This document shows positions 1-64,000 of a stretch of 64,000 bases of DNA, in pieces. Source of the stretch: Corallochytrium limacisporum Hawaii (Eukaryota; Protista; Pluriformea); the NCBI GenBank assembly GCA_002811645.1, contig PDIP01000070.1, positions 1 to 64,000 of the forward strand, read 5' to 3'. The notes under the pieces are model-generated. The model was given only the letters and a program-made list of their open reading frames with translations, did no database searches and had not been told where the DNA came from. Every line of letters begins with the position of its first letter. Positions within the stretch are counted from its first letter, which is position 1. Made by a program: the position numbers and the translations under genes.

Positions 1-997
1 TCTCTCTCTCTCTCTCTCGCGGCGTGCCTGCCTGCCTGCCTCTTTTTTTGTGTGTGTGTGTCCCAACCCCCCCTCCCTCCTCCTCCTTCTCATCGTGGTC
101 AAGTCCTTCTCCTCTCCCCACCCGGACGGACGGACGTATGGTACATTGAATTTTTCGCGGTTTATTTTCTAGCGATTCTCTACCGCGCAGTGGAAGTGTC
201 CCGTCCTTTGCCTTCTCCCGGGGGAGGGGGGACTGTGTTTCACTCGGGGTCGGTCCTCCCCCCCCCCGTGGACCACTGAAGCCATCGTTTCTTTTCTAAC
301 TTTCTCGAGACCCGGCCACGAAGGAACGAAAATGGCTTTCCGGGTCCAAGTCTATAAAGAAGCGTCAGCACAGTCACTATAGGGTTCCCCGATCAGCGAA
401 TTGGGGACCGGAGAAGTAGGCAGTGGTTAGACCAAATTCGGGGGGAGGGGTGATCAAATCGTGTCTTGGGCTCTCTTTCTTTTTTTTTTACCGTTTCATT
501 TTTTTCGCTGTTGCGGCGGTTTGTATTTTTGGCTCCGCGGGGCTCCCCCGCACGCACTGGGACAAGTTTGGTGCGTGTGTGAGTGAGTAAGTGAGCGTGT
601 GGGTGTGTTTCGTCCATTTTAGTGTGTTTTTTGGGACCTCTTCCTGTTGGTCGCCAATACACAGATGCGAACTTTAATACGTGATAATTTGGCTTCCTGA
701 GTTGCTAACCAGGACCGCACGATTAGTGGAACTGTTGCTGACGAGAGAGAAGAATGCGGCAGATCTTGCTATTTGAACCGTCGTCCGGGTTGACATTGGT
801 CAAAAACGATGACGGGGAAACGTGTACCAGGAGTCCAATAGAGACAATTCGTCTTGTATTTGCAAGATCTTCGCGGCCTTTGAAGACCATCTCTTAAACT
901 TTGAGACCAGATCCTAATGAAAACGACCGCAACATTGGCTATCGGGGTTCAAGACAGCATCCTGGAGTACTTTACTCTCTAATTCTTCAACACATCG

Positions 998-999
<2 letters not shown>

Positions 1000-1064
<65 letters not shown>

Positions 1065-1072
1065 GCACACAC
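1000..1072. repeat. (CA)n microsatellite just upstream of the acyltransferase-1 start codon
   Basis: Near-perfect CA run ending about 20 nt before ATG 1093. It produces the spurious HTHTH N-terminal extension in the ORF track. Confidence 0.95.
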
Positions 1073-1092
1073 AACCAAAGCACACAGAAACC

Positions 1093-2256
1093 ATGTGCCA
1101 GGTCACAACGAAGAAACCGCGGCCCGCTCCGGAAACGGTCGTTACCAAACTCAAGGGCAGTCCCTTTGTTCGGGAGGAGCTCATCCGACAGAAAACTCCC
1201 CGTGAGGACACAGACGCACAAATCGTAAAAGACACGGTCGAGGATGTGATGCACGCACTGACGTCCGTTGCCATGGCCATCTTCATGGCTGTGACCAGTT
1301 ACATCATGTCCCAGTTCCGGGGAGCTCGTGAGTTTCTGTTTGCTCCCGCCGAAAGGTTTAAAACCTGGACTCCTCCCAATCCTATAGCTACCTACCTGGC
1401 CGCCCTCAGCCAGTTCCTGATTTACCATCCCGTGGTGAGCGGCATCGAGAACGTCCCCTTGGACCGACCCGTGCTGTTCTACCTGAACCACGCCACCGGT
1501 GCCACTGACACTGGTGTCGCCTTCGAGGTCGTGCGCCGCGTATCCATGCGCCCCCTGCGTGCCTGCGCGGACACCGCATTCTGGTCCTCATGGCCTACCA
1601 ACCGAGTCCTCGAATACTTTGGTGCCTTCAAGGGCAACCGCAGGCTCTGTGACATGGCCATGCGCGAGGAGCAGAACATTTTGATCTATCCCGAGGGTGC
1701 CAAAGGCGTGTTCAAGTCCAAGAACGTGCCCAAATACACTTTGATGTGGGGAAAGCGTGCTGGCTTTGCTCACATGGCTGCCATGCACGGCTATGATCTG
1801 GTGCCAGTGTCCATTGTCGGTGGCGAAGAGTTCTTTGATGTCTGGTTCGACGTACCTTGTGGCTGGATGTTCCGCATCCTCGACGGCAACAACAAGCGAG
1901 GTCACTGGACTGCGCCCATCGGCAAGCCGTGGAAGATGATTCCGCAGAATATTTACATTAATTTTGGCAAGCCCATCCGCACCGATCACCTGCAGGGTCG
2001 CACCGATCCCAAGAAGGTCTGGCGCGTACGTGAGGAGGCCCGCAAGGAGCTGGAACGGGGCATTATGGACATGAAGATTGAACAGTCTAAGTGCAAGAAG
2101 TATGGTCACTTCTTGCCCCACACGCTGGAGCAAGAGATCAGTGAAACTCGCTGGCGTCAAATCAAAAAACGCCCTTTGCCCGTGGAGTTGATTGCCCAGC
2201 GTGATGCGGAGCGTGCTGCCGAGGCCAAGGCCTTGGCCCTAGCCGGTGGACTCTGA
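1093..2256 (+). CDS. Acyltransferase, TMEM68/DGAT2-like (PlsC/DAGAT superfamily), paralogue 1, 387 aa
   Basis: Motifs GIENVP..RPVLFYLNHATGATD (H-x5-D), YPEG, KRAGFAHMA, LVPVSIVG and FGKPI. Start moved from TTG 901 to the in-frame ATG at 1093 (aaaccATG). Confidence 0.85.
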   Translation: MCQVTTKKPRPAPETVVTKLKGSPFVREELIRQKTPREDTDAQIVKDTVEDVMHALTSVAMAIFMAVTSYIMSQFRGAREFLFAPAERFKTWTPPNPIATYLAALSQFLIYHPVVSGIENVPLDRPVLFYLNHATGATDTGVAFEVVRRVSMRPLRACADTAFWSSWPTNRVLEYFGAFKGNRRLCDMAMREEQNILIYPEGAKGVFKSKNVPKYTLMWGKRAGFAHMAAMHGYDLVPVSIVGGEEFFDVWFDVPCGWMFRILDGNNKRGHWTAPIGKPWKMIPQNIYINFGKPIRTDHLQGRTDPKKVWRVREEARKELERGIMDMKIEQSKCKKYGHFLPHTLEQEISETRWRQIKKRPLPVELIAQRDAERAAEAKALALAGGL

Positions 2257-3239
2257 TTCTTTTACAATTGTCATTATGCTCGTGGCAGGCCCACAACCGG
2301 TTTGTGTGCATTCTCCCAGAAGGCAATGACCGTGCACACTTAGACCGTTTCAAAACTGCAATCGACGATGTGTAAATCAAAACTTCTTACGGCAGCAGGA
2401 ACGCCCATGACCCTACAACTGACCATCCGAGCCAAGGCCGACAACAAGAACTCTTCGGCACTATGTCAGATGGTAAGCAGAGCACTTACTGGTCAAAATA
2501 GTAGTATTCTAGTTCGTACAGTTCGCAACCAATTCCCGCAGCATCCTAACGCATTGTCCCTTGTCGTACTTTACATAGAAGCCTTTCCAGCATCTACGAA
2601 CCGAAGAGCATATTGCAATCACACGCATACACACACATATATAATCATCCTTCCATGACAACATGCTGAGAGATTGATAGATCAACCGTTTCCTTGATAT
2701 TGGAAATGGAGCCACTTTACACACCCTTCTTTGAAGAGCATCGCACACGGGTGATCTCAACGATGGCAGCAGACTAATGAACCTGCCCACAACCACCAAC
2801 AAGCCATGGCCATTGGTGGGATCTTCCACACCCGTCACCATGTCACATGAAGCCGACCTCCTCCCCAGTATTTTCGGCCCACCTTCGCCACCGACATGGT
2901 CCACAGTCACGTGTCATACAGGCACGGTCGCAGGGGCAATACTCGGGACATAGTTACACAGTCAGGGTGGTCCACCGCGTCGAAAGACGTTAGCGAGACC
3001 AAAAGAAAGGCGCTCCGGAGTTAAGACACACAAAGCTCTCTCACCTGCACTCACCGACGCTCGCACACAAACGCAGGATATGCTCCGCAGCCCGGCCGCT
3101 CGAGCCTTACGTGTCACCTCCCTTCCCGACCGTAGTGCCACGGTGGCACCCGCGTTCACACCCAATCCCGGTGCAGTCAGCTTCAATAGCCAAAGAATAG
3201 CGTGAAAAATGCTGAGACATGCCCGGCCCCGAGACAGAG

Positions 3240-3245
3240 AGGGAG

Positions 3246-3285
<40 letters not shown>

Positions 3286-3460
3286 AAGTTGCAGATGGGT
3301 GGTTCTCGAAGCTCCCGCCGCCCCCCCTCCTCTGTCCGCTAGCAAAAGCCGAAGAAAAAATTCTCTTCATTCTCTCTTTCTCTCTCTCTCGCTCTCGCTC
3401 TCGCTCTCGCTCTCGCTCTCTCTCTCCCCTTCCCCCAACACACACACACACACACGTACC
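3240..3460. repeat. (GA)n, (CT)n/(CTCTCG)n and (CA)n simple repeats in the intergenic region
   Basis: Directly visible low-complexity tracts. Confidence 0.9.
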
Positions 3461-4037
3461 CGCCGTCTTGGTGCGTTCGCTTTCTCATACTCACCAATAT
3501 ATAGTCAGTATATTATATATAGAAAATGTGACAAAGGGAGAAGAAGAAACCGAGACAAGGATGGGGGAGGGGGGGGGGGAGGAGGAGGAGGGTCCCGAAA
3601 GTGGAGCGTGTGTGTGTGTTGGGGGGGGGAAGCGAGCGAGCGATGGAGCGATGAGCCCGTCGATGGCAAAGTACGCAGCAAAGCGAAAAGGAGACACGCA
3701 CCACTCGCGTGCCCCGACGACCCAGAAAAGGGCAACTGTGTTTAATATATACGGACGTCTTTTTAGTGACCGATTAAAACGTGCTTTTATTCGATTAAGA
3801 AGGGTATATTTACATCCGGAATAGTTTAATTTGTGCATTCCCCTTCCGAGGTAAACGTTCAGTTCCTGCCATAAAAGGGCAAACCGAGCGAGTGATTTGG
3901 GGTGTGCGTGTGTGTGCACCGAGAGAGAGAGAGTGGGGAGGGAGATAATAGATAAAAGCCCCGATTTTTCTTTTAATTTGTTCGGGTCCCTCCCTCCCTC
4001 CCCCCTCATAACCCGCCCTAAGCCTTTTATGACAACC

Positions 4038-4091
4038 NNNNNNNNNNNNNNNNNNNNNNNNNNNNNNNNNNNNNNNNNNNNNNNNNNNNNN
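4038..4091. other. Assembly gap (N run)
   Basis: N run. Confidence 1.
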
Positions 4092-5599
4092 GGGGGGAAG
4101 AAGAAGGGATAAGAGTGCGTACCGAGAGCGATGGACAGCTGATGGTAATCCCCCAACGGGCCACGATCTTTTCATAATGGATAAACCCTGCAGTCGCACG
4201 GCTAAGAATAGTGACACTCTTGCCACCAAGCGCCACCAAAAAAAATTAGAAAGAAACTCAACCAACAAAAAAAATACACACACAGAGAAAAGGAAAAAAA
4301 AACCTCGAAAGATACGCCGTGAGTCCTCTCTACCCCGCCGTGGAAAGTCACGACAGAGCGAAGAAAAAACCTCACAGGGATGATATAAACCGGGCAGGGG
4401 CCAACAGTGAGGGCGCGTGCTCACTGGGTACTTATCCACCTGGCTTATAGCGATCGTACGGCAATTTTTTGGAGACGGGCTAGGCCATTTTTCCTTCCCC
4501 CTTTCGTCAGCTGTCTCGACCACTGACGTGCTCTCCCTCTCTCCCCCCCCTCGTCTCCTCTCCTCAAGACTCGTGTGCCGTGCGTGGTCGCGCACAGTAC
4601 TAAGACTACTGCAGGCAGACTGGTCCTTTCCCCTTGGTTGGTTGGTGGGGGGGGGTTGTCTCGATCGTCTCGCCATACTTTCTCTTCTCTTGTCGTTTGT
4701 TTGGGTGCGCCGACTGAGCGACAGGAAAGACACCGGAGAGGGTGGTCAAGCGCGAGGTTTTTGGTGAAGAAAGTAGCCAAAGGGCAATTGAAAAAAAAGG
4801 TAGGCAAGGTGGGGGGGGAAGAACGAGAGCAAAGCTTCAGGCAATGCACAAGTTGAAAAAAAAAAGGAATAGAAAACCCCGCCGGGGGGGGGGGGCAAGC
4901 CAAGATCCGTAGTGTAACAACCACGGGTCTTGGCGGGTGGCAAGGGAAAGAGCAAGAGAGGAGAGCCCAAAATTAAAAAAAAGGGAGTGGCTATGGCCGG
5001 CAGGTGCTCGCTCACCTGCCTCACACCTCTTAAGAATAAGCGAAGAAGAAGGAAAGAAAAAAGAAATTTCTTCGCTTCTTCGCGAAACCGGGGGAAGAAG
5101 AAAAATTTACCGTTCAGCCTCATTTTGGGTCGGTATATTTAGTATAGGGTGACGGGGCAGAAGTGTGGAAAACCTGGACCCGCACGGTGCATGGAGGTAA
5201 GCGCTTGGGGAAAAAAGGGGGGGGGGGTGTGTGGAGTTTGGGGATGGCAGGTTGTGGGTCGTTGGCAAGAGTTGTATCACAATTTGGTATAGTTTGTGCA
5301 GTGCCTTGGTTTTCAATTTTCATGGCTTGGTCTTAGTTAGAATTGATGGACCCTGATCCGCTGGTGCTGCAGTGCCCGTCCATGTGTTTTTTGGTGTCGG
5401 TGTTCCTGCACTGCTGTGGGTGAGTCTTTGCCCAGTTCGTCCAGGTTTTGGAATGTGCTTGTTATGGTGTGTCCAGACCGAGGGATGTGAGTCGCTTTAC
5501 AGAGGTATTAAAGATGGAACTGGAAAAGTAAATAGCAGTTTCAGGTGGAGTAAAATACGGATCAATCACTAGTTAAAGAAACAAACTATCACGAGCGTC

Positions 5600-6703
5600 A
5601 TGTCACGTACCACTGTTTCGCAGCGTAAGTTCGCGGGATCTTCCTTCCGGTCGGAGCAGCTGAAGGAACAATTGAACAGGAGCACCCGAAGCCAGGGCCC
5701 GGCATACAAGGCCATGTTGCTGTTGCTGGACCTATTTGCCATCGTCAGCACCTTTGTTGCAACGGCCTATGCCTCTTCGGTTCAGTACCTACGCACTACC
5801 CGCAAGTCCGCACTGGACTATGTCTTCAAGGAGAACAGGGACTACGCCAGCTGGAGGCCCAAGTCCAAGATGTTCCGTGACACTTACGATTTCATGAGTA
5901 CCAAGCATCTTATGCCGGTTGTAGCGGGCATTGAAAACATTCCCCAGGACCGACCTGTTCTGTTTGTGGTCAACCACGCCACCGGTGCCCTCGATCTGAG
6001 CCAGACCAATTGCGTGATTCGCCGCTGTGCCCCGAACCGCCCGATCCGGGCCATTGCTGACCACATGCACTGGCGGATCCCCATCTGGAATCGTATGGTC
6101 GAGCAAGCCGGTGCCTTCCGTGGCACTCGGGAGAACTGTCAAGCAGTCATGTCCCTCGGACACAATGTACTGGTCTACCCAGAGGGTGGCGACGGTGTGT
6201 TCCGCTCTGCCAAGCTGCCCAAGTACACCGGTTTCTTCAAGAAGCGAGCTGGTTTCGTTCGTATGGCCGCCAAGAACAACTACGATATCGTCCCTGTTTC
6301 CGTGGTCGGTGCTGAGGAGCAGTATGACGCACTCTTCGACATCCCCATTGGACGCCTCCTTGGTGTATTGGATGGCCACGGCAAGCGTAAAGACTTCGTT
6401 TTCCCAGTGCCAAACCCTCTCAGTGTGTTCCTCCCTCACAGGCTCTATGTGAGCTTCCACGAAGCCATCCATACCGAGGATCTGCCCGGCGAGGACACAC
6501 CAGAAGACCAGATCTGGGAAGTCCGTGAACAGACCCGCATGGCCATTGAAGAAGGTATCAAGCGCGACCGCGTACGTCTGGCCAATAACGAAGGTCACGC
6601 TATCTTTTGGCCCACGGAGATTGACGAAATGACCGCCAAGGTGTTGGCGGCCCAGGCGGAGGAGCAGAAATCTGCCACTCCCAGCAGCATTGGCGGTCTG
6701 TAA
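5600..6703 (+). CDS. Acyltransferase, TMEM68/DGAT2-like, paralogue 2, 367 aa
   Basis: GIENIPQDRPVLFVVNHATGALD, YPEGG, KRAGFVRMA and IVPVSVVG, collinear with paralogue 1. It also has an N-terminal hydrophobic segment. Confidence 0.88.
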   Translation: MSRTTVSQRKFAGSSFRSEQLKEQLNRSTRSQGPAYKAMLLLLDLFAIVSTFVATAYASSVQYLRTTRKSALDYVFKENRDYASWRPKSKMFRDTYDFMSTKHLMPVVAGIENIPQDRPVLFVVNHATGALDLSQTNCVIRRCAPNRPIRAIADHMHWRIPIWNRMVEQAGAFRGTRENCQAVMSLGHNVLVYPEGGDGVFRSAKLPKYTGFFKKRAGFVRMAAKNNYDIVPVSVVGAEEQYDALFDIPIGRLLGVLDGHGKRKDFVFPVPNPLSVFLPHRLYVSFHEAIHTEDLPGEDTPEDQIWEVREQTRMAIEEGIKRDRVRLANNEGHAIFWPTEIDEMTAKVLAAQAEEQKSATPSSIGGL

Positions 6704-8750
6704 GTCCGGATCACAAAACTATTGTGCCATTTATGCCACTACACTCCCCTAATCGCACATCCACTAACATGATAAAAACGTAGTAGTTCTCAGTAAATCA
6801 AACATCAGCCATTATGGCCAGAGGGTTTCTCCGCGATGATATCTCATACTCAGAGGCCCCATCAGGCACCATCGCCTACGATCAATATCACCATCTCGTC
6901 CCGCAAACCCTCAAGACATTCCGTGCTCCGTATCGAACTCAGGTCCGTCCTCCCTTTCCTTCTCCTATTTCTTTTTCAAACTGGTCCGGAGCAATCCAAG
7001 ATTATTTTGTAGCTGTCTCAGTACTGAAAATGGGACTCCCAATTCCATGGGAGTTGGAGGAGGGGGGGGGGGAGTTGCCACCTGTCCTGCGGACAACCGG
7101 GACCGCGCGTCCTGTCCCGTTCTACCTCCACTGACTCTCTCCCTCCTCTCTCGCGATGTCCTGGGCCTTTTGTATCTTTTTGGCTTTTGTTCCGAAAACC
7201 AGTGCCGCGCTTTGTACATTTTAACCTTCCCTTTTTGTTGGGACGGAGTGAGTGAGTGAGTGTGGGTGGGTGTATTTGATATACCAGCCCCGCTTTTTTT
7301 TCTTGTCGTCCCTATTAACAGGGAGAGGTTCCTCCGCACATCATGCTGGGGTGTACGGGGGAGCGTGTCACAGGATGTCGGTCCGCCACAGACCCCACAA
7401 AAATCCACACCAGGGCGTGATGTGGTTCCGTACTGCCCCTTTGGTTGCGGAGTAAACCACTCCCGCGTGTGGCTTGCGTACACAGAGAGAGAGAGAGAGT
7501 GTGTGTGTGTGTGTCTGCGTGTGCCTGAGTGCCTGTGTGAGTGCTCCAGAAGTGTCTCCCACCTCCCCCGACCTCCCTCCTCCAAAACACCCGACCAGCC
7601 TTCAAAGCTTTTTCCAAAGGCAGCAGCAGCAGGGCAAGGCAGGAGGAGGGGATTGGCTGGTTGGTTGGTTGGTTTGTAGTCTCCCTCACAACCAAATACA
7701 CCCGCGACCTCCCCCCCCTCCCCCCGGGGGGGATGCGAGGGAGGGGGGCCTACCCCTCACCAGGCGACCCGCCAAACACCCGACACTCGGACCCCTCCTC
7801 CGCCGTGCTCCCAAACAAAGAAAAGGAATTTAAAAAAAGAAAACGAAAACAAAAAAAAGTACCCCCCGGGGAAAATTTTGCAATTCAAAAAGCACCGTAA
7901 AGGAGAGGAAAAAAAAAACCAAAACAGAAAAACCTTACCTCGTCCGCGGCCGGCCCGGGGAGTAGGGGAGTGGTGGTGGGCAATCGCGCTTGGGGCACGA
8001 TGGATCTTGGGCGATGATCTGCACGTACTGAACGAGTGTCCCGCCAAAATAGAAAATTTCTGAGTTTTCTCAGTTTTCTTTTTTGTCTTTGGTCTTTGGT
8101 CGGGGAGGACACGGACCGTCGCCAGTGTTCGCGCGTGATGTCCCTGATCCGAAAGAATGAGTCCTTTCCAACGTGGGACTACGACCATAGATCACAGCCG
8201 CTGAGCATGATATAGGTTTCCTGAAACATCCTCCTACTTCTAAATATCAAATATACATGAGCGTATGTTTCGTAGTCGAAGGGCGAGATTAATGGTTATC
8301 CGCCGAGGACTTGATAATCTCCGTGACTTTGTGTACTGGACTGGGCGCAAACCGTCTGGACGGGGAAGGGTGAACCCCATCTCTGGGTTCATTCTGATGA
8401 AAATGACGAAGCTGTCCTGAAATACTCAGTACATTCAGTATCGATATACCGCGGCTGTCGAAGCGGGCAACGTGCCGTCTGGTAAACCCCCCCCTCCCGC
8501 TCCACGGCTTGGCCGGGGAGGGTGGGGAATTGTCCAACGCAGCGTCCCCCTCCGGGCTTCGACTGCCCTTCGCGCGAACGGTGATTCACAAGGCGTGTGC
8601 AAAGTGGGCGCGGGGGAGGGAGGGAGGGAAGGAAGGGGGGGGAGAGTAGGATGGAGGACAGAGGTGGCGGCGCGTTGGTGGAGTTTCGGGGAGCGCGGGA
8701 GAGGCGGGATTACCCGCCAGAATCGGAACACCCCCCCCCCCTTCCCCCTT

Positions 8751-8973
8751 NNNNNNNNNNNNNNNNNNNNNNNNNNNNNNNNNNNNNNNNNNNNNNNNNN
8801 NNNNNNNNNNNNNNNNNNNNNNNNNNNNNNNNNNNNNNNNNNNNNNNNNNNNNNNNNNNNNNNNNNNNNNNNNNNNNNNNNNNNNNNNNNNNNNNNNNNN
8901 NNNNNNNNNNNNNNNNNNNNNNNNNNNNNNNNNNNNNNNNNNNNNNNNNNNNNNNNNNNNNNNNNNNNNNNNN
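8751..8973. other. Assembly gap (N run)
   Basis: N run. Confidence 1.
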
Positions 8974-9742
8974 GGGGGGGAAGCGACGAAGAACGGACGA
9001 ACCCGAAAAAAAACAAAATGAAAAACTACCAACTGGTTACATATGCTAAGAACAATGTCTCTTTTTTTTGTTTTTTTGTCTTCTGTGTGTGTGTGTGTCC
9101 GTTTGGGCCAAGCCAAGAGATGGTTCCGGACACACGGTCCAACTGTGTGCCCCCACCACTTTCTCCTAAACTCTCGGTCCATGCGAAGAGACAGAGGGGG
9201 TTGGGGGAGAAGGGAGGCAGTTGTGACGAAAGGCCGCCAATGTCATCATGGGAGTTGGTGGCAACCGCACGGGTTTCCGTGCGATCCCCGAGTGTTCGAC
9301 CTCAATCTCAGTAGGAAATCCTGTAACTCAAGAGCACACGCACACTATCATTCACTTTAGCCAGTTGATGCTGAAGAAAGATATGGCTGCGACGTACACT
9401 AGCAGGATTAGTGGGAATGTCACCCTGGTTCCTTGGGATGGTCGGATGTGGCGGACAGTGCAGGCACATTTTGGGCACCCAAAGAATGTGGGTGTCGAAG
9501 ACCCTTTCGAGTTCCAAGAATTCTAGCCGGCTAGAGTGGGGGTACTTCGCGAAGGATAAGGTGTCTAGTGACTGCGAGCATCAGGATCACAACCCTGGGT
9601 TATGCGAAATTTCGTGAGTCTCTGCGAGACATGTGTGTGAGAGCTGTAGAGCGAGAGATCGGTGTCGATAGAAGCGAAATGAAAAAGTCACTAACGTAGG
9701 GTCGATTGGTGTGAACAGAACACGTAAGCATTACATTACAGC

Positions 9743-11698
9743 ATGACGCTGATCGCCAAGATAAGCCGAGTGAGCCTGTCTCCATGGCGGCGGGGGTCAC
9801 GAAGTCGTATCGTACTCATCTTGGGAATAGCATGTTTCTTTGCACTGATGAGCCTTTTCTCGGACTATGCGACTGCCATTCCTGTGACTGCGATGAGGGA
9901 CATGCGCGGGTTCCCTCCCACAAAACATGACAGCACGCGCATCAGAGAATGGCAAAACGAGCGCTCACGCGGGCAAAGAAGATTGGTCGACCGTAAGCCC
10001 GGCAGTAGTGCTTCGCCCGCCATTGCACAGAAACCATCCAATCCGAGTCCTGTCCGCGACGACATTATATTCGATGACAAGGCCCCGGACGTGAACTATA
10101 ACTGTCATATCTTCTACTATACCAACTATGGACTTCCGAACGTGGAACGCCATGGATCCACCAACTATAGTGGATGGAACTACATTCGCTATCAGGCTCC
10201 TCACGACGAAGTGAACGCACTCCGATATGGTACGCTACCTAGAGCTGCCGAATGTTACGAGGCACCCCAGTCCATAGCCAGCTCATACTATCCGGACTCT
10301 GGTGTGTACGATAGCCGTGACTTGTCGACAGTAGAGCGGCACATGGCCGATATTCGCAAGACTGGCTGCGGTGTAGTGAGCGTGTCTTGGTGGCCAGAGA
10401 CCGTCATGGAGAGGCGCGGATGGTACGCTCCGACCCTCTACGCTGACATCTTGGATGCCGCGCATCGTCAGGGCCTGAAGGTCAGCCTGCACAGCATGCC
10501 ATTCCAGGGACGGAAGGCCCAGATGGTCCCGAAGCTTCTGGACCTCTTCCTCAAACGCCACGGAGATCACCCGGCCCTGTACCGTGACGAGCACCGGTCG
10601 AATCGGCCGTGGGTCTTTGTCAATGACGCCGTGAAGATTCCCGGCTGGTCAGATGCACTGTCGAACCGTGACTCTAGCTCCTCGAGCTTTTTGTTCATTG
10701 CCGAGATCCATACCGCAGCTCAGCGTCAGTGGATCATAAAGGAGGGCTTTGACGGCTTTTACACTGGCCATACTAGCGATGGCGCTGGTCAAGCCTCAAA
10801 CTCCAGAAATTGGGCACGCCAGCAAGCCTGGGCAGACCGCAATGGGGTGATCTTCTTGCCAACGATCGGCCCTGGTTACAATGACATCCGTGTCCGGCCG
10901 TACAACAAACTCTTGGCCCGTGAGCGGCAAAATGGTGCGCACTATGACCATAATTTTGGACGAGCTATTGCTTGCTGCGGTGCCAGAGCCCAGGCGCATT
11001 ATCTGGACCGTCTGGTGGGCGCGAAGGACTCGCAAGAAAGTGTTGACTCACACAAGGCCGAAGGCAAGAGCGACTCCAAGGAGGGCCAAGTTGAAAGTCC
11101 TCTCCGGCCCAACAACGGCAAGGATAGGGTCATCAGTCGAGTCATTCCCGGGTTAGATTCTGATAGCCGAATCTACCTCGAGGACGATGCCGAAGTGCGG
11201 CGTCAGGTCTCGCCAAAGGAACTAGTCTCCTTGAGTGCGGATATGGTCGCAAAGTTGCCTTTGGGCGGTTTTCCCGCACTGTCCAACTCGTACTTGGGAA
11301 TTGCATCTTACAACAATTGGCTTGACGGCACCCAGATCGAACCCGCCCGTAGAGGTCAACACAACACGTCGGGCTTCGACAAGAGCGGTGAGGCCTGTGA
11401 AGTGCCCGTTACCAAGGACACTAGTGATATGGAAGACAAGAGCCAACTCAACTATCTCGATTACGGTACTGTAGAACCCGACTATTACCTGAATCGTACT
11501 AGAGACCTGCTGCGCGAGTTTCTAAGCCCCATTCCTCTGACAATGAAGGTCACCCCCGGCGGCGATCATCGTCTTATCCATGTTCCGAGGAAAGAAGGAA
11601 AAGACCACACCGCAGACGATGAGAAGAGGCGCGAGCAAAGGGCAATTCGCACGCAGCAGGAGGTTTCTAAGCTCAATAGCAGCAGCAAGAAGGTATAA
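9743..11698 (+). CDS. GH99 endo-alpha-mannosidase (MANEA-like) homologue, type II membrane protein, catalytic motif degenerate
   Basis: N-terminal signal-anchor IVLILGIACFFALMSLF. GH99 motifs HIFYY..YG, IASSYYP..G.YDS.D, GVVSVSWW, HPALYR, GFDGFYT, FLPTIGPGY.D.RVRP.N, GTQIEPA and YLDY...PDYYL..T. Confidence 0.88.
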   Translation: MTLIAKISRVSLSPWRRGSRSRIVLILGIACFFALMSLFSDYATAIPVTAMRDMRGFPPTKHDSTRIREWQNERSRGQRRLVDRKPGSSASPAIAQKPSNPSPVRDDIIFDDKAPDVNYNCHIFYYTNYGLPNVERHGSTNYSGWNYIRYQAPHDEVNALRYGTLPRAAECYEAPQSIASSYYPDSGVYDSRDLSTVERHMADIRKTGCGVVSVSWWPETVMERRGWYAPTLYADILDAAHRQGLKVSLHSMPFQGRKAQMVPKLLDLFLKRHGDHPALYRDEHRSNRPWVFVNDAVKIPGWSDALSNRDSSSSSFLFIAEIHTAAQRQWIIKEGFDGFYTGHTSDGAGQASNSRNWARQQAWADRNGVIFLPTIGPGYNDIRVRPYNKLLARERQNGAHYDHNFGRAIACCGARAQAHYLDRLVGAKDSQESVDSHKAEGKSDSKEGQVESPLRPNNGKDRVISRVIPGLDSDSRIYLEDDAEVRRQVSPKELVSLSADMVAKLPLGGFPALSNSYLGIASYNNWLDGTQIEPARRGQHNTSGFDKSGEACEVPVTKDTSDMEDKSQLNYLDYGTVEPDYYLNRTRDLLREFLSPIPLTMKVTPGGDHRLIHVPRKEGKDHTADDEKRREQRAIRTQQEVSKLNSSSKKV

Positions 11699-23312: not shown

Positions 23313-26300
23313 TCTGTTGTTCCACAGGAAGTATGTCTACAACAAGTGCCGTAACGGTAAGCGGGCCTCCATTCGAGGCAGGTTTCAAACGCCGTCTTGC
23401 CCATGAGCCACAGGGACTCATAATTTTTCCTTCCTTTCCAAGTTTTTCTTCTCCGCGAGTGAGCGAGAAGTTAGCATACTAACGCAGACGGCATTCTATT
23501 TTTTCTTAACATAGATCCTTCAATTGGGGCTTTGCGAATGCGGCAGCAAGAGCAACGCAAATGGAACGGAAGCTTCTACTTGGAGCGCAAGAAAAAAAGA
23601 AAAAAAATCGAAGCCTAGCAAGAAATGGAAAGAGACACTGGCTTCAACTGGGGCCCTACTCCCCTTCTTTTTATCTGACTTCTTTTTCCTCTTTCCCGTC
23701 CGTCGCCTCAAGCTCGAGAGGGTTTCAAATTTGTATCTCGGTCTCTCTATCCCTCCCCCGCATTCGCTTCAACTCCGATCTTTCGTTTCGTTCTGAATTT
23801 CTTTTTCCGCTCCCCCAGTGAATATACCCTACGATTTTGACTGCGCACGCAGAAGTGAAGAATTTTTTCCGATTTTTCTGTCCGTCGCTCCCGCCGCCCC
23901 TCTCTCTGTCGGATTTTTGCTCCCTCCATTCCAGGCCCTACTCCTCCACCCACTCGTACTCCGACCGCCTTCTTTCGCCGCTCTCGCACTTCAAAACCCC
24001 ACGACGTCCTGCTTGCTGGCCGTGCTTCTGTGTGTGTGGGCACCACGCGTCATCGTTCGCATTTCGTTCTCTCTCGGTCTGGCTCTCTTCCTGGAGGGGA
24101 AAAAAACTTGGCCATAACATTTTTTTCCCCTTCTTCTCACCTTTTTCTAAACCTAAAATGACATACTTCGGCACTCCATTTGATATTTTTTTTGGGGGAG
24201 GGGGAGCCGTGCCCGGCATTCGAATGAGATCCCCGTTGGAAAGGGCGAGGGCGAGAAAGATTTTTCTCTTTGAAAATTTCCTTCCGTTTCGGGTCGAAAA
24301 TTGGGCCGTTATAGAATGGGTCTGAGAGCGGGGGAAAAGGGGCACGGACCGCCAATGAGCCACTGTCCCTCATGTTACCGTGTCTCATTCTCGCGCTCCC
24401 AGACACTGCTCTCTCAGTGTTGGTGTCGCTGCCACTTCTCCGCATCCGTCTTGCGTCAATTTTTCTATCTCTGGATCATATTCTGGCTGTTTCATTTCCT
24501 TTGTGCTTGCTTGCTCCAGAAATATGGAATAAGGACAGAGCATGCCGCTGAGTTTTGGCGTGTGTGCAGCCGCCCCGAGGCATGCCCCAGAGGCTGGAAG
24601 AATGATAAGCTTCAGATGTTCTTGGCATGTTTCGCGATTGTCCACGAAATTTGGAGTCGCTTGGAAAGGCGGCCAGGCTACGGGGAACAGCGAATGGTGG
24701 AATATCAGCGTAACAGCAAAATTGGGGAAGCACAACATCGGCGAATTGCATCGACGATGTGGTTTGCGACCCAGAGGGTCCAACTATGAGAAATAGCCTG
24801 AGACTTGTGCACATGCTTGCTTCTTTTCTCCTGATATTCTCTCAGGTTACCTTTAGGGAAAGATGCTTGCTCCATTTGTAAGCTCTATGAACTCTTGTGG
24901 GGGCCTACCGGGCCCCACCTTAAAGCATGAGTCGAGGTATAATGTCCACACAACAACAAGTATGAATGGCGACACCACTTCGCACATCGCTACTTCTCAA
25001 AGATCGAAATGGTTTCCTATTGTCTAAACGTCTCTACGGGTTGCTTTGTTTCTGCTTGCACTTCGCCTATGAGTGTGCCAGAGTGGGAGAACAAAGTTCT
25101 ACGCGAATTAGTGAGAGAGGCTACGTAGAGAGATGGGTGGGTGCGTGTGTGAGCGTGTCAGTGCGTTTTTGATGCATTCTGCAACCCCCTCCTTGCGCTC
25201 ATGGTTCATTCCTAACGGTCCATGCCGACGAACCACCACCACCATCACATACACACTACTACTAACTGATACTACTACTTTGCTCCACATCTGCCAATTT
25301 TCACTGGTACTGTCTTGCTGGATATTTATCTTTCTCGTCTCTGTAAAATAAGAATCGCGAACAACAAAGAAATCCAAAAACACCATCAACGCAATGCACC
25401 ATCCACATCTAAAGCGCCCGCCAAGACCTTGACCGAGCATGTTCAGTTCAAGGCTAGTTTACTACTTCGTAAGATCTTCGGGGGTCGTGGGGAGTTACGA
25501 GGGCGCCCGCCTTCCATCCTCGGGGTGTATCTCCGTTTCGCCCTTCTGCTCCCAAATCGCGCGGACCTTTTATTTCAGATGGTTGGTCGATGTGGCTTCT
25601 GTTTGTATCTTTTTTTAATCGATGTGGTCTGTCGTATATTATTCTATTTTGGCCGTTCTAAACCTTGTCCCCCCCCCCTCCCCCCCCTCTTTTTTTTCTT
25701 TTATTGTGTTTGTCCGTCTTTCTTGCAGTGACGTTACTGCCAGGTTTGTTTCGCTTGCCTCTGTGCCGTAGTACGCGTGTGAGTCGAGTGTGGGTGTCGT
25801 GCACGGGTCTCGTCAAAACACTTGCGACCGTAGTCGATACGCCTTCTTTGTTACTTGCGATGGCGAATTCCCAAGACTGTCGACTGTGTGTGCCCTGCTA
25901 CTGTTTGCCGGCGGTACATTCTTTACCAACTTAGAGTGTCCTCTCCGTGCCCGATGGGAAGCTAGTACCGCCCTTAAGGCATGATGTAAATGCGCGAGTG
26001 ATTTGTATTTGTTGCTTTGTTTAGATCGAATGCGCAACTTTCTTGTACAAACTGTCTTGCCCGGCATAATCATTATTTCGTTGGGTATGAGGGGAGTGTA
26101 CAATGTATTGGAACCTGTTGCGGCAATGTGCTCAATGCGCCGGACCTTCTTGTTGGTGTCTAGTAGAGGAAAGAGTGTGTACTTATATATATTGACGGAC
26201 GTACAGATGATCTGTTAGTGCGTGCGTTCTCGTCTTTGATGGGCATGCCTCTGACGTTCATGATTCCGACAGAGCCTGATGAACATACAGAAGAACCGCC

Positions 26301-29300
26301 CCCAACTTCGGTCGTTACCTTTCGACATTTCCAACGAACCCCCTTGGAGATTTTAGCGCCATACAATTAGTATAGAACCTAGCTGTATGACACTGCTGTT
26401 CAGAGTCTGTCGAGGGAAAGGGAAGGGAATGATCAAGGCCGCATCTGATCGAGTTTGTGAGTATCTGTCAAGCAATTGAATGTCAGGCTGGCAGGAGGAA
26501 CACCCAAGAAACCCAAAAAAAAAAAGAAAACAACACAACAATAGGAGCAACAACAAGTCATTGTGTGGGTGATGTGTAGTTATAGGATGGGGGCGAGGGA
26601 CGATGCTGCATGTATTCACCAGGCATTTGTGACATCTCATCATCCTCCACCATCGGGGAGACCCTGCTGGGCCACTTTGACCACAAGAACATACCGCACA
26701 GCATAAATCGCAAAGACGCACACACGGACGTCGAGTAAACAAGGGAAACGCAGCTGTAAGGTCACGCCGTTGTGATCGGGAAAACACCAGAATTCAAGAT
26801 GAAATTGTTTGGGCTGAGGCACGCTGTGGCATACATAAAGGTTTTTTGCCATGAGGAGGAAAGTCTGGAGAAAATCTTGATGGGAGTTCAAGATTGCGCT
26901 CGATGAGATAGTGCGGCATGACTGGAAGGATGGAGGATGTCGCTAGAATTGTCAGAACTCCATGCGAGCTTCACAGAAGCAAGACCACAAGTGCGCCCTT
27001 GTTGTCTCTACGTGTGGCTGCGAATTGTACAGTCTCATGTGCTTCTCATTACCTCAAATCATCAGGATAGGAATCGCCACAGCCCTGTGCGTCCGAACAT
27101 GCAAGAGACAGAATAACGAGAATGGAGATGTGTATAGCATAGCGCATGGCGCTCGCGCTCATTTCTTTACCACGTAAACTAAGTAACTAGTAAACAACTC
27201 AGTGCACCGACGCTTTCGTGGGCTTGATCGCCCAGTTTACGCCTGCACAGTATGTTTCAGCATCTAGTCTTCTCGAGTAAAGCAACGAAAACATTTTCCC
27301 ACTTTTCCTTTTGCGAATATTGCTGTTTCTCTTTTGGACGCCGCGGGGGTTAACTTAACGGCGACTGCCTGGAAACTTAGCGGATGGTTAATGAGAAACA
27401 CGAAGTGGGAGATCGTAAAGGGATATCAACTTGAATGCTAATTGAGGGCGCATCTCTTGGGCATCACAACTAACCAAGTCGTAAGCAATTGACACAACTA
27501 ATGAGCATCCAGGGACGAATAGCGAAGTTCTGACTTTGCACTTTACTATGGCATGCTCCTTTCTGACTAACTCATAAATGCTAAAACTTCCCGCGCCTAT
27601 TTGTTATGTGATGAGATTTGCAGCCAGTTCTGAAGCGGAACACGTTTCACATCTCTCTTTGAAAATTAACTACGGTCTCTTAATGGTCCCGTTTTTACAT
27701 TGCGGATGGTGCCTTCGCTCTCACCGTTTCTCCGTTTAACTCTCAGCCCATCCCACTTTCTTTCCTTTCTGGGCATGATACCTTTCCATAGTAAACGTAG
27801 CACCCCTAAAGAAAACTGCCCTTTTGAGCAGTGCCAGAGCTGCTTTATTTGGCAAAGAGGGCCACCTGGCCCGCTGCTCCCCGTTCTCATTTCACCGTGA
27901 GTTACGTCGTCGGCCACAAACACCGCAGCCGTCTCCTTCATCATGCTCTCGCAATTTCTTGCTTCTTCCTGTTTGTCTTCCCTGTCAGTCCGTCTCGCTG
28001 TCGAGCGTCCAACGTCTACGCAACACGTCTACGCGCTTTTCTCGTGCCGCACAGTCTCGACTTTTCTCCGACCGGGAACTATTCTGTCCTACCCGCGTTG
28101 TTCTGCGCTGCCTTGTCGTGGCGGGTTCTTTGCATGTGGGCACCTTATAATTTGCCTCGTCCTCCGTTCCGCGCGTGCGTCTCGTTTTCCCTTGTTGTTT
28201 TTGTCTCTTCCTTTGTATGGTCCGCGCGCCCGTGCCCACTCGCACTGTAAAGCTCACTATTTTTCTCTTTCGGGTTCGAAAACCAAGAAAAATTCCGTTT
28301 TCGATATTCTCTCTCTCTCCCCCTCGTTCCTCTCCTCACCGGGTCCGCGGCAGAAGAGGAGGGGAGATTTTATCTTTTTTGTATGGTCGGCCTTCCCCCC
28401 CACCCAAAGTTTTAGAAAAGAATCGAGGGATTCCAAACGCACCAAGAAAACGCAGCGGCGTTTCAAAAGCTGCCAAACAGAGAGCATGCTGGGTGCTAAG
28501 GCTCCCTGCCTGGCTGCGTATACATAATGTATACATCTCGATGCACATGTTACAGACTGCTTTCTTTTTCTCTTCGGACTGTCTTTGAATGCATTTTTTT
28601 CTTCTCAAGAGTCAATCTCCGCGACGACGAGAAAGGCATGGACTTCCCTTAAGAGTTGGGCATTAGTCTTTTTGGGACCCGCATACCGATGCGTGCGGTA
28701 TATTTACTATGGACTTGGTTCCACGGTGAAGACGTTGCACAAAAATATAGAGACGGTTCAGACTGCGTACCCCGCCTTCGTATAACGACGTCAAAGGAAC
28801 ATATTTTTCGTCAGTGGACAAGATCAACGGTATCGTATTCTGAGATCTCTGTCGTTGTCAATTTGTTGAGGATCTCACAGTAAGCTTGGTGGCAGCTAAA
28901 TAACACTGGTAGGCACTTCCCAGGTTCCCTGGTTCGACGGGATGATTCTGTGAATCTGGGTGCGACTGGCTGCGCAACTTGTAACTGCTAAGTGTGATGA
29001 CGAAGAGGAGCGACCGAGCGAATCAATGACCGGACAGCGAACGACAATGGACGATGATGATGCTTGATCGCTGGGAAAGATGGTCATTGGAAGTAGCTAC
29101 GTATGAGTTTGGGAGCTGTTGAGAAACGCAGCACAATATTCTTGGTGGTGGATGTCTGTTGGGGTCTGCAGATACAACTACCCCAGGTGGGTCGCGATGT
29201 CTGCAGACATCTTCTTCGCATACGATGCAGCGATGAAATCGTGCTAGTTCCAAAGTCTTAACGTAGAAAATGCATTGTCGGCAAAAGACGACCTAAAGAG

Positions 29301-32300
29301 AAAGGTTAAAAACTGATTGTGCTTTTATCACTCCCCGGTGGACCTCTTCTCGTGGGGAACTAAGCCCTATGAATTACGCTTCCTGAGTCTGTCTCTGTCC
29401 TGAATTGCCATGACAAACTTGTTGGCTATATTTCTCGTATCTCCTGTGGGGTCAAGCATTGCAAGCCCTCAATCAATCAAGAAAACCATTACCATCATGA
29501 TGATGAAGACAACAACGATGATGATGAACCGCGTTTCGGTTGGTCTTGTGAATTGATGATGTCTGACATCCCACAGTAGATCTCTCTGTACAATGAACTT
29601 GTATTGGTTACTCTACAAAGTTCTTGCTGGGTGCGCCCATTGAAGTAACAATTCATTAGTTCAAGCGTAAGTGGGTATTCCATCCTACTGCATGCACAGA
29701 ACCAATGAAAGATTGGAAAAATGGAACGTTTGGGGTGAACGTGTGAGCATGTGCATGAATGGGGCCTTTAAGTTGTTGTCAGTTCCGCTGAAAAATGATA
29801 TGAACCCACCCAGCCTATTTCCACCAAGACAACCCGTCGGGCGTTGTCTTGGATTGAAAGTTTTTCGGACATCTACTGATCGACCGGGGTTTCGCCTAGA
29901 GCGCGGCAGAGCATTCGACCTCTGGTGCATGCCAAATTCACAGCTTATTACAAGGAGGTCCAGAGCAACCTTTTGCCGCATTAGTCATCGATGCGCCGTG
30001 TGCCTGTGTCTCTGATTTGGAACAGAGGAACGTGGACCCTGGCGGGGTTTGTCAAGGGTACGGTTCCCACCGAAACGCCGTCTTAGCCCGACGTTTTCAT
30101 TTAGCCTGCCGTCAAATACGGGGGCCTAGATGGGAACCTCGAACACTCTTGGGAGCTTGAGAAAGAGTCTAGCGATGCGTGACAATGCAAAATTATGTAG
30201 GTCCCTACTCTCTTTCCCGGACCGTTGCCAAGTCTTCACAACTGGAATCCGTGATAGCCTGACCGAACTTCACACACCCACACTTTGTTTCCCTGTAACG
30301 CCTACCTTTCTTCCCCACATTCGGGACCCTCATCTGATCAGCCTCGACAGACAAGACTCTACCAGACCGAGATCTTTCCTATGGAGAAGGTGCAGCTTGT
30401 CCACCAATCCCAGGCCCAAAACGGATCCCAGCCGTCCCCAAAAGGGCTGCCGTTGGTTTTTTTTTCGCTTGCGGCTGTGTCCGCGCCTGGATCTTTGGCC
30501 CACCCTTTCCGTTTGGTTGTTGCGCGGTGGTGTGGTTGTATGCGTATTGTACTACTTTTCGCAGGCACGGTCCCATTGCTGCCCACGGCTTTTTTTTTTC
30601 ACTCTCGCTCTTTCATTTTTTGCTGTATTTTTTCTTCTGTTTGTTTTTGTTCTTGTTCTCACTCCCTCTCCAGCTTTCGGAAGTCTTGAGTGTGGGTGTT
30701 TTTACGTACCTTCTCATTTTTTTCCGTTGGGTGGAGCCGTTGGAACCCTGCTGGCTCACCTGTCTCTTGCTCCGAAGAGGCCCGCACACGACAGACACAC
30801 ATCGCCAGTGAGAAAATAAAAGAAAAGGTGGACGAGAGAGATACGAAGAAGAAAGTACAAAGAAAAAGGTATAAAACAAAGTAGGCGGGGTTAGGCGTGC
30901 CCCGGAGTGTGGCTAAGTGGCTTTCTTGGTTGAATTCGCTCTCTCGTTCTCTCGTCGTCCTTCCTCTTTTTCTTTTAATCTTTGTGCGGTTGTGTGGCGT
31001 TTACAGTAGAAAGGGTTTGGGTTATATTGCAATGGGCGGGTCTGGTACAGTTGCGCGACAGAGGAAATTTCGTTGGCCCACTCTACCGCACAACCGTGGA
31101 GAAAATGCCCGAAGATAAAAGTGAAAAGTGTGGTTGGTTGGGTACAAATGTAAATGAAGGCTAGGAAAAGGAACGGGCGGTGACCGTGGAGCGAGAGTGT
31201 ATGGGCATGGGTGGGCCATGAATGGCTCTCGCTATGCGGTTGGGTGCGATGGACGATAAAGGTCGTGTGCGTTGGTGTCCGCGAGAAGTAGTTGTTTCCC
31301 AGGTCCCTTCGCGACCGGTCCGAGATTGGTTTACAAGGAATTCGTTCTGATGTTCCCTTATGCTGTAGTGCCGTAGGTTCGTGGCAAAGGAGTGCCAGAT
31401 GGTGCAGTGTATGGCTCATGTCTGTCTTCACTGTGCGGGCGTGTTCGTGTGATGTGGTATTGTGTGTACATTATCGACGCTTTTCTGTTGCATGCTATTA
31501 ATGAAAAATGATGTTTGCTTGTGCTGCATGCTCAAATGTACCTTGAAATTTCCAATACAAGCTCATGCATGTACATACGGGAACGTGATTGTCAACCCCT
31601 TGACCCCACACCACATGTAGCACATCACCACGAACCGACACCACCAACTTGTCCACGGGCAGCGCAGACCCTAAATTTTCTGTCAGTTTGGAGCCAACCT
31701 CGAAGTTGCTCATTATACAGTCTGGTTTGTCAAAAAGTTGCAAGCAGCCCATTCCGTCCGATGTTCAAAGAAACCGGAACGAAAGCGACTTCGCACAGAC
31801 ACGCTCTCGGAACGGACACAGCGTCTGAATATCCCCCCGCACGTACCCATTTCGTTCCAACAGTGGGCTTCGTTCCCGCCGCTCCATGAACATGGAAGGT
31901 TCGGCTGAGGTGATCGTGGACACTCCCAGTCCTGTGCAACCTTGGATGTGCTCCACTTATGTGCAGACTGCCAACTACGATGTCTGTTTGCGACCATACC
32001 CAGTGGACGATAGTCGAGTCCGTGACGGGTGATAGCGCGCACGATGAGGGCATGGATGTGTAACAAGTAGTCTATGTCTGCGTGCATCTGAGAGCCTGTA
32101 TGTAAGCGAATTGGATGTGTCCTACACACAGAGGCCAGCACCATCGCGCATCGCTCCTCCTCTTTGTTCTGACCTGACTCTCCCGAACGAATTTTGACAG
32201 CTGACAGATACCAAGTTTCGTAAAACAATGATACAGGGAATGGCTTCATTCTCAGAAAACCCAGAACGATGTGGGCAGAACGAAAAGCTTGGTTTTGGGT

Positions 32301-34612
32301 TTCGTTCGTTTTGCTCGGGCTCATGGCACATCGAGAAGCCAGTTCTTCCGGTCCGTTCCGTTCGTCTGAGGCGCACGAATACCGCAGATCACAAAGACGG
32401 CGGAGCAGAGCAACCGTGAGCTCGGGCTCCGATGTCGGATCTGCAGCTCTGCTGATGCTACATGTGTTGTCTCTGGTCTGTTGTCTAAGGCTGCGCAACT
32501 GCTGTGTGATTGATGCGGCCATAGGCAAAAGGGTATGGTCTCGGACCAATACGTGTCGCTCGGGGAGCTTTTCTCAGTTTCGGCACGAGTTTCAAAAGTA
32601 ACTGGGCCTGGCGGTCCTTTTGGGAGTTCCCGTGTTTCTTGGTTTTCTTTTTTCTTTTCTAGTATTGTTGGTTGTAGCAGGATGGACATCTTACCGAGTT
32701 AACAGCCCGGCCGAATGAAATCATGCTATTCAATAAAAAGTTGTGGGGGGTTTTTGGTAGCAAATAGGAACCAGCAACCTATTAATCGTTTACTACTAAC
32801 ATTCATACGAACGCAACACTTTTTTTAAAAAAATAACTAACGGGGCTAGGGGGGCTTGAGGGCTCGGGGGAGAGGAGGAGTGCGAGGAGGCCAGCTGGGG
32901 TGGAAGGGTTGGGGAGGGGGGGAGGAGACAGCGAGACCTTAAAGCGAAAAACCCGAAAGAAAATACCAACCCGCGCCCAGTCCCCGACCGCCGGGCCCCG
33001 GGTAAAGGGAAGGAGAGCGGGAGGGAAAAATTTGGGGAGGGGAGCAGGAGGGGGACCTGAGGGCGACCAAGGGAGCAGTGCTCCTCGGTTCCTCCTGCGG
33101 TGCGGCGCCCCGACCAGCCACCATCTGGGTTCGGAAGTTCTGAGCTACAAGACAGCCATGCAACGCGTGGCACAGAACTTCACGAACCCATAAGCCATCA
33201 TATATTAGTAAATTCTCCATTTACCTATCATTCCCATCCACTACGACGCCAAAACCATTTTGTATTCATCATCATGATCCACCATCCATCGTTCATCATC
33301 GTCATCATTATAGTCCCCACCACCTATCCATCCGCCTACGGGCATCTGACCTTTCCCGTTTACATTCATGCATTGCAATTCCACTCCACAATACGCAACG
33401 CAACGAACGACCGCAAATACCAATACAGCTTCGTTGCACAAACACCCTACGAACGGTTCTTCGTCTGCGGTGAGGTTCACGGCTTCGAGATGAACGGCGG
33501 ACGAGCGACAACATGTCCGCGTGTTGGCTACGCATGGCAGCGTATGGTGGGGTCTCTTTCTTTGTCGGAAGTTCTGACGCAGACGCTCACGCGCCGTGCA
33601 CAGACTCTGAGAGATAACGTGTACCGACGAGCAAGGAAAAGGTCCAGGAATCTGCAAGGAAAGCGTAAGGGAGCGCACGGACCATCATCGAGTATGTAGC
33701 CTCACCGAGCCAGCATCTCCTCTTCTGCTATGCTTTAGATGCACAGGCTCCGATGCCCGATGGGTACGTGCCGAGGCCTAAAGTAATCGGCACAAGAACT
33801 GTTGGTTAAGCCTTTGGGTGGTACGTTTACTACGCTTTAACCGATGGCGACTGCACACCAACTCCGTCCGGATCGCTGGCCAAGGAAGATGAGAGAGTGA
33901 CGTCTGACATGTTCACTCATGGATCACGTAGACAGAGAGTTTGTGTACGCGTCAAGAGACGATGTCCACAGCCAGCAGAGACAGCCACGAGAGCCTCATC
34001 CCGCAGTACGTCGGTGGTCGCTTGCTGCCTGCGTTTGGCATTTTAGCGTGATACCAGTGTAACATGTGGAAATGCCGTTTGTTGTATAGATTTGAAGGAA
34101 AGAAACATGCCATGTGTTGAAGTCGCATGTGCGGCGAAGGTCTCTCCGCCGGATAAGGTGGTACAGAACCCAACAGGAAGCCTTGCCACCATACAGCAAA
34201 TAGCACAGAATTTGACCGTGAGTTCAGAAATCATTTTTAGTTACAAGAACGCCAAGAGTTGAAACAGAATTGTTGTGCCGCAAACACAGCCACGTTGGCA
34301 GCAAACGATAATTTTTCATGACAAACCCCCGGCGGGGGGGGGGGGACGCAAGAGTAAATTACACAACAACTCAGACCAGAAGAACCACAGAGAAAGAAAA
34401 GAAAAAAAACACCAAAAAGAACCTGGCAAAACAAAAGTGACAAAGGCAAAAGGAAGTGGTAGCTTTGCAGGAGAGGAGGAGAGGAGGAGGGGGGGGGGAG
34501 GTTGGTTGGACGCAAAGTCAGAAAGGCACAGCGGCCAAAGACAGCAAGCTGGGCTGAAATGCTTCTAGTGTGAGGCACTAATGGTGGCGGCGTTATCACC
34601 ATGTGCCATCAA

Positions 34613-34633
34613 GGTTAGGTTAGGGTTAGGGGG
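34613..34633. repeat. Short telomere-like (TTAGGG) motif upstream of the aquaporin gene
   Basis: GGTTAGGTTAGGGTTAGGGGG. Confidence 0.7.
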
Positions 34634-35330
34634 AGGGACAGAGCGAGGCAGAACGAAGGGGGGGGGGGGGAAGGGAGGTTTTGTGTTGATTAAAAAAGGC
34701 CCCCGTTTCTTTTGCAAATGTACACACACACACACAGCCCTCCCGCCTGCATGCAGCAGGCCCCCTAGGAAACAATCTCCACTAACACCCCACCCCACCC
34801 CCCTCCCTCCCCCACTGTGGCTCAGTATAGGAAATTATCTAGGGTATTTCGCTGTCCCAGACGTAGGTGTTTGTACGCGAGGGGCGGGGAGCGTGCCGAG
34901 GCGATATACTCAGCGCTTGTCCGCTCGAGCGGTGCGCTGGTTTTCCAGTGTAATCGCCGCGGATATGGCCGGAATAAAGGGGGGGGGGCCAGTTGCGTCA
35001 AGCGGTGACACGCACAGAGTCGGGTTTGGGTAAGGAAAAATTTGAAAAAGAGGTACGATCCCAGGCCTGGGGCGTGTGCAGTGGCACAATCGAGTTCGCA
35101 CTGTTCACGGATTTTGAATTTGCTCAGCTGGAGCTCTCAGCTGAGTGTCCGTTTGGTCGGAGGTGTTTTTGTGGCTGGGTCGCGTGTTGGGAGCAATCAG
35201 TGATGGGGGACCGCGGATAGTGACGTGGAGGTGGAGTAGGTATACAAACAACATCGATTACTATGAAAATAACCTACCGTCTGTATGAATCCAATTATTC
35301 CCTGTTCTTTGTTAGAATTGACCGTACAAA

Positions 35331-36173
35331 ATGAGCGGAGTACGTCAGCGCAAACCGGCAGTAGGCAAGGCAGACCTGAAGACTGGCGCTGCTGGTCCTA
35401 CGGCGCCGTCTGGACCCAAGAAGCGTGCTGTTTCGCTGGCCACTTTTGTCGTGGAAGAGGCCATGTTGACCGCCATCTTGATGGCCGGCATTACTGGCAT
35501 GGACTATATTCAAGCGACACAGCCTGAGAACAAACTGCTGCATCTCATCTGCGGACTGTCTCTTCCTACGTTCACAGTCACCCTCGGTACCAAGATTATG
35601 AGTGGGGCAGTCTACAACCCCTCGGTGGCGTGGGCCATGTGGATTTTGGGCATTTTTGACTTTACGCAGCTTGTGGTGGGATCAATCGTGCACATGGTCA
35701 CTGCCGCTAGCGCGGGCTACGTGGCCAGGGAGTTCCTGACCGACAAGGCTTTCCGCAATCTTCTGCGGGGTCTGCAGTACAAGGGAGAACATGTGAGCTG
35801 GGAATTAGCACTGCGGAATGAAGCTACCGCCGCATTCGCCCTGCTTTTCTCTGCGGCTATTCTGGGCCAAGTTTTGGAGAAGCGTGGTGGCAAGGCCTTC
35901 GAACCGTTTTTCATTGCTGTCATTACCCTCATCGTGGTGGTGATGAACCCTCACTCTGGCCCTTCCATGAATCCCAGCATCCCAACTTTCTGGTCCTTCT
36001 TCCTGGAAGATTTCTCCTTTGAACTTCCTGTGTACTTCATTGGACCTTTGATTGGATCCACTGTGGCAGCACTTCTACTGCGAGGACTCATGGCACTGTC
36101 GGCGAAGGCCCAGCAGGCAGAAACCCCCGCTGCCGCGGCAAAGTCTCCCACTAAGGCAAAGAAGCGTGACTAA
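35331..36173 (+). CDS. Unorthodox aquaporin (MIP family; SIP/AQP11-12-like), 280 aa
   Basis: About six hydrophobic segments, SGAVYNPS and SGPSMNPS in place of the two NPA boxes, VYFIGPLIGS, and a C-terminal KKxx (KKRD). Confidence 0.85.
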   Translation: MSGVRQRKPAVGKADLKTGAAGPTAPSGPKKRAVSLATFVVEEAMLTAILMAGITGMDYIQATQPENKLLHLICGLSLPTFTVTLGTKIMSGAVYNPSVAWAMWILGIFDFTQLVVGSIVHMVTAASAGYVAREFLTDKAFRNLLRGLQYKGEHVSWELALRNEATAAFALLFSAAILGQVLEKRGGKAFEPFFIAVITLIVVVMNPHSGPSMNPSIPTFWSFFLEDFSFELPVYFIGPLIGSTVAALLLRGLMALSAKAQQAETPAAAAKSPTKAKKRD

Positions 36174-36234
36174 TTCAAATGTAAATAAACTCCTCTTAGG
36201 GACACACCAGATTTTAATGACACGGATGTAGAGT

Positions 36235-38124
36235 TTAGAGGTCATAGGTCTTTACTACCTCACGCAAAGGTTGACGATCGAACGGACACACCTGCTTCTT
36301 CGCGTTGTAGCATTTCATGGCACAGGAGAAGCACAGTCTATGCCCGCAAGGGACCAACACAGCATCCCGGGAGCGTGTGAGACAGACATTGCAGTTGTTC
36401 ATGCCCTGGTCCTCGAGTACGGTTGAATGATCGTTGGCGTTTGCGACCGCATGCTCGCTGATCTCGTCGGTCCGAGTCCGTGCTGAAATAGTGGCAGCAG
36501 GAGACAGCCCAGCGCTCGTTCGAGTTTGAACCGTAATTGTATACCCGTGGTCGGAGAAAAGATTCTGAATGTCACATGCCCGCACATCACCATTCACACG
36601 CACTGTTTGTGCACTCCCCGGATCAGCAGCATCTCCTTCGCTTGCAAAGTATGCAATCGTAAACCCCTCAATGGGAGCACCATTACATAGGCCATCCACG
36701 TCTGTATTGCAATTCCATTGCAGGGTCATGAACCGTACACCACGAGCGACACATACAACCTGAGGAGGTTTACTGGGTGCTCTTACTTTGGAAGTCGTCA
36801 TAGATTTCTGCCACAGTATTCTGTGTTTACCAGCTCGGATACTGACATTGTAGCAGGTCTCTGGGGTCAGGCCAGTGATGATGCACATTCCCATGTCGAC
36901 GGAGCATGGCTTTGACTCATCATTGTATTGTACGGTCACCGTGTCATCATCCGCCAATAAAGTTGTCCATTCCGCGCGCATGCTCATCCACTCCACAGTC
37001 GCGGCTGCAGGAGAAATATGACTGATTGAAGGTTCGCAGCTGTGTTCTTCATTGACTGCGTCATCAGTGTGATCGAGGTCTTCCACAAAGACATCGACAA
37101 GAGGCCATTGTACTCTAATGGGCGTTCCTCTAGTGCCTAAGAACTCCAAGGTGGCCAGTCCTATGTCATGCATTTCGACCAACAGCCCCTCGATCCAATC
37201 GATACCGTCTTGAGACCGTGACAGATATTGATCATCTGGACGCCCAGCTACTTGGATACGAATCTTTTCGCGGCCCTTGAGGTCCATCTCGGTGACTCTC
37301 CTTCGCGGTACTACATGGCGAATTCGATCCCGTGCGAGTCGGTCCGGGTTTCGTGATGATCCCGGGTAGTCAATAAAAAACACGGTCACTGCTCCGCTGC
37401 TGTCGGTCTCTGGAACCGCTCCGTCTGCGGCGCTCAAAATATCCTTGTCAACAATTCGTGCGGCGTACCACACATTGGCATGGATGTAATATGTAATGCC
37501 TGTTGCCTCGTCGAAGAGATTGTAGGGTCCAGCCACTAGGCATTCTTGAGATTCAGCTTGCTGTAGGACCAGCACTGAATGTGATGAGCCCGCTGCAGCG
37601 GTCGAAGGCGCTGTATCCTCCACCAAGTCAGGCACCTCGTCATCGTCTTCACTTGGAGAAGGAATCTTTAGGCGCCTTGGTTCAATGTGCACACGATCCC
37701 GATCGAGCTTGCACAATACGTTCTCTCCATCTTGTCCCACAAAAATTAAGACCGCGTCATTGTCCGACAGGGTTGCCAACCTTGCCACCAGCCAGTCGTT
37801 TGTAGTATGTCCTTGAATTTGTACTAGATCTCCGGGGCGCACAGGATCCTTTGCCTGTAGCATCTTGATTCGCTGTGGCTCTTTCCGAATCAGCTCTGCG
37901 CTGATGATATCTGGATTCGGCTGCCATGTTGGATAGTCCAGATACTTTACCAAACCCTTCTTGGCATTCTGATCATATGATAGCAACTCTGCGCGGTACC
38001 AGCCCTCGCAGTGTACAAGAAGAGGTCTATGCAATGGTCCCGGAGACAAGCTCGTCAATCCCCGCCAGCAGACCTCTACTTGAGATCCAACTAGCCCACT
38101 CAGTGCCTGACTTCCTGACTCCAT
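36235..38124 (-). CDS. RING-finger (C3HC4, IAP/MDM2-like C-terminal) E3 ligase with Tudor/Agenet-like repeats and FN3 domains, 629 aa
   Basis: C-terminal CNVC..RDAVLVPCGH.LC..C...CPFDR. FN3 signatures ITGLTPETCYNVSIRA, NGAPIEGFTI and IQNLFSDHGYTITVQ. Duplicated WY.A.(L/I)...V.(Y/F).DYP...NPD motif. Confidence 0.8.
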   Translation of the reverse strand: MESGSQALSGLVGSQVEVCWRGLTSLSPGPLHRPLLVHCEGWYRAELLSYDQNAKKGLVKYLDYPTWQPNPDIISAELIRKEPQRIKMLQAKDPVRPGDLVQIQGHTTNDWLVARLATLSDNDAVLIFVGQDGENVLCKLDRDRVHIEPRRLKIPSPSEDDDEVPDLVEDTAPSTAAAGSSHSVLVLQQAESQECLVAGPYNLFDEATGITYYIHANVWYAARIVDKDILSAADGAVPETDSSGAVTVFFIDYPGSSRNPDRLARDRIRHVVPRRRVTEMDLKGREKIRIQVAGRPDDQYLSRSQDGIDWIEGLLVEMHDIGLATLEFLGTRGTPIRVQWPLVDVFVEDLDHTDDAVNEEHSCEPSISHISPAAATVEWMSMRAEWTTLLADDDTVTVQYNDESKPCSVDMGMCIITGLTPETCYNVSIRAGKHRILWQKSMTTSKVRAPSKPPQVVCVARGVRFMTLQWNCNTDVDGLCNGAPIEGFTIAYFASEGDAADPGSAQTVRVNGDVRACDIQNLFSDHGYTITVQTRTSAGLSPAATISARTRTDEISEHAVANANDHSTVLEDQGMNNCNVCLTRSRDAVLVPCGHRLCFSCAMKCYNAKKQVCPFDRQPLREVVKTYDL

Positions 38125-38888
38125 ATCGAATCCTTCATCCTATGGTGCCATGACTCTTTCATGCCAGCTTTCACGGTCAAGGTGCAGAATTCTATCCTCG
38201 CCTTTCAGCGTCTGATCTGTGTCGTCATGTTCCAATCGGCCTCAAGTACTCTGTCGCTCCTTAGTCTCTTCATTGGTCACTCTGTCAGAATGCTTGCCTC
38301 GCGACAGAAAGAGAGGCTAAGGACGTGTGTTGAAGCAAGGTCCGTCCCCGTTTCGCCTGCGTACAAGGGCCAAGTGGCTGACCGGGTACTCAAAACGTCG
38401 CGCGCTTCGCCGGTGGCTAGGTGATGTCCGACTTGCCCGTTTCTCCTCGAAGGGCCCGCTAAAATCAGGCCCCCCTTGCGGACCCGATGTTGCTGCTCGC
38501 CAAGGGAAGCAAAGGATACGTCCCGCCTCGGTTGTGAAACAACGGCAATACGGTGGTACCAAATTTCACAACCCGGGCGGAAGACGCGACTTTCGGGTGA
38601 GGGGGGAAGCCCCTCCCCGGGGGGGGAGGGGTTAGAGCGGCAGGGGAGAGGGTGTCCGGACTCTCAGCGGGAGAGTGGGTCTCTCGTTTTGGAATGTATA
38701 TTGAAATACGAACCGTACACAGAATGCACACAGCTTGGTACAAAGGGTGTGGCATTTGAACATCTCTATTGGTGGATGATAAGAAGCCTCAGCTCACTAA
38801 ATGTAGAACTGTGAAAATCAAAGGCACGATACAATGCACTGTCGTTAGAAGACGGCGTTGGGTAAGGGATCGACGAAAGATAACAACG

Positions 38889-41117
38889 ATGTCGACTCCC
38901 GCGGCTGTGGATACAAACGGGAGCTGTCCCAGAACTGCGGATGGAAAAGAGCGGGCTAGAAAGCTGGTTCAACTGTACTTTGTGATGTTGACCGCAGGAT
39001 GCGGCACGCAGGACTGTGGAGGATTGAGCTGCGTAAGCAACATTGGTAGTGAACAAGAGGTGCCAACCAATGAAGCTGCAGCCAAAGCTTTGGAGCTCTG
39101 GCTGCAGTACAATGAAAAAGCTCTTTGCAAAGGACTACAGAAGCAATGGGAACAGTGGGTTGAGAAAACTGCTGAGATAATTCCAGAGACAATCGAAGGC
39201 CAGATCAACTATGCGTGTACAAACAGATCGAATCTCGTGAACATGTTCACCCCGACTGCCTCATCGAGCCATGCAATGGAGACGGATTCTAAAAGGACAA
39301 CAAAACGCAAGGCTTCTTTGCCATTGGACCATATTCGCGAAATCTACAGTCGCTGGCTGGAGTCTGAAGACGAATCTGCCATTAAGGATTGCTTGTTCAC
39401 TGCTATGGAGAAGTTAACTGATGGGATCGACAGGATTGATGACACTGCTGAAAATTTCAACGCCACAGAATGGTTGACATTTCTCAATGTTATATGCCTC
39501 AATCCAGAGATCATGGACATCGGATACCAGCCGACTGTGATGCTGCAGACAATGCGGTCCCTGCAGCAGCTATCGGCGGACAATAGGGTGCACTTGATCA
39601 TCATGTGGTCACACATGGACTATGATGGTCTCTTTCATCTGAGAAGTATTTTTCAACAGTGCATCACGTTACGGCTGCTAATGACCGATGAACCACTGGT
39701 CCCAAATGATGACGAGAGCATCATTCTGGCCACGCAGTGCTTGAAGATGGTCTACGATGCAAATGAGATTGGTGAAAAGACCATCATCCCGTATCGGTAC
39801 TTCTACAATGAAGCACTTACGGAGAACTTAGATATCAAGTTAGATCACAGCCGTTGGAAAGAGCTGACAAAGGGTTTCAGTTTTTGCAACAATTACCAGT
39901 TCATTCTGGAACCTCAGGTGAAATCAGAGATCTTGAAGCTAGAGAATCAGTTGCAAATGCGACATGAGATGCAGCAGGCATACTTCAGAGCTATCTTCGC
40001 ACAGCCCATGAATCCGTTCCTATCAATCCGGATACGTAGGGAATACCTAATTCGTGATGCCTTGTTCCAATTGCAGAACAAAGAACCGTCCCAGCTGAGG
40101 AAGCAATTGCGTGTCGAATTCAGTGGTGAAGACGGTGTGGACGATGGTGGTCTCCGCAAGGAATTCTTCCAGCTGATCACTCGAGAAATCTTCTCTGAAG
40201 ACTACGGTATGTTCACATACGACAAGGTTCATCATCATTACTGGATCAATCCCAACTCTATCGATGCATCGGCAGAGTTTGAACTGGTTGGCAAGATCCT
40301 TGGTTTGGCCATCTACAACTCGATCATTCTGGATGTCCGCTTCCCGACGGTGATATATAAGAAATTGCTCGGCAAGGACGGCGTCTTTGCCGATCTGGCC
40401 CTGTCCCATCCGGATGTATATCAAGGACTGTCGAAACTGCTTGAGATGCCCCCGGATGACATTGAAGACGTGGGCTTGACGTTCAGTGTTGATGAGGAAC
40501 ATTTTGGTACTGTACGTCAGATTGAATTGAAGCCAGGCGGCGGTGACATTGCTGTTACCGGTGGAAATGTCAAGGATTACGTACATCGCTATGCCAATCA
40601 CATCCTTAACGGAAGCATTGCAGAGAACTTCAATGCGTTTAAGACTGGGTTTGAAGAGGTGGCAACTGTCCAGAGTGAGAAGGAACTTACTGGGTCCTCG
40701 AGTAATCTGGCAAAGAGCCAGATTGCACTGTACCTCTTCCGAGCGGAGGAGCTGGAACTGTTGATTAAGGGCTCTGATGTCCTGGATTTTGAGGCCCTCA
40801 AAAAGGTTACCATCTACGATGGTGGCCTTACTGCGGAGCACCCTCTGGCAAAGAATTTCTGGGCTGCTGTAGACGAGATGACCGATGAAGAACGCAAGGA
40901 TTTACTGCGATTCACCACCGGCACGGATCGCTGTCCTATTGGGGGACTCGGCCGAATGCAATTCATAGTTGCCAAGAATGGTGCGGACTCTGATCGTTTG
41001 CCAACAGCGCACACATGCTTCAATGTGCTCCTACTGCCGAATTATGAGACGAAGGAAAAGTTGCAGGAGCGCCTTCTTAAAGCCATCAAGAATAGTGAAG
41101 GCTTTGGTCTGTGCTAA
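38889..41117 (+). CDS. UBE3A: HECT E3 ubiquitin ligase UBE3A/E6AP-like, 742 aa
   Basis: N-terminal AZUL Zn domain (YF..LT.GCG..DC....C...NEAAAKALEL...LC). HECT domain (LRVEFSGEDGVDDGGLRKEFF, RLPTAHTCFNVLLLP, GFG). Start moved to ATG 38889. Confidence 0.92.
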   Translation: MSTPAAVDTNGSCPRTADGKERARKLVQLYFVMLTAGCGTQDCGGLSCVSNIGSEQEVPTNEAAAKALELWLQYNEKALCKGLQKQWEQWVEKTAEIIPETIEGQINYACTNRSNLVNMFTPTASSSHAMETDSKRTTKRKASLPLDHIREIYSRWLESEDESAIKDCLFTAMEKLTDGIDRIDDTAENFNATEWLTFLNVICLNPEIMDIGYQPTVMLQTMRSLQQLSADNRVHLIIMWSHMDYDGLFHLRSIFQQCITLRLLMTDEPLVPNDDESIILATQCLKMVYDANEIGEKTIIPYRYFYNEALTENLDIKLDHSRWKELTKGFSFCNNYQFILEPQVKSEILKLENQLQMRHEMQQAYFRAIFAQPMNPFLSIRIRREYLIRDALFQLQNKEPSQLRKQLRVEFSGEDGVDDGGLRKEFFQLITREIFSEDYGMFTYDKVHHHYWINPNSIDASAEFELVGKILGLAIYNSIILDVRFPTVIYKKLLGKDGVFADLALSHPDVYQGLSKLLEMPPDDIEDVGLTFSVDEEHFGTVRQIELKPGGGDIAVTGGNVKDYVHRYANHILNGSIAENFNAFKTGFEEVATVQSEKELTGSSSNLAKSQIALYLFRAEELELLIKGSDVLDFEALKKVTIYDGGLTAEHPLAKNFWAAVDEMTDEERKDLLRFTTGTDRCPIGGLGRMQFIVAKNGADSDRLPTAHTCFNVLLLPNYETKEKLQERLLKAIKNSEGFGLC

Positions 41118-41254
41118 AGAAAGCCCATTTAAAACTCGCGTGATGCAGCTTTAAGTACGGTTACCTAACTACTAGAATCTTTCATTTGTCTTCACGGTAT
41201 GTGTGCTAGTCTCTCATCTCCTATTTACTAATGAAGTCACGTTCCCCTAAATAT

Positions 41255-42169
41255 TTAGCATCGCTTTAGCAAATCCTTAGCTTCATCCTGGGCGCCCTGA
41301 TCGTCGGCATCGACTATGGGCAGCTTCAGTGCCTTCTCTAGCCACGGCTTGGCCTCTTCCGGTTTGCCCATTTTCAGGTAGCACTTGCCAATCATAACCT
41401 GGTTCTTCTTGTAGAATCCAGGCTCCAGCTTTTCAGCCTCGACAAAATGCTGTAGGGCTTCCTCCCAGGTACTCTCCGGGATGGTACCGAAGATGGCAGC
41501 TGCAATTCGACGCTCGTACCATGCCACCTCGGATACACCAACGCACCACATTCCGAGCAGGTGACGGCTAGTAGGGTCCTGCGGGTTCAGCTCGCAGGCC
41601 TTGTCAAAGTGCTCGCGGATCTTCATAATGTTCCCTATCTTCTCCTTGGTTGCCAAAAAGTCACCCAGAGCACTAAGAGTGATGGCGTACCACTTGTGGA
41701 CAGCGAAATCATTATCCTGGTCCATGGCCAGTGCCTCTGTGGCGAGGTTTTGAGCCTCCCGTATAAACGCTTCCTTCTGCTTCTTGTCCGTGGCTGCATC
41801 TCCGAGCTTGTATGCGCACCGGGCCTGACGCCACTTGATGGCCGCAGAGCCTGGGGCCAGCGCGTCGTAGTCCGCCAGAAGCCTGGCGAGTGCCTCCATG
41901 TCATTACGTTCGAACAGTTGATCCGCGAGAGCGATCACGCTCTGCAGGTCAGGCGCCTTGCATTGGACCACAACCAAGGGGGAGAACGTGTAATACGCCA
42001 CAAAAGCAGCCACACCTCCGGATGCGGCAGCAAACATGGAAGATCTGATGCCCTTGCTGCTGATACTGCCGTACGATCTTGCCGTGCTTAATGGCCGCGA
42101 CACTGCCACCCTGACAGCGCCCGGCCGAACGGAGCGGACTGCCAGTCCCCGATGCAAACCGCGCATCAT
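41255..42169 (-). CDS. RMDN1: Regulator of microtubule dynamics (RMDN/FAM82) TPR-like protein with a mitochondrial presequence
   Basis: ADQLF, WR.AR, HKWYAI, ELNP.D.T..HLLG.WC..V....WYERRIAAAIF...P.ST.EEAL..F..AE...PGFY.KN; R-rich N-terminus. Confidence 0.88.
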   Translation of the reverse strand: MMRGLHRGLAVRSVRPGAVRVAVSRPLSTARSYGSISSKGIRSSMFAAASGGVAAFVAYYTFSPLVVVQCKAPDLQSVIALADQLFERNDMEALARLLADYDALAPGSAAIKWRQARCAYKLGDAATDKKQKEAFIREAQNLATEALAMDQDNDFAVHKWYAITLSALGDFLATKEKIGNIMKIREHFDKACELNPQDPTSRHLLGMWCVGVSEVAWYERRIAAAIFGTIPESTWEEALQHFVEAEKLEPGFYKKNQVMIGKCYLKMGKPEEAKPWLEKALKLPIVDADDQGAQDEAKDLLKRC

Positions 42170-44076
42170 GGTTGGTCTACTCTAAGTTACAACAAAGAAC
42201 TAACCCCTCACTGAATGGACAAAACGATAGCCACCAGGCTAAGAAAGAACTTGAAATCTTCAGATACCCATGTCTTACGTGGCTTGGTAGTGCTGACACG
42301 CCCTCGACCCATCATCCGTCGGGCTCTCTCCTGACCGGGCACGAGTCCCTCTCCGAGATCTCACGCAGGGAACCCAGATCGCTCCGTTAGGCCCCCGAAT
42401 CATCCGTACAAAGTCTATTCATCCCGGGATCCCATAAACAAACCGGGACCTATCGGAAAGGAGGGGGGGGGGGATAACCCTCACCCTACCCGCCCCGTGG
42501 CTCAGGGAAAAAGGTCTCAGACCCACTGCTCCCCCCGGAAGGGGGGGGGGAGGAGGGAGAGGTGGCCCTACCGTTTCCACTTTTATTCATGATGCGCGAA
42601 CCCCGTGCCAATATTAGGCCCCGTGCTTACGTCGGCAGGAATCAATCAAGTTTGATCATATTCCTTTGATTTGATATTTAAAGAAATACCAGGGGGCGCC
42701 TGTCCAGGAGAAAAAGTTAAAAAGTGGTGTCGCCAAAAGGCGGCAAGGCCCAACCGCTCTTATTCTGCCGCCATTGGCCATTTTTGGACCAATGAGAGGC
42801 CCCCATTGGGGGAGCGCTGTCGTCCGAATGGTCACAAAGGAAGGGACCGCGCAGGAATGACGCACAAGCAAAGCAGCAAGAGCGGTTTTGGATGGTTTCC
42901 GGTAGAAAATATACTGGCTCTTTCTGTTGCAAGCGGCGAGAGGAGCGTTAGAAAAAATATTTCTCACAGCCCGGATTCCAGCAAGGTCAGAAACGGACCT
43001 GATCGCGACGAAGCCGCGATACCTATATATAATGTACTGAGTTCCTTATCTGCTAGGACGGGGAGGGGCAATACATGTGAAAGGCGCGACATGCTAAAAT
43101 TAAAAAGGTGGTCCACGAAAATATCTCCGGTAGTTTCAGTACAGCGGCATTAATGTTCTTCCATCTCCAGCTTAAACCTTCTCATTCATTATCTCTATGA
43201 ACGCAGAGCGGTCTTTTTTTTTTCTTATAAAGGGGGAGAGGCAGCGGGACGGCCATGCCCAGCCAAAACCAGTGTTTAGCAGAAAATTCAGAGGTGAGCA
43301 CATACACGCCGAACCCAGTCTGAATGTACTGGACTTGCAAAGCTGATGTCCGAAAATCGAGAGCGCGTCCCCGATGTAGCGGGCTCTGTTGGTCATCGAT
43401 CGTCAGCAACCGCACATCGAGAGAACCGAAGACCAAGACGATCTGATTTTTTGCTGCGGTTGGTAATAGCGCACCCACCCTCCCCACCACCAAGAACAAA
43501 ACCCACCTCTCCCTCCCTTTCCCTCCCCTCCACCTCCCTCCTTCTCAACGGGAAGGAAAAGGGGGGGGGGGAGAACTTCGGAACCACCCACGAAAGCCTG
43601 AACTCTTCAACCACTGTTGGGACGTTTTGATTCTGTTCGTTACTGTTGTCTGTTAGTTGTTGCCCTCGCTGCTGGGTGCAGGAAGTGGGTATGTGTGTGA
43701 GTGTGTATGTGTAGAGAGATACACCGTTGCGGCCGTCAACCGTGCTTCCGCCTCCCGTTGGGTAGGCGCGCTTTGACCCTGACGGCCGGCTTCGATGGTT
43801 GCGGGGGTGGGAGAAAGGGGTTCCATGTTCGAGCTGGAGTCCGCGCAGAGTGATACTCGCGTCGCGGATTTTACGTCGCAACGGTAGGACCGCTGGAATG
43901 TGTTTGGTTTGCAGGAAGTCTGCGAGATCTATTTCAAAAAGGAAGGAAAATAAAAAGGAAAGTGGAATATTTCCGCACATAAATGGTCAAGATTTGAAAA
44001 GTATAGGTGTGACGAACGGAGGTGTGGGAAACGATCCATCAATGAACGGGTGATAGAGAGGTGCCTAGAGTGTGCC

Positions 44077-45981
44077 ATGGATGAAAGAGAAACTGCTTCC
44101 GAAATGGCCACAGTAACCCAAGGAAAAATGGACAGCTCTGCACGGCAGCTTCATGCTGAACACGAGGAGTCAAAAATTTCTACGAACAATTCGGGAAGTG
44201 CATCTGATTTATACAGTGACGATGAGGACGACGACATCCTTGTTGATATGCCAGGTAAAAAGAAGGATGCGGGCATGTCACTGCTCGACTTCCTCAGAGA
44301 CAGTGCTGTTGAACCCCCTCCGGAAGAAGAGCGCAGGTTGAGCAATGGTGGTGGCAAGGGAAAGCGTGTGGAAGTCACCAGCAAGAATCTCATTGAGGAG
44401 GATAGTGAGACTACTAGTGTCACCAGCGGAATGAATCAATGGGACCGGCCACAGGTAACATTGAAGCGCCGTGACAGTATATTCAATGTGGGTACCCCTC
44501 GGGGAACCCCTGTTGCAGCCAGTAGCCTCGGCAGTCAGATGAGCAACATGGATATTCCTGGAGTGAGATGGACGGACATTTATTGCCCAACAGAGTCAGA
44601 CAACGCACCGGGGGGCAACCCTTGTGAAGATTTGGCTCTGAAGCGTCACAGCATGTACCAGGATCTGGTCGAACGCATGAAGACAGCAGACGGTGGGTTG
44701 GCCGTGCAAGATTACAAGAGTTTCCGCAAGGTAACCCCCGATGTATTCTTTGCTAGTGATCTGGTGTCATGGATCCAGAACTACAGCAAATTCCCGACAC
44801 GTGAGTTGGCTCTCAACTTGGCACAGCAGCTGTACCAAAATGGATATCTGTTCCCGATCAGTTTTGTCGCCCTAGGCGACGAGCAGATTATGTGTCGGTT
44901 CCAGACCCCCCTGTGGTGGCCAACGCAGCCCAAAGTGCCAACCGACCAGGACTACGCGCTCTTCCTGATCAAGAAAGGTCTGACCAAAAAGACAAAGACT
45001 ACACTACTGCCGTACGAGCAAGAGAATATGCGTGCGTTGAAAGAACTCCTTGGCAAGGATTGGGCAAAGATCGAAGTCAAGGCAGCAGAACAAAACAAGA
45101 AGCAGAAGTCGTCGGCGATATCCAAGTTGTCGAAAGACAAGCGACTATCTCGGGATCGCAAGATTTACGAATCGCAGGAGCAGGCATTCTGGTACTACCA
45201 TCGGCCACCTTTTGACATGGGGCAGCGTAACCTGGCGGATCCTAGAATCCACGTGCGTCACCACAGTCCCCTCTACCCCAATCTTGCCATCCCACCGATG
45301 CGCAAAATTGGTCAGGAAGAAGCGGATATGGCCCTCTCAGAATGTATCCGGAGTCTGAAGATGCAAATGGACAGCCCTATTCCGAAGATCAGCCAGATAT
45401 CAACCGAGGTGCTGGAACAGATGCAGGAGAACTGGAAGTACGTGAAGGATCCCTTGGTGCGTTCCAAGGATTGGGAACACGTTAGTCCGGACGAAGAGGA
45501 TGACTACCGTACAGATAACCAGTGGTGCTGGCAACCGGACGAAACTCGCGCCAAGAAACTGGGTACCAGCTTCGTAGTTCTCACAAAGGCACCCGTGTGG
45601 AAGGAGCATTGTGATGCACTATTGCGGTCCAATATTGGCATCGCACAATTCCATCGTTTTCTGTCGAAAGAATATTCTGATGAGAACCTGAACTTTTATC
45701 ACGATGCCTGGGTTGTGCGGGCTGCCGGTGCTGAGCTGCTAAACACACACATTCGACGTGTGTTTGACACCTACTTCTCTGCAGCAACCGACCACGAAAT
45801 CAACGCCGACGACAGGGATCGCAAGAAGATCCAAAAGGCCATGGACAGCAATGAGTACTCTCGGGAAATGTTCGACGATGCTAAGAAGGCCATTTACAAT
45901 TTGATGGCCAAGGACAGTTTCCCTCGTTTCTTACGAGACGGTACTTTCAAACAGTTCTTACAATCGCACGACGCTCTATAA
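44077..45981 (+). CDS. R7-family RGS protein (DEP-DHEX-GGL-RGS; RGS6/7/9/11-like)
   Basis: DEP (VF..SDLV.WI...LA..L...GYLFPI), RFQTPLWWP..DYA.FL.K, SQEQAFW..HRP, GGL-like KISQ...DPL..DN.W, and an RGS box (F.RFL.KEYS.ENL.F...IYNLM.KDSFPRFL). Start at ATG 44077. Confidence 0.9.
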   Translation: MDERETASEMATVTQGKMDSSARQLHAEHEESKISTNNSGSASDLYSDDEDDDILVDMPGKKKDAGMSLLDFLRDSAVEPPPEEERRLSNGGGKGKRVEVTSKNLIEEDSETTSVTSGMNQWDRPQVTLKRRDSIFNVGTPRGTPVAASSLGSQMSNMDIPGVRWTDIYCPTESDNAPGGNPCEDLALKRHSMYQDLVERMKTADGGLAVQDYKSFRKVTPDVFFASDLVSWIQNYSKFPTRELALNLAQQLYQNGYLFPISFVALGDEQIMCRFQTPLWWPTQPKVPTDQDYALFLIKKGLTKKTKTTLLPYEQENMRALKELLGKDWAKIEVKAAEQNKKQKSSAISKLSKDKRLSRDRKIYESQEQAFWYYHRPPFDMGQRNLADPRIHVRHHSPLYPNLAIPPMRKIGQEEADMALSECIRSLKMQMDSPIPKISQISTEVLEQMQENWKYVKDPLVRSKDWEHVSPDEEDDYRTDNQWCWQPDETRAKKLGTSFVVLTKAPVWKEHCDALLRSNIGIAQFHRFLSKEYSDENLNFYHDAWVVRAAGAELLNTHIRRVFDTYFSAATDHEINADDRDRKKIQKAMDSNEYSREMFDDAKKAIYNLMAKDSFPRFLRDGTFKQFLQSHDAL

Positions 45982-46047
45982 TGCGAATATAAAAAATATT
46001 GGTCTAGGATACAGAAGATGTTCTTTTAGCTGTTATTGCTGTGAGCT

Positions 46048-47424
46048 CTAAAGCTTCAGGCGCTTTTCTGCTTCATCGAGGGACTCATCCATCTTGCAGA
46101 ATGCGAAACGCGCATAGTGCGATCCGATGTGTGCGTTCTCTTTACAGTAGAACGCGCTTGGAGGAATGGCAGTCACGCCCTTTTGTTTCGTTAGGTAGCG
46201 ACAGAACGCCCAGTCAATGGCCGGGTCGTCGTCTTGGAGTTCCTTCTCCACATCCTGAGATACCTTTTTCCTGGCCTCGGAAATGTTTGCCATGATGAAG
46301 AATCCACCCTGAGGAACTGTTGGGTGTAGTCCAGCATTGTCAAGGATCGTAATCAGTTTCTCCCGTTTTCGAGTGTATTCAGCCCGGAGGTACTCGTAGT
46401 AATTCGGGAATCCGCCATAGGGATCTTCAGCCTTGATCAGCGCCATTGCGACGGCCTCTTGGAGTGGAGTGGCCACACTGAATGGAGACCACGCGTGACT
46501 GATTGTCACCGCACTGACAAGACTGGCCGGGCCGATGACCCAGCCGATCTTCCAACCAGTAACACTGAAGGTCTTACCTGCACTGCTGAAGGTTAGCGTC
46601 CGATCCCACATGCCAGGGAGAGAAGCAGTGCGTACCATCTTAGTGTCCTTGTAGGTGATGTGCTCATACACCTCATCGCTGAACACGACTACCTGTGGCC
46701 AGGATTCAAGCACCTTGGCCATATCAAGAAGCTCCTTCTCACTGAAAACCTTACCAAGGGGGTTGTGTGGGGAGTTGATGATTATTGCCTTAGTTTTAGG
46801 GTTGAGCAGCGCTTTCAGTTCTTCTAGATCAACCGTCCAGTCCGCAGATGACGAGTGCGTTTTGTGATCCGCGTCCTTGGGGGGATGTAAGGGTAAATAA
46901 CGGGGCACACCACCTGCCATTTTGAGCTGTGCCACGTAAATGTCAAAGCTAGGCTCCATCACAATCACTTCGTCGCCCGGGTTGACGAAGCTTTGGATCG
47001 CCGCATACAAGCCTTGTGTTACGCCGACGGAAACCATCACCTCGGTCAGAGGGTTAATGGACTCCCGATTCAAACGCTTACTATACTGGTCAGCCAGGAT
47101 TTTGACTAGGGGAAGAGCACCAGCAGACCGGGCGTACTGGTTGTGGCCGGCGTTGAGGGCCTCATGCGCCGCTTCGATTACGAACGGAGGACTCGGCCAG
47201 TCAGGAAATCCCTGTCCAAGGTTCACAGACTTGTACTGCACACTCATGGGCGTGAACTCATGCCAAACAGTCTTCGGTGGGAATTGTGCCACACGATCAC
47301 TTCGCTGGATCTTAAGTTCCCCCGTCATCTTAGCGAGAGTGAACCGTACGTCCCTTACTACGCCAACGTTTTGTTTACGCAGATCCGCGATAACATCTCT
47401 TGTCGTACACCAACTTTCTTTCAT
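46048..47424 (-). CDS. KYAT: Kynurenine aminotransferase / cysteine-S-conjugate beta-lyase (class I PLP aminotransferase)
   Basis: VW.EF...VNLGQGFPD, NQYAR, N.PHNP.GKVF, SDEVYE, PLP lysine in SAGKTFSVTGWKIGW, RFAFCK. The start is uncertain (ATG 47424 or 47328); the track start is a non-ATG codon. Confidence 0.9.
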   Translation of the reverse strand: MKESWCTTRDVIADLRKQNVGVVRDVRFTLAKMTGELKIQRSDRVAQFPPKTVWHEFTPMSVQYKSVNLGQGFPDWPSPPFVIEAAHEALNAGHNQYARSAGALPLVKILADQYSKRLNRESINPLTEVMVSVGVTQGLYAAIQSFVNPGDEVIVMEPSFDIYVAQLKMAGGVPRYLPLHPPKDADHKTHSSSADWTVDLEELKALLNPKTKAIIINSPHNPLGKVFSEKELLDMAKVLESWPQVVVFSDEVYEHITYKDTKMVRTASLPGMWDRTLTFSSAGKTFSVTGWKIGWVIGPASLVSAVTISHAWSPFSVATPLQEAVAMALIKAEDPYGGFPNYYEYLRAEYTRKREKLITILDNAGLHPTVPQGGFFIMANISEARKKVSQDVEKELQDDDPAIDWAFCRYLTKQKGVTAIPPSAFYCKENAHIGSHYARFAFCKMDESLDEAEKRLKL

Positions 47425-48104
47425 ACCATATGAACTTTTGCATCCCTTTGGAGAGGCTGAGGCTATATGAATGAGCGAAGATGCTCTCTGCAAACAACGA
47501 AGATCTCAACACAGTGGATTTTTGTTACTACAGCTGTTGATGATGTCAGTGCCCTATAGTCTGGATTCGTAGACCAACAGGACCCACATCACGAGCCCCT
47601 TTAGGGGGGTGGGAGAGGAGAGAATTTAATGATATTACTTAGGTTTCAGTTATTTAGCTTCTTCCCTGCGCCTCTTGACCCGTCTTAGGTTTGTGAAATA
47701 TCTCGGTAGTGAATGTACCGAAGCTACATTTGGCGGACAGTTGGGGAACAGATCCAAGCGGTACCGAAGGGAAGGGAGGCCACTTGTTCGCCGCAGTGGT
47801 AAAAGTACTGCAGAGTCCCAAGGAAACGGCGCGAAAATGGGCGGGAAAAGTTCGGGTGCCAGAGGAGAGGTCTTGCCAGTGCTCCTCTGAGTCCTAGGTT
47901 GCAATCCAAATTGGTCTTAGCTCTTAAAGTTGCACACTTAGTTGAGACATCTTTGAGTATGAAGGTATCAATGACATACACATGCTCCCTTACTGGGTTA
48001 TTTATTGAAGTAGGTGAGGATCTAAGTTTTTGTTCTGTTTTCTGCAACAGGTCGGGCACCGTTGGGAAACGCATCGTTTAACCGGTGAGCACAAACCAAA
48101 CAAA

Positions 48105-48992
48105 ATGCCGAAGCGTGTACAAGAGTTCCAGAAGGGCGGTTTCCGTTTCCGCAAAAAAGCGAAGGCAAGTGGAGTGGACGATGAAGTGGAGAATCGGATC
48201 CAAAATCCTGTTGCAAAACCTGTGACGTCCCGGCCTACAAGGCAACATGATGAAATCAAAGCAAAAGTAGAGCAGAGGGCTCGTGACCGGACCATTGTCC
48301 GTGAAAGGCGTGCATATAAACCCCTGCCCACCGGCACTGATTTCTATCGTGATATTGACCCAGCCATGACAAACTCAGCTCGGTTTGCCGAAGTAGTCTG
48401 CGAATGTCTTACCGCCGGCACCGACTACGCGTCCGCTACCCTTGACAGTGAACGTGCCAAGACTGACACACGTAAGAGCATCGAAATCATGAAAGAATTC
48501 ATTCGCGAGCAGGGCTGGAGAGATGAAGAACCCAAAACAACAGTACCCAACCCTATGAACGTGGCAGCTGAGAAACGCACAAGGGTTCTGCAGGAGAGTC
48601 TTGCTTTGGAGGAGAAGCATGCTCAAGAATGGGAAGAGATCGAGAAGGAGCTGGAAGAGATCCAGGATATTATTGCCAAGGGTCCCACTCCTGTTGAGAT
48701 AACTGCCGAGGAAGCAAATGACGCTGTTAGTGATGATGAACGCCGGTACCTCGATACCATGCCCGATTACTATGACCTTGCTGCTGAAGTGAAGAACATT
48801 CCCAACAATCTGAAGGTGCAACTCATGGTGCTTGGCCAACGCATTGATCTCTGTCGCAAGGTCAGCAGCACCCTCGAAGAGAAGTGCGACACAGAAATGG
48901 ACAGCATTGCCAACAGTCACTTCAATCGTCTGGCAACTACCAGCCCGAAGAACCTTATCCGTGGCCTCACAACTACTACCACATCGTCATAA
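48105..48992 (+). CDS. DSN1: Kinetochore Mis12-complex subunit Dsn1/Mis13-like
   Basis: N-terminal GF.F.K, DFYRDI....R, PNP.N followed by a coiled coil ending in E...W, and C-terminal P..L.R.L. Start at ATG 48105. Confidence 0.7.
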   Translation: MPKRVQEFQKGGFRFRKKAKASGVDDEVENRIQNPVAKPVTSRPTRQHDEIKAKVEQRARDRTIVRERRAYKPLPTGTDFYRDIDPAMTNSARFAEVVCECLTAGTDYASATLDSERAKTDTRKSIEIMKEFIREQGWRDEEPKTTVPNPMNVAAEKRTRVLQESLALEEKHAQEWEEIEKELEEIQDIIAKGPTPVEITAEEANDAVSDDERRYLDTMPDYYDLAAEVKNIPNNLKVQLMVLGQRIDLCRKVSSTLEEKCDTEMDSIANSHFNRLATTSPKNLIRGLTTTTTSS

Positions 48993-49119
48993 ATACAGTA
49001 CGGTAGTACAACTCTTTTAATTAGAAACGATGCTTAGAAATTTTCTTGTATGATTACTCTATTGTCAATACTATTCTATGTTTAGCATATCTCTGCTGTA
49101 GTTTGCCTTACTATCAGAT

Positions 49120-49503
49120 TCAGAAGTTCTTGTAGCTCTGGCCTTTATTCCAGGTGAACCCAATTCCTGGAGTAGGCGGTAGGGCCTCCATTAGTGAAGC
49201 AGAGTCCGCATCTGGAGACTGAAGCAGATTTTGCTGGCCGTCTTTGTTTGTGTACACGACCGGAGGTTCAATAGCACGACGGTCATCCCGCTTAAAATAC
49301 TCGTTTTGAGAAAGTTTGTGTGCAACGCCCGGCTTAATGTTTGGCCGGGGAATGGTTCGTGGGGACAAGTCCCTAGGGTACCGCATAGCATCCTTCCATT
49401 TCTTATTGTTCAGATCAAAAATCTGTGACAGGAACCCCGCCTTATTTTTCTGATTGATATTGTAGCGTCCAAGGGACTCCATGAACCGTTTGCTGGCCGA
49501 CAT
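49120..49503 (-). CDS. NDUFA7: Complex I accessory subunit B14.5a
   Basis: RY....S.RT.P.P....G..HKLS.N.Y..RD.RR...PP and PPTPG. Confidence 0.9.
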   Translation of the reverse strand: MSASKRFMESLGRYNINQKNKAGFLSQIFDLNNKKWKDAMRYPRDLSPRTIPRPNIKPGVAHKLSQNEYFKRDDRRAIEPPVVYTNKDGQQNLLQSPDADSASLMEALPPTPGIGFTWNKGQSYKNF

Positions 49504-50541
49504 TCTGCCTGTGTATTCAAATCCAAGTGAGGAATATTTGTTCCCTTAACCAATTCCTGTTGAACACAGCCATGGATGTCATGAATGGAGCATGTCTGTT
49601 TTCATACGTTTTGATCCAACAACGTTCAATGACAACTGAGGACGGAAAGGAAATACGATCCGAGGTCTCATGGGTCTGCTTGAAGGGGCCGCCCACTGGT
49701 CCCCACAGGGCACACAGCAAGGACAATTACTCTCACTATCGACTCTCCCTCCATCCCGGCCTTGGCTCGCTAAAGACCGTGTTGTTTATGCCTCCCCACT
49801 CACTGTCTCGCCTCTCGTTCGCGTTTTGTGGCTCCCTCAAATTCAAATATGGTCCGTATATATATATATATTTCATTGGCCTAAATTGTTCGTCACCACC
49901 CCGCCGTCCGCGATCCCCTCCGCTGGCGACAGGGACCGAGCGAAGCTACAGCTGGGGAAGCAGTACAAATTGCATGGAAAGCCCCTTGGGGTGACGGGGG
50001 TCGGGGAAACGGGAAAATTTTCTGATGCTGAAGCGTCCGGCCGATGATATGGCCGCCTTGGCGATATATTGAAAATAAAGAGAGATTATCTGTCTCTACA
50101 ACAATAACAGTGGGGAGATGAATTAAGCGTATCGACGCGCGTATTCCTGCATTGTGGTACGAGTGTGTGTATGGCTTGGATGAAAGGCGGAAGTGTTTCG
50201 TCTTACAATTCGCCGAATCTCGTGTTCTCTGTCTTTTCCAGTTTTGTGACCAGTTTGCCTAGCATTATGCTTTGTATACAAATGGACTTCGGTATCTAAT
50301 TCTCTTCTTGGTGGTATTTGGGATCGCCAATAGTGTAATATACCCAAGATCAGATTTAGACAATAGACAACTGGCACTGGTGATATCAGCCATCGTATTG
50401 CATTGCATGACTGTCTTGGAATCATTGGCACAAAGACCGTTCGATATACTAGGTGAGTACAGAAAATGTGAGTTAGTTTACCCACCACTAAACTAAAAGG
50501 GCCCAGATAAATTGGAAGAAGAGGTCCGATAACAGATAAAG

Positions 50542-51735
50542 ATGGATCAGTGGTTGGGCGATGTGTGCGGCCACTATCAGTACCAGCATGGCGAACGCGT
50601 GCGTGGCGATATTCGGGCATTACTGAGCAGATATAATACTTTGAGGCCCAAGGTCAACGAATTCACACATCACAACGGACAGACGGCCAGATTGTTATGC
50701 TTGTATGGCACCATTCCCATCGTGTTCAGGTCCACGGTATACAACATTCCTGTAAATTTGTGGCTTCCAACATACTATCCAGCGGGTCCTCCGTTTGCCT
50801 ATGTCGTGCCGCAGCAGGAGATGGTCATTAAGGCAGGCCCAAATGTGACCCCAGAAGGTCTGGTGACCATTGGATACCTCAATCAGTGGCAGCCACACTC
50901 CGGAAATCTGGTGAACATGGTAGACGTAATGTGTGCTGCGTTTGGAAAGGAACCTCCATTGTACAAAAAGCCTGCCGCTCGGACCTCAAATTCTAGCCAG
51001 CACAACGCACCTTATAGACCACCGCCCCCAACTAACATGGGAGCATCGGGGCAACCACAGCGACCGATGCCACCGCTCAATGCGGGAGGCTATGGTAGCA
51101 CGTACGGCACAGGAAGCGCTGTTGGAGGAGTCGCGGAGATGGACGACTACATGCACAAGACGGACAGCGCGGAGACATTGGAAGAGGTTAAGCGGGAGTC
51201 TGTAAAGAGTCTGGCATTGGACAAAATGCGCCGTTTCATCAAGCAATATAACCAGCATGCTAAGCGCGAGCTTGACGATTTATTTGGCACCATGGGTCTG
51301 CTCAAGAACAGCAGAGGAGAGATTGATCGTCTTTTGCAAGAAATGGCGAACGAGAAGAGCCAGTTGGAATTCTCTATATCTAGTCTGCAGGGCAACATCA
51401 CAAAGCTTAAGCAGACCGTGGAGGATACCAAGGACAAAGCAGCAGTGGACATTTCTGTGGACGATCTCATTGTCGCACCGTATCCGCTTTACCAGCAGAT
51501 GCTGGATCTGACTGCCGAGGACCATGCCATTCAAGACGCAATCTACTACCTTTCCAGAGCATTGAATCACGGCAACATTGAGTTGCCTGTGTACCTAAAG
51601 CAGGTCCGCAACCTTGCTCGCCGACAGTTCATGAAGCGTGCCCTGCTCAAGAAGTGCCGCCAGCAAGCCGGTCTGAAGGACAATCTGGTCGGTGCGCCCA
51701 CGGCTCACGAGCCTATCTACGAGGCCATCCATTGA
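50542..51735 (+). CDS. TSG101: ESCRT-I subunit TSG101/Vps23
   Basis: UEV domain (L.L.GTIP..FR...YNIP..LWL...YP..PP), Pro-rich linker, coiled coil, steadiness box (LY.Q.L.L.AED.AI.D.IY.L..AL..G.I....YLK.VR.L.R.QF). Confidence 0.95.
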   Translation: MDQWLGDVCGHYQYQHGERVRGDIRALLSRYNTLRPKVNEFTHHNGQTARLLCLYGTIPIVFRSTVYNIPVNLWLPTYYPAGPPFAYVVPQQEMVIKAGPNVTPEGLVTIGYLNQWQPHSGNLVNMVDVMCAAFGKEPPLYKKPAARTSNSSQHNAPYRPPPPTNMGASGQPQRPMPPLNAGGYGSTYGTGSAVGGVAEMDDYMHKTDSAETLEEVKRESVKSLALDKMRRFIKQYNQHAKRELDDLFGTMGLLKNSRGEIDRLLQEMANEKSQLEFSISSLQGNITKLKQTVEDTKDKAAVDISVDDLIVAPYPLYQQMLDLTAEDHAIQDAIYYLSRALNHGNIELPVYLKQVRNLARRQFMKRALLKKCRQQAGLKDNLVGAPTAHEPIYEAIH

Positions 51736-52133
51736 AGCATATTGCAATGTGACCTTGAAATCATTTTATTTTGTACCATTAAATCCGTATTCAATTTTAG
51801 CTCATCAAGACTCTCAATGGCTCCGATCCATCTTGCACAGGCCCGGTACTCCACTCCCCCCCCACAGCACCTGCCTCTTTCTTTCACTTGGAGGGGGCGC
51901 AGCCTTTTCGCGCTCACGGACTGTCGCGTGGGCCACTGTACAACTACGACAGCATTTTCATTTGTTTGACAGTGAACGCTACGCTAATACATCGAAATTT
52001 CGAAACAAATGTAGTTTTACAGCAAAGGTATCTGATCTGATAGGTGAGTCTCTATTTATGACGCATGTAGTGCCAGGTATGTTCATATTAACGTTAAAGA
52101 AAGAAACTGTAATATATTTCTATTGCGGGTACA

Positions 52134-53228
52134 ATGAGCTCAACTCTGACCTTGCGCGTGGTACGCGGCCATGTTGCACGAGCTTTTCGGACTTCGACAG
52201 GTAAGTAATTTTGTTTGCACATAAGCGCGGACCACGGATCTTGAATTAGGCTGGGGAAAATAACAGTTGTGGTGTTAGTACTATGATGATAATCTGTTTA
52301 GTGGGTCAGTCTTAAGGGAAGTGTCTGGTAGGACCCAAAGCGCCAGTGAAGCGAGTCGTGTGACGTTCTTTCGTCTCCGTCAGAAAGGTGCGCCCTGCTG
52401 GCCGGGATCGACTATGAACCGATCCGTTATTCCTTTTCTGGGTCGAGCTGTAGGGAGAACCTACCTGCCAGCCTACCTATCCATGTGGATGTCCGACGCA
52501 CGCGTCTGAGCTATACCAAACTGTCCTCGTTTTTAAGTTCCAAAGTCTTTATCAACCTTTTCTTTGTCATTTGCAGCAGGACTAACCGTACTTTCTCACT
52601 GTTCTTATTTTTTGTTGACTATGCCCCAGTCAATGGTGCAAGGCCCTCTCGGATCATTCTGAATCGAACCTTCACAACATCTGGAAAGCAACTGGCGGGT
52701 ACCACCATAGATGACAAGGACGAGGGAGCCGTTCGATATGAGACTGTTTACGAATCAAAGGTGAGCCAAGCACTGCGTACGATCAAGATCATATCCTTCA
52801 CTTCATGCCTCGCCTCGATTACTGCAGGCCCCGTGATTGCCATCTACGGCAACCAAAGCATCAGCATGAACGGACGGCTTGCTATTGGCGCCATCATTGC
52901 GACGATGGGCATCTTCACGACAGCCTCATTACATTCATTTGCTAAAGGCTACGTGACGAAGCTGGAGTACGACGAGGAAAACCAGAAGCTACGGGTGAGC
53001 AAAGTCGGACTCATGGGCCAGGTGCTCGAGTCGACGGTGTCGCTGGACGATGTCGGACCAATTCGAAGCGTGCACCCTTACCTCAATGTGCGCATGGGTA
53101 ACCAAGACCTGTACGTTCCCCGGGACCAAATTAAACACCCTGATTTGCTCAAGGCTTTCTTCAACGCCGAAGTTGACGATGTGCTGGAAGAACTGCGCAA
53201 GGAGCAGCCCCAGGAACGAGGTTCGTGA
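52134..53228 (+). CDS. TMEM70: TMEM70 mitochondrial ATP synthase assembly factor; spliced join(52134..52200,52630..53228), 221 aa
   Basis: Exon 2 has VY......L...K..S..S, two TM helices and FTT..LH.F.K.YV..L.YD. Exon 1 (acaATG, MSSTLTLRVVRGHVARAFRTST) ends at a perfect G|GTAAGT donor, and its phase matches the CAG acceptor at 52629. The join gives a typical mitochondrial presequence. Confidence 0.85.
52201..52629 (+). other. Spliceosomal (U2-type) intron, 429 nt, phase 1
   Basis: GTAAGT donor, ACTAAC branch point (52581-52586), T-rich tract and CCCAG acceptor. Splicing restores an ATG-initiated frame. Confidence 0.85.
52263..52524 (+). ncRNA. Candidate long intronic box C/D RNA (snoRNA/scaRNA-like)
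   Basis: C box ATGATGA 52283-52289, D box CTGA 52506-52509, a 15-bp flanking stem (52263-52279 with 52510-52524) and several internal helices. Confidence 0.65.
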
Positions 53229-53343
53229 ATAGGACTTGGGCCGTACCAATAACATTAGATAAAGAAACATAACAAATTTCCGAACTTGATTACTTTATGA
53301 ACAATCTTCAATGCCAATATGCTGTGTATTGTCGACGGGCTTT

Positions 53344-56300
53344 CTACAGGTCCATCTGGAAATCTGGATCGTTGAAGAGAGTCATGTCCATGTCGCCCAT
53401 GTCGCCTTCGCCCAGATTGGCCAGGTCTCCCAGCATGTCGGCATCGACGCCGGCCTCACTGGGGCGTGCAGACTGCGGGTTACCACCACCTAGGTCCGCA
53501 GGCGGGTTGCCAAGGTCCGGAATATCGTCCGGGTTGAAATCACCCGGGAAAGCCTGGTCCAGACCTGGCAGATTGTCCAGGCCGCCGCCTCCTCCGAAGC
53601 CTCCCGAGCCCTTCTCCTTGTCATTATCATTGCCGTTGCCATTTGCACCAGCCGGCTGCTGCGCCGGTACAGGCGCCTGCGGTGGTTGTTGGGGAGGCAC
53701 TGCTGCAATCGCTGCGGAGGCTGCCGCTGCCGCTGCTGCTGCCTTCTGCTGTGCTTCAAGCTGCTTCTGGCGCTGTTGGTTCATTGCCGCCTGCTGGGCA
53801 GCCGCCGCCTGCTGTTGTGCGAGGGCAGCCTGCTGCTGCTGCTGCTTCTGCTGTTGCAGCGCAAGCATTTGCTGCTGCTGGGCTGCCGCGTTCTGTTGAG
53901 CTGCTGCAGCCTGCTGTTGTTGAAGAGCCGCACGCCGACGAGCAATCTCTGCCGGTGACATTTGGCCAGGACCCATAGGGCCCAGGGCGGTGGGACGCAT
54001 GGCACCCATCGCTCCTGGTCCGCGGGGACCACCGAGGCCACCAGCACCGGCTTGGCCGGCCGCTTGCTGCTGCTGCTGTTGTTGCTGCTGCTGACGCTGG
54101 TACCGCACCAACACTTCCTGTAGCTTTGCGCGGACCACGTGTGGGTTATTGTTAAGATCCTCTTTCAGTTCAGGGTATTGCTGGGTGATGATGATGCGCA
54201 TCTGAGGTGTCTTCTGGATGAGTGCTGCAATCTGTCGGCTGATCTGGCGCGCGAGGTTGGCCTTCTCTTCCCCACCCATCTGTGGACCACCGGCACCTGG
54301 CATGCCCGGACGCGGACCACCAGGACCACCCGGCACGCCCTGCGGTCGTGGTGGGCCACCAAGAGCGCCCAAGCCGGCCGGTTTCGGTTGCTCGCTGCTG
54401 CCGACCGCACCCGCACCGGCAGCACCGCCGGCGGCTCCCTGTTGAATCGGGGGCATGCCAGCAGTAAGATGCTTCAGGTATTCTTTACCATTCCGCTTCA
54501 GAGCCTGGTAAAGCGAGTTACGTAAGACGGTTTCCATGTTCTCCTGCATACCCTTGCCATTCTGAGTGCTAAGCTCCATGGCTTCTTTCTTCAGGTGCTC
54601 CTTCTCCGGCGCGCTGAGGGATTGCAAATGCTTTGAGAGCAGAAAAGCGCGCTGCTGTGGAGGGAAAGATGATGGTCCGGGGGTTCCGGCATCATTGCCG
54701 GCACCACCTGCAGCACCTGCTCCAGCGGTGCCAGCTGCGCCAGCCGCGGCCGCTGCAGTGCGCTGCTGCGCAAGGAGGCGCTGCTGCAATTCGGCAGCAG
54801 TGTTCGCACCACCAGCCCCACCGGGAACTCCCAAGCCGGCTTTCATCGCTCCTGGGCCCGCAGCACCTGCAGCACCGGCGCCTTGCTGACCAGCCACACC
54901 ACCGCCTCCAGCCAGTTGAATGTTGCTCTGACTCAAGCGTTCGACAATGTGCTTTTTGACCTTAGCAATAAAGGCGACTACTTCACCGGGGCTTTCCGTC
55001 CTGGCGCGACCGATGATATTCTGGGCGATCTTCTTAAAGTCCTCTATGCTCAAGAGGTCCAGTTCTTCTTCCCGGAGGATCTTGACTACTTCTTGCTCTA
55101 CCTGACCTTGCGCCCGTCCCTTTTGGAGACGAGTGGTGTACTGGATCACGTGCATGTCATCAATGGAACGACCTGTGCGTGCCAGCACGGCCCTGGCACG
55201 TGTGAAGGCTTGTAGTCCGGGCTGAGTTAGAGTGATCGTGGGCTGACCACCCGGGCCCGTCCCGGGGCCTCCCGGCCTCGCACCTGCGGCGGCGCCGAGA
55301 GCTCCACCTAACCCGAGGCTGGCCAGGCCGGCCGGACCACCAGCGGCCGCGGGACTAGGACGCTGTTGGTTCGCCGCGGCCGCTACTGCGGCACCTGGAC
55401 CACCTACAGCTACCTGGGGCTGGCCTGGCTTGGCGCCGGTGAGCAAAGAGTTCTGCTTCTGCACAAGATTCGTGAACTCTGACGGCACTGGGTCGCCCTG
55501 GGACCCGACGTAGACGAGCGCCAGGTTGAGCTTGCCGCCCTTGTCGTAAATATAGGAGCGCAGCTTCGGGTTCGGATCCGCCACTTCGCACAAATGATTT
55601 CGGAGACTTTCAAGATGAACATTGATAGTGGCCGGCGGGATGGCGACGCCAACGGCCTTGCCAGCCTCCACAGTGAGCATAATCTTGCGAATGCCGAGCT
55701 TGCGATCAAACTCTTCTGCACCTGCCCGGTTGTCTACGCGCCGTGTCCGGCTGATCTGAAGCTTCTTCGGAACCATACTTTCAAGATGCTGCTGCTCCAT
55801 CGCACCGGAGTTCTCACCACTGAATACCAGCTGTACTGGCAGTGTAATGACCTTATCACCGGGCACAACCAGGATGCGCTGCAGTACGGCTGATGGCACA
55901 CCACCTGCGCCGGGCATGCCTACTTTCGCCGCCTGCTGGGCAGCTGCGGCCTGCTGCTGCTGCTGTTGCAACGCAGCCTGTCGAGCCTGGGCCTGGGCCT
56001 GGGCTTGAGCCTGGGCTTGAGCCTGGGCTTGCGCTTGGGCCTGAGCTTGGGCCTGAGCTTGGGCCTGGGCCTGGGCCTGCGCCTGGGCTTGAGCCTGAGC
56101 TTGACCCTGGAGCGAGCTCTGAGCACCTGCAGTCAGACCGGCAAGGCCTCCTGGAGCCGGACTTAGGCCTGCTTTGACTGACCCAGGTGTCGGAGCCTGT
56201 GCTTGCGGGGTGGCACCTCCAGCAATACCAGCAGTGCTGGATCCCTGCTGCTTCAGCAAGCGCATAATCTCGTCGTATACAGGCTTGACTTGGGGCAGTT

Positions 56301-58755
56301 TGGCAGGATCGCGGTGGTAGGCAGAGAGAAGGTCTTGGTACATGGATAACTGCTTCTTGTTCTCCTCCGTCAGCGCAGTTGGATTGGTCTTGCTCATCAT
56401 CATGAGACGCATAAACGTCGAGACTATGGTATTGGTACCTCCCGTGCTGCCTCCAGGGGTTCCGGCTGCAGGACTAGGCAGCGTTCCGGGTGTACCTACC
56501 GTTGTTCCCTCCTTGACGGTGCCGCCCGGGGTGGTCTGCTGTAGGAATTTCGGGGTGAGGCCTGGAATGTTCTGCGCCGCCAGTTTGGCGGGAGCAGACG
56601 GTGACACAGCGGCCGCAGCATTCTGAAGCTGCTGCTGGAAGGCGGTGGCAGGTGATGGGGCATCCCCAGGACCACCGAGGGCTCGGCGTTTGGCTGCCAT
56701 GAGGGGATCTTCATCTTCCTTCTTGGTTTCCGAAGCTGTGCGTTTGCGGCCAGCTTCTCCTGCAGCCCCAGGTTTGGCATCACCATCGGCGGGGGTGCCA
56801 GGGATGGAAGCCACCACCTGCTGGACAGAGGCGAGATTGCCAGCCTGCAGTGCATCCGGATTCACAGGCGTGCCTACCTGCGAATTGGTGCGACTTTGCC
56901 GATCCTTAAAGTCTCCCCGTTTGGTCGGCGATACGATGCCATCTGCTGCCTTATCCTTCATTTCGCCTGTGACGCTGTTGTCCCCGACGCCCGGCAAATG
57001 TCCAGCACCGGCAGTTTGGGACTGAATGGCTTGCTGTTGTTTCAAGAGTTCCTGCTGGCGCTTCTGAATCGCTGCGCGGTGTGCCTGCTGGTGCAGTGGT
57101 GACGGTGTAGGTGCTTGGTTATGATCTGCACCTCCAGGCGCAGGTGACTGGGTAACAATCATAGGGCTCGGGGAATTGAACAGTGCTGGACTCGGTACCG
57201 GCACAGATCCGGGTGTCCGGAAAGGTAGACCCTGAGCGGTACCTGCCAGGTGCCGAGTTGCAGAATCTCCGGCGCCAGGAGCTGGGGGCACCTCCGTTGT
57301 TTTCGAGGCAGATGAAGTGTTGATAATGGGATTGGCGGAAGCATTGGACAGGGGCCCGCTGTTGGTCTGGGAAATGGAGGCCAGAGAGCCCTGGGCGGCG
57401 GGCGCAGGTGTCATGGCCGCACCTGGTGTAAGTCCAGTGGACATGGCAGGGGTTTCTCCGGGTGTCATGGCATGGGTAATGGCTGTTTGGTTGAGAACAA
57501 TGCCAACGCCTGTCTTTTGGTGGATCGCCGCAGAAGCCTTGTCCGGACCACCGTCCAAGGTCAGTCCACGGAGCAGTGCAATGCCATCGGTCAGAGATGT
57601 CAAGTCCTTCGCACTGGGGACTTCATGGTCCTTACCAGATCCGACACCGCCGTTCGCCGCTGCGGAGTTATCCGGGACACCAATAGCTTGATGGAACGCC
57701 TGGGTAAGGGATGCAGACAATTCAATCATCTTTGCAGGCTTCAGCTCCTGTGATGGAACGGTTGACTTGGATTTGATGCTGGCATCCGGCACTGCCTTCT
57801 GGTATAGGGTGCGCAGCTCTGGAATCGCCCGAGGAGAAATTACACTAACGAAGATGTTTCGCTGTGCCATTTTTTCTGCGAGTTCGGGGGCAGTTACGCC
57901 CTTGAACACTTCACTGTGTCTGCAGGGTGTATCCATGAAAGGGCGACTGTTAGCAATGACAAAGACATAATCTGCAACTTCTTGCTTCTCGCCACTGTCA
58001 GCAACTTCCACGGCGGTGGCCTTCTCTGTCGAGTCCGGTCCGTCCCTTTTCTCAGTAGCTTCCGCGTCATTCGTTTCGGCTCCTTCACCGCCCTTCTTTT
58101 CCTCTGTAGTGTCCATAGCGGCTGTCCCACCATTCGCAGTGGCGACTGGAGATGCATCCTCCCCGGCAGAACCGCTCAGCATAGACATGGCAATGGCCAA
58201 CGCTTCGACTAAATTCGATCCCGCACTGGACCCGCCACTGGGGATAATGTTGGCCAGCATATATCCACGCAGACGTACTACATCCTGGGTCAACGGAACT
58301 GACTGCAATGCCTCGCCCGCAGAAAGGTCTTGACCGCCTCCATAGACAACTAGACCCACCTCCAAATGTGATACTACATGTTTGGACGGATCATCTGAAC
58401 GCTTATCGCCTTTCTTGTCCACGTCCTTCACGTCTTTCCGTTTCCCGTCTTCTCCCCTAATGGACCCACCCGCCAGAAAATGACTGAGTAATGCATCAAT
58501 GGGTCCACGAAGGAGGTCATTGTAAGTCGACGCCATCGCAGCAGTACCATCAATCACAAAAATAACCCGGCGCAAGCTGTGATTTCCCACTGCCTTGATT
58601 GACCCGACAGAATTTTGCCGATCGGCCGAAGGCAGTGGTGGGACAGACTTCCGGCCCCCAACTGTCGGCCATTTGTATTTCAATGCAGCACCGGCAATGC
58701 CCGCGCCCGGTCGCCCGGTTGCATACGACTGATATCTCTTTGAAATGGAGGCCAT
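53344..58755 (-). CDS. MED25: Mediator subunit MED25-like, 1803 aa (N-terminal VWA domain, long Q/A/G/P-rich regions)
   Basis: VIFVIDGTAAM, GG......L.EAL..A and SVISPR.IPELR.LY.KA match the MED25 VWA domain. A possible divergent ACID domain lies near VPKKLQI. Poly-Q and QA tracts. Confidence 0.8.
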   Translation of the reverse strand: MASISKRYQSYATGRPGAGIAGAALKYKWPTVGGRKSVPPLPSADRQNSVGSIKAVGNHSLRRVIFVIDGTAAMASTYNDLLRGPIDALLSHFLAGGSIRGEDGKRKDVKDVDKKGDKRSDDPSKHVVSHLEVGLVVYGGGQDLSAGEALQSVPLTQDVVRLRGYMLANIIPSGGSSAGSNLVEALAIAMSMLSGSAGEDASPVATANGGTAAMDTTEEKKGGEGAETNDAEATEKRDGPDSTEKATAVEVADSGEKQEVADYVFVIANSRPFMDTPCRHSEVFKGVTAPELAEKMAQRNIFVSVISPRAIPELRTLYQKAVPDASIKSKSTVPSQELKPAKMIELSASLTQAFHQAIGVPDNSAAANGGVGSGKDHEVPSAKDLTSLTDGIALLRGLTLDGGPDKASAAIHQKTGVGIVLNQTAITHAMTPGETPAMSTGLTPGAAMTPAPAAQGSLASISQTNSGPLSNASANPIINTSSASKTTEVPPAPGAGDSATRHLAGTAQGLPFRTPGSVPVPSPALFNSPSPMIVTQSPAPGGADHNQAPTPSPLHQQAHRAAIQKRQQELLKQQQAIQSQTAGAGHLPGVGDNSVTGEMKDKAADGIVSPTKRGDFKDRQSRTNSQVGTPVNPDALQAGNLASVQQVVASIPGTPADGDAKPGAAGEAGRKRTASETKKEDEDPLMAAKRRALGGPGDAPSPATAFQQQLQNAAAAVSPSAPAKLAAQNIPGLTPKFLQQTTPGGTVKEGTTVGTPGTLPSPAAGTPGGSTGGTNTIVSTFMRLMMMSKTNPTALTEENKKQLSMYQDLLSAYHRDPAKLPQVKPVYDEIMRLLKQQGSSTAGIAGGATPQAQAPTPGSVKAGLSPAPGGLAGLTAGAQSSLQGQAQAQAQAQAQAQAQAQAQAQAQAQAQAQAQAQAQAQAQARQAALQQQQQQAAAAQQAAKVGMPGAGGVPSAVLQRILVVPGDKVITLPVQLVFSGENSGAMEQQHLESMVPKKLQISRTRRVDNRAGAEEFDRKLGIRKIMLTVEAGKAVGVAIPPATINVHLESLRNHLCEVADPNPKLRSYIYDKGGKLNLALVYVGSQGDPVPSEFTNLVQKQNSLLTGAKPGQPQVAVGGPGAAVAAAANQQRPSPAAAGGPAGLASLGLGGALGAAAGARPGGPGTGPGGQPTITLTQPGLQAFTRARAVLARTGRSIDDMHVIQYTTRLQKGRAQGQVEQEVVKILREEELDLLSIEDFKKIAQNIIGRARTESPGEVVAFIAKVKKHIVERLSQSNIQLAGGGGVAGQQGAGAAGAAGPGAMKAGLGVPGGAGGANTAAELQQRLLAQQRTAAAAAGAAGTAGAGAAGGAGNDAGTPGPSSFPPQQRAFLLSKHLQSLSAPEKEHLKKEAMELSTQNGKGMQENMETVLRNSLYQALKRNGKEYLKHLTAGMPPIQQGAAGGAAGAGAVGSSEQPKPAGLGALGGPPRPQGVPGGPGGPRPGMPGAGGPQMGGEEKANLARQISRQIAALIQKTPQMRIIITQQYPELKEDLNNNPHVVRAKLQEVLVRYQRQQQQQQQQQQAAGQAGAGGLGGPRGPGAMGAMRPTALGPMGPGQMSPAEIARRRAALQQQQAAAAQQNAAAQQQQMLALQQQKQQQQQAALAQQQAAAAQQAAMNQQRQKQLEAQQKAAAAAAAASAAIAAVPPQQPPQAPVPAQQPAGANGNGNDNDKEKGSGGFGGGGGLDNLPGLDQAFPGDFNPDDIPDLGNPPADLGGGNPQSARPSEAGVDADMLGDLANLGEGDMGDMDMTLFNDPDFQMDL
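55984..56103 (-). repeat. Coding hexanucleotide repeat encoding about (QA)20 in MED25
   Basis: CARGCN repeats with synonymous variation. Confidence 0.95.
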
Positions 58756-59583
58756 AATTAGATTATCCGTTTCTTTTGAAGCCTCTCTGAATAATTCTCA
58801 CAAACAAACCTTGGATATTCCCGTCTTGGTCATATTGGTATACTTTGCGAACATTGACTTTTTCCGACATGCATTCGCAACCTTACTTCCCGAAACCTGG
58901 TCATCCAATGGTTCGGTTCGCTTGGTGCGTTTTTCTTATTCTGATCTGACACCCTCCTCAGCAGTGTTTCCGCGCTGTTTGATCTACCTAGTCTTGCCTT
59001 TCCATCAGATATCCCATGTCTCCCCTGAAAAGTCTCAAACCAATCGTCGCATGGTCCAACAAGAAAACACATCTCCTCGCTCCCAAAAACAGAAACCAAA
59101 ACGACGACGACAACGTCGACGGCGACGGGGATCATCCGTCGCCTCCGTCATCCAGGCGCATTCTGAATCCCAAGTCCAAAGTTCGAGGGTGTTTTTTTCC
59201 CGTTTCTCGCCCTCCTCGCGCAATCTCGCCTCTGTGCCCCCACCACTGTGTATCCCTCTCTCGCTCTCTGTGTCCTTTGGGACCCCAAACCGCACCCCTC
59301 TCCGCTACCCAATTCAACCCGTGCTGTCCGCTTGGCGGCCCGGTCGGGGTGTGTGTGTGTGTGTGTGTGTGTGTATGTTTTCTGCACATTCGCGGCTTTT
59401 TTTTTGTGGGCCTTTCCTTCTTGTCCCTTGCCGTTCGGGGGCCTCTCTCTCGCTCTCTCTCTCTGTGTCGGTCGGTCGCTCGCTCCTTCCGCGCAAACGA
59501 AACGGTCGCTCGTTCTCCAAGACCGGATCTCCGCGCCGTCACCGGAACCGAACAGCCAAAACTCCAAAATCCCACCCCCCCCC

Positions 59584-59695
59584 NNNNNNNNNNNNNNNNN
59601 NNNNNNNNNNNNNNNNNNNNNNNNNNNNNNNNNNNNNNNNNNNNNNNNNNNNNNNNNNNNNNNNNNNNNNNNNNNNNNNNNNNNNNNNNNNNNNN
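59584..59695. other. Assembly gap (N run) within poly-C
   Basis: N run. Confidence 1.
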
Positions 59696-61400
59696 CCCCC
59701 CCCCCCCCCCCGGGGGGGCCCCGCCAGAAGAGAGCTTGGTCGCTCGTTTGACCTGAAGCTCTCCCGAGTTTCCCTCCGTTTTTTTTTCTCTCTCTCTTAT
59801 TTTGTCCTCGGGGACTGGGGCCGAGCGCTGGGTTGTATTGCTCTTGCTCACAACCATGGCTTGTCAGCACACTACCGGCCCCCCCCCCCTGGGGGGGGCC
59901 TCCTTTCTTCCTTCTCGGAGTCTGTTTTTCCTTTTTTTTTTTTCTTTTTTATAATCTTCGCTTTGCGCCTGCACCAACCAAAGGGACCGGGAGCCCAAGC
60001 ACGCCCCAAGGGCAGGAATACGGACCCCTCCGGTACCCTACTCAAACCCCCCCCCCCGGGGGGAACCCCTTTTCCGTACCCGACGCTCCTGGATATTTGG
60101 AAAATCACGACTGGAGCTTTCTTTCTGTGTTTTGTTTGAACTTTTGAGTTTTTTTTTTGGTTCTTCGTGTCGTGATCTCCTTTTTTTTCCTTCTTCCACA
60201 CCCTTCCCGAAGATCTTTATTTTTGTTTTCTTTTTTATTTTTGGTTTCATTGCTCGGTATGTTTATAACACCCGCGGGGTAGAGGCCCACGGTAGCTTTG
60301 CCTTTGGGGGGAGATGGAGGAGGGGGGCATGATGCGAGCCCTGGAGGCCACGGGGCGGCGCGCAAGAGACAGACAGACAGCGAGTTTGACATCATAAAAG
60401 AAAAACTAACCACGGGGATCTGAAAATATACACACAGTCCCTACCTGCGCCTACGCATTATAAGAAGTATCCACACAAACACACGAGAGATACCTACCCC
60501 CTCCACCCTCCCGCCCCCTGCGGGGCGAGGAGGAGGAGGAGGAGGTTTCGTAGGCTGGTCCCGCGCGACCCTCCCCGCTCTCTCCCGGACAGCCGTCCTT
60601 CTCCATACTGAGAGTACGGAAGGGCACCCATGGCGTTCTTGTATCTCTCATTGCTCCTTCTTGACAGCAACTTCCGTTTGGGTTGGTGCGGGGTCCGTAC
60701 GTACGCACAAGGCCAGTCGGCCCCCCCCCGGGAGCCGACCTCCCTCTCCACAGTCGACCGTGGCCGGGAAGGATAAAGATAAAAATGGGTGGGACTGTAC
60801 AAAAAATACCATATATTCGGTACTGGTAACCGACGCAGAGAAAAAAGCCAGACCGGTCTCCACTTTTCTGAACTTGAAAATAAAACACACTGCCTGTGCG
60901 CCCTGTAGCAAAATGGACTCTCGGACATTCTCGCCTTCAATTCTCTTGGCTGCCTCCGAGGTCTCTGAAGCACGAGTTTTTTCTTCTTTTTTTTTTTTGG
61001 GTTTTTTCCTTTCTCCTTTTTTTTTCCATTTTTTTCGCGGTTGGGTGGCGATTTAATTCATGGAATGATTAGAAGTATTAGGTGATCAGTTCTTAACGCA
61101 CAGCACCACAGGGAGGGGGTGCCGCCCGTGACCACCGGGGAAACCCCTCCGCTGACCCCTTGTGTGCTTGTGGACACGGTGAGAGTACGGTCTCGTGGAC
61201 AAGAATTACTGGGTTGTGTTCATGGTTTGGACCAAGGGGGTATTCATGTGTGCTTTTAAAGGTACTTTGGAGATTCACTACATGCAATATCCGTTTGTGT
61301 TCAATAAAAGACACCGTGACAGGGACAGATCAAGAATCCGAGGAGACTACGTCACACAGTGACCGCAGGAAACACATAATGTCAAGGACAGAAACTAAGA

Positions 61401-62804
61401 ATGCTCAGACATCGTATCATTGGTGAGGTATCCTGTCGGGCTTCACAAACATGGCGGTCAGGGGTTTGCCGCACCATCTCCACCGCTGTGGCCCGGAGAC
61501 AGTCAGCCCAAACGTCAGACGAAAGCCCAGACCTGCTTGAGCACCTCTACGACGCATGGGCTCTGGTCCGTACTCCGTCCCGGGGACCAGGGTCACCGGA
61601 GAGCTTCTTCCTAGACGCGCATAAAGACAGCGACACAGAAAAAGGTTCAGGTTTCTCGCTGCTTCCTACACTTGGCTTTAGCCGCCAAAAAGACCCGATG
61701 GCACAGTGGACTGAGGCATTGGTCCGTGCCCGTAGTACAACAGGGTACTCAAGCTCACTGATGGGTTCCCTCAATGATCTCCTGGTCGACGAATTCGGGG
61801 CGGATCTGCCCAAGGCTATGGCTGCGAAGCATCTGGCCAAGTTGACCGCATCTCGGCACCCCGTAGTGAATACAGTCCGACACTACCTCAATGACCACCC
61901 AGGACGGCACACGCGTGGTACCGTGGTGCTGCTCATGTCCAAGGCACTCTCAGAGGACGCAGTGTACACGGATCGGCAACGTAAGCTTGCGGAAATAACG
62001 GAAATGATTCACATTGCCTCGCTTATCCACCGATCGGTGACGGAACAAACTGCCACGGCGGCAGAACTACGGAGTGATGATCTACGATACGGCAACAAGA
62101 TTAGTGTGCTCGGGGGGGACTTCTTGCTCGCCAAGGTCAGTCAGGGACTGAGTCAGCTTCACAATCTCGAAGTCGTAGACCTCATGTCACAGGCAATTGA
62201 GCATTGGGTGGCGGCAGAGAACATTGGGCGATATGGCGAGGACTATGTGCGGTTAGTGCAGGGCGCTAAGAACTCCACAGACCTCGGTAAGTTGTACATG
62301 AAATGGTCTGAACTTTCCAGTGCGTCCCTTTTCAGCAAGGCATGCCGCTCCACAGCTCTATTGGAAGGCCACGATGAGGAAAAGTGTGCCATTGCGGAGA
62401 GCTACGGTCGCTACTTTGGTCTGGCCAGCCGGCTCATTGACGACCTCGAAGATGCGTATCGTGCGTGCTTGAGCAAGAGCGAAAATGGCCGGAAGCCGCT
62501 GGAGATTAGTGCCATCAATGCGGTGCTCATTTTGAATTCCAACGAAGAGAATCTGTGGGAGGTCAAAGACGTCCTCGAGCGCATCACACAGCCCAGTACG
62601 GATCAGGGACTGCAGCAGGAGCTGCGGCAGCGGCTTTTGTCATTGATGTGCGAACCGTCAGGGCAGGAGAAAGCGCAGCGTCTGCTCTTATCTCTCTGCG
62701 AAAAGGCGCGCGAAGTATTGGAACCGCTGCCACTGTCAGAAGCCAAGGGAGAACTAGAGCGTTTGGTTATGGCAATCCCGACCCGCGTTCCCCGGGAAGA
62801 GTGA
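61401..62804 (+). CDS. PDSS2: All-trans-polyprenyl (decaprenyl) diphosphate synthase, non-catalytic subunit 2 (PDSS2/Dlp1-like)
   Basis: QRKLAEITEMIHIASLIHRSV (first DDxxD motif lost, as in PDSS2), GNKISVLGGDFLLA, and a mitochondrial-type N-terminus. Confidence 0.85.
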   Translation: MLRHRIIGEVSCRASQTWRSGVCRTISTAVARRQSAQTSDESPDLLEHLYDAWALVRTPSRGPGSPESFFLDAHKDSDTEKGSGFSLLPTLGFSRQKDPMAQWTEALVRARSTTGYSSSLMGSLNDLLVDEFGADLPKAMAAKHLAKLTASRHPVVNTVRHYLNDHPGRHTRGTVVLLMSKALSEDAVYTDRQRKLAEITEMIHIASLIHRSVTEQTATAAELRSDDLRYGNKISVLGGDFLLAKVSQGLSQLHNLEVVDLMSQAIEHWVAAENIGRYGEDYVRLVQGAKNSTDLGKLYMKWSELSSASLFSKACRSTALLEGHDEEKCAIAESYGRYFGLASRLIDDLEDAYRACLSKSENGRKPLEISAINAVLILNSNEENLWEVKDVLERITQPSTDQGLQQELRQRLLSLMCEPSGQEKAQRLLLSLCEKAREVLEPLPLSEAKGELERLVMAIPTRVPREE

Positions 62805-62879
62805 TTCCCGCGAGCATCTTGCATCTTTATAAAATTTTGTACAATATCATGATTTGCCAACCATCATCGATCTATTCAT

Positions 62880-63619
62880 CTATTGCGTACGCAGGGAGCG
62901 GTTGGGTTGAGTTCTCGAGCCGTCGGTTCCATGGTCGTCAAGACCCACAGTGTAGACCAACTGACCTACCAGGAGTTCTGGCTGTCGAGAAAGATTTGCT
63001 GTGGCTAGTGGACTTGACGGCGGCAGTCTTGAGACCGAAGAGGTCGTGGAGCGGCTTGAGATCAATATACAGAGCTTCAGGATCAGCGGCTTGGTTGGAA
63101 CTGTTGAAGACGTCCAGAGCCTGCTTTAACTTCTTCAGCGATGCTGCATGTTCTGCACGCACCGTGTCTCGGAAACTGTACTTGTTGCCTAATCTTGAGC
63201 ACCTGGGTCACGAAGAAGAGTGCCGAATCAGCATTGGTGGCCCACGGATGCTTGGGCCTACGCATCGCAACCTTCAGGCATGCCCGGTTGATGGAATGGT
63301 AAACGGTCTGTTCCATATAGCCAAGCATGGGCAGGGACTTAATGTCAATGGGGATTGCAGAGGGCGGCAGCTTCGTGGGCAGCTGCTGCTTGTGGTACTT
63401 GAAAGGCTGCAGCAAGAATTTCTGGCGGCGCTCCTCAGAAGACATAAGGTAGCAAACGTCGTTGTGCATCACCGCGAACTCGAGGTCACCCAGGAACCTC
63501 CCTCGTCCCCGTACCCAACCCCCCGTTTGTAGCGGAAGCCGACCTTGATTCTTTATGAAATCATAATGGCTTGAAAAATCAAGCACTTTCTCAATTAGAT
63601 GGTAGTGTGCTCTGTTCAA
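62880..63619 (-). pseudogene. Possible frameshifted or degraded gene of unknown function
   Basis: Three overlapping minus-strand ORFs in different frames (63083-63619, 62938-63162, 62880-63065) with protein-like segments. No family recognised. Confidence 0.3.
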
Positions 63620-63734
63620 AGATGAGAAGTACTGAAAGTGTGAGATTCAAAATGATTGTTTTATTGATTTATAGGGGTCTATTTTTCACAGTGGTGACTT
63701 TATATGGCCTTCCAGAATTCACTCGAGTATATCG

Positions 63735-63753
63735 CCCGCCCACAGCCAATCAG
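63735..63753. promoter_or_regulatory. GC box and CCAAT (NF-Y-type) box
   Basis: CCCGCCC at 63735-63741 next to AGCCAATCAG at 63744-63753. Confidence 0.45.
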
Positions 63754-64000
63754 CAGCCAGCGAGGTATGCTACAGTACATTCACCATAGCGCTTCCCCCA
63801 TTGCTCCCCGCAGCGCCCTTCCTTTTTTTACAAACTGCAGTTTTTTCGAAGCGAAAAAAAAAGGGAGGGAGGGGGGTGTGGAGAGGGAGAGGAAAGAAGG
63901 TGAATCGTTCCCGATTCCATTTTTTTTACCCTTTTAAAAATCTGGAACGTTCACAAGTCTTTTCGCAACAAATCCCTGACGTCTGCTGGGAATTTTTATT

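Follow-up and report, generated by a model that had tools for sequence, protein, structure and literature searches.

Within a 64,000-nt stretch of the Corallochytrium limacisporum genome (contig PDIP01000070.1, positions 1 to 64,000, hereafter the window), one gene retains an intron in which a box C and a box D motif are joined by a stem. In C. limacisporum, a single-celled holozoan, the intron density is about 0.0 per kb of coding sequence (PMC5560861). Does this intron carry a functional RNA, and could such an RNA account for the survival of the intron? A sequence-only reading of the window had proposed an undescribed long orphan C/D RNA, highly structured and possibly scaRNA-like. We conclude that the locus probably encodes an orphan, intron-encoded box C/D snoRNA, a candidate of about 235 nt, which is the best reading of the evidence. 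The earlier proposal is upheld in its boxes, stem and intron, while its scaRNA-like and structured aspects are not supported. The features of the locus are listed in Table 1.

Table 1. Features of the TMEM70 locus and of the candidate RNA (positions within the window)
Feature	Position	Strand	Basis or remark
TMEM70 exon 1	52096..52200	+	RNA contigs begin at 52096-52101
Host intron, 429 nt, GTAAGT...CAG, phase 1 in codon 23	52201..52629	+	Joint in X3 and X4
Terminal stem, 5' arm	52263..52279	+	Pair probabilities mostly 0.72-1.0; register ambiguous at 52275-52276
Box C, perfect RUGAUGA (ATGATGA)	52283..52289	+	Sequence; kink-turn register
Segment after box C, candidate antisense element	52290..52312	+	To SSU or to LSU A-loop region
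Possible degenerate D' box (CAGT or CTTA)	52307..52314	+	Inferred
Internal branched domain	52325..52471	+	Predicted only, p 0.6-0.95
Interior helices	52325-31/52465-71 and 52332-37/52439-44	+	Predicted
Interior hairpins	52342-52402 (long, irregular); 52405-52425; 52450-52464	+	Predicted
Candidate C' box ATGTGGA, 2 mismatches	52483..52489	+	Same variant listed for Neurospora CD41
Segment before box D	52490..52505	+	No D+5 target
Box D, perfect CUGA (CTGA)	52506..52509	+	Sequence; kink-turn register
Terminal stem, 3' arm	52510..52524	+	Predicted pairing
Branch-point motif GACTAAC, branch A 52585, pyrimidine tract after	52580..52586	+	Sequence
TMEM70 exon 2, stop at 53228	52630..53285	+	PF06979; RNA contig reaches 53285

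Host gene and splicing of the intron

The host gene was identified as TMEM70 by a Pfam match of its second exon (PF06979, E=2e-12), and it is flanked by the genes for Vps23/TSG101 and Med25. Its product is identical to the database protein Clim_evm14s222. The first exon, with its ATG at 52134 and 67 coding nt, gives the same first 22 residues as this protein and encodes the start of a mitochondrial-presequence-like N-terminus; the N-terminus of Clim_evm14s222 is reproduced by the TMEM70 frame after splicing. Just upstream of Vps23, the plus strand of the window holds a 74-aa hydrophobic ORF (50272-50496) with GTGAGT motifs near its end and no Pfam match, possibly a small membrane protein gene.

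The TMEM70 intron is real and spliced. Positions 52201-52629 are skipped by a GT..AG joint of 429 nt in the assemblies X3 and X4 from two strains, which are labelled probable RNA, have no coverage between genes and consist of assembled contigs only. An unspliced contig across the intron is also present in both X3 and X4, and therefore retention or slow splicing is common in both strains. By contig depth, which is a rough measure, the unspliced form compares with the junction as 14.9 to 10.1 in X3 and as 21.4 to 72 in X4. If the intron is retained, translation would stop two codons into it. Regulation of TMEM70 by intron retention is a possibility, in an organism with reduced nonsense-mediated decay (NMD); the NMD machinery of C. 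limacisporum is partly lost (PMC5560861). The prominence of unspliced contigs and the immediate stop upon retention are consistent with a rival explanation in which there is no functional C/D RNA at this locus, the boxes being fortuitous or decayed and the intron being kept for another reason, such as the regulation of TMEM70 by retention.

The minus strand is also intron-like over 214 nt (52464-52251), with GTAGGT, TACTAAC at 52280-52274, a pyrimidine tract and CAG. The corresponding joint is absent from the RNA contigs, three similar matches occur elsewhere in the window, and the resemblance is probably due to chance.

Box C/D anatomy of the candidate RNA

The terminal elements agree with the earlier description. 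The perfect C box (52283) and D box (52506) are both seen in the sequence, and the 15-bp stem said to join them is recovered between 52263-52279 and 52510-52524 with two bulges and predicted pair probabilities mostly above 0.85, which makes it the best-defined part of the predicted fold. The kink-turn register is canonical, running from C52281-G52510 through G.A, A.G, U.U, G-C, A-U and U.G. The distance from the boxes to the branch point, previously put at about 75 nt, measures 76 nt from box D to the branch A. The two boxes span 227 nt from C to D, from which we infer a length of about 235 nt after trimming.

Among 20,000 shuffled introns, only 15 had both boxes with an adjacent stem of -15 kcal or lower (P about 7.5e-4). 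Perfect boxes with a stable stem are, moreover, a mark of expressed snoRNAs as opposed to pseudogenes (PMC12309372). Together with the exact kink-turn register and the 15-bp stem, these observations argue against the explanation without a functional RNA. The long C..D..GACTAAC pattern by itself is at chance level in the genome (11 matches, compared with 15 in the control); the candidate is the only one of the 11 matching loci to combine a 5' splice site with a stem closely abutting the boxes. The internal boxes are poor, with two mismatches in the C' candidate and a degenerate D', and, counted by the D+5 rule, neither CAGT nor CTTA as the D' box points to a known methylation site. By its testable features the candidate would belong to the intron-encoded box C/D snoRNAs, as a member of no Rfam family.

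Interior fold and conservation between strains

The description of the RNA as highly structured was not borne out. Relative to dinucleotide shuffles, the z-scores of the minimum free energy were -0.39 for the whole RNA, +0.53 for the C-to-D region and -1.46 for the inner domain, so that none of the three folds better than the shuffled sequences, an outcome that the sequence-only reading had itself named as counting against its proposal. The interior may still be structured, since many real RNAs show modest z-scores. Most of the nested helices named earlier do appear in the predicted ensemble (p 0.7-0.95), with the exception of GCGCC/GGTGC, which loses to a helix between 52342-52348 and 52396-52402 (p about 0.8, ensemble prediction).

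The second strain carries a single substitution within the RNA, G52445T, at an unpaired linker base in the predicted model. This corresponds to 1 change in 262 nt of RNA, compared with 4 among 125 synonymous sites (Fisher p=0.04), a comparison in which the synonymous rate is given by four changes only. The intron flanks are as conserved between the strains as the RNA (p=0.03), and therefore the constraint is not assignable to the RNA alone. Conservation of the entire intron, a fold that equals the shuffles and the lack of a family or target (see below) all speak for an intron without a functional RNA; weighed against the boxes, their register and the stem, we consider this explanation unlikely.

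Search for homologues and known RNA families

The intron RNA had no Rfam match at either the gathering or the E-value thresholds, and a search for paralogues in the genome (24.1 Mb, 286 contigs) returned only the locus itself. Exact-pattern and protein-based scans of metagenomes for homologues were blank, and two marine metagenomes contained no contig over the RNA. Four loci with relatives of TMEM70 were single called ORFs with no similar RNA; these relatives are distant, with best matches of 24-36% identity, sponge proteins among them. As no homologue was found, there is no covariation. A survey of the genome for intronic C/D RNAs told little (171 matches against 146 in the control), and our literature search found no papers on snoRNAs of Corallochytrium.

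Several known identities were considered and rejected. The candidate has no U3 match, and the U3 of this genome, with its box A'/A and B/C motif, lies on contig C84. U14 was not among the matches either and is encoded on contig C230, so we regard the U14-like word before 52496 as coincidental. A telomerase RNA would be expected to hold a template word, of which there is none in the RNA for the TTAGGG telomeres seen at contig ends. The snR4/snR45/U13 type of acetylation guide was rejected because there is no GS1/GS2 complement to the helix 34 or 45 sites (sites from PMC5464676). RNase MRP, U1, U2 and U4 were located elsewhere in the genome. The suggestion of a scaRNA-like RNA, or of a C/D-H/ACA hybrid, is not supported: the RNA has no H box, ACA or GU repeat, and it has no significant match to U1, U2 or U4 as a guide to spliceosomal snRNA, the short matches to U2 and U4 being at chance level.

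Rfam and pattern searches did not locate nuclear RNase P RNA, U5 or U6, which may have diverged, be interrupted or have escaped the filters. Short consensus patterns served for the U6, RNase P and splice-site searches. As no RNase P RNA was found in the genome, although two Rpr2-family proteins exist, and as the interior has a motif resembling CR-I, we considered whether the intron, as in insects, might host a nuclear RNase P RNA of very divergent sequence or a module derived from P/MRP. The CR-I-like motif, with one extra base (52316-52327), can form a P4-like pairing with 52468-52474, and intronic RNase P RNA is described for arthropods (PMC4287351, PMC6797745). However, the 301 nt submitted to Rfam gave no P/MRP score even at E=10. 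Where CR-V should lie the consensus is not matched, CR-IV is out of place, the order of CR-II and CR-III is reversed, and the intron RNA offers no room for P3 and no convincing P2. A PRORP gene also exists in the genome. The pattern search for RNase P RNA produced 20 matches (33 in the control), none of them convincing, and with no more than 15 of 1558 candidates scored in the genome search, the absence of this RNA from elsewhere in the genome is unproven. Overall, an RNase P origin is very improbable.

Some further RNA genes and related loci were noted in the genome. The U3 gene is divergent and long (about 330 nt, C84 about 42012-42340, minus strand), below the Rfam cut-off with recognisable boxes. 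The U14 gene (C230:50343-50464, minus strand) has both antisense domains and lies between a donor-like GTAGGT and a CAG rich in pyrimidines, so it is probably intronic. The PRORP gene (C250:223734-225662) encodes 642 aa with a PF16953 match and an N-terminus like a mitochondrial presequence, and the two Rpr2-family genes lie on contig C176. Introns are present in tRNA genes for Met(CAT) (C271:13414-13548), Ile(AAT) (C270:54212-54311), Ala(AGC) (C143:96468-96941) and Thr(CGT) (C257:40832-40950). Contig C286 is densely populated with AT-rich tRNA genes, one of which has the anticodon TCA, and is probably the mitochondrial genome.

Candidate targets

The target search was performed on the rRNA of C. 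limacisporum itself and revealed no significant guide to rRNA. There is no antisense element before box D, the preceding 16 nt having no target in this rRNA (P=0.9), and a 13-bp match to SSU precedes only a poor D'. A 9-nt LSU match reported earlier is present in the organism's own rRNA and is not significant alone. Among 57 tRNA loci listed, part of them probably mitochondrial, a 15-nt complement to the T-arm/3' acceptor of tRNA-Val(TAC) at 52397-52411 (14 Watson-Crick and 1 GU pairs) reached a P of about 0.05 before correction for 16 tests; it was rejected, with only 17% of it unpaired and no box at D+5.

The best single duplex is formed by 52294-52306 with SSU 1333-1345, in 13 uninterrupted bp (11 Watson-Crick and 2 GU). 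With CAGT as the D' box, it would make the RNA a lineage-specific guide with a large insertion that directs 2'-O-methylation to SSU A1337. The position of the unbroken duplex between box C and a D'-like tetramer suits such a guide, as does its P of 0.07 within the segment, but P rises to 0.33 over the whole interior and CAGT is without the GA required for a kink-turn. No conserved methylation is known to us at the equivalent position, about yeast A1341. A methylation guide of this kind is improbable in our estimate.

The second site of note is the A-loop region of LSU (about 2991-3013), with which 52298-52312 can pair across the loop at -21.5 kcal, which ranks first among the rRNA sites of the 5' segment; SSU 1333-1345 scores nearly the same (-21.3 kcal). 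The 5' flank of the A-loop can in addition pair with 52491-52499 (7 Watson-Crick and 2 GU). A more specific version of the snoRNA reading can be built on these matches, namely a two-part guide that brackets five A-loop nucleotides. Here 52298-52306, the 9-nt match reported earlier, would pair with 9 nt on the 3' side of the loop and 52491-52499 with 9 nt on the 5' side, leaving UGUUC unpaired. The RNA would either open helix 92 as a chaperone or, as an adaptor, present the loop to a stand-alone methyltransferase, for example Spb1/FTSJ3, as snR4/snR45 do with cytidines for Kre33. The principle is known from snR4/snR45, in which two-part pairing loops out the target bases (PMC5464676), and the yeast A-loop carries Um2921 and Gm2922 (PMC11121408).

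In the rRNA comparison, the best bipartite match anywhere has a gap of exactly the 5-nt A-loop. The A-loop is the top site for both segments jointly as well as for the 5' segment, with none of 250 shuffles of the 5' segment equalling its score and a joint site-specific P of 0.004. When all rRNA is taken into account, however, the scores are ordinary (P=0.18-0.36, and 0.39 and 0.51 in a further comparison), and the site was chosen afterwards, among many ideas tried. Because the flanks of the A-loop form a hairpin, the two matches depend on each other; in the constrained fold each segment is unpaired to only 40-45%, and SSU 1333-1345 scores almost equally. The numbering of Um2921/Gm2922 was placed on the C. 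limacisporum loop by our own assumption of equivalence. We regard the two-part guide as the best lead to a target, though one of low probability.

Comparison with known long C/D RNAs

Long orphan C/D RNAs of 200-300 nt, such as Neurospora CD53, are known (PMC5824354, PMC2780460). Nc CD53 of Neurospora crassa (fungal CD_53, 212 nt, family 200-300 nt) resembles the candidate in being an orphan with perfect terminal boxes and a long interior. It is intergenic, in contrast to the intronic candidate, and the few short words that the two share by eye are in a different order; no homology is claimed. Yeast snR4 and snR45 and vertebrate U13 are likewise long C/D RNAs with poor D'/C' boxes and a variable helical bridge (PMC5464676). 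They differ from the candidate in that it has no helix 34/45 complement and that its 5' end lies in the terminal stem and is not a free GS1. The scaRNAs and hybrids (U85, SCARNA9) share its length, intronic location and C/D ends, and the candidate is set apart from them by the H box, ACA and GU repeat that it lacks. Human SNORD17 (intronic, about 237 nt) and yeast snR190 are similar in length and in their C/D-capped layout with a long interior; the candidate differs from them in that it has no Rfam match and lacks an intact guide with a good D' box after it.

Proposed function and significance

Transcription of TMEM70 and removal of the intron by splicing are both shown by the RNA contigs. By analogy with known C/D RNAs, the terminal stem would keep boxes C and D together in a kink-turn to which Snu13/15.5K, Nop56/58 and fibrillarin bind, and the intron would be debranched and then cut back by exonucleases until only a few bases remain outside the boxes. 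The branched interior of 150 nt would act as a spacer between the weak D' and C', a layout shared with snR4, snR45 and further long C/D RNAs; helical D'-C' spacers have a precedent (PMC5464676). As the most likely role, the segment after box C may pair transiently with pre-rRNA, and the RNA would serve as a folding or assembly chaperone and not as a D+5 guide, with the LSU A-loop and SSU 1333-1345 as candidate sites. If the RNA is real, we would guess the chances of such a role to be roughly even.

A need for this RNA would account for the survival of the intron through genome-wide intron loss, and its persistence because of an ncRNA cargo is plausible. The U14 of the same genome is also found between splice-like signals. 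That snoRNA cargo preserves introns has already been published for intron-poor fungi, in which the RPL7 (snR59/39) and NOG2 (snR191) introns are retained with their snoRNAs (PMC8476143). The fungal snoRNAs have known rRNA targets and ribosome-related hosts, whereas the host here is a mitochondrial ATP-synthase assembly factor.

As 90% of fungal C/D snoRNAs are 80-135 nt long (PMC5824354) and a recent snoRNA finder excludes lengths above 164 nt (PMC12309372), the candidate would be an unannotated and unusually long C/D RNA outside the usual size range. It fits the idea of introns kept for their snoRNA cargo, and here the lineage is genetically distinct and its intron density about 0.0 per kb of coding sequence (PMC5560861). 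The importance of the RNA would hinge on whether the A-loop pairing is real; bracketing of the A-loop, if true, would carry the principle of snR4/snR45 over to the peptidyl-transferase centre.
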